This document shows, piece after piece, positions 1 through 52,328 of a DNA stretch of 52,328 nucleotides. Source of the DNA: Chthoniobacterales bacterium. GTDB taxonomy: Bacteria; Verrucomicrobiota; Verrucomicrobiia; Chthoniobacterales; UBA10450. The position numbers were made by a program, and so were the translations under genes. The DNA is taken from positions 1-52,328 of the forward strand of contig JBHENE010000091.1 of NCBI GenBank assembly GCA_046262215.1, given 5' to 3'. The notes beneath the pieces are model-generated. The model saw only the letters and a program-made list of their open reading frames with translations. It had not been told where the DNA came from and made no database searches. The number at the start of each line of letters is the position of its first letter. Within the stretch, counting starts at the first letter, position 1.

Positions 1-2
1 TG

Positions 3-488
3 CGCGAAACCGGCGCGGTGTTACGCGAGACCGAGGAGTTCGTCCTCTCGAACGGCGGAACGGTCGCGAGATTGAGCGGAATCTATGGGCCTGGCCGCTG
101 CGCACTGCTTCGGAAGTTCCTTGGCGGAAACGCGACGATCGAAGGTGCGGGCGGCCGATTCATCAATCACGTGCACCGCGACGACATCGCATCGGCGTTA
201 TTTCTGTTGATCCGCCGAGCTCCTGGCGCGCGCTGCGATCGAGAAGTATTCAATATCGCAGACTGCGAGCCGCTGACTGAGCACGAGTGTTACGCCTGGC
301 TGAGCGAACATCTAAATCGGGCGATGCCGCCGACGGCAAGCGGAGCAGTTGTCCGAAAGCGTGGCAATACCAACAAGCGGGTGAGCAGTCGGAAGCTACA
401 GAATCTCGGATGGCGTCCGCGTTTCCCTGACTTCCGTGTCGGAATTCAAGAAAGCGTCCTGCCGGAATTCGAGCATGCGGGCGCGTAA
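3..488 (+). CDS. SDR-type NAD-dependent epimerase/dehydratase family protein, C-terminal fragment (5' end outside window)
   Basis: The frame is open from nt 3 to TAA 486-488 with no upstream stop, so the gene starts left of the window. The tail (ARLSGIYGPGR...FINHVHRDDIA...FNIAD) resembles the C-terminal half of SDR epimerases. Family call is from memory only. Confidence 0.6.
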   Translation, partial: RETGAVLRETEEFVLSNGGTVARLSGIYGPGRCALLRKFLGGNATIEGAGGRFINHVHRDDIASALFLLIRRAPGARCDREVFNIADCEPLTEHECYAWLSEHLNRAMPPTASGAVVRKRGNTNKRVSSRKLQNLGWRPRFPDFRVGIQESVLPEFEHAGA

Positions 489-527
489 ACACCTAGCTAC
501 GGGTATGCAAGCTGCTCCCTAGGGCGC

Positions 528-791
528 ATGCGGAACATCAAATTGACCGGCCGGGAAGCCAGCGTCGTACGCGCGATTGGTTTCTCTGAGGCCGTGGTCG
601 GGACCGAGATTCAAGATCAAACCCGAATGGAGCCCGACGATCTAACCGACACGTTGAACAGCTTGATGTCAGCAGGATTACTCGAGTCCGTTCCCTTTTT
701 GAACGAGGTGCAGCTAGCCGAAATGCCGGTGACGATGTTCGAGATGAATCCCGCTTACGCCCACGAGCTCCGCATTGCGCTGCGCCGCTAA
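528..791 (+). CDS. hypothetical small protein (87 aa)
   Basis: ATG-initiated ORF with GC-rich third positions. No recognisable motif. Its 3' end overlaps the convergent ABC gene by 4 nt. Confidence 0.5.
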   Translation: MRNIKLTGREASVVRAIGFSEAVVGTEIQDQTRMEPDDLTDTLNSLMSAGLLESVPFLNEVQLAEMPVTMFEMNPAYAHELRIALRR

Positions 792-1813
792 CGCGCACTC
801 GCGGCAACTGCCGCTTCTTCCGCCGCACTCTGATTCAACGTCGTCCGCTCGCCAAACAGCTGGCGGATCACTTCTTCGACGGGCAATTCCTGCACGTTGA
901 TATCGGTGACTTTGCAGTTGGCCAGCAGCTCACGGCAGGTCTCCGTCACCTTTGCGCGCGGCACTTTTAGTTGGACCGAAACCGCCGTCTGTTCGATCAC
1001 GTCGCCAAAGAGACTGAAATCGGTTTCGCCACGGTCGGAAAACGTGAGGCTCAGAATTTTGTGGCCGGAGAAACGGTCAATGATCGTGTTCAGCGGGCCG
1101 TCGAAGAAAATCCTGCCGTGATCGATGATGATGACGCGGTGACACAGCTCCTCGATGTCCTGCATGTAATGGCTCGTCAGCATGGTGACGATGCGATGCT
1201 CCTTGTTGTAGACCCGCAGGAACTCGCGCACCCGTTTCTGGCTGGTGACATCCAGCCCGATCGTTGGCTCGTCGAGAAACAGCACGCGCGGCTCGTGCAA
1301 CAACGCGGAGATCAACTCCATCTTCATCCGCTCGCCTAACGAGAGCTCGCGGACCATGACATTCATCTTGTCGCCGACCTCGAGCAGCTCGGTTAGTTGC
1401 CCAACAACTTTGTTGAAACGGCCACGGTCAATTCCGTAGATCGCGCGGTTCAGCTCGAGGGATTCCTGAGCCGGCAAGTCCCACCAAAGCGCGTTCTTCT
1501 GGCCCATCAGCAGGCTGAACTGTCGCTTCATCTCGTCACGCCGTTCCCACGGGACAAAGCCGAGGACGCGCGCTTCGCCGGCACTCGGATTGAGCAGGCC
1601 GGACAACATCTTCAGCACCGTCGTTTTGCCGGCGCCGTTGGGACCGAGGAAGCCGACAAGTTCACCCTCCTCGATCGTGAAGGAAACGTCGTCCGCTGCG
1701 CGGGTCTCGTCGTATTTGCGCTTGATGAGGCCCTTCAACGAGCCGCGCAATCCGCTCTCTTTCCGATAAGTGCGGTAGACCTTCGTCAGGCCGGAAGCTT
1801 CAATCGCGCTCAT
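788..1813 (-). CDS. ABC transporter ATP-binding protein (ABC-2/COG4586-like, with C-terminal extension)
   Basis: Walker A GPNGAGKTT, ABC signature LSLGERMK, Walker B VLFLDEPT and H-loop TSH are present. No permease gene is adjacent. Confidence 0.9.
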   Translation of the reverse strand: MSAIEASGLTKVYRTYRKESGLRGSLKGLIKRKYDETRAADDVSFTIEEGELVGFLGPNGAGKTTVLKMLSGLLNPSAGEARVLGFVPWERRDEMKRQFSLLMGQKNALWWDLPAQESLELNRAIYGIDRGRFNKVVGQLTELLEVGDKMNVMVRELSLGERMKMELISALLHEPRVLFLDEPTIGLDVTSQKRVREFLRVYNKEHRIVTMLTSHYMQDIEELCHRVIIIDHGRIFFDGPLNTIIDRFSGHKILSLTFSDRGETDFSLFGDVIEQTAVSVQLKVPRAKVTETCRELLANCKVTDINVQELPVEEVIRQLFGERTTLNQSAAEEAAVAASAR

Positions 1814-1839
1814 CGATCGCGATCAGCTGCAGCAATCGA

Positions 1840-3768
1840 TCACGCCGCGCTGGGCTGCGTCTGGCGGCTCTTCTGTTTCAACAACGGCAACACCTTCGCG
1901 ACCAGCGCTTCAGCAGTAAGGCCGTGCTTCTTCCGAAGGATCGGAATGGTCCCGTGCTCAACGAATTGATCAGGCCAACCGATCCGCACAACGGGCGTGT
2001 TGATCATCTCGGTGTGCAGATGTTCCATCACCGCGCAGCCGAAGCCATTGTGCAGCACGTGATCTTCAAGCGTGCAAAGCACCTGCGAACCGCGCGCAAA
2101 GAACTCGATCGTGCCGGTGTCGAGCGGCTTGATCCAACGCGGATTTATCAGCGCAACGGAGAAGCCTCGCGCCTCCAGCAATCGCGCCGCTTCCACTCCG
2201 AGCTCGAACATGTTGCCGAGCCCAAAGATGGCCACGTCACGTCCGTGTTGCACGACTTCCGCCTTGCCGATCTCGAGTAACTTCGGCGCGGCTTTCGGCA
2301 CCGCCCCAGTGCCCGCGCCGCGCGGGTAGCGGATCGCGATCGGCCCGGAAGTGTGATGCGCCATTGTCCAGAGCATGTCGACGAACTCGTCTTCATCTTT
2401 CGGCTGCATGTGCACGATATTTGGCACGTGCCGGAGATACCCGATGTCGAACAAGCCGTGATGCGTCGGGCCGTCGTCGCCGCTGAGGCCGGCGCGATCC
2501 ATACAGAGGCAGACATCCAGCTGCTGGAGCGCCATGTCATGAATGATCATGTCGTAAGCGCGTTGCATGAACGTCGAGTAGATCGTGAGGAACGGCTTCA
2601 TTCCCTGCGTCGCGAGGCCGCAGGCGAAAAGCGCGGCATGCTCCTCCGCAATTCCGACATCGAAGTAACGATTCGGATGCGCGGCTTGGAAAAATCCGAG
2701 GCCGGTTCCCGTTGGCATCGCCGCGGTGATGGCGACGATTTTCTGATTCGACTCGGCGAATTTGGCCAGCGTCTTGCCAAGCAATTCCGAATACGTCGGC
2801 GTTCCTGCCGCTGCCGTCTCGCCGGTATCAGCCGCGAACTTTCCGAGCCCGTGAAACTTATCGGGCTTCGCGATCGCCGGCTCGTAGCCTTTGCCCTTCT
2901 TCGTCAGGATGTGGAGCAGGACTGGTTCGTCCTGATCCTTCAGGAATTCGAAAGTCTTGATGAGCAGAGGAATGTCGTGCCCATCGATCGGCCCGTAGTA
3001 GCGCAACCCGAGCTCCTCAAAAATCACGCTCGGGACGAGCAGACCTTTCACGCCTTCCTCGATCTTGTGTGCGAGCTGCACCACGGTTTTACCCGCGACG
3101 GCTTCCACGAATCGCCGCGCCTTATCGTGTAGGCCGGCGTAGGTCGGATTCGCGACGATGTTGTTCAGGTATGATGCGATCGCGCCGACGTTCTTCGCGA
3201 TGGACCACTCGTTGTCGTTCAACACCGCGATGAATCGCTTCGTCTGCGACTTCGCGTTGTTCATCGCCTCATAGCTGATGCCACACGTCAGCGCAGCGTC
3301 ACCCGCGACAACGACGACATTTTCATTCGTCCCGCGTAGATCGCGGCCGACAGCCATTCCGAGACCGGCAGACAACGCTGTGCCGGCGTGCCCTGCGCCG
3401 TAGCAATCATGTTCGCTCTCGGTGCGGAGCAGAAAACCGTTTAGGCCTTCGTACTGCCGCATTGTGTCGATGCGATCGAGCCGCCCGGTCAACATCTTGT
3501 GCACGTAGCCTTGATGGCTGACGTCGAAGACGAACTTGTCCTTTGGCGTTTCGAAGACGCGATGGAGCGCGATCGTCAGCTCTACGACGCCGAGGTTCGG
3601 CCCCAAGTGTCCACCCGTCTGCGAGAGCACCCGCACGAGTTCATCGCGCACTTCCTGGGCGAGCTTCGGCAGGTCCTCCTCGCGCAACGCCTTCACGTCC
3701 GCAGGCGAGCGTATGCCTCTTAGAAAAGCCACGGGCTCTGTTGTCTCAGAAGAGGCTGACTTCGTCAT
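1840..3768 (-). CDS. dxs: 1-deoxy-D-xylulose-5-phosphate synthase
   Basis: 642 aa, full-length transketolase-like layout. Typical Dxs N-terminus (LRGIRSPADVKAL..LPKLAQEVRDELV, GGHLGPNLGVVELT) and the TPP-binding region GDAALT are present. Confidence 0.95.
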   Translation of the reverse strand: MTKSASSETTEPVAFLRGIRSPADVKALREEDLPKLAQEVRDELVRVLSQTGGHLGPNLGVVELTIALHRVFETPKDKFVFDVSHQGYVHKMLTGRLDRIDTMRQYEGLNGFLLRTESEHDCYGAGHAGTALSAGLGMAVGRDLRGTNENVVVVAGDAALTCGISYEAMNNAKSQTKRFIAVLNDNEWSIAKNVGAIASYLNNIVANPTYAGLHDKARRFVEAVAGKTVVQLAHKIEEGVKGLLVPSVIFEELGLRYYGPIDGHDIPLLIKTFEFLKDQDEPVLLHILTKKGKGYEPAIAKPDKFHGLGKFAADTGETAAAGTPTYSELLGKTLAKFAESNQKIVAITAAMPTGTGLGFFQAAHPNRYFDVGIAEEHAALFACGLATQGMKPFLTIYSTFMQRAYDMIIHDMALQQLDVCLCMDRAGLSGDDGPTHHGLFDIGYLRHVPNIVHMQPKDEDEFVDMLWTMAHHTSGPIAIRYPRGAGTGAVPKAAPKLLEIGKAEVVQHGRDVAIFGLGNMFELGVEAARLLEARGFSVALINPRWIKPLDTGTIEFFARGSQVLCTLEDHVLHNGFGCAVMEHLHTEMINTPVVRIGWPDQFVEHGTIPILRKKHGLTAEALVAKVLPLLKQKSRQTQPSAA

Positions 3769-4075
3769 GTTCTGTTTCCTGCTTTGACGCTGGCGCCGCC
3801 GCCGCGGCTACCTCCGTCTTTGGTTCGAACTCCTTCACCACCGGCTTGCCCGCATGGTTCCGAGTGATGATCTCGATCCGCTGTTCCGCGCTCGCGAGCC
3901 GCTCCTGGCACACTTTCACGAGCTTCATGCCTTCTTCGTAACGGACGATTAATTCTTCCAGTGGCATCTTTCCATCCTCCATCTGATCAACAATGGCTTC
4001 GAGCCGGTCGATCGCAGTCTCGAAGCTAACTTCGGCGCTGCTCTTCTTCGCTGCGGAGGACATCGGGATGGTCAA
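3746..4075 (-). CDS. xseB: exodeoxyribonuclease VII small subunit
   Basis: FETAIDRLEAIVDQMEDGKMPLEELIVRYEEGMKLVKVCQERL matches the XseB helical hairpin pattern. It lies directly upstream of dxs with a 23-nt overlap, the classical xseB-(ispA)-dxs context. Confidence 0.85.
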   Translation of the reverse strand: MTIPMSSAAKKSSAEVSFETAIDRLEAIVDQMEDGKMPLEELIVRYEEGMKLVKVCQERLASAEQRIEIITRNHAGKPVVKEFEPKTEVAAAAAPASKQETEHDEVSLF

Positions 4076-4226
4076 TTAAGCATACCGAGCGGCGATAAAA
4101 AGGGCGACTTACCCGCCGCGCAGCTAAGCACGAGTGCCGGGTGAGTGGTGCAATTCCTGCTCCAAAAGTAATAACATTGCTTTCGGCGCAACGGCCTGTT
4201 CTCCTCCAGATCCGCCCAATCGCACC

Positions 4227-7085
4227 ATGAACAGACTTTACCGTAAACAACTGTTCTTGGCTCTCTCCGCTGCGTTGTTAATCGGCGTCGCATCAGACGC
4301 GGCCGCACAAGCGGTCTCACGCGTCGTCAATCTCTCGACGCGCATGGTGGTGCAAAATGGCGACAACGTTTTGATCGGCGGTTTCATCATTTCCGGAACG
4401 GGGTCGAAGCGGGTCGTCCTCCGCGCGATCGGACCATCGCTTCAGGTGCCTGGTACGTTGGCAGATCCGACGTTGGAGTTATTTGACGCGAGCGGCCGCT
4501 CGATCGCGTTCAACGACAACTGGCGGACGGCCGAGGCTGCGATACTCGCTACTAAGCTCGCACCAGCGAAGGACCAGGAATCAGCTCTCGTTGCCGATCT
4601 CGACCCCGGCAGCTACACGACCGTAGTTCGGGGCGTAAACAGCACCGGCGTCGCGCTCGTCGAGATCTACGACATCTCGCCAGACGCATCGACATCGCGG
4701 ATCGCAAATCTTGCGACGCGCGGCACTGTTCTAACTGGTGATAACGTCATGATCGGCGGCTTCATCGTCCGTGGCAGCGCCTCGAAGCGGATGATCCTAC
4801 GCGCACGCGGACCTTCACTGTATCTCAATGGTCAGCCGATCCCCGGTCGGTTGTCCGACCCAGCGATTGAGTTGCACGACGCGGACGGGGCGAAAATCAG
4901 CGCAAACGACAGCTGGCGCAGCAGTCAGCAGACCGAAATCGAGGCGAGCACGCTTGCCCTTTCTGACGACCGCGAAGCAGCGCTGATTGCGACCTTGCCG
5001 CAGGGGAATTATACCGCGGTGGTTCGCGGCGCGGGCAACACGACGGGCATCGCCTTGCTCGAGATGTATGATCTCGATCAGCCGCCGCAAGCCGACGGGT
5101 CGACGCTCTTCATCTCGCAGCTCCGCGCGCAAGGCACCACTCAGTCGCTCGGCTCCGGTACAGCGACGTTGCGCCTCTCGGCGGACGAGACCTACGCCGT
5201 TATATCGTTCGATTATACGAATCTCTCGTCGGCAGTCACCGGCATGCACATTCATGGACCGGCTGATCCGGGCCAGAGCGGCGGCATTATCTTCGATGTC
5301 GATACCGCGCGGCCGCAGCCGAACGGAAGCTACGTGTGGGTTTTCGCACCGACGGGAGCAAACAGCGTCGCCGACCTCGTCGCGGCGATAAAGGCCGGGC
5401 GCACCTACTTCAACATCCATACCTCATCCTTCCCGACCGGTGAGATCAGTGGATTCTTTAACCTGTCGACCGGTGGACAAACCGCGCCGGTGCCGACTCC
5501 GCCGCCAGCTCTCGCGTCCGGTAATCCTTCCGCGGTTGATGCCGCGCGTTTCCTGCGCCAGGCGACGTTCGGCGCAACCGAAGCGCAAATCGCGAAAGTG
5601 CAGACCCAGGGATTCGATGCGTTCCTAAACGAACAATTCACGGCGCCGATGTCGTCGCACCTGGCCTTCGTCGACGCCGCCGTTGCGGCGTTGCCACCTC
5701 CGTCTCCTAGCGCGACACCGAGCGCGACTCCGAATCAGCCAACCGTCACGATGACAAACGACGCTTGGTGGACGCATGCGATTGCCGGCTCGGATCAGTT
5801 GCGACAGCGCGTCGCGTTCGCGCTGAGCGAAATCTTCGTCGTCTCACTGAACAGTGCCGGCCTCGGGAATAGGCCATACGCATTGCCGACCTACTACGAC
5901 GTGCTCGTGAACGATGCGTTCAGCAATTACCGCCAGCTACTCGAGGACGTTACGCTCAACCCAGCAATGGGCGCGTACCTCAACATGCTTCAGAACGACA
6001 AGGAGAACACAACGCGAGGGACTCGGCCTAACGAAAACTACGCGCGTGAAATCATGCAGCTGTTCTCGATCGGGCTGTATCAGTTGAACCTCGACGGCAG
6101 CCTTACGCTGAGCGCCTCCGGGTTGCCAATCGCGACGTATGATCAGCAGGCGATCCTTGGCACCGCATCCGTTTTCACCGGCTGGACCTATTACCAGACC
6201 GGCACAACGTCCTTTTTCCCGCCGCAGGACTGGCGCCATCCGATGGTGAACATCGCGAGCCGACACTCAACCATAGCCAAGACAATCCTGAACGGAGTCT
6301 CGCTGCCTGCGAACCAAACAGCCGCGCAGGATTTAAAGGTGACGCTCGATACCATCTTCAGTCATCCGAACGTCGGCCCTTTTGTCTGCCGACAGCTCAT
6401 CCAGCGGCTTGTCACCAGCAACCCGAGCCCTGGCTACGTCTATCGTGTGGCATCGGTCTTCAACGATAATGGGCAGGGAGTCCGCGGTGATTTACAGGCC
6501 GTGGTGCGCGCCATCCTGATGGACTACGACGCGCGCGGCGCCGCTCGCACCGCGCAAGGCAGCGGCAAGCCACGCGAACCTGTCATGCGGGTCACGAATT
6601 TGGTGCGCGCCTACGGCGGCACATCGCAAGACGGTAAATTTTCGATGCGCAATGCCTTTGCATCGCTCGCTGAAGAAGCGATGCATTCGCCCACCGTCTT
6701 CAATTTCTTCTCGCCCGATTATCAGGCACCGGGGGCGATCGCGACTGCTGGGTTGAAGAGCCCGGAGCTGGAGATCCAAACCGAGACCACCGTGATCTCC
6801 ACCGCCAATTATTTGCGCACCGGCATCTATTCCTACTTCGGTCCGTCCACGAATCGCATCACGCTGAATCTTACGAACGAACAGACTCTCGCGACGGATC
6901 CAGCGAAGCTCGTCGATCATCTCGACGCGCTGTTGATGGCGAGCAGTATGTCGCCGGGAATGCGCAACGTGGTGCTGAACGCGCTGAACCAGATTCCCGC
7001 GGACACGGCCGCCAACCGGCTGGAGCGAGTCCGCACGGCCATCTATCTCGGCGTGAATTCGCCGGAATTCGCGGTGGAGAAATAG
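4227..7085 (+). CDS. secreted multidomain protein: two tandem ~120-aa repeats + CHRD-like domain + DUF1800
   Basis: Signal peptide follows ATG 4227 (MNRLYRKQLFLALSAALLIGVASDAAAQ). Internal duplication at nt 4323-4679 and 4701-5078. CHRD-like segment GTATLRLSADETYAVISFDYTNLSSAVTGMHIHGP. DUF1800-type region begins at FLRQATFGAT. Confidence 0.85.
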   Translation: MNRLYRKQLFLALSAALLIGVASDAAAQAVSRVVNLSTRMVVQNGDNVLIGGFIISGTGSKRVVLRAIGPSLQVPGTLADPTLELFDASGRSIAFNDNWRTAEAAILATKLAPAKDQESALVADLDPGSYTTVVRGVNSTGVALVEIYDISPDASTSRIANLATRGTVLTGDNVMIGGFIVRGSASKRMILRARGPSLYLNGQPIPGRLSDPAIELHDADGAKISANDSWRSSQQTEIEASTLALSDDREAALIATLPQGNYTAVVRGAGNTTGIALLEMYDLDQPPQADGSTLFISQLRAQGTTQSLGSGTATLRLSADETYAVISFDYTNLSSAVTGMHIHGPADPGQSGGIIFDVDTARPQPNGSYVWVFAPTGANSVADLVAAIKAGRTYFNIHTSSFPTGEISGFFNLSTGGQTAPVPTPPPALASGNPSAVDAARFLRQATFGATEAQIAKVQTQGFDAFLNEQFTAPMSSHLAFVDAAVAALPPPSPSATPSATPNQPTVTMTNDAWWTHAIAGSDQLRQRVAFALSEIFVVSLNSAGLGNRPYALPTYYDVLVNDAFSNYRQLLEDVTLNPAMGAYLNMLQNDKENTTRGTRPNENYAREIMQLFSIGLYQLNLDGSLTLSASGLPIATYDQQAILGTASVFTGWTYYQTGTTSFFPPQDWRHPMVNIASRHSTIAKTILNGVSLPANQTAAQDLKVTLDTIFSHPNVGPFVCRQLIQRLVTSNPSPGYVYRVASVFNDNGQGVRGDLQAVVRAILMDYDARGAARTAQGSGKPREPVMRVTNLVRAYGGTSQDGKFSMRNAFASLAEEAMHSPTVFNFFSPDYQAPGAIATAGLKSPELEIQTETTVISTANYLRTGIYSYFGPSTNRITLNLTNEQTLATDPAKLVDHLDALLMASSMSPGMRNVVLNALNQIPADTAANRLERVRTAIYLGVNSPEFAVEK

Positions 7086-7087
7086 CT

Positions 7088-8446
7088 ATGTATTCGCCGA
7101 CCCGCCGCACTTTCATCCGCCAGGCCGCCTGCGCCGCGCTCACCACGTCCGGCATTCTCAACACCATCTTCGATCTGCGGCGACTAAGCGCCGCAACGCC
7201 GACGGATGGAGATTACAAAGCGATCGTCTGCCTGTTTCTGTTCGGAGGGAACGACGCCAACAACGTCCTCATCCAGCACGACGCGAACGGCTATCCCTCC
7301 TACGCCGCCGCGCGTGGTGTGCTCGCCCTGCCGCAGGCTTCGCTTCTTCCGCTCACCTTGCAGGGCGGCGACGGCCGAGACTTCGCGTTCCATCCAAACC
7401 TCCCGGAGCTGCAGTCACTCTTCAACCAGGGTAAACTCGGCGTCGTCGCAAACGTCGGCACCCTCGTAGCGCCCGTCACGCGCGCACAATATCTCGCCGG
7501 TGGTGCGGCTGTCCCTCCGCAGCTTTTTTCGCACGCGGACCAATCAGTGCAGTGGCAGACATCGGTCCCGGACCGAATTTCGCGCACAGGTTGGGGCGGA
7601 CGCATGGCTGATGCGCTTCGGTCGCTAAACGGTGATTCAAAGATCTCCCTCTCGATCTCCATTGCAGGCACGAACACATTTGAAGTCGGCGACACCGTCC
7701 TGCCATATAGCGTCTCGCCAACGGGCAGCCTCGGGCTAGCGGGAATGGACGGGAGCGCGAATTCAAACGTGCGGCTGCAGGCGTTCAAAGACCTGCTCGC
7801 GCAGCCGCACAACAACCTCTTCGAGAAGGCGTACTCTGACACCGTCACACGATCGATCGCGGCGAATGACCTTCTGACTTCTGCACTCGCCGGTGTGGCG
7901 CCGTTGAAAACTGTCTTCCCGGCTACATCGCTCTCGAATCAACTGCAGATGATCGCGAAACTGATCGCTGCCCGCACCAATCTCGGCATGCGTCGCCAGA
8001 TCTTCTTCTGTTCGGTCGGCGGCTACGACACCCACGGCGACCAGCTCACCGGCCAGGCGAATCTCCTGACGGAGCTGAGCCAGGCACTCAACGCGTTTTA
8101 CAACTCGACGGCCGAACTCGGCGTTGCCGATCAGGTGACGACGTTTACCGCTTCCGATTTCGGCAGAACATTCCCGACGAACGGCTCCGGCTCCGACCAC
8201 GGCTGGGGCAGTCATCAATTCGTGCTTGGCGGCGCGGTGCAGGGCGGACGACTGTTCGGCACGTTCCCAACGCTCGCTGTGAATGGTCCTGACGACACCG
8301 GCCAGGGCCGTTGGATTCCCACGACTTCGGTCGACGAATTTTCAGCGACGCTCGCGTCATGGTTCGGCGTCGGCGCTTCCGAGATGCCGCTCGTCTTGCC
8401 AAATATCGGCCGCTTCGCGCATCCCGATCTCGGCATTTTCGCGTAG
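7088..8446 (+). CDS. DUF1501 (sulfatase/phosphatase-like) protein with Tat signal
   Basis: Twin-arginine leader SPTRRTFIRQAACAAL. Motifs GGYDTHGDQ and SDFGRT...GSDHGWG are present. Starts 2 nt after the DUF1800 gene, the usual DUF1800/DUF1501 pairing. Confidence 0.85.
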   Translation: MYSPTRRTFIRQAACAALTTSGILNTIFDLRRLSAATPTDGDYKAIVCLFLFGGNDANNVLIQHDANGYPSYAAARGVLALPQASLLPLTLQGGDGRDFAFHPNLPELQSLFNQGKLGVVANVGTLVAPVTRAQYLAGGAAVPPQLFSHADQSVQWQTSVPDRISRTGWGGRMADALRSLNGDSKISLSISIAGTNTFEVGDTVLPYSVSPTGSLGLAGMDGSANSNVRLQAFKDLLAQPHNNLFEKAYSDTVTRSIAANDLLTSALAGVAPLKTVFPATSLSNQLQMIAKLIAARTNLGMRRQIFFCSVGGYDTHGDQLTGQANLLTELSQALNAFYNSTAELGVADQVTTFTASDFGRTFPTNGSGSDHGWGSHQFVLGGAVQGGRLFGTFPTLAVNGPDDTGQGRWIPTTSVDEFSATLASWFGVGASEMPLVLPNIGRFAHPDLGIFA

Positions 8447-8508
8447 CAGGTCCCGCTGACGATCCGCCTTGCGGTTCTGCGCGCGCGCTTGCTTTAATCA
8501 ACGCCGAA

Positions 8509-9183
8509 ATGGGAGCACTCGCTAGCTTCGCCGCACGAATTGACGCGCGCCATCGCGTCGGCTTTTCATTCATCGTCGGTCTTGCCACGTTTCTACTCGT
8601 CCACGGCCACGTCCGATTTTGGACGGCGTCGATTGTCGCCTGGGATATGTTTGCAGCATCGGTGCTCCTGCTCGCGTGGACCATGATCGTCGTGACGCCG
8701 CCGACGGAATTGCGCCGTCGCGCGCAGGCTCAGGATCTGAGCCGCACCCTGATCTTCATCTTCGCTGTCACCGCGGCTTGCGCGTCTCTCGTCGGCGTTG
8801 GGTTCGTCTTACACACAAATAAAGTTAACCCGCAGCCGCACGCTTCGCTCCACCTTGCCCTCGCCCTGTTTGCCGTCGCGACGGCGTGGTCGCTCACACA
8901 CACCGTCTTTGGCCTGCGTTATGCCCATACTTTCTATGGCGACAGTGATGATCCGAATGAGAAGGAGCACGTGCGCGGGCTCGAGTTCCCAGGCGAGGAG
9001 AATCCGAATTACATGGATTTTGCCTACTTCTCGATCGTCATCGGGATGACCTTCCAGGTGTCGGATGTTCAGATCACGTCGCGCGACATTCGGCAGCTCG
9101 TGTTAGTCCACAGCATCTTGTCGTTCGCCTTCAACACCGTCATTCTCGCCCTCGCGATCAACACCGCGTCTTCTCTGCTCTAG
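8509..9183 (+). CDS. DUF1345 family integral membrane protein
   Basis: Multiple hydrophobic helices and the C-terminal YFSIVIGMTFQVSDVQITS motif. ATG 8509 was chosen because the longer ORF (from 8311) overlaps the DUF1501 gene. Confidence 0.7.
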   Translation: MGALASFAARIDARHRVGFSFIVGLATFLLVHGHVRFWTASIVAWDMFAASVLLLAWTMIVVTPPTELRRRAQAQDLSRTLIFIFAVTAACASLVGVGFVLHTNKVNPQPHASLHLALALFAVATAWSLTHTVFGLRYAHTFYGDSDDPNEKEHVRGLEFPGEENPNYMDFAYFSIVIGMTFQVSDVQITSRDIRQLVLVHSILSFAFNTVILALAINTASSLL

Positions 9184-9238
9184 GCGTCGCGCGCCAGCGA
9201 TGGCACACACGATGCTAGGAAGGACAGGGAAGAGACGA

Positions 9239-9628
9239 ATGCCGATGACGTTCCTGAAGAAAATCCTGCTGGTCGACAACGAGTCATGTGTGAGCGGTCT
9301 TGTTCGCTCGGCCTTGGAGAAAACAGGCGCTTACGTCATCAAGGAAGAACACGACAGCCGGCGGGCGATGAACGCTGCCCGCTGGTTCCAACCTGACTTG
9401 ATTCTGTGCGACGCGGTGACGTCTCACACGAGTTCACCAATGGCCCGTCAGCTACAGCAGGACGCAGCGTTATCCGACACGCCGGTCGTTTTCCTGAGCG
9501 CGAATGAAACGGGCGACGAAGGCGTAATCTCCGGCGGGATTTTAGGCGGTTACACGTTTCTCGCGAACCGCGTTCCGCTCGAAGAATTTGTCGGTTACGT
9601 CGGCGAGTTGCTGCGCCCGAACCGTTAG
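9239..9628 (+). CDS. stand-alone response-regulator receiver domain protein (atypical)
   Basis: KILLVDNE, DLILCDA (candidate phospho-Asp) and VVFLSAN are present. The usual K-P of beta5 reads ANRVP. A purine-rich SD (GGGAAGAG) precedes ATG 9239. Confidence 0.7.
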   Translation: MPMTFLKKILLVDNESCVSGLVRSALEKTGAYVIKEEHDSRRAMNAARWFQPDLILCDAVTSHTSSPMARQLQQDAALSDTPVVFLSANETGDEGVISGGILGGYTFLANRVPLEEFVGYVGELLRPNR

Positions 9629-10005
9629 CCGATCGCCTGCCGGTAACCGGCCGCGTCTTTCAACTGCTTCACGTCATCGGGTGAACTCATCTTCAGGACG
9701 AAGATCCAACCGTCACCAAATGGGTCGGTGTTCACCAGCGCGGGATTGCTGGAGAGAGCTTCGTTCACCTCCACGACCTCGCCCTTAATCGGCGCGTAGA
9801 TGTCACTTGCGGCCTTCACGGATTCGACGACTGCAATCTGCCCGCGTGCCTCGGTTTGGGCACCCACCTTTGGCAGCTCCACGTAAACGACATCGGTGAG
9901 CTCGGCTTGCGCATGGTCCGTGATGCCGACGCGCGCGTTTTGGCCTTCCACGCGGACCCACTCATGCGACTCGGTGTAGAAAAGATCGTCAGGAACGTTG
10001 CTCAT
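9625..10005 (-). CDS. gcvH: glycine cleavage system H protein
   Basis: 126 aa with the lipoyl-lysine motif VESVKAASD and an N-terminal YTESHEWV. Confidence 0.95.
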   Translation of the reverse strand: MSNVPDDLFYTESHEWVRVEGQNARVGITDHAQAELTDVVYVELPKVGAQTEARGQIAVVESVKAASDIYAPIKGEVVEVNEALSSNPALVNTDPFGDGWIFVLKMSSPDDVKQLKDAAGYRQAIG

Positions 10006-11162
10006 GCCTTTTTGTAGAGTGGTTTCTTTTCGATGACAGCAGGAAATTTCTGGCCACGGATTTCGATCTGCAGCTCAGTCCCGATCTTGGCGTGTTCGGT
10101 TGGCAGATACGCCATCCCGATGCCGTAGCCAAGGCTCGGCGAAAGTGTGCCGCTGTTCACTTCGCCGATGCGTTCGTCGCCTCTGAAAACTGGATAGTGC
10201 GGGCGAGGAGGCGGTCCTTTGCCCTGCATGCGGAACGGCACGAGGCGGCGCTTCAAGCCTTGCTCCTTCGCGTTCGCGAGGATCTCGCGGCCGGTGAAAT
10301 TCGGCTTCGCGAGATCAACGAAAAACCCGAGACCCGCTTCCAGCGGCGTGTGCTCCGGAGTCAGGTCGTTGCCATTCAGCGGGTAACACATCTCGAGGCG
10401 CAATGTGTCACGCGCGCCAAGTCCGCACGGCCGAATGCCTAGATCTTTTCCTTTCTCCAGCACCGTCGTCCAGAACGTCGGCGCGTATTTCGCCTCGAAG
10501 AAAACCTCTACGCCATCTTCGCCGGTGTAGCCGGTTCGCGCGATCGCCAACGGCATGATGCCGAGCGCGACTTCAACGATCGTATTCCGCGCTGGCAGCT
10601 GGAATGTGTCGCCGAGAATCGCCTGAAACAGCTCTGCAATTCGCGGTCCCTGAATCGCGAGACCCGCGTATTGATCGCTCCGATTCTCGAGCGTCACTTC
10701 AGGAAGAATGTGCGCCTGTAGCCATGCGAAGTCTTCCTCTGTGCGGGAGGCGTTCACGATCAGCAGAAACTGCTCCTGTTTCGTGCGATACACGATCAAG
10801 TCGTCGATGATCCCGCCATTCTGGTTCAGCAGGAAGGTGTACTGCCCACTGCCGACTTCGAGCTTCTCGATGTTGTTCGTGAGCATGCGATTCAGCCATT
10901 CGCCGGCGCGTGCGCCGGACGCGATCAGCTGACCCATGTGCGAAATATCGAACACGCCGACGTTGTTCCGCACCGCCTGATGCTCGTCGCTGATGCTGGT
11001 GTATTGCACCGGCATCAGCCAGCCGCCGAACGGGATGATCTTCGCGCCCGCCCGCCGATGCTCTTCGTAAAGCGGCGTGGTTTTCGACTCGGCTTCGCTC
11101 ACGCCGCTGAAACTAGGTGGCGCGTCCAGCGCGTCAATCAACCCAGCGCCGTGAGTCCACAT
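10002..11162 (-). CDS. gcvT: aminomethyltransferase (glycine cleavage T protein)
   Basis: TPLYEEHRRAGAKIIPFGGWLMPVQY and the full GcvT length are present. Its TGA overlaps the gcvH ATG (ATGA). The start is uncertain: ATG 11162 or GTG 11102. The 434-aa ORF start at 11306 would overlap the divergent gene. Confidence 0.9.
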   Translation of the reverse strand: MWTHGAGLIDALDAPPSFSGVSEAESKTTPLYEEHRRAGAKIIPFGGWLMPVQYTSISDEHQAVRNNVGVFDISHMGQLIASGARAGEWLNRMLTNNIEKLEVGSGQYTFLLNQNGGIIDDLIVYRTKQEQFLLIVNASRTEEDFAWLQAHILPEVTLENRSDQYAGLAIQGPRIAELFQAILGDTFQLPARNTIVEVALGIMPLAIARTGYTGEDGVEVFFEAKYAPTFWTTVLEKGKDLGIRPCGLGARDTLRLEMCYPLNGNDLTPEHTPLEAGLGFFVDLAKPNFTGREILANAKEQGLKRRLVPFRMQGKGPPPRPHYPVFRGDERIGEVNSGTLSPSLGYGIGMAYLPTEHAKIGTELQIEIRGQKFPAVIEKKPLYKKA

Positions 11163-11189
11163 CGCGGTGCGGTTACGATGATGTAGGCA

Positions 11190-11996
11190 ATGACCCTGCT
11201 GAACAACCTTGAGCGGCGGCTTGGATTCCTCGCGATTCCAGGGCTCGTGCGGATCGTGGTTATGTTCACCGCGCTGGTCTGCGTGCTCGCTTACACCGAC
11301 CCGCAATTTCTTTCCGTGCTCGATCTGAACCCGGAGCTCATCAAGCGCGGCCAGCTCTGGCGTCTCATTACCTACATCTTCATCCCTAAATCGCCGGTGA
11401 CACCCGGCTCGATGCTCTCGCCACTCTGGGCGGTCGTTGCGCTTTGGTTCCTCTGGTTCATCGGCGACGGATTGGAACGCGCCTGGGGAGCGTTCCGCCT
11501 CACGCTCTACTTCATCGTCGGCATGATCGGGACGACGCTCGCGGCATTCGTCTTCGGTGCGCGCTTCTCAAATGGAATGCTGGCCGCATCGCTCTTCTTC
11601 GCCTTTGCGTTCTTTTATCCGGATGAAGTCATCTACGTGATGTTCATCCTGCCGGTGAAGATCAAGTGGCTGGCGTGGCTCTCGGCCGCGTTCATCATCC
11701 TCGGTTTCGTTACTGGGAGCTGGGCGGATCGCATCGGGCTCATCCTTGCGTTCGCGAACTTCTTCATCTTTTTCGGACCGCAGATCGTGCACCAGGCGAA
11801 GCACCGAAAAGATGTCGCAAGCCGACGGCAGCGATTCGAGGTGCAGACGCGCAGCGTCGAAGAACCACTGCACCGCTGTGCCACCTGCGGAGCGACAGAG
11901 TTGAGTGATCCGAATCTCGAGTTCCGCGTCTCGCGCGATGGCGAGGAATATTGCCTGGCGCATTTGCCAAGTGCCGCCACGACCGAGGTTCGCTAG
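11190..11996 (+). CDS. rhomboid-like polytopic membrane protein with C-terminal Cys-rich (zinc-ribbon-like) tail
   Basis: GQLWRLITYIF resembles the rhomboid TM2 WR motif, and there are about 6 hydrophobic helices. I see no GxSG or catalytic His. The tail is HRCATCG...EYCLAH. The TAG stop is the first 3 nt of the IS target duplication. Confidence 0.7.
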   Translation: MTLLNNLERRLGFLAIPGLVRIVVMFTALVCVLAYTDPQFLSVLDLNPELIKRGQLWRLITYIFIPKSPVTPGSMLSPLWAVVALWFLWFIGDGLERAWGAFRLTLYFIVGMIGTTLAAFVFGARFSNGMLAASLFFAFAFFYPDEVIYVMFILPVKIKWLAWLSAAFIILGFVTGSWADRIGLILAFANFFIFFGPQIVHQAKHRKDVASRRQRFEVQTRSVEEPLHRCATCGATELSDPNLEFRVSRDGEEYCLAHLPSAATTEVR

Positions 11997-12018
11997 CCGC
12001 GGGTAGTGGTACAGTTTG
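11994..12018. repeat. left IS end: target-site duplication TAGCCGCG (11994-12001) + IRL GGTAGTGGTACAGTTTG (12002-12018)
   Basis: Read directly from the sequence. IRL is the exact reverse complement of 14665-14681. Confidence 0.9.
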
Positions 12019-12042
12019 AAATCTGAAAGGTTTGCGTTCGCC

Positions 12043-12058
12043 TGACCGCTCAAGCATA
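12043..12058 (+). promoter_or_regulatory. 16-bp motif TGACCGCTCAAGCATA, copy 1 (8 nt upstream of ORF79 ATG)
   Basis: Exact repeat of 13327-13342. Its 3' end forms a -10-like CATACT, and TTGCGT lies 17 nt upstream. This would give a nearly leaderless mRNA. Confidence 0.45.
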
Positions 12059-12066
12059 CTCGCAAC

Positions 12067-12306
12067 ATGGCAAAGCGAGCACGCGCGGGCGACCTGAATC
12101 AGATTGCAGCATCCATTGTCGAGCGGACAACGGGCCCGTCCAAGAAAACTGAGACACTACAGCCGAAGAATCCAGCGGCGGTGGCGCTCGGTCGGCTTGG
12201 CGGATTAAAGGGTGGAAGGGCTCGCGCCGAATCGTTGTCAAAAAAACAGCGTTCAGAGATCGCGAAGAAAGCAGCGAAGGAACGCTGGACAAAGAAGTTG
12301 GCCTGA
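12067..12306 (+). CDS. small basic protein (79 aa), IS passenger
   Basis: ATG ORF, Lys/Arg-rich. The motif ALGRLGGLKGGRARAESLSKKQRSEIAKKAAKERW is one I recall from unannotated small ORFs on mobile DNA. A short hairpin follows (12312-12330). Confidence 0.55.
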   Translation: MAKRARAGDLNQIAASIVERTTGPSKKTETLQPKNPAAVALGRLGGLKGGRARAESLSKKQRSEIAKKAAKERWTKKLA

Positions 12307-12382
12307 GTGCACCTCGTCGTCTCAACGAGGATGTCACATCTACATATTGCGATGCGTCGATATTAACACTGCGGAAAACCGC

Positions 12383-12400
12383 GATATCGTGGATATCGTG
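12383..12400. repeat. tandem 9-mer GATATCGTG x2 upstream of ORF138
   Basis: Exact tandem duplication read from the sequence. A third CGATAT is at 12358-12363. Confidence 0.6.
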
Positions 12401-12424
12401 TAACAAATCGGATGTAAATTAACG

Positions 12425-12452
12425 TTGACGCTACTTCTGCAGGTGCTAAGTT
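12425..12452 (+). promoter_or_regulatory. putative sigma70-type promoter of ORF138 (TTGACG-16 nt-TAAGTT)
   Basis: The hexamers and spacing fit the consensus. Located 21 nt upstream of ATG 12473. Confidence 0.4.
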
Positions 12453-12457
12453 CCTGC

Positions 12458-12469
12458 TTAACGCGTTAA
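12458..12469. promoter_or_regulatory. perfect 12-bp palindrome TTAACGCGTTAA between the -10 and the ORF138 start
   Basis: Perfect dyad. A related TTAACGTT lies at 12419-12426, overlapping the -35. The layout is operator-like. Confidence 0.4.
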
Positions 12470-12472
12470 CAC

Positions 12473-12889
12473 ATGGCCGACGAACAAGTAGATATCGCTG
12501 CGTTCCGTGCGATACGGGATCAATATGCAGCCGAAGTAGAGAAAGCTGATCGCGACCTCGAAAAGGCGAAGGACAAACTCGCGCACGCGAAAAACCGTCT
12601 TCAGGTCGCCAACGAGATGATCGCACAAGCGACCGGAGGCAAGGAAGGTACGCACAAGCCGCTAAGCGAGGAAGTGCTGCGGGTCATCAACGAGGCAAAT
12701 GGCGCGGGCCTCACCGCGAAAGATATTCGCGACAAATTTATGGCAGAAGGCTTCCACTTCGAACTTGCCGCAATTCACGTCAACGCGGACAGGCTGAAGA
12801 AAAAAGGGGCGATTGAACTGCTCCAGGGCCCAGATCCGCGAACGAAGCTGTTTCGATCGATAACCGTTAACCAAATGAATACGGCATAA
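12473..12889 (+). CDS. hypothetical protein (138 aa): N-terminal coiled coil + C-terminal winged-helix-like domain, IS passenger
   Basis: ATG ORF. Heptad-like N-terminus (EVEKADRDLEKAKDKLAHAKNRLQVANEM). The C-terminal part (LSEEVLRVINEANGAGLTAKDIRDKF...LKKKGAIELL) looks wHTH-like. A strong terminator hairpin follows immediately. Confidence 0.6.
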   Translation: MADEQVDIAAFRAIRDQYAAEVEKADRDLEKAKDKLAHAKNRLQVANEMIAQATGGKEGTHKPLSEEVLRVINEANGAGLTAKDIRDKFMAEGFHFELAAIHVNADRLKKKGAIELLQGPDPRTKLFRSITVNQMNTA

Positions 12890-12895
12890 AAATTC

Positions 12896-12940
12896 GGCCG
12901 CTTGTGACGCTGGAGAACGTCGCAAGCGGCCTTAACTTTT
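12896..12940 (+). terminator. rho-independent terminator after ORF138
   Basis: 14-bp stem GGCCGCTTGTGACG/CGTCGCAAGCGGCC (one G-U) with an 8-nt loop, followed by TTAACTTTT. Starts 7 nt after the TAA. Confidence 0.65.
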
Positions 12941-13250
12941 CCTCGCGGACCCGCAACTGGTTCGTGAGGGGATGCGCAGGCTTAGGGTGCCCCGCCCCGA
13001 ATCAAATCTTGGGTAGGGTATCTGCAACCGGCTTGGCGTCAAGATCAAAGTTGCAGCTTCAAATGGAGGATAAAACCAAAATTGAAGACATATACCTGCC
13101 GTCATTGCGGTGGGCCGATCATCTTTCGGACGCGCCGCAGCGCGCCTGAATCGGTGCTTCTGCCCAAGCCGTTCGTGCGAGGTCGCGTCATTCCCATCCA
13201 TACGGATGGCGGGTGTCAGTTGAACTTCGGACTGAACTAGCAGCGTTACG

Positions 13251-13287
13251 AGGCTGGGCGGCGTCGCCCGCAAGTCCCGCCCAGCCT
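13251..13287 (+). other. GC-rich hairpin (11-bp stem, 15-nt loop) about 70 nt upstream of the transposase gene
   Basis: AGGCTGGGCGG (13251-13261) pairs perfectly with CCGCCCAGCCT (13277-13287). A weak T-run follows. It could act as a read-through insulator or be part of an RNA. Confidence 0.35.
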
Positions 13288-13318
13288 CCCGTCTTCACTG
13301 GTTTTCTTCACGTTAAGA

Positions 13319-13344
13319 AATATGCTTGACCGCTCAAGCATATT
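13319..13344. promoter_or_regulatory. perfect palindrome AATATGCTTGA-CCGC-TCAAGCATATT containing copy 2 of the 16-bp motif
   Basis: 11-bp arms with a 4-nt spacer. Ends 15 nt before the transposase ATG and overlaps the -10-like TATTAT/CATATT. Confidence 0.5.
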
Positions 13345-13359
13345 ATCTACTTTACACAC

Positions 13360-14190
13360 ATGAACAAGTTGAGCACCGAAGAACGGAAGCAGGTTGTCGC
13401 CGCACTGGTGGAAGGTAATTCCCTGCGCGCGGTCACCCGCATGACAGGCGTGCATCGCACTACCGTCATGAAGCTACTTGTCGACCTCGGTTCAGCTTGT
13501 TCCGAGTATCAGGACAAAGCATTTCGTAATCTGAAATCAAAAAGAATCCAGTGCGACGAAATCTGGAGCTTTGTTGGCGCGAAGGAAAAGAACTGCAGCG
13601 CGGAGATGAAGGCGAATGGCTCCGGCGATGTGTGGACTTGGGTAGCGTTGGATGCGGATTCGAAGCTCGTTCCCTGCTGGTTCATCGGGGAGCGCCACGC
13701 AGGCTGCGCCTTCCACTTTCTTTCCGATCTGAAAGACCGCCTCACAAACCGCGTGCAACTGACTACCGACGGTCACAGGGCGTATCTCGACGCGACGGAG
13801 CGGGTCTTCGGAACCGAGATTGATTACGCTCAACTGCAAAAGATTTACGGCGCTGCGCCAGAAGGCGCGCAGGTTCGCTACAGCCCAGCAATATGCATGG
13901 GCGCACGCAAAGCGGTCATCAACGGGAGCCCTGATCACAAGCACATCTCGACCAGCTACGTCGAGCGCCAGAACCTCACAATGCGCATGTCGATGCGCCG
14001 CTTCACTCGCCTAACGAATGGCTTTTCGAAAAAAGTCGAGAACCTCGAAGCGGCCGTCGCACTGCACTACATGCACTACAATTTCTGCCGGATTCACCAA
14101 TCGCTGCGTATCACGCCAGCGATGGAGGCGGGGGTCTCCGACCACGTTTGGTCGCTTGATGAGGTTATCGAGCTTCTCGGATCACGATGA
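13360..14190 (+). CDS. IS1-family DDE transposase (single ORF, HTH + catalytic domain)
   Basis: N-terminal HTH (SLRAVTRMTGVHRTTVMKLL). DDE candidates WVALDADS, LTTDGHRAY and SYVERQNLTMR. The InsB-like motif ERQNLTMRMSMRRFTRLTNGFSKK is present. No frameshift is needed. Confidence 0.9.
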   Translation: MNKLSTEERKQVVAALVEGNSLRAVTRMTGVHRTTVMKLLVDLGSACSEYQDKAFRNLKSKRIQCDEIWSFVGAKEKNCSAEMKANGSGDVWTWVALDADSKLVPCWFIGERHAGCAFHFLSDLKDRLTNRVQLTTDGHRAYLDATERVFGTEIDYAQLQKIYGAAPEGAQVRYSPAICMGARKAVINGSPDHKHISTSYVERQNLTMRMSMRRFTRLTNGFSKKVENLEAAVALHYMHYNFCRIHQSLRITPAMEAGVSDHVWSLDEVIELLGSR

Positions 14191-14427
14191 ACGCCAAAGG
14201 AAATTCCTCACTGAGCAGAGAGCCTGAATCAACGGCTTTGCTTTTGCCGAAGCTTGGACTGCGCACGCGAACTCTCCGTCGAGCCGCAGCCCAAGCTTCT
14301 TGCAGCGACTGTCCGCGTCCGCCCAATCGTACGCGTACAAATCCACTACCCACCAGTGGCCGTCATGGTGGTAGCTGGCAACGAAACGACGGCACTCCTC
14401 ACCAGGAGTCAGTCCAGAAAAAAACAT
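14182..14427 (-). CDS. hypothetical small protein (81 aa), possible IS passenger
   Basis: ATG 14427 (or GTG 14442). The segment HHDGHWWVVDLYAYDWADADSRCKKLGLRLDGE resembles a small phage/plasmid protein pattern I recall. It overlaps the transposase stop by 9 nt and abuts the yegP-like ATG. It could instead be an antisense shadow ORF. Confidence 0.35.
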   Translation of the reverse strand: MFFSGLTPGEECRRFVASYHHDGHWWVVDLYAYDWADADSRCKKLGLRLDGEFACAVQASAKAKPLIQALCSVRNFLWRSS

Positions 14428-14616
14428 ATGATCACAAACCACACAGGGTACTACGTCCTATATCGGGACAACCAGCAACAATGGCGGTGGACATTTCGCG
14501 CCGCCAATCACCGCGTCATCGCTGTTTCCAGCGAGGCGTATGTCAACAAGTCGGATTGCGTGTCCGCGATGAACCTCATCGCAAACTCGACGGGTTGCGC
14601 AATTCACGAGCAGTAA
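14428..14616 (+). CDS. YegP/DUF1508-like single-domain protein (62 aa), IS passenger
   Basis: GYYVLYRDNQQQWRWTFRAANHRVIAVSSEAYVNKSDCVSAMNLI fits the YegP repeat pattern (aromatic-x-L-x-x-D..WRW.L.A.N...IA.S.E.Y..K.DC). The longer ORF from 14254 has no protein-like N-terminus. Confidence 0.65.
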   Translation: MITNHTGYYVLYRDNQQQWRWTFRAANHRVIAVSSEAYVNKSDCVSAMNLIANSTGCAIHEQ

Positions 14617-14634
14617 GCATCGCAGAAAGCGGTG

Positions 14635-14665
14635 GGGCGTGTCTCCATAAAAAAGAGGCACGCCC
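14635..14665 (+). terminator. hairpin abutting IRR (11-bp stem with one G-U, 9-nt A-rich loop)
   Basis: GGGCGTGTCTC/GAGGCACGCCC. There is no downstream T-tract on the + strand. It may end yegP-like transcription or block inward read-through. Confidence 0.35.
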
Positions 14666-14689
14666 AAACTGTACCACTACCTAGCCGCG
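14665..14689. repeat. right IS end: IRR CAAACTGTACCACTACC (14665-14681) + target-site duplication TAGCCGCG (14682-14689)
   Basis: Read directly from the sequence. 17/17 complementarity to IRL, and the same octamer as at 11994-12001. Confidence 0.9.
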
Positions 14690-14732
14690 CTGCAGCTTGA
14701 CCCTCTCTCCCGCGCCGGTGACACTTGGCGCC

Positions 14733-15560
14733 ATGACGGCAGAGAACAACGGCGGCGCGCTCATCCCCGAGCAGGGCTGGCATTGCCTCCACCTGTTTTA
14801 CCGGATCGAGTACGGGCAGTGGCAACTGCTCACGGCTGACGAGCAACGCGAAGCGAAGACGCGGCTGTCATCGCTTGTGCAGGAGGTTCGCGCGCTTCCT
14901 TCGACGCAGCTACTCACGCTCAGCGTCGTCACTCCAAAAGCCGACTTGGCGTTCATGCTGATCACCCCCGATCTGCACGTCGCGAATCGCATCGAGAAAC
15001 AGCTCAGCCAGGTGCTCGGCCCAGACGTTCTCATGCCGGTCTACAGCTATCTGTCTTTAACCGAAGAGAGCGAATACCGCACGACCGTGGAAGACTACGC
15101 TGTCACGCTCCGGGAAGAACAAAAACTCGCGCCTGGCTCGGCGGAATTCGAGCAGGCGATGGCCACGTTCGAAGAGCGGATGAAGCATTACCGGCACGAG
15201 CGCACCTACCCGACGCTCCCGGACTGGCCGGTCGTTAGCTTCTATAATATGAGCAAGCGCCGCGGCGAACGGCGCAACTGGTATGCACTGCCGTTCGAAG
15301 ACCGACGCAAATTGATGCTGGGCCACGGCGCTGTCGGGCGGCAATACGCGGGCAAGGTAAAGCAACTGATCACTGGCTCGACTGGACTCGATGACGCGGA
15401 GTGGGGCGTTACGTTGTTCGCGCGCGATACCTTTCAGATCAAAGCGATCGTCTACCAGATGCGCTTCGACCCGGTCAGCGCGGACTACAGCGACTTCGGT
15501 GAATTTTACATCGCGCTGCAACTGCCGCTCGACGAGCTGTTCCGTCGATTGCAGCTTTGA
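14733..15560 (+). CDS. chlorite dismutase family protein (Cld-like / coproheme decarboxylase-type)
   Basis: GWHCLHLFYRI, FYNMSKRRGERRNWYALPFEDRRKLMLGHG and TLFARDTFQIKAIVYQMRFD are typical of the Cld/HemQ fold. ATG 14733 is preferred over TTG 14697. Confidence 0.85.
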   Translation: MTAENNGGALIPEQGWHCLHLFYRIEYGQWQLLTADEQREAKTRLSSLVQEVRALPSTQLLTLSVVTPKADLAFMLITPDLHVANRIEKQLSQVLGPDVLMPVYSYLSLTEESEYRTTVEDYAVTLREEQKLAPGSAEFEQAMATFEERMKHYRHERTYPTLPDWPVVSFYNMSKRRGERRNWYALPFEDRRKLMLGHGAVGRQYAGKVKQLITGSTGLDDAEWGVTLFARDTFQIKAIVYQMRFDPVSADYSDFGEFYIALQLPLDELFRRLQL

Positions 15561-15592
15561 CGCCGTGCTCGGAAACGAGCGCAAGGATTAAT

Positions 15593-15677
15593 GGATGGGT
15601 GGCAGAGTGGTCTAATGCGCACGCCTGGAAAGCGTGTTTGCCGCAAGGCAACCAGGGTTCGAATCCCTGCCCATCCG
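15593..15677 (+). tRNA. tRNA-Ser (anticodon GGA), class II with long variable arm; CCA not encoded
   Basis: Cloverleaf folded by hand. Acceptor GGATGGG/CCCATCC, D stem GCA/TGC, anticodon stem CACGC/GCGTG with loop CTGGAAA, variable arm TTGCC-GCAA-GGCAA, T arm CAGGG-TTCGAAT-CCCTG, discriminator G. Confidence 0.95.
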
Positions 15678-15683
15678 CGCCTG

Positions 15684-16373
15684 CTACTCGGGCGTCGGAT
15701 CACGCCGCGTCAGCACCTGCACGCTTTGGCGGACCTTCACGATGCTCGAAGCTGCGAGGACGCCGCGGAAGTTTGTCCCCGGATAAACAATGCAATCGCG
15801 CCCGAGCACTGATCCTGGATTGATGACGGCGTTGCACCCGACTTCCGTGCGGTCGCCGATAACGGCGCCAAATTTCGTTAGGCCGGTCGCGATGTTTCCA
15901 TCATTGGCGGTGACGTGAATCTCGCGATGATCGAGCTTCACGTTCGATAGAATAACCCCCGCGCCGAGGTGCGCTTTGTAGCCGAGGATTGAGTCGCCAA
16001 CGTAGTTGAAATGCGGCACCTGTGCCTCGTCGAAGAGGATGCAGTTCTTGAACTCGCACGAGTTACCCAGCACCGCGCCGTCGCCGACGATGACGTTCTC
16101 GCGCACGTAGCAGCCACTCCGAACGTGACAGTTGCTGCCGATCCACGCGGGGCCTTTTAAAAACGCGCCCTGTTCGATAATCGTTCCTTCGCCAACGAAG
16201 ACGGCATCGCTGATGAACGGTTTACCGACGAGCTGGCCGAGCACCGCCGGCTTGAGGCGGAACTGCAGGTAGCTGGAGATCTGCTTCAGCGCGTCCCAGA
16301 CAAACTTCTGGCTCTCGAATAACTTCGCGTGCGCGGTGTGCTCGAGCGTCAGGAATTCATCGGGCGCGAACAT
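15684..16373 (-). CDS. left-handed beta-helix hexapeptide-repeat transferase (GlmU C-terminal-like)
   Basis: Repeated [LIV]-G-x-x-x-x hexapeptides (VGDGAVLGNSCEF, LGAGVILSNV, IGDRTEVGCNAVINPGSVLG). Confidence 0.8.
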   Translation of the reverse strand: MFAPDEFLTLEHTAHAKLFESQKFVWDALKQISSYLQFRLKPAVLGQLVGKPFISDAVFVGEGTIIEQGAFLKGPAWIGSNCHVRSGCYVRENVIVGDGAVLGNSCEFKNCILFDEAQVPHFNYVGDSILGYKAHLGAGVILSNVKLDHREIHVTANDGNIATGLTKFGAVIGDRTEVGCNAVINPGSVLGRDCIVYPGTNFRGVLAASSIVKVRQSVQVLTRRDPTPE

Positions 16374-16384
16374 CGGTAGTCAGA

Positions 16385-17788
16385 TCAAGCTCCTGCGCGT
16401 CGGGTGATTTTCTGGCCCTCTTTGCTGTCCCGCACATCCCAGCCCAGCGCCGCGAGGTGATCGCGCAATTCATCACTTTTCCGCCACTCCTTGGCAAGCC
16501 TCGCCTGCGCGCGTGCGTCCGCGAGAGCAGTCACGTCCCCGGGGAGCGCCGAATCACCGCCGCTCACCGACAGCACGCTATCGATCCGCTGCCACTCGCG
16601 CAGCCATTTGGCCCCATCGGTTTTCGTGGCACTGCCTTGATCGAGCGCGCGATTGCTTTCGCGAATCGTCTCAAAGAGATAGCCAAGCGCGGCCGAAATA
16701 TTCAGATCATCATCAAGTGCCGTCGCGAAAGCGTCGCTTCCTTCAAAGGCGCTAGCCTCTTCTTCTACGCCCGCGATCTCGCGCAAACGGCGCACCCAGT
16801 CATCGATCCGCGCGAGTGATTGCCGCGCCTCCTGCATCCCGTCGAACGTAAAATTCAGCGGCGCCCGGTAATGCACACGCATCAACGCGTAGCGGATTTC
16901 ACGGCCGCTGTAGCCCTTCGCAAGCAGATCGCGCAGTGTGTAAAAATTACCGAGCGACTTAGACATCTTCTGCCCATCGACCATCAGATGCGCGCAATGC
17001 AGCCAGTAGCGCACGAACTGCTTCCCGGTGCAGCCTTCCGTCTGCGCGATCTCCGCTTCGTGATGCGGGAAGATGTTGTCGACTCCGCCGCAGTGAATAT
17101 CGAGCTGATCGCCGAGGAGTTGCGTTGCCATCGCGCTGCATTCGATATGCCAGCCGGGCCGGCCAGCGCCCCACGGACTGTCCCAGCGCACCGCGCCGTC
17201 CGCTTCGTCCCAAGCTTTCCACAAGGCGAAGTCGCCGACGCTTTCCTTCTCGTATTCGTCGTTCTTGACGCGGCCGGTTGATTGCAGCTCGTCGAGGTTG
17301 AAATGCGCGAGCTTGCCGTATTCGGCGAAGTTCTTGATGCGAAAATACACCGACTTGTCGTCTGCCTGATAAGCGAGTCCACGCGACATCAGCATCCCGA
17401 TCATCTCGATCATCGCCGCGATCTGCCGCTCGTCGGTTGCCTGCGGGAACGAGTCCGCGCGCTTGATCCGCAACGTGTCGAGATCCTCGAAGAACGCTTC
17501 TTTAAACGGCTGTGTGAATGCCGCGAGCGGAACGCCGGCTGTCTGACAACCGCGGATCGTTTTATCATCCACGTCGGTCAGGTTCATCACCCGATCGACT
17601 GCAAAGCCGCGCGCCTCGAGATGGCGCTGGAGCAAGTCTTCGAACAGATACGCGCGGAAATTCCCGATGTGCGCGTAGCTGTAGACAGTTGGGCCGCAGG
17701 TGTACATCTTCACCGCGCGACCAGCCGGATCGAGCGGTCGGAACTCCTCGAGCTCGCGCGAGTAAGTGTTGAAAAACCGCAGCGCCAT
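16385..17788 (-). CDS. cysS: cysteine--tRNA ligase
   Basis: HIGN motif (YSYAHIGNFRAY), KMSKS motif (QKMSKSLGN), and the zinc-site residues CGGVDNIFPHHE. Confidence 0.95.
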   Translation of the reverse strand: MALRFFNTYSRELEEFRPLDPAGRAVKMYTCGPTVYSYAHIGNFRAYLFEDLLQRHLEARGFAVDRVMNLTDVDDKTIRGCQTAGVPLAAFTQPFKEAFFEDLDTLRIKRADSFPQATDERQIAAMIEMIGMLMSRGLAYQADDKSVYFRIKNFAEYGKLAHFNLDELQSTGRVKNDEYEKESVGDFALWKAWDEADGAVRWDSPWGAGRPGWHIECSAMATQLLGDQLDIHCGGVDNIFPHHEAEIAQTEGCTGKQFVRYWLHCAHLMVDGQKMSKSLGNFYTLRDLLAKGYSGREIRYALMRVHYRAPLNFTFDGMQEARQSLARIDDWVRRLREIAGVEEEASAFEGSDAFATALDDDLNISAALGYLFETIRESNRALDQGSATKTDGAKWLREWQRIDSVLSVSGGDSALPGDVTALADARAQARLAKEWRKSDELRDHLAALGWDVRDSKEGQKITRRAGA

Positions 17789-18267
17789 TACGCCAGTTCA
17801 ACCGACGCAACCGCCATTGCGGCCATGCCTTCGCCGCGTCCGATCGTGCCGAGACCTTCGTTCGTCGTCGCCTTGATGCTGATCCGCGACGGCTCCAATC
17901 CGAGTGCGCGCCCGATGTTCTCGCGCATGGCCGCAATGTGCGGCGCGATCTTCGGTGCCTCCGCGATCAGCGTCCCGTCCACGTTCACGATCTTCGCTCC
18001 ACGTTTCCGCAGCACATCAACGACGCGTTCCAAGATGGCGATGCTGCTGATCCCGCGGATGCTTTCATCGGTGTTCGGAAAATGATGACCGATATCGCTT
18101 TCGCCGATCGCGCCGAGCAGCGCATCAGCGATCGCATGGGAGAGAACATCCGCGTCCGAATGTCCTTCAAGGCCTAACGAATGCGGAATCTCGACACCGC
18201 CGAGGATCAATTTGCGACCGGCGGTTAACCGATGCGCGTCGTAACCAATGCCGCACCTTGTCGTCAT
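17788..18267 (-). CDS. ispF: 2-C-methyl-D-erythritol 2,4-cyclodiphosphate synthase
   Basis: 159 aa with IGYDAHRL and [11 protein letters not shown]. Its ATG overlaps the upstream stop (ATGA) and its TAA overlaps the cysS ATG (TAATG). The 287-aa track ORF is an out-of-frame extension. Confidence 0.93.
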
Positions 18268-19013
18268 CAGAGCCCGAGATCGACCACGCCGTTCGAGGCA
18301 ATGATGCTGTATTTGTCTTTCATGTCCTCGCGTGGGCGCATGTCGATCTTTCCCCCGGCGGTCTCGACGAGGAGATGACCCGCCGCGATGTCCCACAAAC
18401 TGATGCCTTGTTCGACGTAAGCATCGAACCGTCCGCATGCCACGTACGCCATGTCGAGCGCGGCGCTTCCCATCAGCCGGCATTTCCGAGCGCGATGGAC
18501 CATGTCCTGCAAAAGCGGCATGCCGGCTGAAATGGTGGCGCCGGTTTTCGAAAGCCCGATGGACAGAATAGCCTCCGAAAGTTCCGCGCGTTTGCTCACC
18601 GTAAACTCGCGACCATTCAGTGTCGGCTTCGCACCTTTCTGCCCGATCCACATTTCAGCGCGGATCGGATCGTAAATCACGCCGACAATAATTTCACCGC
18701 GATGCCGCAGCGCGATCGAAGTGCAGAAATGGGGAATGCTGTAGAAATAATTTACGGTCCCGTCGAGTGGATCGACGACCCATTGGTGTTCCGCAGTTTG
18801 ATCGCCCACAATCCCTTCTTCACCGTAGAGAGCGTGCTGCGGAAATTTTGCCAGCAGGAGATTGGTAATCAGCTCCTGCGTGCGCACATCGATCTCGAGT
18901 TTGATGTCGTGCTTCTCCGCGGAGTTAACGACTAACGCCTGACCGAAGTTTTCCCGAAGCAGCGCGCCTGCAGCCTCTGCTGCCTCGACGGCGACGTTTA
19001 CGAATTCGGTCAT
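18267..19013 (-). CDS. suhB: inositol monophosphatase family protein (SuhB-like)
   Basis: [12 protein letters not shown] and the YGEE metal-binding motifs are present. ATG 19013 gives the typical length of about 248 aa. Confidence 0.85.
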
Positions 19014-19082
19014 GCGCGGAGAACTAACAGCGCTCGCGCGCAGTCGCGAAGTGTTTTTAAGCGCAGGCGTGCGGGGAGTACG

Positions 19083-19116
19083 CAAAACCGGGAGAAGAAA
19101 TGAATCTTCCCCCGGG
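19083..19116 (-). terminator. rho-independent terminator of the small Lys-rich ORF
   Basis: Minus strand: CCGGGGGAAG-ATTCATTT-CTTCTCCCGG (10-bp stem, 1 mismatch) followed by TTTTG. Located 57 nt after the TAG. Confidence 0.55.
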
Positions 19117-19172
19117 TTGAATTGCGTTAAGAACGGGATGAAGTCCGCGTTCTGATTAGGACGAGAAACTAA

Positions 19173-19274
19173 CTATTTCTTTCCGCCCTTTTTCGCGCTG
19201 CTCTTTTTGCTTGCTGCTTTTTTCTTCGCAGGAGCTTTGGCGCTCGACTTCTTTGACGATTTCTTTGCTGGCAT
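19173..19274 (-). CDS. 33-aa lysine-rich peptide (histone-H1-tail-like), absent from the ORF track
   Basis: Hand translation gives MPAKKSSKKSSAKAPAKKKAASKKSSAKKGGKK. A strong SD (AAAGGGGGGA) lies 7 nt before the ATG, and the ORF has its own terminator downstream. Confidence 0.6.
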   Translation of the reverse strand: MPAKKSSKKSSAKAPAKKKAASKKSSAKKGGKK

Positions 19275-19310
19275 CGTGTATCCCCCCTTTCAATCCGCAG
19301 ATGCGGTGGG

Positions 19311-19353
19311 TGTGAACAACTTTGTGAATAAGTTCACAACAACATGTGAGTAA
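19311..19353. promoter_or_regulatory. cluster of TGTGA-type boxes upstream of the Lys-rich ORF (DnaA-box-like and/or CRP-type palindrome)
   Basis: TGTGAACAA (19311-19319), TGTGAATAA (19323-19331) and TGTGAGTAA (19345-19353). 19323-19338 is a perfect TGTGA-N6-TCACA dyad. The 11-mer TTGTGAATAAG recurs at 36143-36153. Confidence 0.45.
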
Positions 19354-19356
19354 TCA

Positions 19357-20010
19357 TCACGATTTTTTTGTCGAACTTTTTTGATGAAACTCGAAAACTA
19401 TTTTCAAAATTTCGCGCGCGATCGTCTTTTTCGGCGCATGCGAAATGAATTTCGGCTCGCCGCCTAACGAGTAAATCGTCACTTCGTTGTCGTCACTCTC
19501 CATTCCGGAATCGCTGCAACTCACATCATTCGCGACGATCATGTCACAATTCTTCGCGCGCAGTTTTCGTTGTGCACTTGCGGCGACGTCATGTGTTTCC
19601 GCTGCGAATCCGACAACGAGATACGAACGATTTCCGCTCGGCAGTGAGCGCAGGATGTCGCGCGTTGGCGTCAACTGCAGCGCGAACGTGCCAGTCTGTT
19701 TTGCCAACTTCGTCGCGGCCGCAGAAACGGGTTTGTAGTCGGAGACAGCCGCGCACATCACGAGCACATCGCAGTCCGCGAGCTGTGCGTGCACCGCATC
19801 GTGCAGTTCGTCGCTGGTTGTAACATTGATGACGCGCGCTCCGTCAGGTGCGGTGAGTGCGACTGGTCCCGAGATCAACGTCACGTCGTCACCGTGCTCC
19901 AGCGCTGCTTCCGCAATGGCATAGCCCATCTTCCCAGATGAGCGATTACTGATGAAGCGAACAGGATCGATCGGCTCGCGCGTTGGCCCAGCCGTGACGA
20001 CGATCCTCAC
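19357..20010 (-). CDS. coaB: phosphopantothenate--cysteine ligase (stand-alone CoaB)
   Basis: ITAGPTREPIDPVRFISNRSSGKMG motif. GTG start overlaps the coaC stop (GTGA). Confidence 0.88.
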   Translation of the reverse strand: MRIVVTAGPTREPIDPVRFISNRSSGKMGYAIAEAALEHGDDVTLISGPVALTAPDGARVINVTTSDELHDAVHAQLADCDVLVMCAAVSDYKPVSAAATKLAKQTGTFALQLTPTRDILRSLPSGNRSYLVVGFAAETHDVAASAQRKLRAKNCDMIVANDVSCSDSGMESDDNEVTIYSLGGEPKFISHAPKKTIAREILKIVFEFHQKSSTKKS

Positions 20011-20582
20011 GCGAGGAGATTGTCTTGCGACGCGAGCAGGAATTCAGCGCGAAACGCGATGTCGTCGACCTTCCACAAACGGCCGGCGCCTTCATAGCCA
20101 CACGCGAGCATCCCTTCTTCGGGCCCGATGAATTCGACGCCGCGGCTCTTCAAGGTCGCGACGTTTGCCTGGGTCGCGCGATGTTCCCACATCTTTCCGT
20201 TCATCGCCGGCGCGATGAGAATCGGGGCGCGCGTCGCGAGCGCGATCGCAGCGAGCGGATGACCTGCGAGACCGTGCGCGAGTTCGGCGATGATGTGCGC
20301 TGTTGCCGGCGCGATCACGAGCAACTTCGCGCGATCAGCCAGTTCGATATGTCCTGGCCGCCAGTTCTCCTTTTCGTCGTAGAAGCTGGTCGTGACCGGA
20401 TTCTTTGAAAGGGTTTGTAACGTCAACGGTGTGATGAACTCAGTCGCGTCTTTCGTCATGACGACGCAGACACTGTGGCCCTGCTTATACAGAAGACTTG
20501 CGAGCTCCGCTGACTTATAAGCCGCGATTGAGCCGGTTACCCCGAGCACGACCGTCTTCTGTTGTTTGCCGTTGTTGCTCAT
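20007..20582 (-). CDS. coaC: phosphopantothenoylcysteine decarboxylase (stand-alone CoaC flavoprotein)
   Basis: LGVTGSIAAYK and the PAMN motif (IAPAMNGKMWEH) are present. It ends exactly at the usual CoaC/CoaB domain boundary. Confidence 0.88.
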   Translation of the reverse strand: MSNNGKQQKTVVLGVTGSIAAYKSAELASLLYKQGHSVCVVMTKDATEFITPLTLQTLSKNPVTTSFYDEKENWRPGHIELADRAKLLVIAPATAHIIAELAHGLAGHPLAAIALATRAPILIAPAMNGKMWEHRATQANVATLKSRGVEFIGPEEGMLACGYEGAGRLWKVDDIAFRAEFLLASQDNLLA

Positions 20583-20586
20583 CGAC

Positions 20587-21198
20587 TTAGCTTAGAATTA
20601 AACGGCTGCTGAGGTAACGCTCCGCGCCCATGATGTGGCGGAACTTCAGGAGATCTTCCTCCATCGATTTGCTGATGATGGTGTAGCGATACTCCCGCCA
20701 AAGCTCCATCTCCCGCGCCGCATTCGTTAGGCGCAGCTCGATCTGGTCTTCGGTCTCGGTGCCGCGCTTCGTCAATCGGCGACGAAGCTCGTCGAGATCG
20801 GGCGGCATGATGAAAACGTCGCAGAGGGCCTGGCGAATGAACGGGTCATTGTACTCGCGGATCGAAGCCGCACCCTGCGTGTCAACATCGATCAAAACGT
20901 CGACGCCGTTCTCGAGGTGCGTGCGGATCGGATTGCGCAGCGTGCCGTAGTAGTGACCATGCACTTTCGCATGCTCGAGGAATTCACCTGCCGCGAGGCG
21001 CTGAAGAAAATCCGGTTCCGTCAGGAAGTGGTAATCTTCGCCTTCGATCTCGCCGGCGCGAGGAGCGCGCGTGGTTGAGGAGACCGAGTAGACGAAATCA
21101 GGCGTCTGCCGGAGTGCGTCGCAGAGCGTTGTCTTTCCCGCACCCGACGGCGCGGAGAGCACAAACAGAATTCCGCTGCGTGTGAATTGCTTACTCAA
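20587..21198 (-). CDS. gmk: guanylate kinase
   Basis: P-loop SAPSGAGKTT. TTG 21198 gives a canonical 203-aa protein and overlaps the yicC stop (GTTGAGTAA). ATG 21252 is the alternative and adds an S/K-rich extension with a 62-nt overlap. Confidence 0.9.
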   Translation of the reverse strand: MSKQFTRSGILFVLSAPSGAGKTTLCDALRQTPDFVYSVSSTTRAPRAGEIEGEDYHFLTEPDFLQRLAAGEFLEHAKVHGHYYGTLRNPIRTHLENGVDVLIDVDTQGAASIREYNDPFIRQALCDVFIMPPDLDELRRRLTKRGTETEDQIELRLTNAAREMELWREYRYTIISKSMEEDLLKFRHIMGAERYLSSRLILS

Positions 21199-22057
21199 CG
21201 TTTTGGATTTGCTCGCGGATCTTCTCGAGCTCGGCTTTGCAGATAACGACATTTTGCGAGATCGCAGCGTCGTTCCCTTTCGCGCCGAGCGTGTTTAGTT
21301 CGCGAAAAATCTCCTGCGTAATGAACTCAAGCGTGCGCCCGACGGGCTCTTCCTTGCGCAGCTGATCCGCGAACTGCGCGAAGTGACTGTCGAGACGCGT
21401 GAGCTCTTCCGAGACGTCCGATCGATCGGCAAAGATCGCGATCTCTTTGAGCAACCGCTCGTCGTTCGTCGCAAGATCGAGCCCGGCTTGGTTGATCCGC
21501 TCGCGGAGTGATTCGCGGTATCGCTTCGTCACCGCGGGGAAACGGGTGCGGATCTCTTTCACGCGATCGCGCAGGACCTTAAGACGCTGACGCAAATCCT
21601 TCACGAGATGCTTACCTTCGCGCTCGCGCATCTTGACCAAATCCGAAAGTGCGTTGGTAAGCGCCTTGTCGACCGCGGGCCAGGCGACCTCCGCGTCAAC
21701 GCGCGCTTCTGCCATCCGCAGAACACCGGGCGCCTGCAGGATCGCGCTGATCGTGATCTCGCCGGGCGCTCCGAGTTCTTTCTGCAGCGCACGCATCGCA
21801 TCGTGGTAAGAGCGCGCCAGAGAAGTGTCGAGCGCAAGATCACGATGGCCGTTCGAGCCTTGCTCGATCGCGACTGAGACCGTCGTGCGACCGCGCGAAA
21901 GCTGCTCGTTCAGTGCCTAGCGGATGCGCGGCTCGAGCGCTGAGAAGTCACGCGGAAGGTTGATCACAACGTCGCTCTGCTTCCGGTTCACGGAGTTCAG
22001 TTCCACGGTAAACTTCGCGCCGCCGTGGTCTGTTTCGCCACGGCCGTAACCGGTCAT
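21191..22057 (-). pseudogene. yicC: yicC-family (YicC/YloC) gene interrupted by an in-frame TAG at codon 47
   Basis: Hand translation from ATG 22057 gives MTGYGRGETDHGGAKFTVELNSVNRKQSDVVINLPRDFSALEPRIR*ALNEQLSRGR... in a single frame over 288 codons. TAG is at 21917-21919. The track only reports the 201-aa C-terminal part. Confidence 0.8.
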
Positions 22058-22066
22058 GCTTCTCAT

Positions 22067-23263
22067 CTATAGACCGAAATGCGCGGCAGCTTGTGAGACG
22101 TCCTTGTCACCGCGTCCTGAACAACTCGCGATGATGATTTTATCTCGTCCTAACGCCGGAGCCGTTTTGACGACGTGCGCAATCGCGTGCGCGGTTTCAA
22201 GCGCCGGGATAATACCTTCGATTTCCGCGAGAGTGCGGAATGCGGCGAGCGCTTCGTCGTCGCTCGCGTAATCATATTCGATCCGGCCTGAATCCCGCAG
22301 GTAACTGTGCTCCGGCCCGATGGCCGCGTAATCAAGACCGGCTGACACGGAGTGCGTGAGCTCGATCTGGCCATCGTCATTCGTGAGCACGAAGGTCTTT
22401 GTCCCTTGCAGCACACCGAGCTTCCCGCCTTGGAAGCGGGCTGCGTGTTTGCCGGTGCGAATGCCTTCACCGCCAGCTTCGACGCCGATCATGCGAACGC
22501 CTTCGTCTTCGAGAAACGGATGAAACAATCCGATCGCGTTACTACCGCCGCCGACACATGCGATGAGCACGTCCGGCAGGCGTTCTTCGCGTTCGAGGAT
22601 TTGCCGCCGCGCTTCCACTCCGATGACGCGGTGGAAATCGCGCACCATCATCGGATAAGGATGCGAGCCAAGGGCCGAGCCGAGGATGTAATGGGTCGTG
22701 CGGACGTTCGTGACCCAGTCGCGCATCGCTTCATTGATCGCTTCTTTCAGCGTGGCCTGACCAGCGGTGACAGCGACGACTTTCGCGCCCAGAAAGCGCA
22801 TCCGCGCGACATTCAAAGCCTGCCGCTCCATATCCACAGCGCCCATGTAAATGATGCATTCGCAACCGAAACGCGCGGCGACAGTGGCGGTGGCGACACC
22901 GTGTTGCCCGGCGCCTGTCTCCGCGATGATGCGGCGCTTGCCCATCCGACGCGCGAGGAGAATCTGGCCGAGCGCGTTGTTGATCTTATGCGCACCGGTG
23001 TGCAGCAGATCTTCGCGCTTCAGATAAACTTTTGCGCCGCCGAGTTCATTCGTTAGGCGTTCGGCGAAGTAGAGCGGTGTCGGGCGACCGGCGAAATCGT
23101 GCAGTAATCCAGCGAGCTCGTTTTGGAAAAGAGGATCAGCTTTGGCGCGCTCGTATTCCGCCGTGAGATCCTCGAGCGCGGACATCAACGTCTCGGGCAC
23201 GAACATCCCGCCGTAGGGGCCGAAGTGGCCGCGGGCGTCCGGAAGTGTGGCGGCGTCGTTCAT
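22067..23263 (-). CDS. trpB: tryptophan synthase beta chain
   Basis: [15 protein letters not shown] and the PLP-lysine motif HTGAHKINN are present, 398 aa. No trpA is adjacent. Confidence 0.95.
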
Positions 23264-23306
23264 CGGGAGCGGAAACGTCCATCGGCCCCGCTGGAACGTC
23301 CAACGC

Positions 23307-24344
23307 TCAATTCGCTTGCTGCAGCAGCGCGTCCAAGGCTCGACGATGCGGCGATGGCATCGGAATTTCGGCTAGCTCTTCGTGCGAGAAGGCGCGCCGC
23401 TCGTCTGTCGGTCTGGTCTGATCCGCAGATGCTTCGGAGACGCGCAGTGTGATGCGGTGATGCGTGAATGGGAATTCGGCGGAGTAGAGAACGCGCTGCT
23501 CTGCACGTGCCTTACCGGCGCGGCGCGGCAGAATCCACATTCCTCGCCAGCGATCGTGTGATTGCTCGAGGACGACATGCCCACCGGCACGTGAGAAGAC
23601 GTGATCTTCGACAAGCAACTTCAGCTTCGCACGCGGCGCTTTGATAGGCAGAGCCGCAGGATTTTCGGCGCGGCAGAAGTCGCGTACCGGGCAGATAGGA
23701 CACTTAGGCGGTCCGCTGACACAAACCTGCGCGCCAAGGTCCATCAAAGCGGAGTTGTGAAGTGAGCCATTTGTTTCCGGCAGCAGCGCGGTGGCGAAAC
23801 CCCAGAGCTGCGCACGGCCAAAGCCGGTATCGATGCGGGTGTGAAGATTTAGCAGCCGCGCGAAAAGCCGCGCGGTGTTCGCCTCCACGATCGGCACCGG
23901 CAGATCGAACGCGAAGCTGGCGACAGCATTCGCAGTGTAGCGGCCGAGGCCGGGGAGCTTTTGCAGCTCAGCAGGCGAACGCGGGAAAGTGCCGCCGTGT
24001 CTCTCGACAATCGTCTTGGCTGCGGCGTGGAGATTTCGCGCGCGCGAGTAGTAGCCGAGGCCTTGCCAGGCGTGCAGTACGTCTGATTCCGACGCTGCGG
24101 CGAGCGCGCGCACTTCCGTAAAACGACGCAGCCATTCTATATAGTAGGGGATCACCGTCGCGACTTGCGTCTGCTGGAGCATCAGCTCCGAAACCATGAT
24201 TGCGTATGGATCGCGCGTGTGACGCCACGGCAGATCGCGCCCGTTTCCGCGAAACCAGGCGCTCAGCTGTTGACGGAAGGATGCGGCGTCGAGTTCCTGT
24301 GCCGGATCAGATGAAGCGGAAAGACTCAACTTGTCTCGATTCAA
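23307..24344 (-). CDS. mutY: A/G-specific adenine DNA glycosylase
   Basis: HhH-GPD region ([12 protein letters not shown]), 4Fe-4S cluster loop [17 protein letters not shown], and a C-terminal NUDIX-like domain. Confidence 0.92.
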
Positions 24345-24378
24345 ACTTCCACGTTGGATGGTCGTAGTCGACGATTCA

Positions 24379-25326
24379 ATGAATTCCTACACGCACGCTC
24401 TCACGCATGATCAGGCAACGCAGTTGCGCGCGTTACTCGATGAGCTCGGGTTCACTTTTGCGCCGCGGCCTTACACGCTCTTCTTTGCGCAGAAAGAGAA
24501 ACTGAGTGCGGCAGTCTACGAGAAGGGGCCGAAGTTATTGCTGCAAGGGAAGGGCATTGAGGAGTTCGTGCAATTTCAGCTGGAGCCTCGAATTCTCGGC
24601 GAGGCGAAGCTTGGCTACGAAGAAGTCCATTCGCCGGAGATGTTCGAGGCGCACTTCGGCGTCGACGAAAGCGGGAAGGGGGACTTCTTCGGGCCGTTAG
24701 TGATCGCGGGCGTCTACGTCGATCGCGGGATTGTGCGGCAGTTCATGGAGGGCGGCGTCCAAGACAGCAAGCGCATTGGGTCAGACGCGCGCATCTACGC
24801 GCTCACGGACTTGATTAGAAAAATGCATGGCGCACTGCACGAGGTGATCGTCATCGGCCCGGCCAAGTACAACGATCTCTATGAGAAGTTCGGCAATCTC
24901 AACAGCTTGCTCGGCTGGGGTCACGCAAAGGTCATCGAGAATCTGCTCGCAAGACGGCCGGATTGTCCGCGGGCGTTGTCGGATAAATTTGCCGACGCGC
25001 GGGTGATCGAACGGGCGCTCGGCGAAAAAGGCCGCGCCATCAAGATGGAGCAGCGGACAAAAGCGGAGTCGGATCTTGCCGTCGCCGCCGCGTCGATCAT
25101 CGCGCGGGAGGCGTTCATCAGCTGGCTCGATGCCAAGAGCAAAGCGTTGGGGATGAAGCTCGGTCGCGGTGTCTCGGCGAGTGTTAAGCAGACCGGTCGC
25201 GATTTGGTGGCGAAACACGGCCCCGAGATGCTGCGCCAAGTCGCAAAAGTGCATTTTCGGACAGCGCACGATGTCGCTCCGGAGCATTTTGCCGCGCCCG
25301 TTCCGCGGACTGCCTGGCGTCGGTAA
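24379..25326 (+). CDS. rnhC: ribonuclease HIII
   Basis: N-terminal TBP-like domain (KLSAAVYEKGPKLLLQGKG) and the catalytic FGVDESGKGDFFGPL motif. ATG 24379 avoids overlap with the divergent mutY. Confidence 0.88.
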   Translation: MNSYTHALTHDQATQLRALLDELGFTFAPRPYTLFFAQKEKLSAAVYEKGPKLLLQGKGIEEFVQFQLEPRILGEAKLGYEEVHSPEMFEAHFGVDESGKGDFFGPLVIAGVYVDRGIVRQFMEGGVQDSKRIGSDARIYALTDLIRKMHGALHEVIVIGPAKYNDLYEKFGNLNSLLGWGHAKVIENLLARRPDCPRALSDKFADARVIERALGEKGRAIKMEQRTKAESDLAVAAASIIAREAFISWLDAKSKALGMKLGRGVSASVKQTGRDLVAKHGPEMLRQVAKVHFRTAHDVAPEHFAAPVPRTAWRR

Positions 25327-25463
25327 GTTGCGTCGACGCCGCAGAAGCCATTGCTTCCGAGTGGGTTGCAGCGCTGCACTGGGGAGCAAGACTAGCTCTC
25401 CGCATTGTTCGCACCCGGACGGGCAAGCTTCTTGCTAACTACTTCTTACCTCTTCGCCAGACT

Positions 25464-26201
25464 GTGGAAACGCGCCTCCTGATTCTCAATGCCGACCCGG
25501 TCTTCCAAGACCGCACTATCGCGATGTTCGATGAGATGGAGAGCGTTGAGACACGCATCGTCCGGTCGATGTCTGACGCAGTCTGCGTGTTACTGGAAGA
25601 AAATTTTGACGGTTTCGTCGTAGAAGGCGAGCCCGAGATTGCCCTCGATCAGGCAACGAACGCGCGGCAGCATTTTCCATCGCTCCAAATCGTCTGCCTG
25701 ACGCCTGCGGGTAGCGATGACGATGTTGCGCGGAAAGCGGAGCGCCAAAAAATCCGCTACATCGGTGGCAACACCAGCGACTCCAAGTTACGCCGCGAAC
25801 TGCTTGAGTTCGTCCGGTTGCTCGACAGCGGCTCGGGCCCGGCATCTGAAGGAGTCGATCCGTGCCATTCCTTGATCGGGAACTTGAATCAGTTTTCAGC
25901 GGCGGAGATCCTGCAAATGAGCTGCCTGAGCCAGCGGAGCGGGCGTTTCACCTTCAAATCGCGCCGTGGTAATAGCGAGATTTACCTGCATCACGGCACA
26001 GTCCGGCACGCCGTTTTCAATCAACTCGAAGGCGAACCCGCCGTAGCTGAGATCTTTCGTTGGCGGCAGGGGAGGTTTTACTTCGAAGAAGGAATCATCA
26101 GCCACGTGCGAACCGTTGATCGGCCATGGGCACACCTGTTGATCGACAACCTGCAGAAGCTCGACGAGACGCTCGAACTTTCTGTGAACAGCCAGCCATG
26201 A
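25464..26201 (+). CDS. degenerate receiver-like domain + DUF4388 domain protein
   Basis: GTG start. The N-terminal CheY-like fold has Glu where the phospho-Asp is expected (FDGFVVEGE). The C-terminus GNLNQFSAAEILQMSCLSQRSGRFTF...GEPAVAEIFRWRQGRFYFE matches the DUF4388 pattern. Confidence 0.75.
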   Translation: METRLLILNADPVFQDRTIAMFDEMESVETRIVRSMSDAVCVLLEENFDGFVVEGEPEIALDQATNARQHFPSLQIVCLTPAGSDDDVARKAERQKIRYIGGNTSDSKLRRELLEFVRLLDSGSGPASEGVDPCHSLIGNLNQFSAAEILQMSCLSQRSGRFTFKSRRGNSEIYLHHGTVRHAVFNQLEGEPAVAEIFRWRQGRFYFEEGIISHVRTVDRPWAHLLIDNLQKLDETLELSVNSQP

Positions 26202-26632
26202 GGGACAGAAATCTTGAAACGCAACTTCGTTTGCTGACGCTCCAGCTCGATAGCTGGAAGAAGCTGCACGATCTGGTCACTTACGGGCTGGATAAGGCGC
26301 AGCCGATTATCTCGGCGGAACAGGAGCGGCAATTTACTGAAGTGCGCGCGAACCTGCTCCAGGAGACGGAGCATTCATTCCGTGAGCTCGGGATCCTCGG
26401 CGAATTGTCCGGGCGCGCGATGAACGTGCTGCAACGCGGTGTCTCAATGCGCGGCGTGCGCGAACTTTCGAACGACGATGCGCGACGGCTGGAAGCGGAC
26501 TGGAACGGCGTTTTCACGAAACTCGGAGTACTCCAGGGACAGCTTAAATCCCGACGCAAGACGCTCGCGGGACAGACCGTATTCTCGCACTTCATTAACC
26601 GCCTTTTCCGCGGACAGACCGCCGCTTACTAG
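26198..26632 (+). CDS. hypothetical helical protein (144 aa), translationally coupled to the DUF4388 gene
   Basis: ATG 26198 overlaps the upstream TGA (ATGA). Composition is coiled-coil-like. No known motif. Confidence 0.6.
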   Translation: MRDRNLETQLRLLTLQLDSWKKLHDLVTYGLDKAQPIISAEQERQFTEVRANLLQETEHSFRELGILGELSGRAMNVLQRGVSMRGVRELSNDDARRLEADWNGVFTKLGVLQGQLKSRRKTLAGQTVFSHFINRLFRGQTAAY

Positions 26633-26748
26633 TTCGTTGGCTGCGAGTTAGCAGCGCGGTCTTGGTGGCGAAGGGCGCGATCTTTTTTTGCAAAAACCTG
26701 CGATTCTTCCACTTAAACACGCGGTGACAGGCGATGTAGCTATTGGAT

Positions 26749-27084
26749 ATGGCTAAGCTCACCAAGCGAGACATTGTGGTCGCCATCAGCAACCAAACGG
26801 GGCTGGTGCAACACGAGGTGTTTGAGGTCGTGCAGCGCACGCTTGACCACATCACGGATAGCCTCGCCAAGAACGTGGCCGTTGAGCTGCGGAATTTCGG
26901 GGTGTTTCAGCCGCGGCTGACCAAACCGCGCGTCGGTCGCAACCCGAACGAGCCGGGTAGTAGCTTCGTCATTCCACCGCGCGCGACCGTGAAATTCAAA
27001 GCCGGCAAGATCATGCGTCAGCGGGTCGAGCAGCTTTCGCGAGAGCTAAAGGACGCTTCCGAGAAGCAAAGTCTCGCTTCGTAG
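26749..27084 (+). CDS. HU/IHF family DNA-binding protein (IHF-like)
   Basis: LTKRDIVVAIS...VELRNFGVFQPRLTKPRVGRNPNEPGSSFVIPPRATVKFKAGK is the classic HU/IHF beta-arm. There is a short acidic/basic C-terminal extension. Confidence 0.88.
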   Translation: MAKLTKRDIVVAISNQTGLVQHEVFEVVQRTLDHITDSLAKNVAVELRNFGVFQPRLTKPRVGRNPNEPGSSFVIPPRATVKFKAGKIMRQRVEQLSRELKDASEKQSLAS

Positions 27085-27108
27085 CGCACTCGCTGCCGCC
27101 ACCGCTCT

Positions 27109-29652
27109 TTAGTGAGTGGCGCCGTTTGTCGGCGCTAGCTCGAGTAAATTCTGGATCGCCTGCTCCAAGCGCTCGAAATTAATCGGCTTGGTCAGGTGTT
27201 CCGAAAAACCGGCAGCATGCGCGCGTGCGATGTCGTTCTCCATCCCGAAGCCGCTGAGGGCGATGCCACGGAGCCCTTTACTTGCATGTAGTTCCTGCAT
27301 CAGCTCAAAGCCGGAGCGGTCCGGCAATCCGATGTCGCTAATAAGCAGATCGAAGTCCGCGGCCCTCGCGCGTTCCACCGCTTCGTCAGCAGAGTTCGCC
27401 ACCGTCACGGAGTAACCGCGGCGTTCCAGAATCATCTTCATTCCCATGCAGGTGTCCTGATGATCGTCGACCACGAGAAGACGCGCGTGTTGCCGCGGAC
27501 CAGCTGCTTTGGCGGGGACTGTATCGCTCGGGCTAAGCCCTCGCGTCATATCTTTCAGGGCAGGCTCAGGGGTCGTCTGCAGCGTGACGGTAAACGTCGC
27601 GCCGCGATCTTTGCCTTCGCTGAACACCTCGATCGTCCCTTCGTGCGCCGTCACCATCGCACGCGAGATCGCGAGGCCGAGACCCAGTCCGCCGAAGCGG
27701 CGCGTGATTGAGCTCTGCCCTTGCTCGAAGGCGTTGAAAATTTTGTCGATCTTGTCCGGCTCGATCCCGATGCCCGTGTCGCTGGTGCGGATCTCGATCG
27801 TCTCAGGCCCGGAGTTGAATGTCTCGATCACGATGCGACCGCGCGCCGGCGTGAATTTGACGCTGTTTTTCATCAGGTTCCAAAACACCTGCTGGAGACG
27901 GGCCGGATCGCCATTCACATAATGGTGCTCCCCGCGCAGCCGGAACTCGACGCCGAGATTGTTCGCCAGAATGTCCCCGCGGCAGATCTCGTAGGCGCGC
28001 TGCAGGATTTCGTGAACGCTGACTGGCTCCAACGTGAGCTGCAGCTTCCCTTTCGCAATGCGAGTGATGTCGAGCAGGTCGTCGATCAGCCGCGCCTCCA
28101 GCTCGACGTTGCGCCGAATCACTTCGAGAGCACGCCGGACCTCCGGGGAATCAGGCGCGCTTGCCTCCAGCTCACCGACCATCGCGATGACGGGCGAGAG
28201 CGGGTTGCGAAGTTCGTGCGAGAGAAGTGCAAGGAACTGATCCTTTGCCGCATTCGCACCGATCAGTTCCTGCCGCAGCGTGACGTCCCGCGTTTTGTCT
28301 TCGACGAGATAGAGCACGCCCTGGATGCGCTGCTCGGACCCTTGTAAGCGCAACAGGTTCACGTTCACAAAGTGGGTCAGACCTGCTGCGTCAGTGAATG
28401 GTTGCTCAACCAATTGAAAGGGGGCGCCGAATTCCAAGACTCGTTCAACCGCATCCGCGGGCGCGATCTTCACGTCGTCATAGGCCGCTTCATAGATATC
28501 GCGCGTTACGGACAAGCCGCCGAACAGCCGCGCCATCCGCGCGAAGGCATCGTTGGCTTGCAGGAAATTCCGCGAACTCGGATCAACCAGCGCGATACCG
28601 CTCGGCATGTTCGCGAGGATTTTCTCGTTGAAGATCACTTCGCGCTCGATTCGGCGCGCTGCCTCCGCCTGGCGCCGGGTGAATTTCCCCGCGAGCCAAG
28701 CGCCGACCGCCGTCAACAGAATCAGCCAGAGCGCCGGAAAAGTGATCTTGCTGAGCAGGTCCTTGACCGGTTTATAGGCCGCGGCTTTCGGTTGCTCGAC
28801 CACTGCGATCCAGCCGGTGACATCGACCGGGCAGAATGAGTAAAGATTCCCGAATTGGTCGAGGTGCCCCTCCTTCTGCTGATGGATCTGGTCCATCAGT
28901 TTGCGGCCATCTGGTGAAAGGGGCGCGCTATTCGCCTGAAAATTCTGGGCAAACAGCGGCGTGCCGTTCTGATCGATGACCTGGCAAATGGACTGGTCGG
29001 CGAACTCGATCGACGATAGCCGACGTCCCATCCGCTCGACCAACACCGAGACGCCGAGGTATCCGACGACGGAACCATCCGCCGCACGCACTGCGCCGAC
29101 GATGTCAGCCGCCATTCGGTTGTCGGAGAGCCGCGGGTGGACAGGCGAAACATAGGCACCCGGTGTGGCCGTCGCCCGTTCTCGCCAGATGTCGGAGTTG
29201 AACGCCGCGGTCTGCTCCGGCGGGATTGGCGGAATCGATGCGACGATTTGGCCGTCGCGTCCGGCGATGAACATGCCGTCGATCCGGGGGTGCGAGTAGA
29301 ACGTTTGGCTTAGCCAACGCTGAGCCGCACCTTCAGCGTCCGGGCCAGTCAGCATTTTCGCGATCTCAGGCTGCGTCTGGTAGTACTCGATGATGCCGCC
29401 AGTCCGGCTGAAATCATCGCCAACGAGATGCGCCATCAGCTGCACGAAGGTCTGGCGATCGCGCAGGATTTTCGTCTCCAGCGTGTTGGTAAGGATCGTG
29501 TATGAGACGACCAGCATCAGCACCGACGGAACCCAGCCGGCGAGCAGGATCGCGATGACGATATTGAAACGCTCGAAGCCTTCGGCGGGGTCGCGCCGCT
29601 GGAAAAGCGTGCCGAGACGCCGTTTAGGTCCGATGGAATTCAGCACCGCCAT
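27109..29652 (-). CDS. hybrid sensor histidine kinase/response regulator (Cache-like periplasmic domain, PAS, HisKA, HATPase, REC)
   Basis: Two TM segments flank an extracytoplasmic domain of about 250 aa. H-box SHELRNPL, N/G boxes (NLMKNSVKFT, DTGIGI, GGLGLGLAI), and C-terminal receiver LLVVDD...LLISDIGLPD...KP. Confidence 0.9.
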   Translation of the reverse strand: MAVLNSIGPKRRLGTLFQRRDPAEGFERFNIVIAILLAGWVPSVLMLVVSYTILTNTLETKILRDRQTFVQLMAHLVGDDFSRTGGIIEYYQTQPEIAKMLTGPDAEGAAQRWLSQTFYSHPRIDGMFIAGRDGQIVASIPPIPPEQTAAFNSDIWRERATATPGAYVSPVHPRLSDNRMAADIVGAVRAADGSVVGYLGVSVLVERMGRRLSSIEFADQSICQVIDQNGTPLFAQNFQANSAPLSPDGRKLMDQIHQQKEGHLDQFGNLYSFCPVDVTGWIAVVEQPKAAAYKPVKDLLSKITFPALWLILLTAVGAWLAGKFTRRQAEAARRIEREVIFNEKILANMPSGIALVDPSSRNFLQANDAFARMARLFGGLSVTRDIYEAAYDDVKIAPADAVERVLEFGAPFQLVEQPFTDAAGLTHFVNVNLLRLQGSEQRIQGVLYLVEDKTRDVTLRQELIGANAAKDQFLALLSHELRNPLSPVIAMVGELEASAPDSPEVRRALEVIRRNVELEARLIDDLLDITRIAKGKLQLTLEPVSVHEILQRAYEICRGDILANNLGVEFRLRGEHHYVNGDPARLQQVFWNLMKNSVKFTPARGRIVIETFNSGPETIEIRTSDTGIGIEPDKIDKIFNAFEQGQSSITRRFGGLGLGLAISRAMVTAHEGTIEVFSEGKDRGATFTVTLQTTPEPALKDMTRGLSPSDTVPAKAAGPRQHARLLVVDDHQDTCMGMKMILERRGYSVTVANSADEAVERARAADFDLLISDIGLPDRSGFELMQELHASKGLRGIALSGFGMENDIARAHAAGFSEHLTKPINFERLEQAIQNLLELAPTNGATH

Positions 29653-29728
29653 CCTGTGGTGAAACTCGACCGTTCCCACCGTGGCGGCAAGGTGGAATGG
29701 GCGTTGCGCACGCCTCCCGCGGATGAAC

Positions 29729-31345
29729 TCACGCGACAGGGTCGCGGCGCGGCCGTTGATGCTCGACGTCCGTCGTGAACAACACCGCGATCGAGAATGT
29801 CACGATCGTGCCGAAGCAGATCCACCACGGGAATTCCATCTTCGGCAGCCACCACGGAATGACATACGCGACGGTGCCGAAAAGGCCGGCGACGTTATTG
29901 AGTAGATTGCTGAGAATCGCCACTGCAAGGAACCCGATGATCATCGCGAGGAGATTCCCGCGATTGGTGCCTTTTCGCCGGGTGAACATCCCGCAAAGGA
30001 AGACGCCGAGCAGCGGGCCATAAGTGTAGCCGAAGATCCCGAGGACGATCGGGATGATGCGCACCGTCGGATGAATGACGACGATGTAGGAAGTGAGCGA
30101 AGCGACCACGATCATCAGCAGCGAAAACACGACGGTCGCCATCCGCACGGCGCGGAGGCTTTGCTCCTGCGTTGCGCTGCGGTTCACGTAGGTCTGATAC
30201 CAATCACGGGTGAAGCTGGTCGCGAGCGCGTTGAGCGCGGTGCTGAGCGACCCCATCGCAGTGGCGAAGATGCCGGCAATGAGGAGACCGCGGAGGCCGA
30301 CCGGCATCTGATAGAGAATGAAATGACAGAAGATCTCGTTCGGAGATTTCGGGAGCGTCGGATCCGGGTGCGCTTGGTAATATGTCCAGAGCAACAGACC
30401 GATGCTGAGGAAGGTCAGCACGATCGGGATATCCGCCAAACCAGAGAGCATGAGCGATCGGCGGCTGCGGCGGATATCGGGCGCAGTTAACATCCGCTGC
30501 ACCATGTCCTGGTCGGTGCCGTGCGTCGCCATCGTCACGAACGTCGCGCCGATCATGCCAGCGAAAATCGTATATTCGATCTCGAACATTCCCTTCCATC
30601 GCTCCCATCCGCTTTTTGCAGGGTCGAGCCCGGTGTCGATGAAGTCGTGCAAGCCAAAGCCGCCATGGCGTTGCACGATTTCAGACCAGCCGCCGGGGAT
30701 CGCAGAGTAAAGCAGCCCGAGCGCGAGCAGCGCGCTGCCCATCATAATTGAAGCCTGAATGAAGTCCGTCCAGACGACCGCTTTGATGCCGCCAAAAGTG
30801 GTGTAGACGGCCGTCAGGACGACGATTACAAAACAGGCACCGATGTAGATCCAAAGCGTCTGCGTCTGGTTCGGCCGCGCGCCGGTTATCATCTCGTAGG
30901 CAAGCGCGAGCGCGATCGCCGCGACGTAGAGGCGAGCCCCGGATGCGAGCACGCGTGTGACGAGGAAGATCGCGGACGCGGCGTTCTTCGTCGCCACGCC
31001 GAAGCGGACGGTCAGGTACTCGTAGATCGAGTAGACGTTGTAGTCGTAGTACGGCTTGATGAAGATGTAGCTGACGAGAATGCGCGCGATGATCGTGCCG
31101 ATCGCGAGCTGCAGATACGTGAAGTTCCGGAGCGCGAAACCCTCGCCCGGCGTGCCGAAAAATGTCGCTGCGCTTGTCTCCGCGGCGATGATTGATGCGA
31201 GCACCGCCCACCAGGGAATGCGCCGCCCACCGAGTGCGAAGCCTTCGAGGCTCTCTTCCTTCCGGCCCATGCGCAGACCGATCGTGATGATCACGATGAA
31301 GTAGAGCAGGAGGACGCAGATATCGATGGCGAGGCGCGAATCCAT
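29729..31345 (-). CDS. sodium:solute symporter (SSF) family transporter
   Basis: About 13 hydrophobic helices and the N-terminal GFALGGRRIPWWAVLASIIAAETSAATF typical of SSF. ATG 31345 was chosen; the ORF track start is 43 codons further upstream. Confidence 0.88.
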   Translation of the reverse strand: MDSRLAIDICVLLLYFIVIITIGLRMGRKEESLEGFALGGRRIPWWAVLASIIAAETSAATFFGTPGEGFALRNFTYLQLAIGTIIARILVSYIFIKPYYDYNVYSIYEYLTVRFGVATKNAASAIFLVTRVLASGARLYVAAIALALAYEMITGARPNQTQTLWIYIGACFVIVVLTAVYTTFGGIKAVVWTDFIQASIMMGSALLALGLLYSAIPGGWSEIVQRHGGFGLHDFIDTGLDPAKSGWERWKGMFEIEYTIFAGMIGATFVTMATHGTDQDMVQRMLTAPDIRRSRRSLMLSGLADIPIVLTFLSIGLLLWTYYQAHPDPTLPKSPNEIFCHFILYQMPVGLRGLLIAGIFATAMGSLSTALNALATSFTRDWYQTYVNRSATQEQSLRAVRMATVVFSLLMIVVASLTSYIVVIHPTVRIIPIVLGIFGYTYGPLLGVFLCGMFTRRKGTNRGNLLAMIIGFLAVAILSNLLNNVAGLFGTVAYVIPWWLPKMEFPWWICFGTIVTFSIAVLFTTDVEHQRPRRDPVA

Positions 31346-31425
31346 GGCGACGCATTTAGCCACGAAATCGCGCGGATGAACACGGATTTCCGATCCGCGA
31401 AATCCGACCGATAATCTCCAACAAA

Positions 31426-32340
31426 ATGAAGCTGAGCACGATCGCAGCGCCCGACTTCGATCTCGCGACGACACTCGATTCCGGCCAGGTATTTCAGTGG
31501 GAGCCGCACCATGCCGGCTACATCGGCGCGATTGGCAGCCGACCGGTCTATGCTGAACAACGCGGCGAATCGCTCTTCGTCACACCGGGAACAGGCGAGA
31601 TCGTGACGAGATACTTCGCTCTCGATCACCCGCTCGCCGACATCTGCGCCGCTTTTCCTGATGACGCGGTGATGTGTGCCGCGCGCGATTTTTGCCGCGG
31701 GTTGCGCATCATTTGTCAGCCGGAATGGGAGTGTCTGGCGTCGTTCATCACGTCATCGATGAAACAGGTCGCGCACATTCGACAGATGTCGCGCGCGCTG
31801 CGGCAACGCTTCGGCGAAGCGCATCAACTCGACGGCGTGACGCTCTATTCCTACCCATCAGCGACGCGCCTTGCGCAGACGACCGAACAGGAACTCCGCG
31901 CCTGCGGGCTCGGTTACCGCGCGAAGAATCTCCTCGCGACTGCGCGTCGCGTCGCGAGCGGCGAGGCTGACCTCAACGCTTGGCGAACCTTAACCGACAC
32001 AGAGTTGCACGACCACCTCCGCCAGCTTCCCGGCGTCGGCGCGAAGGTGGCGAATTGTGTTATGTTGTTCGCATACGAACGGCTCCGCGCGTTTCCGATC
32101 GATGTGTGGATTGAGCGCGTGCTGAAGCAAAGATATTTTCCGCGCGCGCGGAAGCTTACGGCGGAACGGCTGCGCCTGTTTTGCGACAGCTACTTCGGCG
32201 AGCACGGCGGGTACGCGCAGCAGTATCTGTTTCATCACGCGCGCAAGACAACACCGCGCGCGCGCGCGAGATCTGCGCCGAGTCGGCGGCCGAAGTTGTC
32301 ACGCCGCGAGCGGCAGGGTACCGTTTCGCGCGGGAAGTGA
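31426..32340 (+). CDS. ogg: 8-oxoguanine DNA glycosylase/AP lyase (Ogg, HhH-GPD)
   Basis: LDSGQVFQW N-terminus, HhH-GPD LPGVGAKVANCVMLF and FPIDVWI. There is a basic Arg/Lys-rich C-terminal tail of about 35 aa. Confidence 0.85.
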   Translation: MKLSTIAAPDFDLATTLDSGQVFQWEPHHAGYIGAIGSRPVYAEQRGESLFVTPGTGEIVTRYFALDHPLADICAAFPDDAVMCAARDFCRGLRIICQPEWECLASFITSSMKQVAHIRQMSRALRQRFGEAHQLDGVTLYSYPSATRLAQTTEQELRACGLGYRAKNLLATARRVASGEADLNAWRTLTDTELHDHLRQLPGVGAKVANCVMLFAYERLRAFPIDVWIERVLKQRYFPRARKLTAERLRLFCDSYFGEHGGYAQQYLFHHARKTTPRARARSAPSRRPKLSRRERQGTVSRGK

Positions 32341-32355
32341 ACGGCGCGCGCACGA

Positions 32356-33405
32356 ATGGAACCGAACCGATCACGCAAGAAGCTCTGGTGGGCGATCCTC
32401 GCGTCGCTGTTCGTTCATCTGCTCGTCGCGTTCTCCCTGGTCGCGTTTAATAATGCCGTCGCGCCACCTCTCACGCCGGATGACGACAAGCCGGTCGAGT
32501 TGACTATGATGGATACGTCCGTGCCGTCCACTCCGACGCCACCGCCGAAGCCGCGATATCTCGAGACTGACAGCTCCAAGGAAAGCGCTGAACAGCCAAA
32601 GGAGAAAACCTTCGAGTCGAATGCGAACTCGATCGCTGCTGCAACAGCTCCGGCGACGGGCGATGCACCGTTGCCGAGCCAGCAGGGCAGAGACCTTCCT
32701 TTCCTCAACATGGAAAACCAGCAGGCGTCACTCGCGAGCGAAGGGGCGCCGCCGCAGCCGAACGTGCCGCCGCCTGTTCCCACGCCTGCGCCGTCCGCCA
32801 CACCAGCTCCGACGCGAACGCCAACCGCGACTCCGCGTCCGTCTGCAAGCGCGACATCAACGCCGCTACCCGAGCCGAGCTCCACACAGCAGCAGCTCGC
32901 GATGTTGGCCGCCACACCGCCTCCGCCATTGCGCGATCCGCAGGAGGCAGAGGCTACCCCCGCGCCTGAAGTCGCGGTGACGCCGCCGCCGGTTGTGCCA
33001 CGTCCTTTGCCGCAGCGACCCGCGACCGTTTACCAGCCGCAGAAAGAAGAGACGAAAATCACCGGCAGCATCAGCAATCGCGGACCAAGTGCCGTCAACG
33101 CCGTCGCGACGCCGCTTGGCCGTTACCGCAAGCAGATCTCCGACGCGATCGGCGCACGCTGGTATTATTATGTGAACGCGAAAAGCGATCTCGCGAGCCT
33201 CGGCACCGCGCGCATCGCCGCTGAAGTCGACGCGAAAGGTCATTTGCAAAATCTGCGCGTCGCCGGCAACACCGCGAACGAGGCGTTCGCAAACATCTGC
33301 TTGCAATCATTTCAGGAAGCGCAGATTCCTCCCATCCCGCCGGACCTGATTCCCACCCTGCCGGGTGGCCGCATGCCAGTGGAAATCTCCTTCACCTATT
33401 ATTGA
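32356..33405 (+). CDS. TonB-like energy transducer (N-terminal anchor, Pro-rich spacer, TonB-C-like domain)
   Basis: One TM (LWWAILASLFVHLLVAFSLVAF), a long P/T/A-rich linker, and a C-terminal domain. exbB and exbD lie directly downstream. Confidence 0.75.
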   Translation: MEPNRSRKKLWWAILASLFVHLLVAFSLVAFNNAVAPPLTPDDDKPVELTMMDTSVPSTPTPPPKPRYLETDSSKESAEQPKEKTFESNANSIAAATAPATGDAPLPSQQGRDLPFLNMENQQASLASEGAPPQPNVPPPVPTPAPSATPAPTRTPTATPRPSASATSTPLPEPSSTQQQLAMLAATPPPPLRDPQEAEATPAPEVAVTPPPVVPRPLPQRPATVYQPQKEETKITGSISNRGPSAVNAVATPLGRYRKQISDAIGARWYYYVNAKSDLASLGTARIAAEVDAKGHLQNLRVAGNTANEAFANICLQSFQEAQIPPIPPDLIPTLPGGRMPVEISFTYY

Positions 33406-33411
33406 ATCCGG

Positions 33412-34134
33412 ATGATTGCTGATCTGATGCTGGCGCAACTTCCGGAAGCGGCGCAGACCGTTCTCACGTTCTTCACGAGCGGCGGCATCTTCATGTGGCC
33501 GCTCCTCGCATGCTCGATGGTTGCTGTGACGACGATCATTCTTCGCGGCCTCGCGCTGCGCCGAAAGAATGTGTTGCCGCTAGTGGTCGAGAGCGAAATC
33601 GAGCGCCTGGTGCCGGGCGGAAGCGCGGAGCGGCTCGCGCGCATCGTGCAGCAGGATGAGTCCGCGCTTGCTCGGATTGTGCGCACCGCGTTGCAGAATC
33701 TGCTCGCGCCGCGCAACGAAACGATCGACGTGATCGAAACCAAAGCGCGTCACGAACTCGTCGTCCTTGAGCGCGGTCTCATCGTCCTCGAGATCATCAC
33801 GGGAATTGCGCCGCTGCTTGGCTTGATCGGAGCGGTCTCCGGATTAGTGCATGTCTTTTCGGCGCTCGGTCTGAGCTCTGGCGCGTCGAACACGCAGCAG
33901 ATCGCGCGCGGCATCGCCGAGGCGCTCAACGCTACGGTGTTCGGACTTTCGATCGCGGTGCCGACACTGATCGCGTTCAGTTATTTCTCGAAAAAAGTCG
34001 AAGTGTTTTCGGTCGAGATGGAAACGCTCGTCGTGGAGCTGATCGGTAAATGCTATTTCGGTCGCGTCAGAAGCGAGGATGCCGCGCCTGCGATACACCG
34101 GCCCGTGACTCCGGCGCGGCCGCCGCTCGTGTGA
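33412..34134 (+). CDS. exbB: MotA/TolQ/ExbB proton-channel protein
   Basis: Three TM helices and the motif GIAPLLGLIGAVSGL...IAEALNATVFGLSIAVP. Confidence 0.88.
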   Translation: MIADLMLAQLPEAAQTVLTFFTSGGIFMWPLLACSMVAVTTIILRGLALRRKNVLPLVVESEIERLVPGGSAERLARIVQQDESALARIVRTALQNLLAPRNETIDVIETKARHELVVLERGLIVLEIITGIAPLLGLIGAVSGLVHVFSALGLSSGASNTQQIARGIAEALNATVFGLSIAVPTLIAFSYFSKKVEVFSVEMETLVVELIGKCYFGRVRSEDAAPAIHRPVTPARPPLV

Positions 34135-34156
34135 GGCAGCGGGTGGTTCTTCTCCC

Positions 34157-34564
34157 ATGAAGATCGCAGTCCGGAAGCGGCGCGCGCCGTCGATCATCAT
34201 CGTCTCGCTCGTCGATATCCTCACGATCCTGCTGATCTTCTTCGTCGTCTCGACGACATTCAAAAAAGATCAGCCCGAGGTGCAGATTAATCTGCCGGAA
34301 TCAAAAACAGCGACGAATGCGCCTGCGGAGACAGAGCACGCAGTCCTCAGTGTAAGCGCGGAAGATAATGTGCTCCTTGATGGGCGTTCGGTTGCGATGG
34401 AGGACCTTCAAAAAGCCGTCACTGATCTCCCCGCGACGCGAAAGAATGGACTCGCACTGCAGGCGGATAAGAAGGCGTCATTCGGCACGATCATCAAAGT
34501 GATGGACGCGTTGAAGCTTGCCGGCGTGAAGAACTTACCGGTGTTTACCCACGGCGAGAAATGA
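34157..34564 (+). CDS. exbD: ExbD/TolR biopolymer transport protein
   Basis: SLVDILTILLIFFVV TM helix and a periplasmic domain (QADKKASFGTIIKVMDALKLAGV). Confidence 0.88.
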   Translation: MKIAVRKRRAPSIIIVSLVDILTILLIFFVVSTTFKKDQPEVQINLPESKTATNAPAETEHAVLSVSAEDNVLLDGRSVAMEDLQKAVTDLPATRKNGLALQADKKASFGTIIKVMDALKLAGVKNLPVFTHGEK

Positions 34565-35121
34565 AACGGCCAATCGTCAAATACGGCGACGCCGTTCTGC
34601 GCGCCAAAGGCAAGCGTGTCGACAAGGCGGATGAGAAAATCCGCGCGCTCGCGTCGGACATGCTGGAAACGATGCACGCAGCAAACGGTGTTGGTCTCGC
34701 AGCGCAGCAGGTCGGAGAGGCGGTGCAGCTAACAGTGCTCGACGTGACGGATGTCGAAGACCGGCCAAGCACGCTGCGGTTAAATGGAGAAGACGTTGAG
34801 CTGGAACACGCGATGCCACTCGTGCTGCTGAACCCGACTTTAAAGCTCGGCGGAGAGACAGAACAGGGTCCCGAAGGATGCCTGAGCTTTCCAGAGATCA
34901 CGGCTGACATCGAGCGCGCGATCGCCGTCTCAGCGAAAGCGGAAACGCTCGACGGCGAGCGTGTCGAGATTGAAGCGACTGGTCTGCTCGCGCGGGCATT
35001 GCAACATGAGGTCGACCACCTCAACGGTATTTTGTTCATCGACCGTATGAGCTCGGTCGCAAAGGCAAGTCTCTCGAGCCGGCTCAAGCGATTGCAGAAA
35101 GAAACGCAGCGCGGCGGGTGA
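34561..35121 (+). CDS. def: peptide deformylase
   Basis: All three motifs are present: GVGLAAQQ, EGCLSFP, HEVDHLNG. The ATG overlaps the exbD stop (ATGA). Confidence 0.95.
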   Translation: MKRPIVKYGDAVLRAKGKRVDKADEKIRALASDMLETMHAANGVGLAAQQVGEAVQLTVLDVTDVEDRPSTLRLNGEDVELEHAMPLVLLNPTLKLGGETEQGPEGCLSFPEITADIERAIAVSAKAETLDGERVEIEATGLLARALQHEVDHLNGILFIDRMSSVAKASLSSRLKRLQKETQRGG

Positions 35122-35132
35122 GCGTGGAGTGC

Positions 35133-35290
35133 GTCATCCTGAGGCGGCGAACAGCGCTCGAAGGATCTCGCTCCCAAAGTCTGTGTCACACGAGGGGAGC
35201 AGACGCGCGGTTTGCAGACCGCGCATCGCTGATTCGCACCCCGCGATGTAATTGAGAGATCCCTCGACCGTCTTCGCGGGTCGGGATGAC
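35133..35290. repeat. palindromic interspersed repeat (MITE/REP-like), copy B
   Basis: Arms GTCATCCTGAGG...TCGAAGGATCTC (35133-35169) and GAGATCCCTCGA...CGGGATGAC (35256-35290). The terminal motifs match copy A at 46928-47038. Lies between convergent genes. Confidence 0.7.
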
Positions 35291-35346
35291 AGTCGCAATC
35301 TTCTGCGTGATTACCGGTCGGCTCACACGCGACGCGGAAGCAAGCG

Positions 35347-35907
35347 TTACATCGCTTTGTAAGTAACAGTGATCGTCCGGTAAACCAACGCCTCGCGTTG
35401 CGCAGAAAAGTAGAACAGCTCCAGCATCGTTCCGCCGACGATCCACTGATAGCCGACTAACGTCTGAACCACGTCCGAGTCGGTGTCGCGTGTGCGCGAG
35501 ACGAGCTTTCCGGTGCCGAACTTCGCATCGAAGTAACGACGGATTTCGCCCATCCGATCATTGTAGTTTTCGATCGTCCATTTGTCGTACTCATACTGCA
35601 GCTCGACTTCGGTGAGGAACCCTTCCTTGAACTTAAAGAGCGTGCGTTTCAGACCGGGCTGCACCAGACCTTCGACCGTCCAGATGTCGCGCTTCTCCTT
35701 CGTTTCACGCGTGACGATCTTCGCCTTCGCAGCGACTAACACCTGCTCGACCTTGCCGGAAGAGTCGTTCCAGCGGAAGCCGAACGGCGGTGGAATATCA
35801 TCGACGGCGAAAGCACGCGTGGCCGCGATCAGCAGCGCGACGAGCACACCGCCGAAGACGTTTCGCCACGCGGTGAACGTGTCAGCGGATGCGAAATGGT
35901 GATGCAT
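35347..35907 (-). CDS. hypothetical secreted protein
   Basis: ATG 35907 gives a signal-peptide-like N-terminus (FGGVLVALLIAATRAFAVDD). No recognisable domain. Confidence 0.6.
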   Translation of the reverse strand: MHHHFASADTFTAWRNVFGGVLVALLIAATRAFAVDDIPPPFGFRWNDSSGKVEQVLVAAKAKIVTRETKEKRDIWTVEGLVQPGLKRTLFKFKEGFLTEVELQYEYDKWTIENYNDRMGEIRRYFDAKFGTGKLVSRTRDTDSDVVQTLVGYQWIVGGTMLELFYFSAQREALVYRTITVTYKAM

Positions 35908-36142
35908 TTTGGACGGCGCCGGCCACTTCGCGCGACCGTTAAGAACAGCGAAGTTGCGCTCCCGCAACAGGCCGGTCAACCTGCGCGCAGGCGGTGTGAT
36001 TAGACGTTCGAGAGGACGCTCGGTTCAATTTTTGCGTCAAGATTTTTTTGGGAGATGCAGCGAAATAAACTTCCCGTTTTTTCTTGTCCGACATTTCCGA
36101 CGTTCCTACTCTGAAGCCGCTGGCCAGGAGGGATCAAAGGGG

Positions 36143-36163
36143 TTGTGAATAAGATGTGAACAG
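36143..36163. promoter_or_regulatory. DnaA-box-like pair upstream of dnaA (TTGTGAATAAG + TGTGAACAG)
   Basis: TGTGAATAA is the reverse complement of TTATTCACA, 1 mismatch from TTATCCACA. A second box lies 11 nt downstream in the same orientation. The same 11-mer and the 8-mer TGTGAACA occur at 19311-19332. Confidence 0.4.
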
Positions 36164-36433
36164 CTTGGCAGCGACTGAATAATCTAGAATGAGTATAAGC
36201 CCCGGTTCCCATGCAGACGCAGCGAAAATTCAGACGCGCCTGCGGCTCTCGCGATCGCACGCCATAGCGCATCTTGGTGTTTTCCCCTCGTGTTTTTGCG
36301 CGCGGCGCGATTTTTCACGAGGCATCGAGCTGTTTCGCGGCGTTGGATCTGCCGCAGAAACAGATGTATTTCCCCCGATGCTTAACCGTTGGCACCTCCG
36401 GGCGCGGGTTGCTTAACGCTGTTAACAACTCCT

Positions 36434-37798
36434 ATGGACGAGACGTGCGCGCACCTCTGGCAGCAACTGTCGACAGCGCTAAAACCGCAGGTTAGCCCAG
36501 ACACTTACCAGCGCTGGTTTTCGGCTGTTCGGCTGGTGAATGCGACCGATGATGCGTTCACTTTGCTGGTCCCTAACAACATTTATCAGTTCTGGATCGA
36601 GAGTAACCACATGGGCGCTTTGCAGGGTGCCATCGTGAGTGTGTTCGGCGCGCCGCGCGCGATCAAATTCGCGATGCCTTCTGAAGACGGCATGATTGTC
36701 GCCGACGCGCCGTCTGAGCCGATCGAAGTTGTTGAACCGGAGCCCGACGAAGCTCCGGATCAACGGGTCGGCAATGCGCTTGGCCTGAATCCGCGCAACA
36801 CTTTTGAGTCGTTCGTCGTCGGTCCGAACAACGAGATCGCGCACGCTGCGAGTCTTGCGGTCGCGCAATCGCCTGCGCGCACTTACAACCCGCTGTTCAT
36901 CTACGGCGGTGTGGGTCTGGGCAAGACGCACCTGATGCAAGCGATCGGCCAATACGTTTGGTCGAAGAAAAAAAACGCGAAGGTGATGTATCTCTCGAGC
37001 GAGGTTTTCATCAACGATTTCATCGATGCGATTCAGCACAGCACGCTGGTTAAATTCCGAAAGCGTTACCGCCAGGCAGACCTGCTCTTGATCGATGACA
37101 TTCAGTTCCTCGGCGGCAAAGAACGTTCGCAGGAAGAGTTCTTCCACACCTTCAACACGCTGTTCGACGGACATAAACAGATCGTGCTCTCGAGCGATCG
37201 GCCGGCCTCGGAGATCGCGAACCTTGAGCATCGTCTCGTGTCGCGCTTCGAGTGGGGACTCACGGCCGAGCTGCAGCCGCCGGACGTCGAGACGCGCACC
37301 GCGATCCTGCGCAAGAAAGCGCGCACGCTGCACATCAAGCTGCGCGACGAGATCTTTGATTTCCTTGCACTGCGCATCCGCACGAACGTGCGTCGACTCG
37401 AAGGAGCGCTCATGCGCGTCGCTTCGTTCGCGTCACTCAGCGGCAAGGAGCTAACGAGCGAAGTCGTCGAGCATCTGCTAAAGGACATTCTCAACGAAGA
37501 AGCGCGGCACGCCGTCACGATCGACCAAATTCAGCGGCGCGTGGCGGAACACTTCGATGTGCGGCTCGCGGACATGACGAGCAAGCGTCGGCCGGCGAAC
37601 ATCGCGTTCCCGCGGCAGATCGCGATGTATCTGGCGCGCGAACTGACGAAAGCGTCCCTCAACGAGATCGGTGAGGCATTTGGCGGTCGCGATCACGGTA
37701 CCGTGTTGCATGCGTGCAAGCTGGTGAAGAAACGGATGGTCGAGCAGGACAAAATTCGGCAGACGATTTCGTTCATCGACAGCTCGCTGCAGCGTTGA
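36434..37798 (+). CDS. dnaA: chromosomal replication initiator protein DnaA
   Basis: Walker A GGVGLGKTHL, Walker B LLLIDDIQF, sensor/box VII, and a C-terminal DNA-binding domain (RPANIAFPRQIAMYLARELT...GGRDHGTVLHA). Confidence 0.96.
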   Translation: MDETCAHLWQQLSTALKPQVSPDTYQRWFSAVRLVNATDDAFTLLVPNNIYQFWIESNHMGALQGAIVSVFGAPRAIKFAMPSEDGMIVADAPSEPIEVVEPEPDEAPDQRVGNALGLNPRNTFESFVVGPNNEIAHAASLAVAQSPARTYNPLFIYGGVGLGKTHLMQAIGQYVWSKKKNAKVMYLSSEVFINDFIDAIQHSTLVKFRKRYRQADLLLIDDIQFLGGKERSQEEFFHTFNTLFDGHKQIVLSSDRPASEIANLEHRLVSRFEWGLTAELQPPDVETRTAILRKKARTLHIKLRDEIFDFLALRIRTNVRRLEGALMRVASFASLSGKELTSEVVEHLLKDILNEEARHAVTIDQIQRRVAEHFDVRLADMTSKRRPANIAFPRQIAMYLARELTKASLNEIGEAFGGRDHGTVLHACKLVKKRMVEQDKIRQTISFIDSSLQR

Positions 37799-37915
37799 TG
37801 ATGCGCAGCATCTTGGGCTCGCCTCGTTAGGCGACACAACTTCTCGCGCTGCGGCGAGATTGCGGTTGCCGAAAAAAATCGTAAGCCTTACATCTTAGCT
37901 CGCCCGGCCCCCTCT

Positions 37916-39013
37916 ATGAAATTCAGCGTCACAAAAGAGAAGTTGCTCGAAGGTTTGCAGCAGGTGCAGAACGTCGTTAGCACCCGCACGACGCTCCCGA
38001 TTTTGTCGAACGTGTTGCTGCAAGCGAGCGGCAACGAAGTTCATCTCACGACGACGGATCTGGATGTCGGCGTTCGCGGAAGTTTCGAAGCGAAAGTCGA
38101 ACGTGAAGGCGCCACGACGCTGCCGGCGCGCCGGCTCTTCACCATTATTCGCGAGCTGCCATCGACAGAGATCCAGATCGAGGTCGACGGCAAAAATGCC
38201 GCGTCGATCCGCAGCGGCCAGAGCTTCTTCAAGATCCTCGGGCTGCCGGAAGAAGAGTTCCCACCGTTGCCGAAATTTGAAGGCGCGAAGAACGTCACGA
38301 TTCCGCAGAAGGCGCTCCGCGACGGCTTGCGCAAAACATCCTACGCAATTTCGACGGACGAGACACGCTATGTGCTCAACGGTGTTCTGTTCAGCCTGAA
38401 GGAGAACAAGCTCACACTCGTCGCAACCGACGGACGGCGTCTCGCGATGGTCGATATCGAGCTGGAATTTCCGCGCAGTCACGAAGCGGAGATCATTGTT
38501 CCGACCAAAGCGGTCACGGAATTGCAACGACTGCTGACCGACGAAGGTGACGTGAAGGTGAGCTTCGGCAGCGGGCAGATCGCGTTCGATCTGAACAACA
38601 CGCTCCTCGTCTCGAAGCTGATCGAAGGAAACTACCCGAACTACCGGCAGGTGATTCCAGCGGAGACAAAGGAGCGGGTCACCCTCGAGCGCGAAACATT
38701 CCTCAATTCGTTACGGCGCGTATCTCTGCTCGCGAGCGACAAGTCGAATTCGATCAAGTTGAACTTCACCAAGAACAACATCGATATCACCGCCAACACA
38801 CCGGAAGTCGGTGAGGCAAAAGAGTCGCTGCCGGTTTCATATAAGGGCCGAGATTTCTCGATCGCCTTCAATCCCGAATTCTTCATGGCGCCGCTCCGGA
38901 ATCTGACGGAAGACGAGGTTTTCCTGGATCTCATCGACGAGATGAGCCCAGGCGTTTTGAAGATCCAGACGCCGTTCCTTTACGTCCTGATGCCGATGCG
39001 CATCAGCTCGTAG
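37916..39013 (+). CDS. dnaN: DNA polymerase III beta subunit (sliding clamp)
   Basis: 365 aa with the typical MKFSV.KE.LL..LQ.V N-terminus and three-domain length. Lies directly downstream of dnaA. Confidence 0.95.
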   Translation: MKFSVTKEKLLEGLQQVQNVVSTRTTLPILSNVLLQASGNEVHLTTTDLDVGVRGSFEAKVEREGATTLPARRLFTIIRELPSTEIQIEVDGKNAASIRSGQSFFKILGLPEEEFPPLPKFEGAKNVTIPQKALRDGLRKTSYAISTDETRYVLNGVLFSLKENKLTLVATDGRRLAMVDIELEFPRSHEAEIIVPTKAVTELQRLLTDEGDVKVSFGSGQIAFDLNNTLLVSKLIEGNYPNYRQVIPAETKERVTLERETFLNSLRRVSLLASDKSNSIKLNFTKNNIDITANTPEVGEAKESLPVSYKGRDFSIAFNPEFFMAPLRNLTEDEVFLDLIDEMSPGVLKIQTPFLYVLMPMRISS

Positions 39014-39938
39014 GGAGCAGCGCAGCGGTTGCTGTTTTTGCGACGGCGCTGATCGGCAGCGCGTTGAGATTCCCGTCTGGCGCGCGAAGGATGCGTACTT
39101 GCGGATTTGCCGGAGCCCAGACGGCCGGGTCGGTCGGGCCGAACAGCAGGACACACGGCGTTCCAACAGCTGCCGCGATGTGCGAGATGCCGCTGTCGTG
39201 GCCCAGGAAGAGCACGCATTTTTCTAGCGCCGCAGCGAGCAGTGGCAGCGCGAGGTTTTCTGCGAAGTGCACTCGCGGGCCGCTGAGTTCCTGCTTGATC
39301 GCGGCGACGGCGTCGAAGTCCGCTTCTCCGCCGATGATTAGCAACGACGTCGAGGCATCCGAGTCGAGCAGGTGATGAGCTAGCTCCAGCCACTTCTTGA
39401 TTGGCCAGTTTTTCGTCGCGCTGCCGCTTCCGGGATGGAGTGCGATGAGGCGTTCGGACGGCAGGTATGTTTTAGCGAATTGTCGATCGACAGCATTCGG
39501 GTACAACCTCGCCGCCGCGCTTTGTAGCCGCAGTTTAAGTTGTTCGAGTGGTCGGGCGAGCTGGATCGCGGCATGTTCGTGTCCCTCAAGCTTTGGAGGA
39601 CAAGCGAGAAACACATCGACTCCGCATCGGGCGAGGTTTCTCTCGAAGATCTGGTCGGGGTCGAACAGATAACTGACGATCAAGTCGAAGCTGTGAAAGT
39701 AATCTGCGAGATCCGCGGGCAGATCGCTGGCGCGGGCGAAGAAGCTTGCCAGGGCGGCATATTCGATTGAGCGCGAGGCGTTCGCGTAACACCGATCCTC
39801 TGCGAGTGCGACGATGTGTTTGTAGCCGAGGATCTCAAGCGGCGCGTCCGGAAACGCATCCCGCAGCAGGTGGATCGCGGGAAGGGTGAGGACGAAGTCA
39901 CCGATCGCGCCGCCGCGGATGACGAGAATGCGCTTCAC
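39003..39938 (-). CDS. glycosyltransferase family 9 (heptosyltransferase-like)
   Basis: MKRILVIRGGAIGDFVLTLPAI N-terminus and the C-terminal GHDSGISHIAAAVGTPCVLLFGPT motif. Confidence 0.85.
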   Translation of the reverse strand: MKRILVIRGGAIGDFVLTLPAIHLLRDAFPDAPLEILGYKHIVALAEDRCYANASRSIEYAALASFFARASDLPADLADYFHSFDLIVSYLFDPDQIFERNLARCGVDVFLACPPKLEGHEHAAIQLARPLEQLKLRLQSAAARLYPNAVDRQFAKTYLPSERLIALHPGSGSATKNWPIKKWLELAHHLLDSDASTSLLIIGGEADFDAVAAIKQELSGPRVHFAENLALPLLAAALEKCVLFLGHDSGISHIAAAVGTPCVLLFGPTDPAVWAPANPQVRILRAPDGNLNALPISAVAKTATAALLPTS

Positions 39939-39960
39939 GAAAATCGCGGAAGCGATAGGT

Positions 39961-40512
39961 CTAGTAGCGCGTGAACGCGCAGAAGAGAATTGCGGCGGCG
40001 TAGAGCAGCCCGAGCACGCTGACCGAGCGCCAGCGCACCGCGGTTCGCGTGACCCAGCCGAGTTGATCGCGCAGCACGTACGGCATTGTTACCCAGAACA
40101 AACCAAGGACGATTAACAGGTAAGCAAAAACCGTGACGAGCAGACGGCTGTGCTCGTAACGGAGAAATGCAGCGTCGAGCAGTGGCTCACCAGCGAGCAG
40201 GGCTAGAATGCCAAGCGCGCGGACGGCGAGGAATTCATTCACGAACCGCAGCACGAGAAGATAGCCGATCGGCACCGCGATGAGGAGCGGCTTCCGAAAG
40301 CTCGCGAACTCACCCATTTCCATCGTCGCTAGCAGCCACATGCTCCAGACGAAACCAAGCGTCAGGAGAATAATGCCAATGGGGAACGAGCGGGGGAATC
40401 GCGTCACCCAGCCGCGCGCTGTGTCCGGCATCAAAAGCCCCGGCAGACTCACGAGCAGCAGCAGCAATCCCGCGATGAAGCCGGCGGTCTGGAGAGACAG
40501 ATTGTAGATCAT
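39961..40512 (-). CDS. hypothetical integral membrane protein (about 6 TM)
   Basis: Strongly hydrophobic 183-aa ORF with GC-rich third positions. No known motif. Confidence 0.6.
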   Translation of the reverse strand: MIYNLSLQTAGFIAGLLLLLVSLPGLLMPDTARGWVTRFPRSFPIGIILLTLGFVWSMWLLATMEMGEFASFRKPLLIAVPIGYLLVLRFVNEFLAVRALGILALLAGEPLLDAAFLRYEHSRLLVTVFAYLLIVLGLFWVTMPYVLRDQLGWVTRTAVRWRSVSVLGLLYAAAILFCAFTRY

Positions 40513-40533
40513 GCGTCGAGTCGAGCGGCAGAT

Positions 40534-41889
40534 TTACACGACCGGCGTGCCATACAAGCTGAAACCGTTCGCCTGCTCGACGTGGATGTTCATTAGCTGC
40601 CCTGCACGGTCAGCTGCGTCCTCGAAGACGACGATCTTGTTTGTGCGCGTGCGTCCCATCAGGCGCGCAGTGTTATGCCGGCTCGGCCCTTCGCAGAGAA
40701 TCTCGAGCTGACGGCCGATAAGCCGATTGTTTGCGCGATGCGCCGACTCATCAACCACGCGGAGGAGGTCCTGGTTGCGCGCTTCTTTGACATCTTCGGC
40801 GACCTGATTGGGCATCACCGCGGCGGGTGTCTCGGCGCGCGTGGAATATCGGAAGATGAAGGCGTTATCGAACTGCACGTGGCGCACCAAATCTCGCGTC
40901 GCTGCGTAGTCGCTCTCATTTTCGGCAGGGAAACCCACGATCACGTCGGACGTGATCGCGACCTCCGGTTTCGCAGCGCGGATGCGATCGACAAGCGCAA
41001 TATACTTCTCAGCGGTGTAAGGACGATGCATCGCTTTGAGGATGCGGTCCGACCCCGACTGCAGAGGCAAGTGGACGTGCTCGGCTAGTTTTGGCAGCTC
41101 CGCAATTGCAGCGATGAGATCGTTACGGAAGCCGATCGGGTGAGGCGAGGTGAACCGCAGCCGTTCTAATCCATCGACCGCGTGAACCGCTTCCAACAGC
41201 TGCACGAATGGACTTTTGCCGGCCACTTTCGGGAACTCGTGTCGGCCATAGAGGTTCACGATCTGCCCGAGCAACGTGATCTCTTTTACGCCGCGCGCCA
41301 CCAGCCCGCGCACCTCGCGCACGATCTCGTCGATCCCGCGACTCCGCTCGGCGCCGCGGGTTCGTGGGACAATGCAAAACGTGCAGTGCATGTTGCAGCC
41401 TTGCATGATTGACACGAACGCGGTCGCTTGGCGCGGCGCGAGTTGCTGCTCGCGGATCGTCGCTTGCGAACCCGCTTCTTCAGCAGTGTCCGAGATCGAG
41501 AACCGCAGATCATCCATGCGGCGCGCGCGTTTCTTCTCCACCAACTCCTCGACGTAATCCGCGACACGATGGAATTTCTGCGTACCGACGACAAGATCGA
41601 GGTGCGGCAAACCGTTGAACAAAGAATCGCCGCGTGCCTGCGCCATGCACCCGAGAAAGCCAAACACCACCTCAGGGCGTCGCTTCGCGATCTTCCCCAT
41701 CATCCCCATTTTGCCGAGCGCTTTCTGGTCGGCCATGTCGCGCACGCTGCAGGTATTCAGGAGCACGACGTCGGCTTCCGCCTCGCGCGCGACCGGCTGG
41801 TAGCCGCGCTCGATCAATGAATGCGCCACCTGCTCGGAGTCGCGCTCGTTCATCTGGCAGCCGTAAGTCTTGATGTAGAATTTCGGCAT
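40534..41889 (-). CDS. miaB: tRNA-2-methylthio-N6-dimethylallyladenosine synthase
   Basis: UPF0004 N-domain (FYIKTYGCQMNERDSE), radical-SAM CNMHCTFCIVP, and a C-terminal TRAM domain. ATG 41889 was chosen. Confidence 0.93.
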   Translation of the reverse strand: MPKFYIKTYGCQMNERDSEQVAHSLIERGYQPVAREAEADVVLLNTCSVRDMADQKALGKMGMMGKIAKRRPEVVFGFLGCMAQARGDSLFNGLPHLDLVVGTQKFHRVADYVEELVEKKRARRMDDLRFSISDTAEEAGSQATIREQQLAPRQATAFVSIMQGCNMHCTFCIVPRTRGAERSRGIDEIVREVRGLVARGVKEITLLGQIVNLYGRHEFPKVAGKSPFVQLLEAVHAVDGLERLRFTSPHPIGFRNDLIAAIAELPKLAEHVHLPLQSGSDRILKAMHRPYTAEKYIALVDRIRAAKPEVAITSDVIVGFPAENESDYAATRDLVRHVQFDNAFIFRYSTRAETPAAVMPNQVAEDVKEARNQDLLRVVDESAHRANNRLIGRQLEILCEGPSRHNTARLMGRTRTNKIVVFEDAADRAGQLMNIHVEQANGFSLYGTPVV

Positions 41890-41947
41890 CGCGAGAGCGC
41901 AACAGTGACACATCACTGTCAGCCGCGCTATTGACGGCGACGAGCAA

Positions 41948-43645
41948 CTACAGCTTACCCGGACCCCACAGTGCGCGCCCGGGCTTTGCGTCGGTGTGCT
42001 CGCCGTCTTTCAGGACATGCACGCCGTTGACGAATACATGCTTTACGCCCGTCGCGTACTGGTGCGGCTTCTCGAAAGTCGCATGATCCGCGATCGTCTT
42101 CGGGTCGAACACTACGACATCGGCGAACATCCCCTCCTGCAGAAAACCGCGATGATCGAGACCAAGATTCGTCGCCGGCAAACCGCTCAGCCGCCGCACC
42201 GCTTCCTCGAGGGAGATGACCTTCTCGTCGCGGACGTAACGCCCGAGCACGCGCGCAAAGTTGCCGTAGGCGCGTGGATGCGAATTAGACTTCAAGAAAA
42301 CGCCTTCCGGCGCCTGCGACGCCTCGTCCGAGCCAAACGAGATCCATGGCTTCGCCATCTGCTTCCGCACGTTCTCTTCCGACATCACGAAGTAAACCGT
42401 GCCGATGCGTGACTCATCTTCGCTGATCAGATCCATGATCGTCTCAATCGGATCTTTGCCGCGCATCTTAGCGACCTCGGCCAGTGTCTTCCCTGTCAGC
42501 GGCTTGAGCTTGTCTGATTTGAATCCAACCAAAAGGATTCGGTCCGGTGAGCCGGCTCCGAGGTAGAAGTTCTCCCAGTCATTGCTTGGGGTACGCACCT
42601 GTTCCGCGATTTTCGCGCGGGTCTCCGGATCCCGCAGTCGCTTGAACAACGCAGGATAGCCGCCGTCTGCCGTCCACGGCGGCAATGACGCATCCAAGCC
42701 AGTCCCCGCAGCGGGATACGTATACATGTCAGCTGTAATCTTGAGGCCTTCCTTTTGCGCTGTCTCGATCTTCGCGAGCAGCTCGTCTTCCTTGCCCCAG
42801 TTCGATTCGCCGGCGGCCTTGAGGTGATAAATCTCGGCGGGAATATTTGCTTCACGGCTGATGCGGAGCAGCTCGTCAACCGCCTCGAGCAGATGGTTTC
42901 CCTCGCTCCGCATGTGCGAAATGTATTTGCCGCGATACTTCGCCGCGACTTTGCACAACTCGATCAGCTCCTCCGTTTTCGCATAGAACGCCGGCGGATA
43001 GATCAGCGATGTCCCGATTCCCAACGCGCCGGCTTCCATCTCCCGCCGAACAACGTCGCGCATCTGCTCCATCTGCTCGGGCGTCGGCTGCTTGTCTTCC
43101 AGGCCGAGGACGAATTCGCGGACTGTCGTAGCGCCGAGAAACGACGCGACGTTCGTGCTCACGCCGCGCTGTTCGAGGTATCGGAGATACTCCGCGAGCG
43201 TGTTCCACTTGATGTCGAATTTGATGTCACCCTGCTCTTTGACGACGCGCTCTTTCATCGCGTCGTTCCATGGACCCATCGACCAGCCTTCGCCCATGAT
43301 CTCCGTCGTGACGCCCTGCCGGATCTCGCTTTGCGACCGGCCGTCCGCGATGAGCGATTCTGTCGACCAAGACAGCATATTGATGAACCCGGGTGCCACT
43401 GCCATGCCGCTCGCGTCGACGACGTTCGCTGCTTTGGCTTTTGTGAGATCGCCGAGCGCGACGACGCGATCTGCGCGGATACCGACATCCACGCGCTGCG
43501 GTTTACCGCCGGTGCCGTCGTAGACCGTGCCGCCTCGGATTACCGTGTCGAACTCCGGCGGCGCCTCCCCGAAGCAGGTTACGGTGAAGGCGGTGAAGAG
43601 CAGAAGGAACGAACGACGCATCGGCTCAATTGCTGACAGCTGCAC
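41948..43645 (-). CDS. N-acyl-D-amino-acid deacylase (D-aminoacylase) family amidohydrolase, secreted
   Basis: Signal peptide, then DTVIRGGTVYDGTGGKPQRVDVGIRADRVVALGDL, typical of D-aminoacylases. The C-terminus is RGFLQEGMFADVVVFDP. Confidence 0.85.
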   Translation of the reverse strand: MQLSAIEPMRRSFLLLFTAFTVTCFGEAPPEFDTVIRGGTVYDGTGGKPQRVDVGIRADRVVALGDLTKAKAANVVDASGMAVAPGFINMLSWSTESLIADGRSQSEIRQGVTTEIMGEGWSMGPWNDAMKERVVKEQGDIKFDIKWNTLAEYLRYLEQRGVSTNVASFLGATTVREFVLGLEDKQPTPEQMEQMRDVVRREMEAGALGIGTSLIYPPAFYAKTEELIELCKVAAKYRGKYISHMRSEGNHLLEAVDELLRISREANIPAEIYHLKAAGESNWGKEDELLAKIETAQKEGLKITADMYTYPAAGTGLDASLPPWTADGGYPALFKRLRDPETRAKIAEQVRTPSNDWENFYLGAGSPDRILLVGFKSDKLKPLTGKTLAEVAKMRGKDPIETIMDLISEDESRIGTVYFVMSEENVRKQMAKPWISFGSDEASQAPEGVFLKSNSHPRAYGNFARVLGRYVRDEKVISLEEAVRRLSGLPATNLGLDHRGFLQEGMFADVVVFDPKTIADHATFEKPHQYATGVKHVFVNGVHVLKDGEHTDAKPGRALWGPGKL

Positions 43646-43703
43646 GTCGACACGTCACGACGAAAGCGCGCTCGCGGCGGCTCCGCGTGCGTAGACTAGC
43701 GCG

Positions 43704-44774
43704 ATGTATGATGTCGCGATCGTCGGAAGCGGCCCTGCTGGCGCGACTTGCGCGGCGTTCTGCGCGCGTGCTGGGTTGCGCGTGGTCGTGTTCGAGCGCG
43801 AGACGTTCCCACGCGAGAAAGTCTGCGGCGATTGTTTAAACCCGGCGTGCTTTCCGGTGCTCGAACGTCTCGGAATTGCAGAAGACGTTCGCGCGCTTGC
43901 GCACGGGGAACTGCGCCGCGTCGATTTCGTTGCGATCGACGGGCGTACGGTCACAGTCGAGTTGCCGCGCGACGCGGAAATCGCGGTGAAGCGCAGTCTC
44001 TTCGACGATCTGCTGATGCGTCGCGCGCAGGCGGCCGGCGCGGAAATTCGGGAACGTAGCGTCGTCACCGCACTCGTTGCGCCGACGTCATCAGCGGATT
44101 TTTGGAGAATCACGGCGGGTGGCGATCAATTTGAAGCGCGGGCCCTGGTCGCCGCGGACGGACGGAACTCGACCGTAGCGCGGCTGCTCGGGCTGTTGCC
44201 GCGCGTCGCGAAAGATCGTGTGGGCTTGCAGACGCACATCCCGCTGCCGGCAGGTTTTGGCGAACGCGTCGTGCTGCAATTTCTGCGCGAGGGCTACTCG
44301 GGCCAGGCGCCCGTTGATGACCAGACGCTGAATCTCTGCCTCGTCGGCCGCGCACATTCGATCGGCGCGGTCCGACACTGGGCGGAAGCGACCTTCGGCA
44401 TCGCGCCAGATCACACCTGGCGCACCATCACGCCTTTGCGGCGCGCGGCAGTGGCACCTGCAGCGTTGGGCTTGTTCCTCGTCGGTGATGCTGCTCGGGT
44501 GGTCGAGCCATTCACCGGTGAAGGGATTTACTACGCGCTGCGTTCCGGTGAACTCGCAGCGGAGTCTATCGCGAGACAGCTGCAAACGGGCGACGCAGAA
44601 CTCGGCGCGCGCCTCTACACGGCAGCGCACGAGAACCTTTATCGTGGACGATTGTGGGTAAATCGGATCGCGCGCGCGGCCGTCCTCTCGCCACGGATGA
44701 CATCGCTGCTCATTCGGACCGGCGTGTTGCGGTCGGCGTTTCTGCAGAAGCTAACTGCGAAGATCGTGCGCTAG
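43704..44774 (+). CDS. FAD-dependent oxidoreductase, geranylgeranyl reductase family
   Basis: [16 protein letters not shown] dinucleotide-binding motif, REKVCGDCL and the GD motif [17 protein letters not shown]. Confidence 0.85.
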
Positions 44775-45641
44775 GCGACAAGCCTTCACGGTATTCGTCA
44801 TCAACATCACGATGGTCATCGGGCCAACCCCACCCGGCACCGGCGTGATCGCTGCCGCTTTCGCCGCGACTTCGTCAAACGCGACATCTCCCACGAGTCG
44901 ATAACCGCGCACTGCCGCGGCATCGTCGACGCGGTTGATGCCGACATCGATGACGACCGCGCCTTCGCGCACGTGCTCGGCTTTGACGAAGCCCGCCTGG
45001 CCGATCGCGGCGATGATAATATCGGCTGAGCGCGTGATGTCCGACAGGTTGCGGCTGCGCGAATGCACCACCGTGACGGTGGCGTTCGCGTGCGGCGCTT
45101 TCTGCATCAACAGCATCGCAACGGGTTTTCCAACGATCATGCTGCGGCCGAGCACTACGACGTGCGCGCCAGCAATCTCGATCCCGCTTTCCACTAACAA
45201 CCGCTGACACCCAAGGGGCGTGCACGGCACGAAAGCGTCCTGCTCGCCGAGCGCGAGTTTCGCGACATTCATCGGATGAAAACCGTCGACGTCTTTCGCT
45301 GGGTCGAGCGCACGCACGATTGCAGCCTCGTCGATCTGCGGTGGTGGCGGTGACTGAACAAGGATGCCGTGAATGGCGGGATCGCGATTGAGCTCGGCGA
45401 CGCGCGCGAGCAGGTCGTCCTGCGTCGTCGTCGTGGGCAGCTCGAGCTTTACGGAATGCAGACCGAGTTCGCGGCACATTTTGTCTTTCGATCGCACATA
45501 CGCGCGCGAAGCAGGATCGTCGCCGACAAGTACGACTGCGAGACCTGGCGTGATGCCGCGCTCTTTTAGCTCCGCGATTTCGCCGCGCAGCTGCGCGTAA
45601 ACCTTCTCCGCGATCGCGCGGCCATCGATCAGTTTGGCCAT
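44751..45641 (-). CDS. folD: bifunctional methylenetetrahydrofolate dehydrogenase/cyclohydrolase
   Basis: [38 protein letters not shown] and [10 protein letters not shown] motifs. Confidence 0.95.
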
Positions 45642-45644
45642 GAT

Positions 45645-46289
45645 TTACCGCATCTCCACGAGCTGCATCATCGCATTCTGCAGACGCACTCGCTCGAATT
45701 CAAATTCCTCATCCGTCGCGGTAGCCGGAACGATGTGCGGTGTCCCGAACACGGCGCGGACGGTAGAAAACGGTCGCGGCAGGATGAAGCGATCCCAACT
45801 CTTCAATCGCCAGCAGCTGGAGTATTCCATGTTAATCGGCACGACAGCCGCGCCCGATTTTTGCGCGAGGAACACGATACCCGGACCGATCTCGTAGGCT
45901 GGACCGCGCGGGCCATCGGGTGTGATTACCGCGTCGCGGCCATTCGCCATGACGTCGGCCAGCTGCAACATCGCGCCGACCCCTTTGCGCGAACTCGAAC
46001 CGCGCACCACATCGAATCCAAACCGTTGCACGATGTCGGCCAGGATCGCGCCATCGCGACTCGCGCTAATCAACCCCACACCTCGCCGCTGCGGCAGGTA
46101 ACGCCGGATGACGTGCGGCAGAACAAACAATCGGTTGTGCCAGCACGCGCCAATGTAGCGCGGGGCCGGGGGCGTTCCCAAAACGCCGGCGCGGTCGTCG
46201 ATCTCGAAGCGCAGCGTGCGCGCCCAAAGTTGCAGGAGACGAAAACCAAACGCGATCAGCAGCCGCGCGCGCCAGCCTTCGAGTTTCAA
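45645..46289 (-). CDS. DUF374 (lysophospholipid acyltransferase-like) protein
   Basis: CWHNRLF...LISASRDGAILADIVQRFGFDVVRGSSSRKG...ITPDGPRGP matches the DUF374 pattern. Confidence 0.8.
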   Translation of the reverse strand: MKLEGWRARLLIAFGFRLLQLWARTLRFEIDDRAGVLGTPPAPRYIGACWHNRLFVLPHVIRRYLPQRRGVGLISASRDGAILADIVQRFGFDVVRGSSSRKGVGAMLQLADVMANGRDAVITPDGPRGPAYEIGPGIVFLAQKSGAAVVPINMEYSSCWRLKSWDRFILPRPFSTVRAVFGTPHIVPATATDEEFEFERVRLQNAMMQLVEMR

Positions 46290-46861
46290 ATCTCGCGCGT
46301 GGAATTTTCTGCCGCCTCATCGCGCCAGCGGAAGGCGCGAGGATTCGGCAGGCCAAGTTGATCGATGATGCGCCACACGACCGTGTCAACCACCTCTTCC
46401 ACCGTTCCTGGTCGATGGTAGAACGACGGAATCGCAGGCAGTACGACAGCGCCGGCTTCGAGGAGCGTCACCACGTTGCGCGCATGAATCAGGCTCCACG
46501 GCGTCTCGCGCGGAACGACAATGAGCTTGCGGCGTTCTTTCAGGAAAACGTCGGCTGCCCGGAGGATGGCGTTCTCGCCTGAGCCGCTCGCGAGTCGCCC
46601 GAGAGTCGACATCGAGCAGGGGACGATCACCATCGCGGCGAAGCGTGCGGAGCCGCTGACGTACGGAACGTTCAGGTCGTTCTCGGGATGCTTTAGCACG
46701 GCAGGCGGCACGTTTAATGGTTCGGCTTCCTGCGCCGCGACTTGCTTCGCGTGCCCACTCATGACGAGGTGGACCTCATTCTCCGTCGCATCGATCTGAT
46801 CAAGCAACCGCTGCAAATAGATCGTGCCGCTGGCTCCGGTCGCGGCGATCACAAGCTTCAT
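46286..46861 (-). CDS. ubiX: flavin prenyltransferase UbiX
   Basis: MKLVIAATGASG, VIVPCSMSTLGRLASG and LKERRKLIVVPRETP motifs. 4-nt overlap with the downstream gene. Confidence 0.92.
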   Translation of the reverse strand: MKLVIAATGASGTIYLQRLLDQIDATENEVHLVMSGHAKQVAAQEAEPLNVPPAVLKHPENDLNVPYVSGSARFAAMVIVPCSMSTLGRLASGSGENAILRAADVFLKERRKLIVVPRETPWSLIHARNVVTLLEAGAVVLPAIPSFYHRPGTVEEVVDTVVWRIIDQLGLPNPRAFRWRDEAAENSTREI

Positions 46862-46927
46862 CGTGGCTAAGAGAACATATTGCGCACGAGAACACTAGGG
46901 CTCTCGCCTTCGACGGCGGCATCGACA

Positions 46928-47038
46928 TGTCATCCTGAGCGCAGTCGAAGGATCTCGCCTACGCAGACGGCGATACGCTCCTTAGCTCGTGTGAAGGTTG
47001 AGCGGTTGCGAGATCCCTCGACTTCGCTCGGGATGACA
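46928..47038. repeat. palindromic interspersed repeat (MITE/REP-like), copy A
   Basis: 30-nt arms TGTCATCCTGAGCGCAGTCGAAGGATCTCG (46928-46957) and CGAGATCCCTCGACTTCGCTCGGGATGACA (47009-47038) are 27/30 complementary. Lies in the divergent ubiX/gloA-like intergenic region. Confidence 0.75.
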
Positions 47039-47065
47039 GTTGCCCGCGCCGCGTTAACTTAGCCG

Positions 47066-47452
47066 ATGATCAAGCGCCTTCTTCACACGCGTTACCGCGT
47101 TCGCGACCTCGAGAAAACCGTCTCGTTCTACACTGACGTCCTCGGTCTGGAGGAAGTGCGGCGGCATACCTCCGGCCGTGGTTCGCAGCTGGTCTTCGTA
47201 AAGGCACCCGGCAGCGACGAAGAAGTCGAGCTCTGCAAATTCGATGAAAGCGGCCCCGTCGTCGTCGGACCTGACCTGACGCATCTCGCGTTCGAAGTCG
47301 ACGACATCGCAGAATTCGCCAAGCAGACGGCGGCGAAAGGCTACCCGTTATCCGACGGCCCCCACCCGAACGGAAACGGTGGCGCGATCGCATTTATCGA
47401 CGCTCCCGAAGGCTACGAAGTCGAGCTGATCCAGCGCGGTCGCAGCGAATAA
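47066..47452 (+). CDS. VOC family protein / lactoylglutathione lyase-like
   Basis: LLHTRYRVRDLEKTVSFYTDVLGL...THLAFEVDD...GYEVELIQ is the glyoxalase I-type paired beta-alpha-beta-beta-beta pattern. Confidence 0.8.
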   Translation: MIKRLLHTRYRVRDLEKTVSFYTDVLGLEEVRRHTSGRGSQLVFVKAPGSDEEVELCKFDESGPVVVGPDLTHLAFEVDDIAEFAKQTAAKGYPLSDGPHPNGNGGAIAFIDAPEGYEVELIQRGRSE

Positions 47453-47507
47453 TTCCGGGCGGGCGGGTCGCTTGCGAACCGCAGGCGTATGACGCAACTT
47501 CAGCGCC

Positions 47508-48422
47508 ATGAAAGTCTCGCGGTCTTCCACCCTGCGCATTTGGCAGCTGTGGATCACGCTGTTGTGCTGCGTTTGCACGACCTCCCTTGCCGCGCCGACG
47601 AAGAAAAAGAAGTCGACTAAGCATCGCACGACGGTCAAACGCGCGGAGCCGGCCGAGCCACGCGAGACACAACCGTCAACGCTGCCGGGCGGCGTCCCGA
47701 ACACGCGCGCCGCTGCGGTAATCGTGATCGACGCGCGGACGGGCGAAGTGTTGTACGAGAAGAACGCGGACGCGCAGCGTGCCGTGGCGAGCACGCAGAA
47801 GCTTCTTACGGCGTTGATCGTCGCAGAGCGCGGATATTTGGACCAACCGGTGACTGTCGCTCCGATCGACACTTACGCCGAGCCGACGAAGCTCGGGTTC
47901 AAAGCGGGTGAGACATACCAGCGCCTCGATTTGCTACGCGTGCTGCTGGTCCACAGCTGCAACGACGTGGCGCGTTGCCTCGCACGCGATACTGCCGGCA
48001 GCCTCGAGAATTTTGCGCAGCTGATGAACCAACGGGCTCGCGCCGCCGGCGCGACGAACTCTAATTTCATCAACCCGAACGGCCTCCCGATGCCCGGGCA
48101 ATACTCGACTGCGCGTGACCTTTCGCTCATCGCGCGCGCAGCTTACGCGAACCCGACAATCCGCTCGATCGTATCGCTCCCGACCCTGGTGTTCCGTTAT
48201 GCGGACGGTCACACGCAGGAGTTCAGCAACACGAACAAGGTTCTGCGCCGCTTGCCCTACTGCAACGGCATGAAGACCGGCTACACCGATCTCGCCGGGC
48301 ATTGTCTCATCTCCAGCGCGGCGCGTCCCGGCCGCGATGTCATCACCGTGGTTCTGGGCGACAATAAGCCGAACGTTTGGAGCGACTCCGCTGCCTTGTT
48401 GACCTGGGCGTTGCAGATCTAA
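47508..48422 (+). CDS. D-alanyl-D-alanine carboxypeptidase (S11, low-MW PBP)
   Basis: Signal peptide, then SxxK (ASTQK), SxN (SCND) and KTG (KTGYT) motifs at the correct spacing. Confidence 0.88.
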   Translation: MKVSRSSTLRIWQLWITLLCCVCTTSLAAPTKKKKSTKHRTTVKRAEPAEPRETQPSTLPGGVPNTRAAAVIVIDARTGEVLYEKNADAQRAVASTQKLLTALIVAERGYLDQPVTVAPIDTYAEPTKLGFKAGETYQRLDLLRVLLVHSCNDVARCLARDTAGSLENFAQLMNQRARAAGATNSNFINPNGLPMPGQYSTARDLSLIARAAYANPTIRSIVSLPTLVFRYADGHTQEFSNTNKVLRRLPYCNGMKTGYTDLAGHCLISSAARPGRDVITVVLGDNKPNVWSDSAALLTWALQI

Positions 48423-48450
48423 CTTCCGCAGCCGCGAGCTCGGCAAACTC

Positions 48451-49647
48451 ATGAGTGATCTTTTCCACGCAGAGCTGCAGCAGCTGCGCGCGAACTCGCT
48501 CCTTCGAAAGCTGCGCGAGATCGGCAGCGCGCAGGCGCCGGAGGTCCAGATCGTCGGTGAACGGCTGATCAACTTTTCGTCGAACGATTACCTCGGCCTC
48601 GCGAATGACCCGCTCCTGCGCAATGCGACCACCGCGGCAATCGCGGAGTTCGGCGTCGGCTCAGGCGCGTCGCGGCTGGTCAGCGGGACACTCTCGCCGC
48701 ACGTGCGACTCGAGACCGCGCTCGCGAAGTGGAAGGGCACGCAAGCGGCGCTCACCTTCAGCAGCGGCTACGCGGCCGCCCTCGGTACGCTGCAGGCTAT
48801 CGTCGGTAAGCACGACATCGTCTTGCTCGATAAACTCGCGCACGCGGCGCTGATCGACGGTGCAAAGCTGAGCGGCGCAACCATTCGCGTCTTCCCGCAC
48901 AATCATCTTGGCAAACTCGAAAGCCTGCTCGAGTCGGCGCGACGCGAACATCCGGACAGCAAAGTAATCATCGTGACCGAGTCGGTGTTTTCCGTCGATG
49001 GCGACCGGGCGCCATTGCGCGAGCTCGTCAGTTTAAAGAAACGCTTCGACGCGATCCTGCTGCTCGATGAGGCACATGCCGTCGGCGTGATTGGCACGAA
49101 TGGCCGCGGACTGGCGGCGGAAGAAGGACTAACGCGCCACATCGACATCCAGATCGGAACAATGAGCAAAGCGCTCGGCGTAAGCGGCGGCTACGTCTGC
49201 GGCTCGCGTGGCTTGATCGAGTGGCTGATCAATCGGGCGCGCTCGTTCATCTTCACCTCCGCGCCGCCACCGGCGCTGGCGGCAGCCACGACTGCGGCCA
49301 TCGAGTTCCTTGCCTCGGATCGAGGCGAAGAGTGTCGGCTGTTGCTCTGGCAACGCATCGCGATGCTTCGCAGCGCGCTCCACGGTGGTGGAGGAAAAGA
49401 GACGGAAGCGGCCCAAACCGGCAGCGCGATTCACCCGATCGCGATCGGCGACGAAGCGGAAGCCGTGGAGTTATCCCGGGCGCTGCAAGCCGAAGGATTT
49501 CTCGTGCCGGCGATTCGTTACCCGACGGTCGCGAAAGGCGCAGCGCGCCTCCGCATTACGGTCACGGCTGCGCACAGCGAGGGGCAGATCCGCAGCCTGG
49601 CCGAGGCGTTGAAACGCCTGCGGCCGGAACTGACGCTCGCCGCTTAG
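48451..49647 (+). CDS. bioF: 8-amino-7-oxononanoate synthase (alpha-oxoamine synthase family)
   Basis: FSSNDYLGL, DEAHAVG and the PLP-lysine motif GTMSKALG. BioF versus Kbl cannot be resolved by eye. Confidence 0.85.
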   Translation: MSDLFHAELQQLRANSLLRKLREIGSAQAPEVQIVGERLINFSSNDYLGLANDPLLRNATTAAIAEFGVGSGASRLVSGTLSPHVRLETALAKWKGTQAALTFSSGYAAALGTLQAIVGKHDIVLLDKLAHAALIDGAKLSGATIRVFPHNHLGKLESLLESARREHPDSKVIIVTESVFSVDGDRAPLRELVSLKKRFDAILLLDEAHAVGVIGTNGRGLAAEEGLTRHIDIQIGTMSKALGVSGGYVCGSRGLIEWLINRARSFIFTSAPPPALAAATTAAIEFLASDRGEECRLLLWQRIAMLRSALHGGGGKETEAAQTGSAIHPIAIGDEAEAVELSRALQAEGFLVPAIRYPTVAKGAARLRITVTAAHSEGQIRSLAEALKRLRPELTLAA

Positions 49648-49913
49648 AGACCGCCGGCAGCGTTTCCGCGCAGCAACGGCGTCGGGAGCAAACCAGGATT
49701 GCGGTTCGGGTCCGCCGGGCCTTCGCCGGGCATATCTTCAGGGCCTTCGGCTGGCGGAGCTGGCTCGGTGATCGAGTTCGGTCCGGCAACGGTATTCGAG
49801 GCGATCCGACGCTGTTCGAGCGATTGCCGGCTCGAGCTGGCGGTCGACTGGGTCGTCTGGCAGGAGGTGAAGACCGAAAGGGCGAGTAAGCAGGTGGCAA
49901 TTTTGGTGATCAT
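49644..49913 (-). CDS. small lipoprotein (89 aa), Pro/Gly-rich
   Basis: Lipobox-like LSVFTSC after a hydrophobic leader. The mature part is low-complexity. Confidence 0.55.
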   Translation of the reverse strand: MITKIATCLLALSVFTSCQTTQSTASSSRQSLEQRRIASNTVAGPNSITEPAPPAEGPEDMPGEGPADPNRNPGLLPTPLLRGNAAGGL

Positions 49914-50049
49914 GTTTTTGGCTCTTTTTGCTGGGGCGGAGACCGTTCTCTGCCGACGTTCTTATAATTACTATACTTTATTCCAAACTGGCAAGCACGA
50001 TCTTTGCTAGGCGCATTCTGCGACTCAGAACTGCGAAACGTCGGGAGCA

Positions 50050-50117
50050 CCACGAAGGACACGAAGGAGGCGGGGAGTTCTATGAAGTAGGGTTCTCCAC
50101 CTTCGTGAGCTTCGTGG
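50050..50117 (-). terminator. long imperfect hairpin built from CACGAAGG repeats, directly downstream of mtnP
   Basis: CCACGAAGGACACGAAGGAGG (50050-50070) pairs with CCACCTTCGTGAGCTTCGTGG (50097-50117). Abuts the mtnP stop at 50118. Confidence 0.45.
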
Positions 50118-50993
50118 TTAAAGATCTCGAAACCGGCTGAGAATCGGGCCGAGCTTCTGCACTGTCGCTGACGGCCAGAGTTCCCGCGCGGTCGTCAACG
50201 CAGAATCGAGCGCCGAATGCTCTGGCCAGTCCGGCTCCGTCGGGACGCGCGCGATCACGTTCGCGAGGATTCTCTTCGCCGTTTCCGCGTTCGCGAGCAG
50301 ATGCGCGAAGACGGTCTGCGCGGAGACCGGTTCCTCTTCCACCTTCCAGCAATCGTAGTCCGTGATCATCGCCATCGTCGCGAGCGCCATCTCGGCTTCC
50401 CGCGCAAGCTTCGCCTCGGGCAAATTCGTCATGCCGATCACGTCGAAGCCGTTGCGGCGGTTCAGCTCCGACTCGGCACGCGTGGAGAACGCGGGGCCGT
50501 CCATGTTCACGTAGGTGCCGCCGTCGTGTACTGTCGCACCGGTTTCGGTGGCAGCTTCTTTTAACAGTGCGCGTAGCTGTCCGCTGATTGGATCCGCAAA
50601 AGTGATATGCGCGGCGATGCCATCGCCGAAAAAGGTGTGTTCCGCGCGCTGGCTGGTCCGGTCGTAGAACTGCGACGGCAACACCACATCGCGAGGTGCG
50701 TATCGCTCCTGCAGGCTGCCGACAGCCGTCACGCATATGATCCAGCGGACGTTCAAGGAGCGGAGCGCGTAGATGTTCGCGCGATGATTCAATTCATGCG
50801 GGAGCAGGCGATGACCACGCCCGTGCCGTGGCAAAAAGTAGATCTGCCGCCCGTGCATCGTGCCGCCGATCAGCGCATCCGACGGTGCGCCGAACGGCGT
50901 CTCAACGCGCTGTTCGGTGGGGTTCTCGACCCCGTCCATCTGATACAATCCACTTCCTCCGATGATACCGATGGCAGGTGCGTTTTCGTTCAT
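50118..50993 (-). CDS. mtnP: S-methyl-5'-thioadenosine phosphorylase
   Basis: IGIIGGSGLY, FLPRHGRGH, CVTAVGSL and VIGMTNLPEAKLAREAE motifs of MTAP. Confidence 0.93.
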   Translation of the reverse strand: MNENAPAIGIIGGSGLYQMDGVENPTEQRVETPFGAPSDALIGGTMHGRQIYFLPRHGRGHRLLPHELNHRANIYALRSLNVRWIICVTAVGSLQERYAPRDVVLPSQFYDRTSQRAEHTFFGDGIAAHITFADPISGQLRALLKEAATETGATVHDGGTYVNMDGPAFSTRAESELNRRNGFDVIGMTNLPEAKLAREAEMALATMAMITDYDCWKVEEEPVSAQTVFAHLLANAETAKRILANVIARVPTEPDWPEHSALDSALTTARELWPSATVQKLGPILSRFRDL

Positions 50994-51120
50994 CTGCGGG
51001 ATTAAACGGAGCGGGAGTGGTGAAGGGAAGTTGAATCATTCGCCAGTCCGTAGAGCCGCTCGCATCGCACCGACGCGCTACAACTTCGTCGCGAGATATG
51101 CGACGTTGAGAGCCGCTCTC

Positions 51121-52328
51121 ATGTCCGCCGTGCTCAAGGAGAAAGCCGACTTCGCGAAACGCGTCCACGACGTGCCGCATAAGCCGGGTGTGTACTTGAT
51201 GCGCGACCGGTTCAACCGCGTCATCTACGTCGGGAAAGCGCGCGATCTCAGGAAACGAGTCGGCTCGTATTTCATGCCATCGAAGATGGCGCAGGCGGAT
51301 CTGAAGACGCGGGCAATGCTCGATGCGGTTTGGGATTTCGAATTCCACACCGTCGCCAGCGAACCCGAATCGCTTCTGCTCGAAGGCAAGCTGATCAAGG
51401 AATTCCGGCCGCGCTATAACATCTCGTTTCGGGACGATAAGCGGTTCCTCCTCGTGAAGGTCGACCCGAAGGAGGACTGGCCGCGCTTTCGGCTCGCGCG
51501 TTTCAAGAAAGATGACGGCGCAAAATACTTCGGACCGTACGCGCATGCGGGCGCGCTGCGGCAGACGCTGAACTTCATGCGCAAAAAATTCGGCGTGCTC
51601 ACATTTGGGCGTGGCTCACCGACCGAGCGCGAGCTGAAGTCCTCGACTTATCAGGTGCCGTTTCGGTTGAGCGAGATCAATGGCGAGCAATACCGCGAGC
51701 GCGTGCTGCAGGCGTGTGATTTCCTCGAAGGTCAGTCGCGCGAGCTAATCGGGACGCTCGAAGATGAAATGCGAAAGGCGGCCGAGAAGCTGGATTTCGA
51801 GAAGGCCGCGGAGCTGCGGAACATGCTGGAAGATGTGAAGCGCACGACGAAACCGATGCGGCGTTTCACACGCCACAGCTTGCCGTCGACGATCGATCCG
51901 GCGGCTGACGTGGAGAACTTGAAGGACGCCCTGCAGCTGCCGCGCGCTCCGGCAGTGATGGAGTGCTTCGACATCTCGAACATCTCTACGACGCATGTGG
52001 TCGCCTCGATGGTTTGCTTCCGCCACGGCGTGCCGGATAAGGACTACTATCGGCGCTACAGGATTCGCACAGTCGAAGGACAGGACGATTTCGCGAGCAT
52101 GGCAGAAGTGGTGCGACGCCGTTATTCGCGCGTGCTTTTAACCGCGCGGGAGGCGAATCCCGAAGCCGCTGAATTCTCGCAGGAAAACCCGAGCGACGCA
52201 CTCGAGCGGCTGCAAGCCGATGCGGCGGCGTCGAAATTTCTCGCCGTGCGTTTGCCGGATTTGGTGATCGTCGACGGCGGGAAAGGTCAGCTTTCGTCGG
52301 CCTGTCGAGAGCTGCAGCGGCTCGGATT
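51121..52328 (+). CDS. uvrC: excinuclease ABC subunit C (3' end outside window)
   Basis: Not in the ORF track because there is no stop within the window. Hand translation from ATG 51121 gives MSAVLKEKADFAKRVHDVPHKPGVYLMRDRFNRVIYVGKARDLRKRVGSYF (GIY-YIG), then the UVR domain (MRKAAEKLDFEKAAELRNML) and ECFDISNI. Confidence 0.92.
   Translation, partial: MSAVLKEKADFAKRVHDVPHKPGVYLMRDRFNRVIYVGKARDLRKRVGSYFMPSKMAQADLKTRAMLDAVWDFEFHTVASEPESLLLEGKLIKEFRPRYNISFRDDKRFLLVKVDPKEDWPRFRLARFKKDDGAKYFGPYAHAGALRQTLNFMRKKFGVLTFGRGSPTERELKSSTYQVPFRLSEINGEQYRERVLQACDFLEGQSRELIGTLEDEMRKAAEKLDFEKAAELRNMLEDVKRTTKPMRRFTRHSLPSTIDPAADVENLKDALQLPRAPAVMECFDISNISTTHVVASMVCFRHGVPDKDYYRRYRIRTVEGQDDFASMAEVVRRRYSRVLLTAREANPEAAEFSQENPSDALERLQADAAASKFLAVRLPDLVIVDGGKGQLSSACRELQRLG

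Follow-up and report, generated by a model that had tools for sequence, protein, structure and literature searches.

A segment of 2,680 bp (positions 12002-14681) separates a rhomboid-like gene from hemQ in a 52,328-nt stretch of a Chthoniobacterales contig (JBHENE010000091.1), hereafter the window. The segment is intact and bounded by perfect 17-bp inverted repeats. The left repeat, IRL (GGTAGTGGTACAGTTTG, 12002-12018, forward strand), matches the family consensus GGTAGTG-NNN-CAGTTTG, and the right one, IRR (14665-14681, reverse strand), is its exact reverse complement. The octamer TAGCCGCG directly abuts both ends. The TAG of its left copy (11994-12001) terminates the rhomboid-like ORF of 268 residues that lies upstream, and its right copy (14682-14689) lies 7 bp upstream of a conserved TTGACC in the promoter-like region of hemQ. 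The ORFs of 276, 79, 138, 62 and 81 codons reported in an earlier note on this DNA are all present between the repeats. The same note had proposed a 2.68-kb IS1-family element with perfect 17-bp repeats and an 8-bp duplication, which is confirmed by the exact repeats, by TAGCCGCG and by a match of the 276-residue protein to Pfam PF03400.

Only two matches to GGTAGTGGTACAGTTTG occur in the window, even with up to three mismatches allowed (0.01 are expected from shuffled sequences), and perfect inverted pairs of 17 nt within 5 kb are expected by chance about 0.015 times per 52 kb. The exactness of the inverted repeats and of the target duplication is thus far beyond chance. The termini follow the GGnnnTG rule of the IS1 family, as had been claimed, with GGTAGTG found at both ends of this element and of almost all the 70 relatives with paired ends, and the 8-bp duplication is in the 8-9 bp range of this family. 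The reported drop in GC content inside the element is also borne out: it amounts to 54.8%, against 60.0% for the rest of the window, and none of the 235 equal-sized segments elsewhere is as low (minimum 56.1%).

Of 80 related loci, 73 have hemQ directly after the rhomboid-like gene, with a gap of 0-258 bp, which makes the insertion the derived state. Furthermore, the empty site predicted by joining the flanks in the window is homologous to the rhomboid-hemQ spacer of the closest of these loci (L085). The element was inserted into this short spacer, and the insertion is recent.

A single-ORF transposase of the IS1 family

The transposase of 276 residues (13360-14190, forward strand) is encoded by one uninterrupted ORF, with neither a frameshift nor a zinc finger. 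It contains an HTH at the N-terminus, the DDE triad D66, D137 and E202, and an ERxNxxxR...FSK motif. Its alignment with InsAB' of Escherichia coli IS1A, which we rebuilt from NZ_CP020493.1, upholds the earlier description of an HTH and DDE protein with an ERxNxTxR...FSK-type motif (BLASTP E = 3e-6, 26% identity over 240 columns). The alignment begins at the HTH (residue 54 of InsAB') and extends to the C-terminus, with the three catalytic residues aligned, and the CxxC...CxxC region of InsAB' has no counterpart. Both proteins contain the motifs DE.W..VGAK, TDG and ER.NL..R...FSK.

The match to PF03400 (32.1 bits, cut-off 24.1) spans profile positions 84-125 of 131 only. The score with the NCBIfam equivalog NF033558 (transpos_IS1) is 64.9 bits, below the cut-off of 100, which indicates a distant IS1 member rather than an equivalog of enterobacterial IS1; IS1 is nevertheless the best-scoring IS family in NCBIfam. 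Homologues of the transposase carry the name 'IS1 family transposase'. The hallmarks of the canonical two-ORF IS1, a programmed -1 frameshift between insA and insB and a zinc finger, are absent. Based on these comparisons, we assign the protein to the IS1 family as a single-ORF, HTH and DDE transposase.

Relatives of the element and their cargo

We examined 84 relatives, and the counts given below for small genes and promoters refer to 64 elements. Paired GGTAGTG-NNN-CAGTTTG ends were found for 70 of the 84 relatives, 63 of which are flanked by perfect 8-bp duplications. All target sequences differ, apart from those of L002 and L003, which represent one and the same insertion. The relatives are 1.8-4.6 kb long, and in those with minimal right arms IRR includes the stop codon of the transposase gene. 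Additional genes occupy two slots, one between the small gene described below and the transposase promoter, the other between the transposase gene and IRR. A cargo-bearing member of 3,647 bp was found at two sites, with the duplications GACGCGTT and GATTTCTT; cargo-laden relatives move as units.

Insertion sequences with their own inverted repeats and passenger genes unrelated to transposition are called transporter IS, or tIS (PMC7986276). The present element corresponds to this definition, with the genes for a 138-residue winged-helix protein and a DUF1508 protein inside its inverted repeats and the 3,647-bp relative at two sites. It resembles the tIS of the IS1595 (ISNha5 and ISNwi1 groups) and IS6 (ISDsp3) families in having non-transposition passengers between the inverted repeats but differs from them in its transposase family. 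To our knowledge, a conserved small core gene with two defined cargo slots has not been described for those tIS.

Pfam matches among the cargo of the relatives include HTH_3 (12), P63C (6), Peptidase_M78 (5), N6_N4_Mtase (4), NYN (3) and Gp49 (3), and PADLOC yielded PD-Lambda-2_B (6), HEC-09 (3), RmrA (3) and BstA (1). As judged from these matches, the cargo often consists of toxin-antitoxin or phage-defence genes, and restriction-modification families are represented as well. The conserved motif of the small protein also forms the N-terminus of P63C-like cargo proteins of approximately 340 residues. These proteins may be behind the six P63C and the six PD-Lambda-2_B matches.

In the window, the left slot harbours the gene for the 138-residue protein (12473-12889, forward strand). 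The coiled-coil and winged-helix description in the earlier note holds, and the protein is not featureless: it has a long N-terminal helix (residues 8-53) followed by a C-terminal, MarR/Fur-like winged-helix domain. Its family is rare: 1.84 billion representative proteins include only 17 relatives. The gene is followed by an intrinsic terminator (12896-12931, forward strand) with a 14-bp stem, a folding energy of -28.8 kcal/mol and a T-rich tail. The 81-codon ORF at 12904-13149, previously regarded as a possible gene, starts inside this strong hairpin and is most likely spurious. Downstream are a possible basic ORF of 52 codons with a TTG start (13082-13240, forward strand) and a second hairpin with a 12-bp stem (13250-13288, forward strand; -29.1 kcal/mol), which probably protects the transposase promoter against read-through. 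The 52-codon ORF is only weakly similar to a 49-codon ORF at the same position in the relative L001, which makes it an uncertain gene. What had been described as 470 bp of non-coding DNA therefore holds two strong hairpins, this possible ORF and the transposase promoter with a dyad operator.

The right slot contains the gene for the 62-residue protein (14428-14616, forward strand), whose reported YegP-like nature agrees with its Pfam assignment to DUF1508. It is followed by a hairpin abutting IRR (14635-14665; -25.9 kcal/mol). Each cargo unit of this copy thus has its own terminator hairpin, with energies from -25.9 to -29.1 kcal/mol. A possible ORF of 81 codons on the reverse strand (14182-14427) is back-to-back with the DUF1508 start codon; its sole support is a weak PHROG match (E = 0.0026), and it, too, is an uncertain gene.

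The cargo of the present copy, i.e. the 138-residue, 52-residue and DUF1508 proteins and the 81-residue minus-strand product, might form a beneficial defence, anti-defence or addiction module rather than a neutral hitch-hiker. The abundance of toxin-antitoxin, restriction-modification and phage-defence families in the relatives points in this direction, as do the pairing of the 138-residue gene with a Bro-N/BstA-like right-slot gene in L001 and the recurrence of DUF1508 in the right slot of L067. Nevertheless, PADLOC gave no significant match among the cargo proteins of the window (only PDC-M09B, E = 0.0057), the family of the 138-residue protein has so few relatives, and a toxin-like partner is not evident. 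We thus consider such a module unlikely.

A conserved small gene and a dyad operator

The small gene just inside the left end (12067-12306, forward strand; approximately 65 bp inside IRL) codes for a basic protein of 79 residues (pI 11.4) with three predicted helices and the motif KNPAAVALGRLGGLKGGxARAxxLSxxxRxEIAKKAAxxRW. Such a gene is present in 63 of the 64 elements, and 57 of these genes lie near IRL on the transposase strand. In an alignment of 62 homologues, 17 columns are invariant, and the protein has at least 7,964 homologues in all. No Pfam or NCBIfam family matched it, and neither its sequence nor its fold matched a known DNA-binding protein, the structural model being of moderate confidence (pLDDT 77.7, pTM 0.37). 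One database record names a homologue 'histone H1'. Some homologues are found in prophage-like contexts without inverted repeats or transposase, and the protein is therefore not exclusive to these elements.

Both this gene and the transposase gene are preceded by predicted promoters. That of the small gene (12032-12060, forward strand), proposed with the help of the family comparison, has TTGCGT as the -35 box, a 17-nt spacer and CATACT as the -10 box, which ends 6 nt before the ATG. The transposase promoter and a dyad operator are at 13319-13353 on the forward strand. The -35 box TTGACC (13326-13331) is located inside the palindrome AATATGCTTGA-CCGC-TCAAGCATATT (13319-13344), and the -10 box TACTTT (13348-13353) again ends 6 nt before the ATG. 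A half-site of this operator, CCGCTCAAGCAT (12046-12057), lies within the spacer of the small-gene promoter. Among the 64 elements, promoters matching at least 10 of 12 positions were found in 41 (compared with 1.3% of shuffles) and a dyad of the general form ATGCTTGA-N4-TCAAGCAT in 39 (compared with 1.8%). In 42 of the 64, only 6-7 nt separate the -10 box from the ATG, a distance so short that the transcripts of both core genes are probably leaderless.

The operator co-varies with the small protein. In all six elements with the protein variant GG.IGGKRRL.TMT, the operator reads GCTAAAG..CTTTAGC, although four of the six belong to one clade, and few independent events are therefore represented. 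Among the 50 elements with the common variant, 38 have the operator GCTTGA..TCAAGC and 12 have no recognizable operator. In addition, L043 shares the transposase and inverted-repeat type of L032, L052 and L062, and its small protein and operator are both of the other type. Given this co-variation, the small protein is probably the repressor of the element, binding the dyad.

Alternatively, the small protein might be a transposition cofactor or a nucleoid-associated, 'histone-like' protein that acts at the ends or bends DNA rather than repressing specific promoters. Its high pI, the 'histone H1' record and the position of its gene next to IRL are compatible with such a role, and the occurrence of its motif at the N-terminus of P63C-like proteins suggests a generic DNA-binding module. 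However, the operator type follows the small-protein type and not that of the transposase or inverted repeats, a pattern that favours sequence-specific recognition of the dyad, and we regard a cofactor as improbable in place of the repressor. One role need not preclude the other.

It is less likely still that the N-terminal HTH of the transposase binds the dyad, in the manner of InsA/InsAB' autoregulation, with the small protein playing an unrelated role. InsA does repress transcription in IS1, and the present transposase retains an InsA-like HTH. The dyad and the inverted repeats have no common sequence, however, and it is the latter that the transposase must recognize. L043 also speaks against autoregulation, as its HTH and inverted repeats come from one lineage and its operator from another, that of its small protein.

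The earlier note had counted the 79-residue protein among the passengers, leaving only the transposase and the inverted repeats as the core. While its claim that genes unrelated to transposition are carried is correct, the small gene is not cargo but belongs to the conserved core of a subgroup that is very widespread. The lack of a Pfam or NCBIfam family, the more than 1 kb of variable DNA that separates the gene from the transposase gene in this copy, and the prophage-like homologues without transposase would all fit a passenger. Against this, 63 of the 64 elements, which come from many phyla, have the gene at a fixed position and in a fixed orientation, whereas all other genes vary, no left arm in the survey is shorter than 621 bp, and the protein variants co-vary with the operator of the transposase promoter. 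A passenger status is thus very unlikely.

Least probable of all would be a dead relic or an artefact of the assembly. The occurrence of just one copy in the window and the absence of identical copies from the records would fit such a reading, but the repeats and duplication are perfect, the transposase is full-length with a complete DDE triad, the small gene and promoters are intact, and identical inverted repeats occur in relatives from independent assemblies. The further copies that the earlier note had envisaged did not materialize, as searches found no second copy of the exact element and its proteins are on record in no other assembly; the activity of the present copy is therefore deduced from its intactness.

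Proposed mechanism and comparison with known elements

Taken in full, the interpretation of 12002-14681 as an intact IS1-family tIS with a core regulator and two cargo slots appears likely to us. The core comprises the two inverted repeats, the gene of the small basic helical protein and the transposase gene, and both genes have sigma-70-type promoters. The single-ORF transposase would recognize the 17-bp termini, its HTH reading the inverted repeats, and staggered cuts 8 bp apart at insertion would generate the TAGCCGCG duplication. The small protein would bind the dyad operator and repress both core promoters. In addition to this core, the present copy carries the genes for a coiled-coil/winged-helix DNA-binding protein and the DUF1508 protein, and perhaps the 52-codon ORF as a third. 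As a class, a cargo-bearing IS1-family element is ordinary; the probable regulator encoded by the core gene is the family-level lead.

The single-ORF IS1 branch without a zinc finger comprises at least 8,000 transposase clusters, with hosts in Verrucomicrobiota, Acidobacteriota, Nitrospirota, Deltaproteobacteria, Planctomycetota and Alphaproteobacteria. We propose tentatively, at somewhat less than even odds, that this branch represents a distinct, undescribed architecture with an obligatory small-protein gene and repression through a promoter-embedded dyad. The obligatory second gene would then define a new family of small Gly-rich basic DNA-binding proteins without a Pfam family, and by virtue of their two cargo slots the elements would commonly serve soil bacteria as small vehicles for toxin-antitoxin and anti-phage genes.

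The element shares with canonical IS1 a homologous HTH and DDE transposase, GGnnnTG termini, an 8-bp target duplication and a transposase stop codon inside IRR, the latter in its minimal-right-arm relatives. It differs from IS1 by having no -1 frameshift and no N-terminal zinc finger, by approximately 45 extra residues between the second D and the E of the transposase, and by its size, 2.7 kb with cargo slots as opposed to 768 bp. In IS1, the HTH-bearing InsA represses transcription. By analogy, the small protein encoded at the left end may be a functional counterpart of InsA that holds down transposase expression. The two proteins have no detectable homology, however. InsA combines a zinc finger with an HTH and binds the inverted repeats, whereas the present protein is the product of a separate gene, is predicted to form three helices, carries a Gly-rich basic motif and probably binds a promoter-embedded dyad distinct from the inverted repeats.

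Two subgroups of the IS1 family in the ISfinder classification, ISMhu11 and 'single-ORF', comprise elements unlike the two-ORF enterobacterial type. For ISMhu11, with which the earlier note had associated the element, the ORFAB entry is frameshifted, in contrast to the single uninterrupted ORF found here. The sizes of ISMhu11 elements, passenger-carrying members included, reach approximately 4.6 kb, which is also the upper limit among the relatives of the present element.

The element and its site of insertion

The 2,680-bp element (12002-14681) is bounded by 17-bp inverted repeats, the left one (IRL, 12002-12018), GGTAGTGGTACAGTTTG, being the exact reverse complement of the right one (IRR, 14665-14681). 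The same octamer, TAGCCGCG, flanks it on both sides (11994-12001 and 14682-14689), and the perfect repeats and 8-bp target-site duplication proposed by an earlier note from the sequence alone are thus confirmed to the nucleotide. Only two sites in the 52-kb window match the terminal 17-mer with up to three mismatches, for a shuffle expectation of 0.01 matches, and the chance expectation for perfect 17-nt inverted pairs less than 5 kb apart is approximately 0.015. The drop in GC content that had been noticed inside the element is real, with 54.8% versus 60.0% outside it in the window; 235 windows of equal size taken elsewhere all have a higher value.

Exact-sequence look-ups with the transposase and both flanking proteins returned no record, so that neither a second copy nor an exact empty site could be shown, and we relied instead on synteny in related loci. 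Joining the flanks in the window predicts an empty site reading ...GGTTCGCTAGCCGCGCTGCAGCTTGACC.... A metagenome scan with the upstream rhomboid-like protein as the query identified 80 related loci, and a hemQ homologue comes immediately after the rhomboid-like gene in 73 of them, with a gap of 0-258 bp. In the closest of them (L085, 83% amino-acid identity), the spacer is homologous to the joined flanks of the window, with which it shares a conserved TTGACC...GACACTTGGCGCCATG stretch; the element lies 7 bp upstream of the conserved TTGACC. The insertion between the rhomboid-like gene and hemQ is the derived state. As the stop codon of the 268-aa rhomboid-like ORF is the TAG of the duplication, no gene was interrupted. 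The insertion, located between a stop codon and the promoter of the next gene, is recent and harmless.

Comparison of the hemQ upstream regions (14690-14735 in the window, 1415-1484 in L085) showed that TTGACC...GACACTTGGCGCC-ATG is kept in both. This stretch resembles a promoter from which a leaderless or nearly leaderless hemQ mRNA would be transcribed. A tRNA-Ser(GGA) gene is found just after hemQ (15593-15678), ~900 bp downstream of the element and hence not next to the insertion site. On the other side, a gcvT-like ORF (10002-11306, minus strand), listed with a TTG start, overlaps the start of the rhomboid-like gene (11190-11996, plus strand) by ~116 nt. Its true start probably lies further downstream, in which case the two genes would be divergent neighbours.

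The transposase and its affiliation to the IS1 family

The 276-aa transposase (13360-14190, plus strand) passes the Pfam DDE_Tnp_IS1 cut-off (32.1 bits for a threshold of 24.1), and several HTH models match its residues 3-42 weakly. The NCBIfam IS1 equivalog is its top IS model, yet the score of 64.9 bits is below the cut-off of 100. From a plasmid record we rebuilt InsAB' of the E. coli/Salmonella IS1A as a reference and found 26% identity (E = 3e-6) over a span from the InsA HTH to the C-terminus. The motifs DE.W..VGAK, W...A.D....V....GER, TDG..Y and ER.NL..R....R......FSK are conserved between the two, and the alignment points to D66, D137 and E202 as the catalytic triad. The layout announced for this protein, an IS1-family HTH and DDE transposase with an FSK motif, is therefore supported by both Pfam and the InsAB' alignment.

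The element has the features that define the IS1 family, namely a homologous DDE transposase, GGnnnTG ends and an 8-bp duplication. In contrast with the enterobacterial IS1, its transposase gene has no frameshift and its product no N-terminal zinc finger like that of InsA, and ~45 additional residues separate the second D from the E. Homologues of the transposase form more than 8,000 database clusters, many of them named 'IS1 family transposase'. Copies on plasmids of cultured Mesorhizobium, Acidiphilium and Hoeflea also bear that label; for a Methylocapsa copy, the annotation is limited to 'helix-turn-helix protein'. The element is a cargo-carrying member of the IS1 family and is unremarkable as such. 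A literature search on ISMhu11 and on IS1 passenger genes yielded nothing relevant.

A survey of related elements

We scanned one genome per species, confirmed at least 588 of 599 matched stretches and kept 80 loci, which represent Verrucomicrobiota, Acidobacteriota, Nitrospirota, Deltaproteobacteria, Planctomycetota, Chloroflexi and further groups. The ends were analysed in these loci and in four others retrieved beforehand. Paired ends with the consensus GGTAGTG-NNN-CAGTTTG were found in 70 of the 84 loci, with perfect 8-bp duplications in 63 loci; all targets differ except those of L002 and L003, which represent the same insertion. The elements range from 1,817 to 4,590 bp. Inverted repeats identical to those in the window are present in five loci (L001, L002, L005, L017 and L076), with a different duplication in each. 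IRL and the start of the transposase gene are at least 621 bp apart in the surveyed elements. The right arm is minimal (12-75 bp) in 16 of 65 elements and otherwise 128-2,650 bp long. In the minimal arms (e.g. L057, L041 and L050), the transposase stop is a TGA within IRR (CAAAC-TGA-CCCACTACC); the IRR in the window has TGT at that position, and its transposase ends 491 nt earlier.

Several loci merit mention in their own right. A 2,634-bp member with the duplication AAGCCGAG is found on an Acidiphilium multivorum plasmid (L166, NZ_CP041717.1, 1767-4400). The RES/Xre toxin-antitoxin pair that adjoins it was considered as cargo and rejected, being located just outside IRR. In L068, an IRR copy stops 8 nt short of the IRL of the analysed element (~5305-5346), so that two family members seem to be joined head to tail; the octamers on the two sides of the analysed element differ there. 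Lastly, the flank of L005 (340-4116), from a Chthoniobacterales genome, is 66-86% identical at the nucleotide level to housekeeping genes at 5761-8434 of the window, which suggests a related verrucomicrobium, probably another member of Chthoniobacterales, as the host of the window; the IS of L005 is in a different locus, with a similar duplication (AATAGCCG).

An obligatory small gene

Clustering of all arm ORFs from 64 elements revealed a single universal family, that of the 79-aa protein encoded at 12067-12306 (plus strand) in the window. It is present in 63 of the 64 elements, on the transposase strand in 57 of those 63, and usually starts ~65 nt inside IRL. The 79-aa gene, initially listed among the cargo, is thus a core gene of the family. 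Its product has at least 7,964 homologues, named 'hypothetical protein' or, once, 'histone H1', with no Pfam domain. It is very basic (pI 11.4), with 17 invariant columns across 62 homologues and the motif KNPAAVALGRLGGLKGGxARAxxLSxxxRxEIAKKAAxxRW. Three helices are predicted (pLDDT 77.7). Sequence and fold searches against the PDB gave nothing significant, nor did searches against Pfam (best model PP28, E = 0.017, under the cut-off), NCBIfam and PADLOC, and the PHROGs returned only one short match, to phrog_2384, whose function is unknown. Annotation pipelines, which call the transposase alone, miss a second, strictly conserved gene with thousands of homologues and no family.

The same motif forms the N-terminal segment of ~340-aa (324-387 aa) cargo proteins in the left arms of six elements (L015, L024, L025, L047, L066 and L070), as detected with the small-protein profile. 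No separate small gene was found in L015, L066 and L070. In addition, homologues are encoded in a prophage-like context in a Nitrospira sp. and in metagenomes (L176-L183, e.g. L176 5001-5264). This region harbours a tape-measure protein and an integrase, with neither IS ends nor transposase, and the neighbours of the homologue are a gene for a 126-196-aa protein and an XRE + Peptidase_M78 gene. The small-protein family is therefore not restricted to IS elements.

Promoters and a candidate operator

Upstream of the transposase gene, a sigma-70 promoter matching at least 10 of 12 positions is found in 41 of 64 elements, versus 1.3% of shuffled sequences, and the -10 box ends 6-7 nt ahead of the ATG in 42 of 64, which points to a probably leaderless mRNA. 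A dyad, GCTTGA-N4-TCAAGC, overlaps this promoter in 39 of 64 elements versus 1.8% of shuffles. The dyad in the window, AATATGCTTGA-CCGC-TCAAGCATATT (13319-13344), includes the -35 box TTGACC, and 6 nt separate the -10 box TACTTT from the ATG. The small gene in the window has a similar promoter (TTGCGT, 17 nt, CATACT, 6 nt, ATG), which contains an operator half-site, CCGCTCAAGCAT.

The small proteins are of two sequence types across the family. The type GG.IGGKRRL.TMT is accompanied by the operator GCTAAAG..CTTTAGC in six of six elements, and the common type, KGG.ARA..LS, by GCTTGA..TCAAGC in 38 of 50. In L043, the transposase (67-69% identity) and the inverted-repeat type match those of L032, L052 and L062, whereas its small protein and operator belong to the other type. 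The operator thus goes with the small protein, and the inverted repeat with the transposase. The small protein might be a repressor of the element that binds this operator, a role similar to that of the unrelated IS1 protein InsA. Given the few independent events of co-variation, we hold the chances of such repression to be at best even. The co-variation provides a directly testable model of self-control in a very abundant environmental IS group.

Cargo on both sides of the core genes

Cargo occupies two slots, one between the small gene and the transposase promoter and the other between the transposase gene and IRR. The 128 arm ORFs that encode at least 125 aa gave the following recurrent Pfam families, as raw counts rather than enrichments: HTH_3 (12), P63C (6), Peptidase_M78, SDH_protease and Proteasome (5 each), N6_N4_Mtase (4), NYN, Gp49 and AAA_16 (3 each), with the nSTAND1 NTPase, Mrr_cat, DUF3800 and others at no more than two each. 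The PADLOC matches, also raw counts, are PD-Lambda-2_B (6), methyltransferases (4-5), HEC-09 and RmrA (3 each) and BstA (1). The ~340-aa proteins with the small-protein motif may be the six P63C and the six PD-Lambda-2_B matches, an assignment by equal numbers rather than protein by protein.

A 3,647-bp member is found at two genomic sites (L168 and L169, both at 4541-8187; also L171 and L174) with the duplications GACGCGTT and GATTTCTT, indicating that cargo-loaded elements transpose as units. Its passengers are a Cas2-like 107-aa gene, placed between IRL and the small gene, together with genes for a 376-aa HTH_3 protein and a HigB-like toxin. With this two-slot design, elements of 2-4.6 kb can move toxin-antitoxin, methylase and defence genes across phyla, which bears on the spread of defence genes by routes other than large genomic islands. 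Cargo capture by skipping an end would leave degenerate IRR copies inside the element; a search downstream of the transposase gene gave none above chance level, the best candidates having 6-12 mismatches out of 17.

The lead at the family level thus combines an unannotated, obligatory small gene, a likely operator and two slots that often harbour toxin-antitoxin or defence genes. We found no description of it in the literature searched, and it is rather doubtful that the combination is genuinely undescribed.

In the window, the left slot encodes a 138-aa protein (12473-12889) for which 1.84 billion representative proteins include only three close relatives and 17 distant ones. Its predicted fold, a 46-residue helix followed by a winged helix like those of MarR, Fur and ArsR (Foldseek E from 2e-4), agrees with its first description as a coiled-coil/wHTH protein. 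A weak NCBIfam match to BrxC (25.5 bits for a cut-off of 400) was dismissed as noise from the coiled coil; the fold search indicated a generic winged helix. In the right slot, the 62-aa protein (14428-14616, plus strand), described as YegP-like, indeed belongs to DUF1508 (E = 4e-10); L067 likewise has a DUF1508 gene in its right slot. L001 has a diverged copy of the 138-aa gene (57% identity) and a Bro-N/BstA-like gene in place of that for DUF1508. Modules are therefore exchanged on either side of a conserved core.

A search of Rfam over 11900-14800 yielded no RNA family, even at E = 1. The 81-aa ORF at 12904-13149, earlier put forward as possible cargo, is probably not a gene, as it begins within the hairpin that follows the 138-aa gene. 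Whether a 52-aa ORF and a minus-strand ORF of 81 aa are genes is uncertain; for the latter, neither the phage collection nor the fetched loci contain a homologue. Strong hairpins of -28.8, -29.1 and -25.9 kcal/mol are predicted 3' of the 138-aa gene, the possible 52-aa ORF and the DUF1508 gene, respectively.
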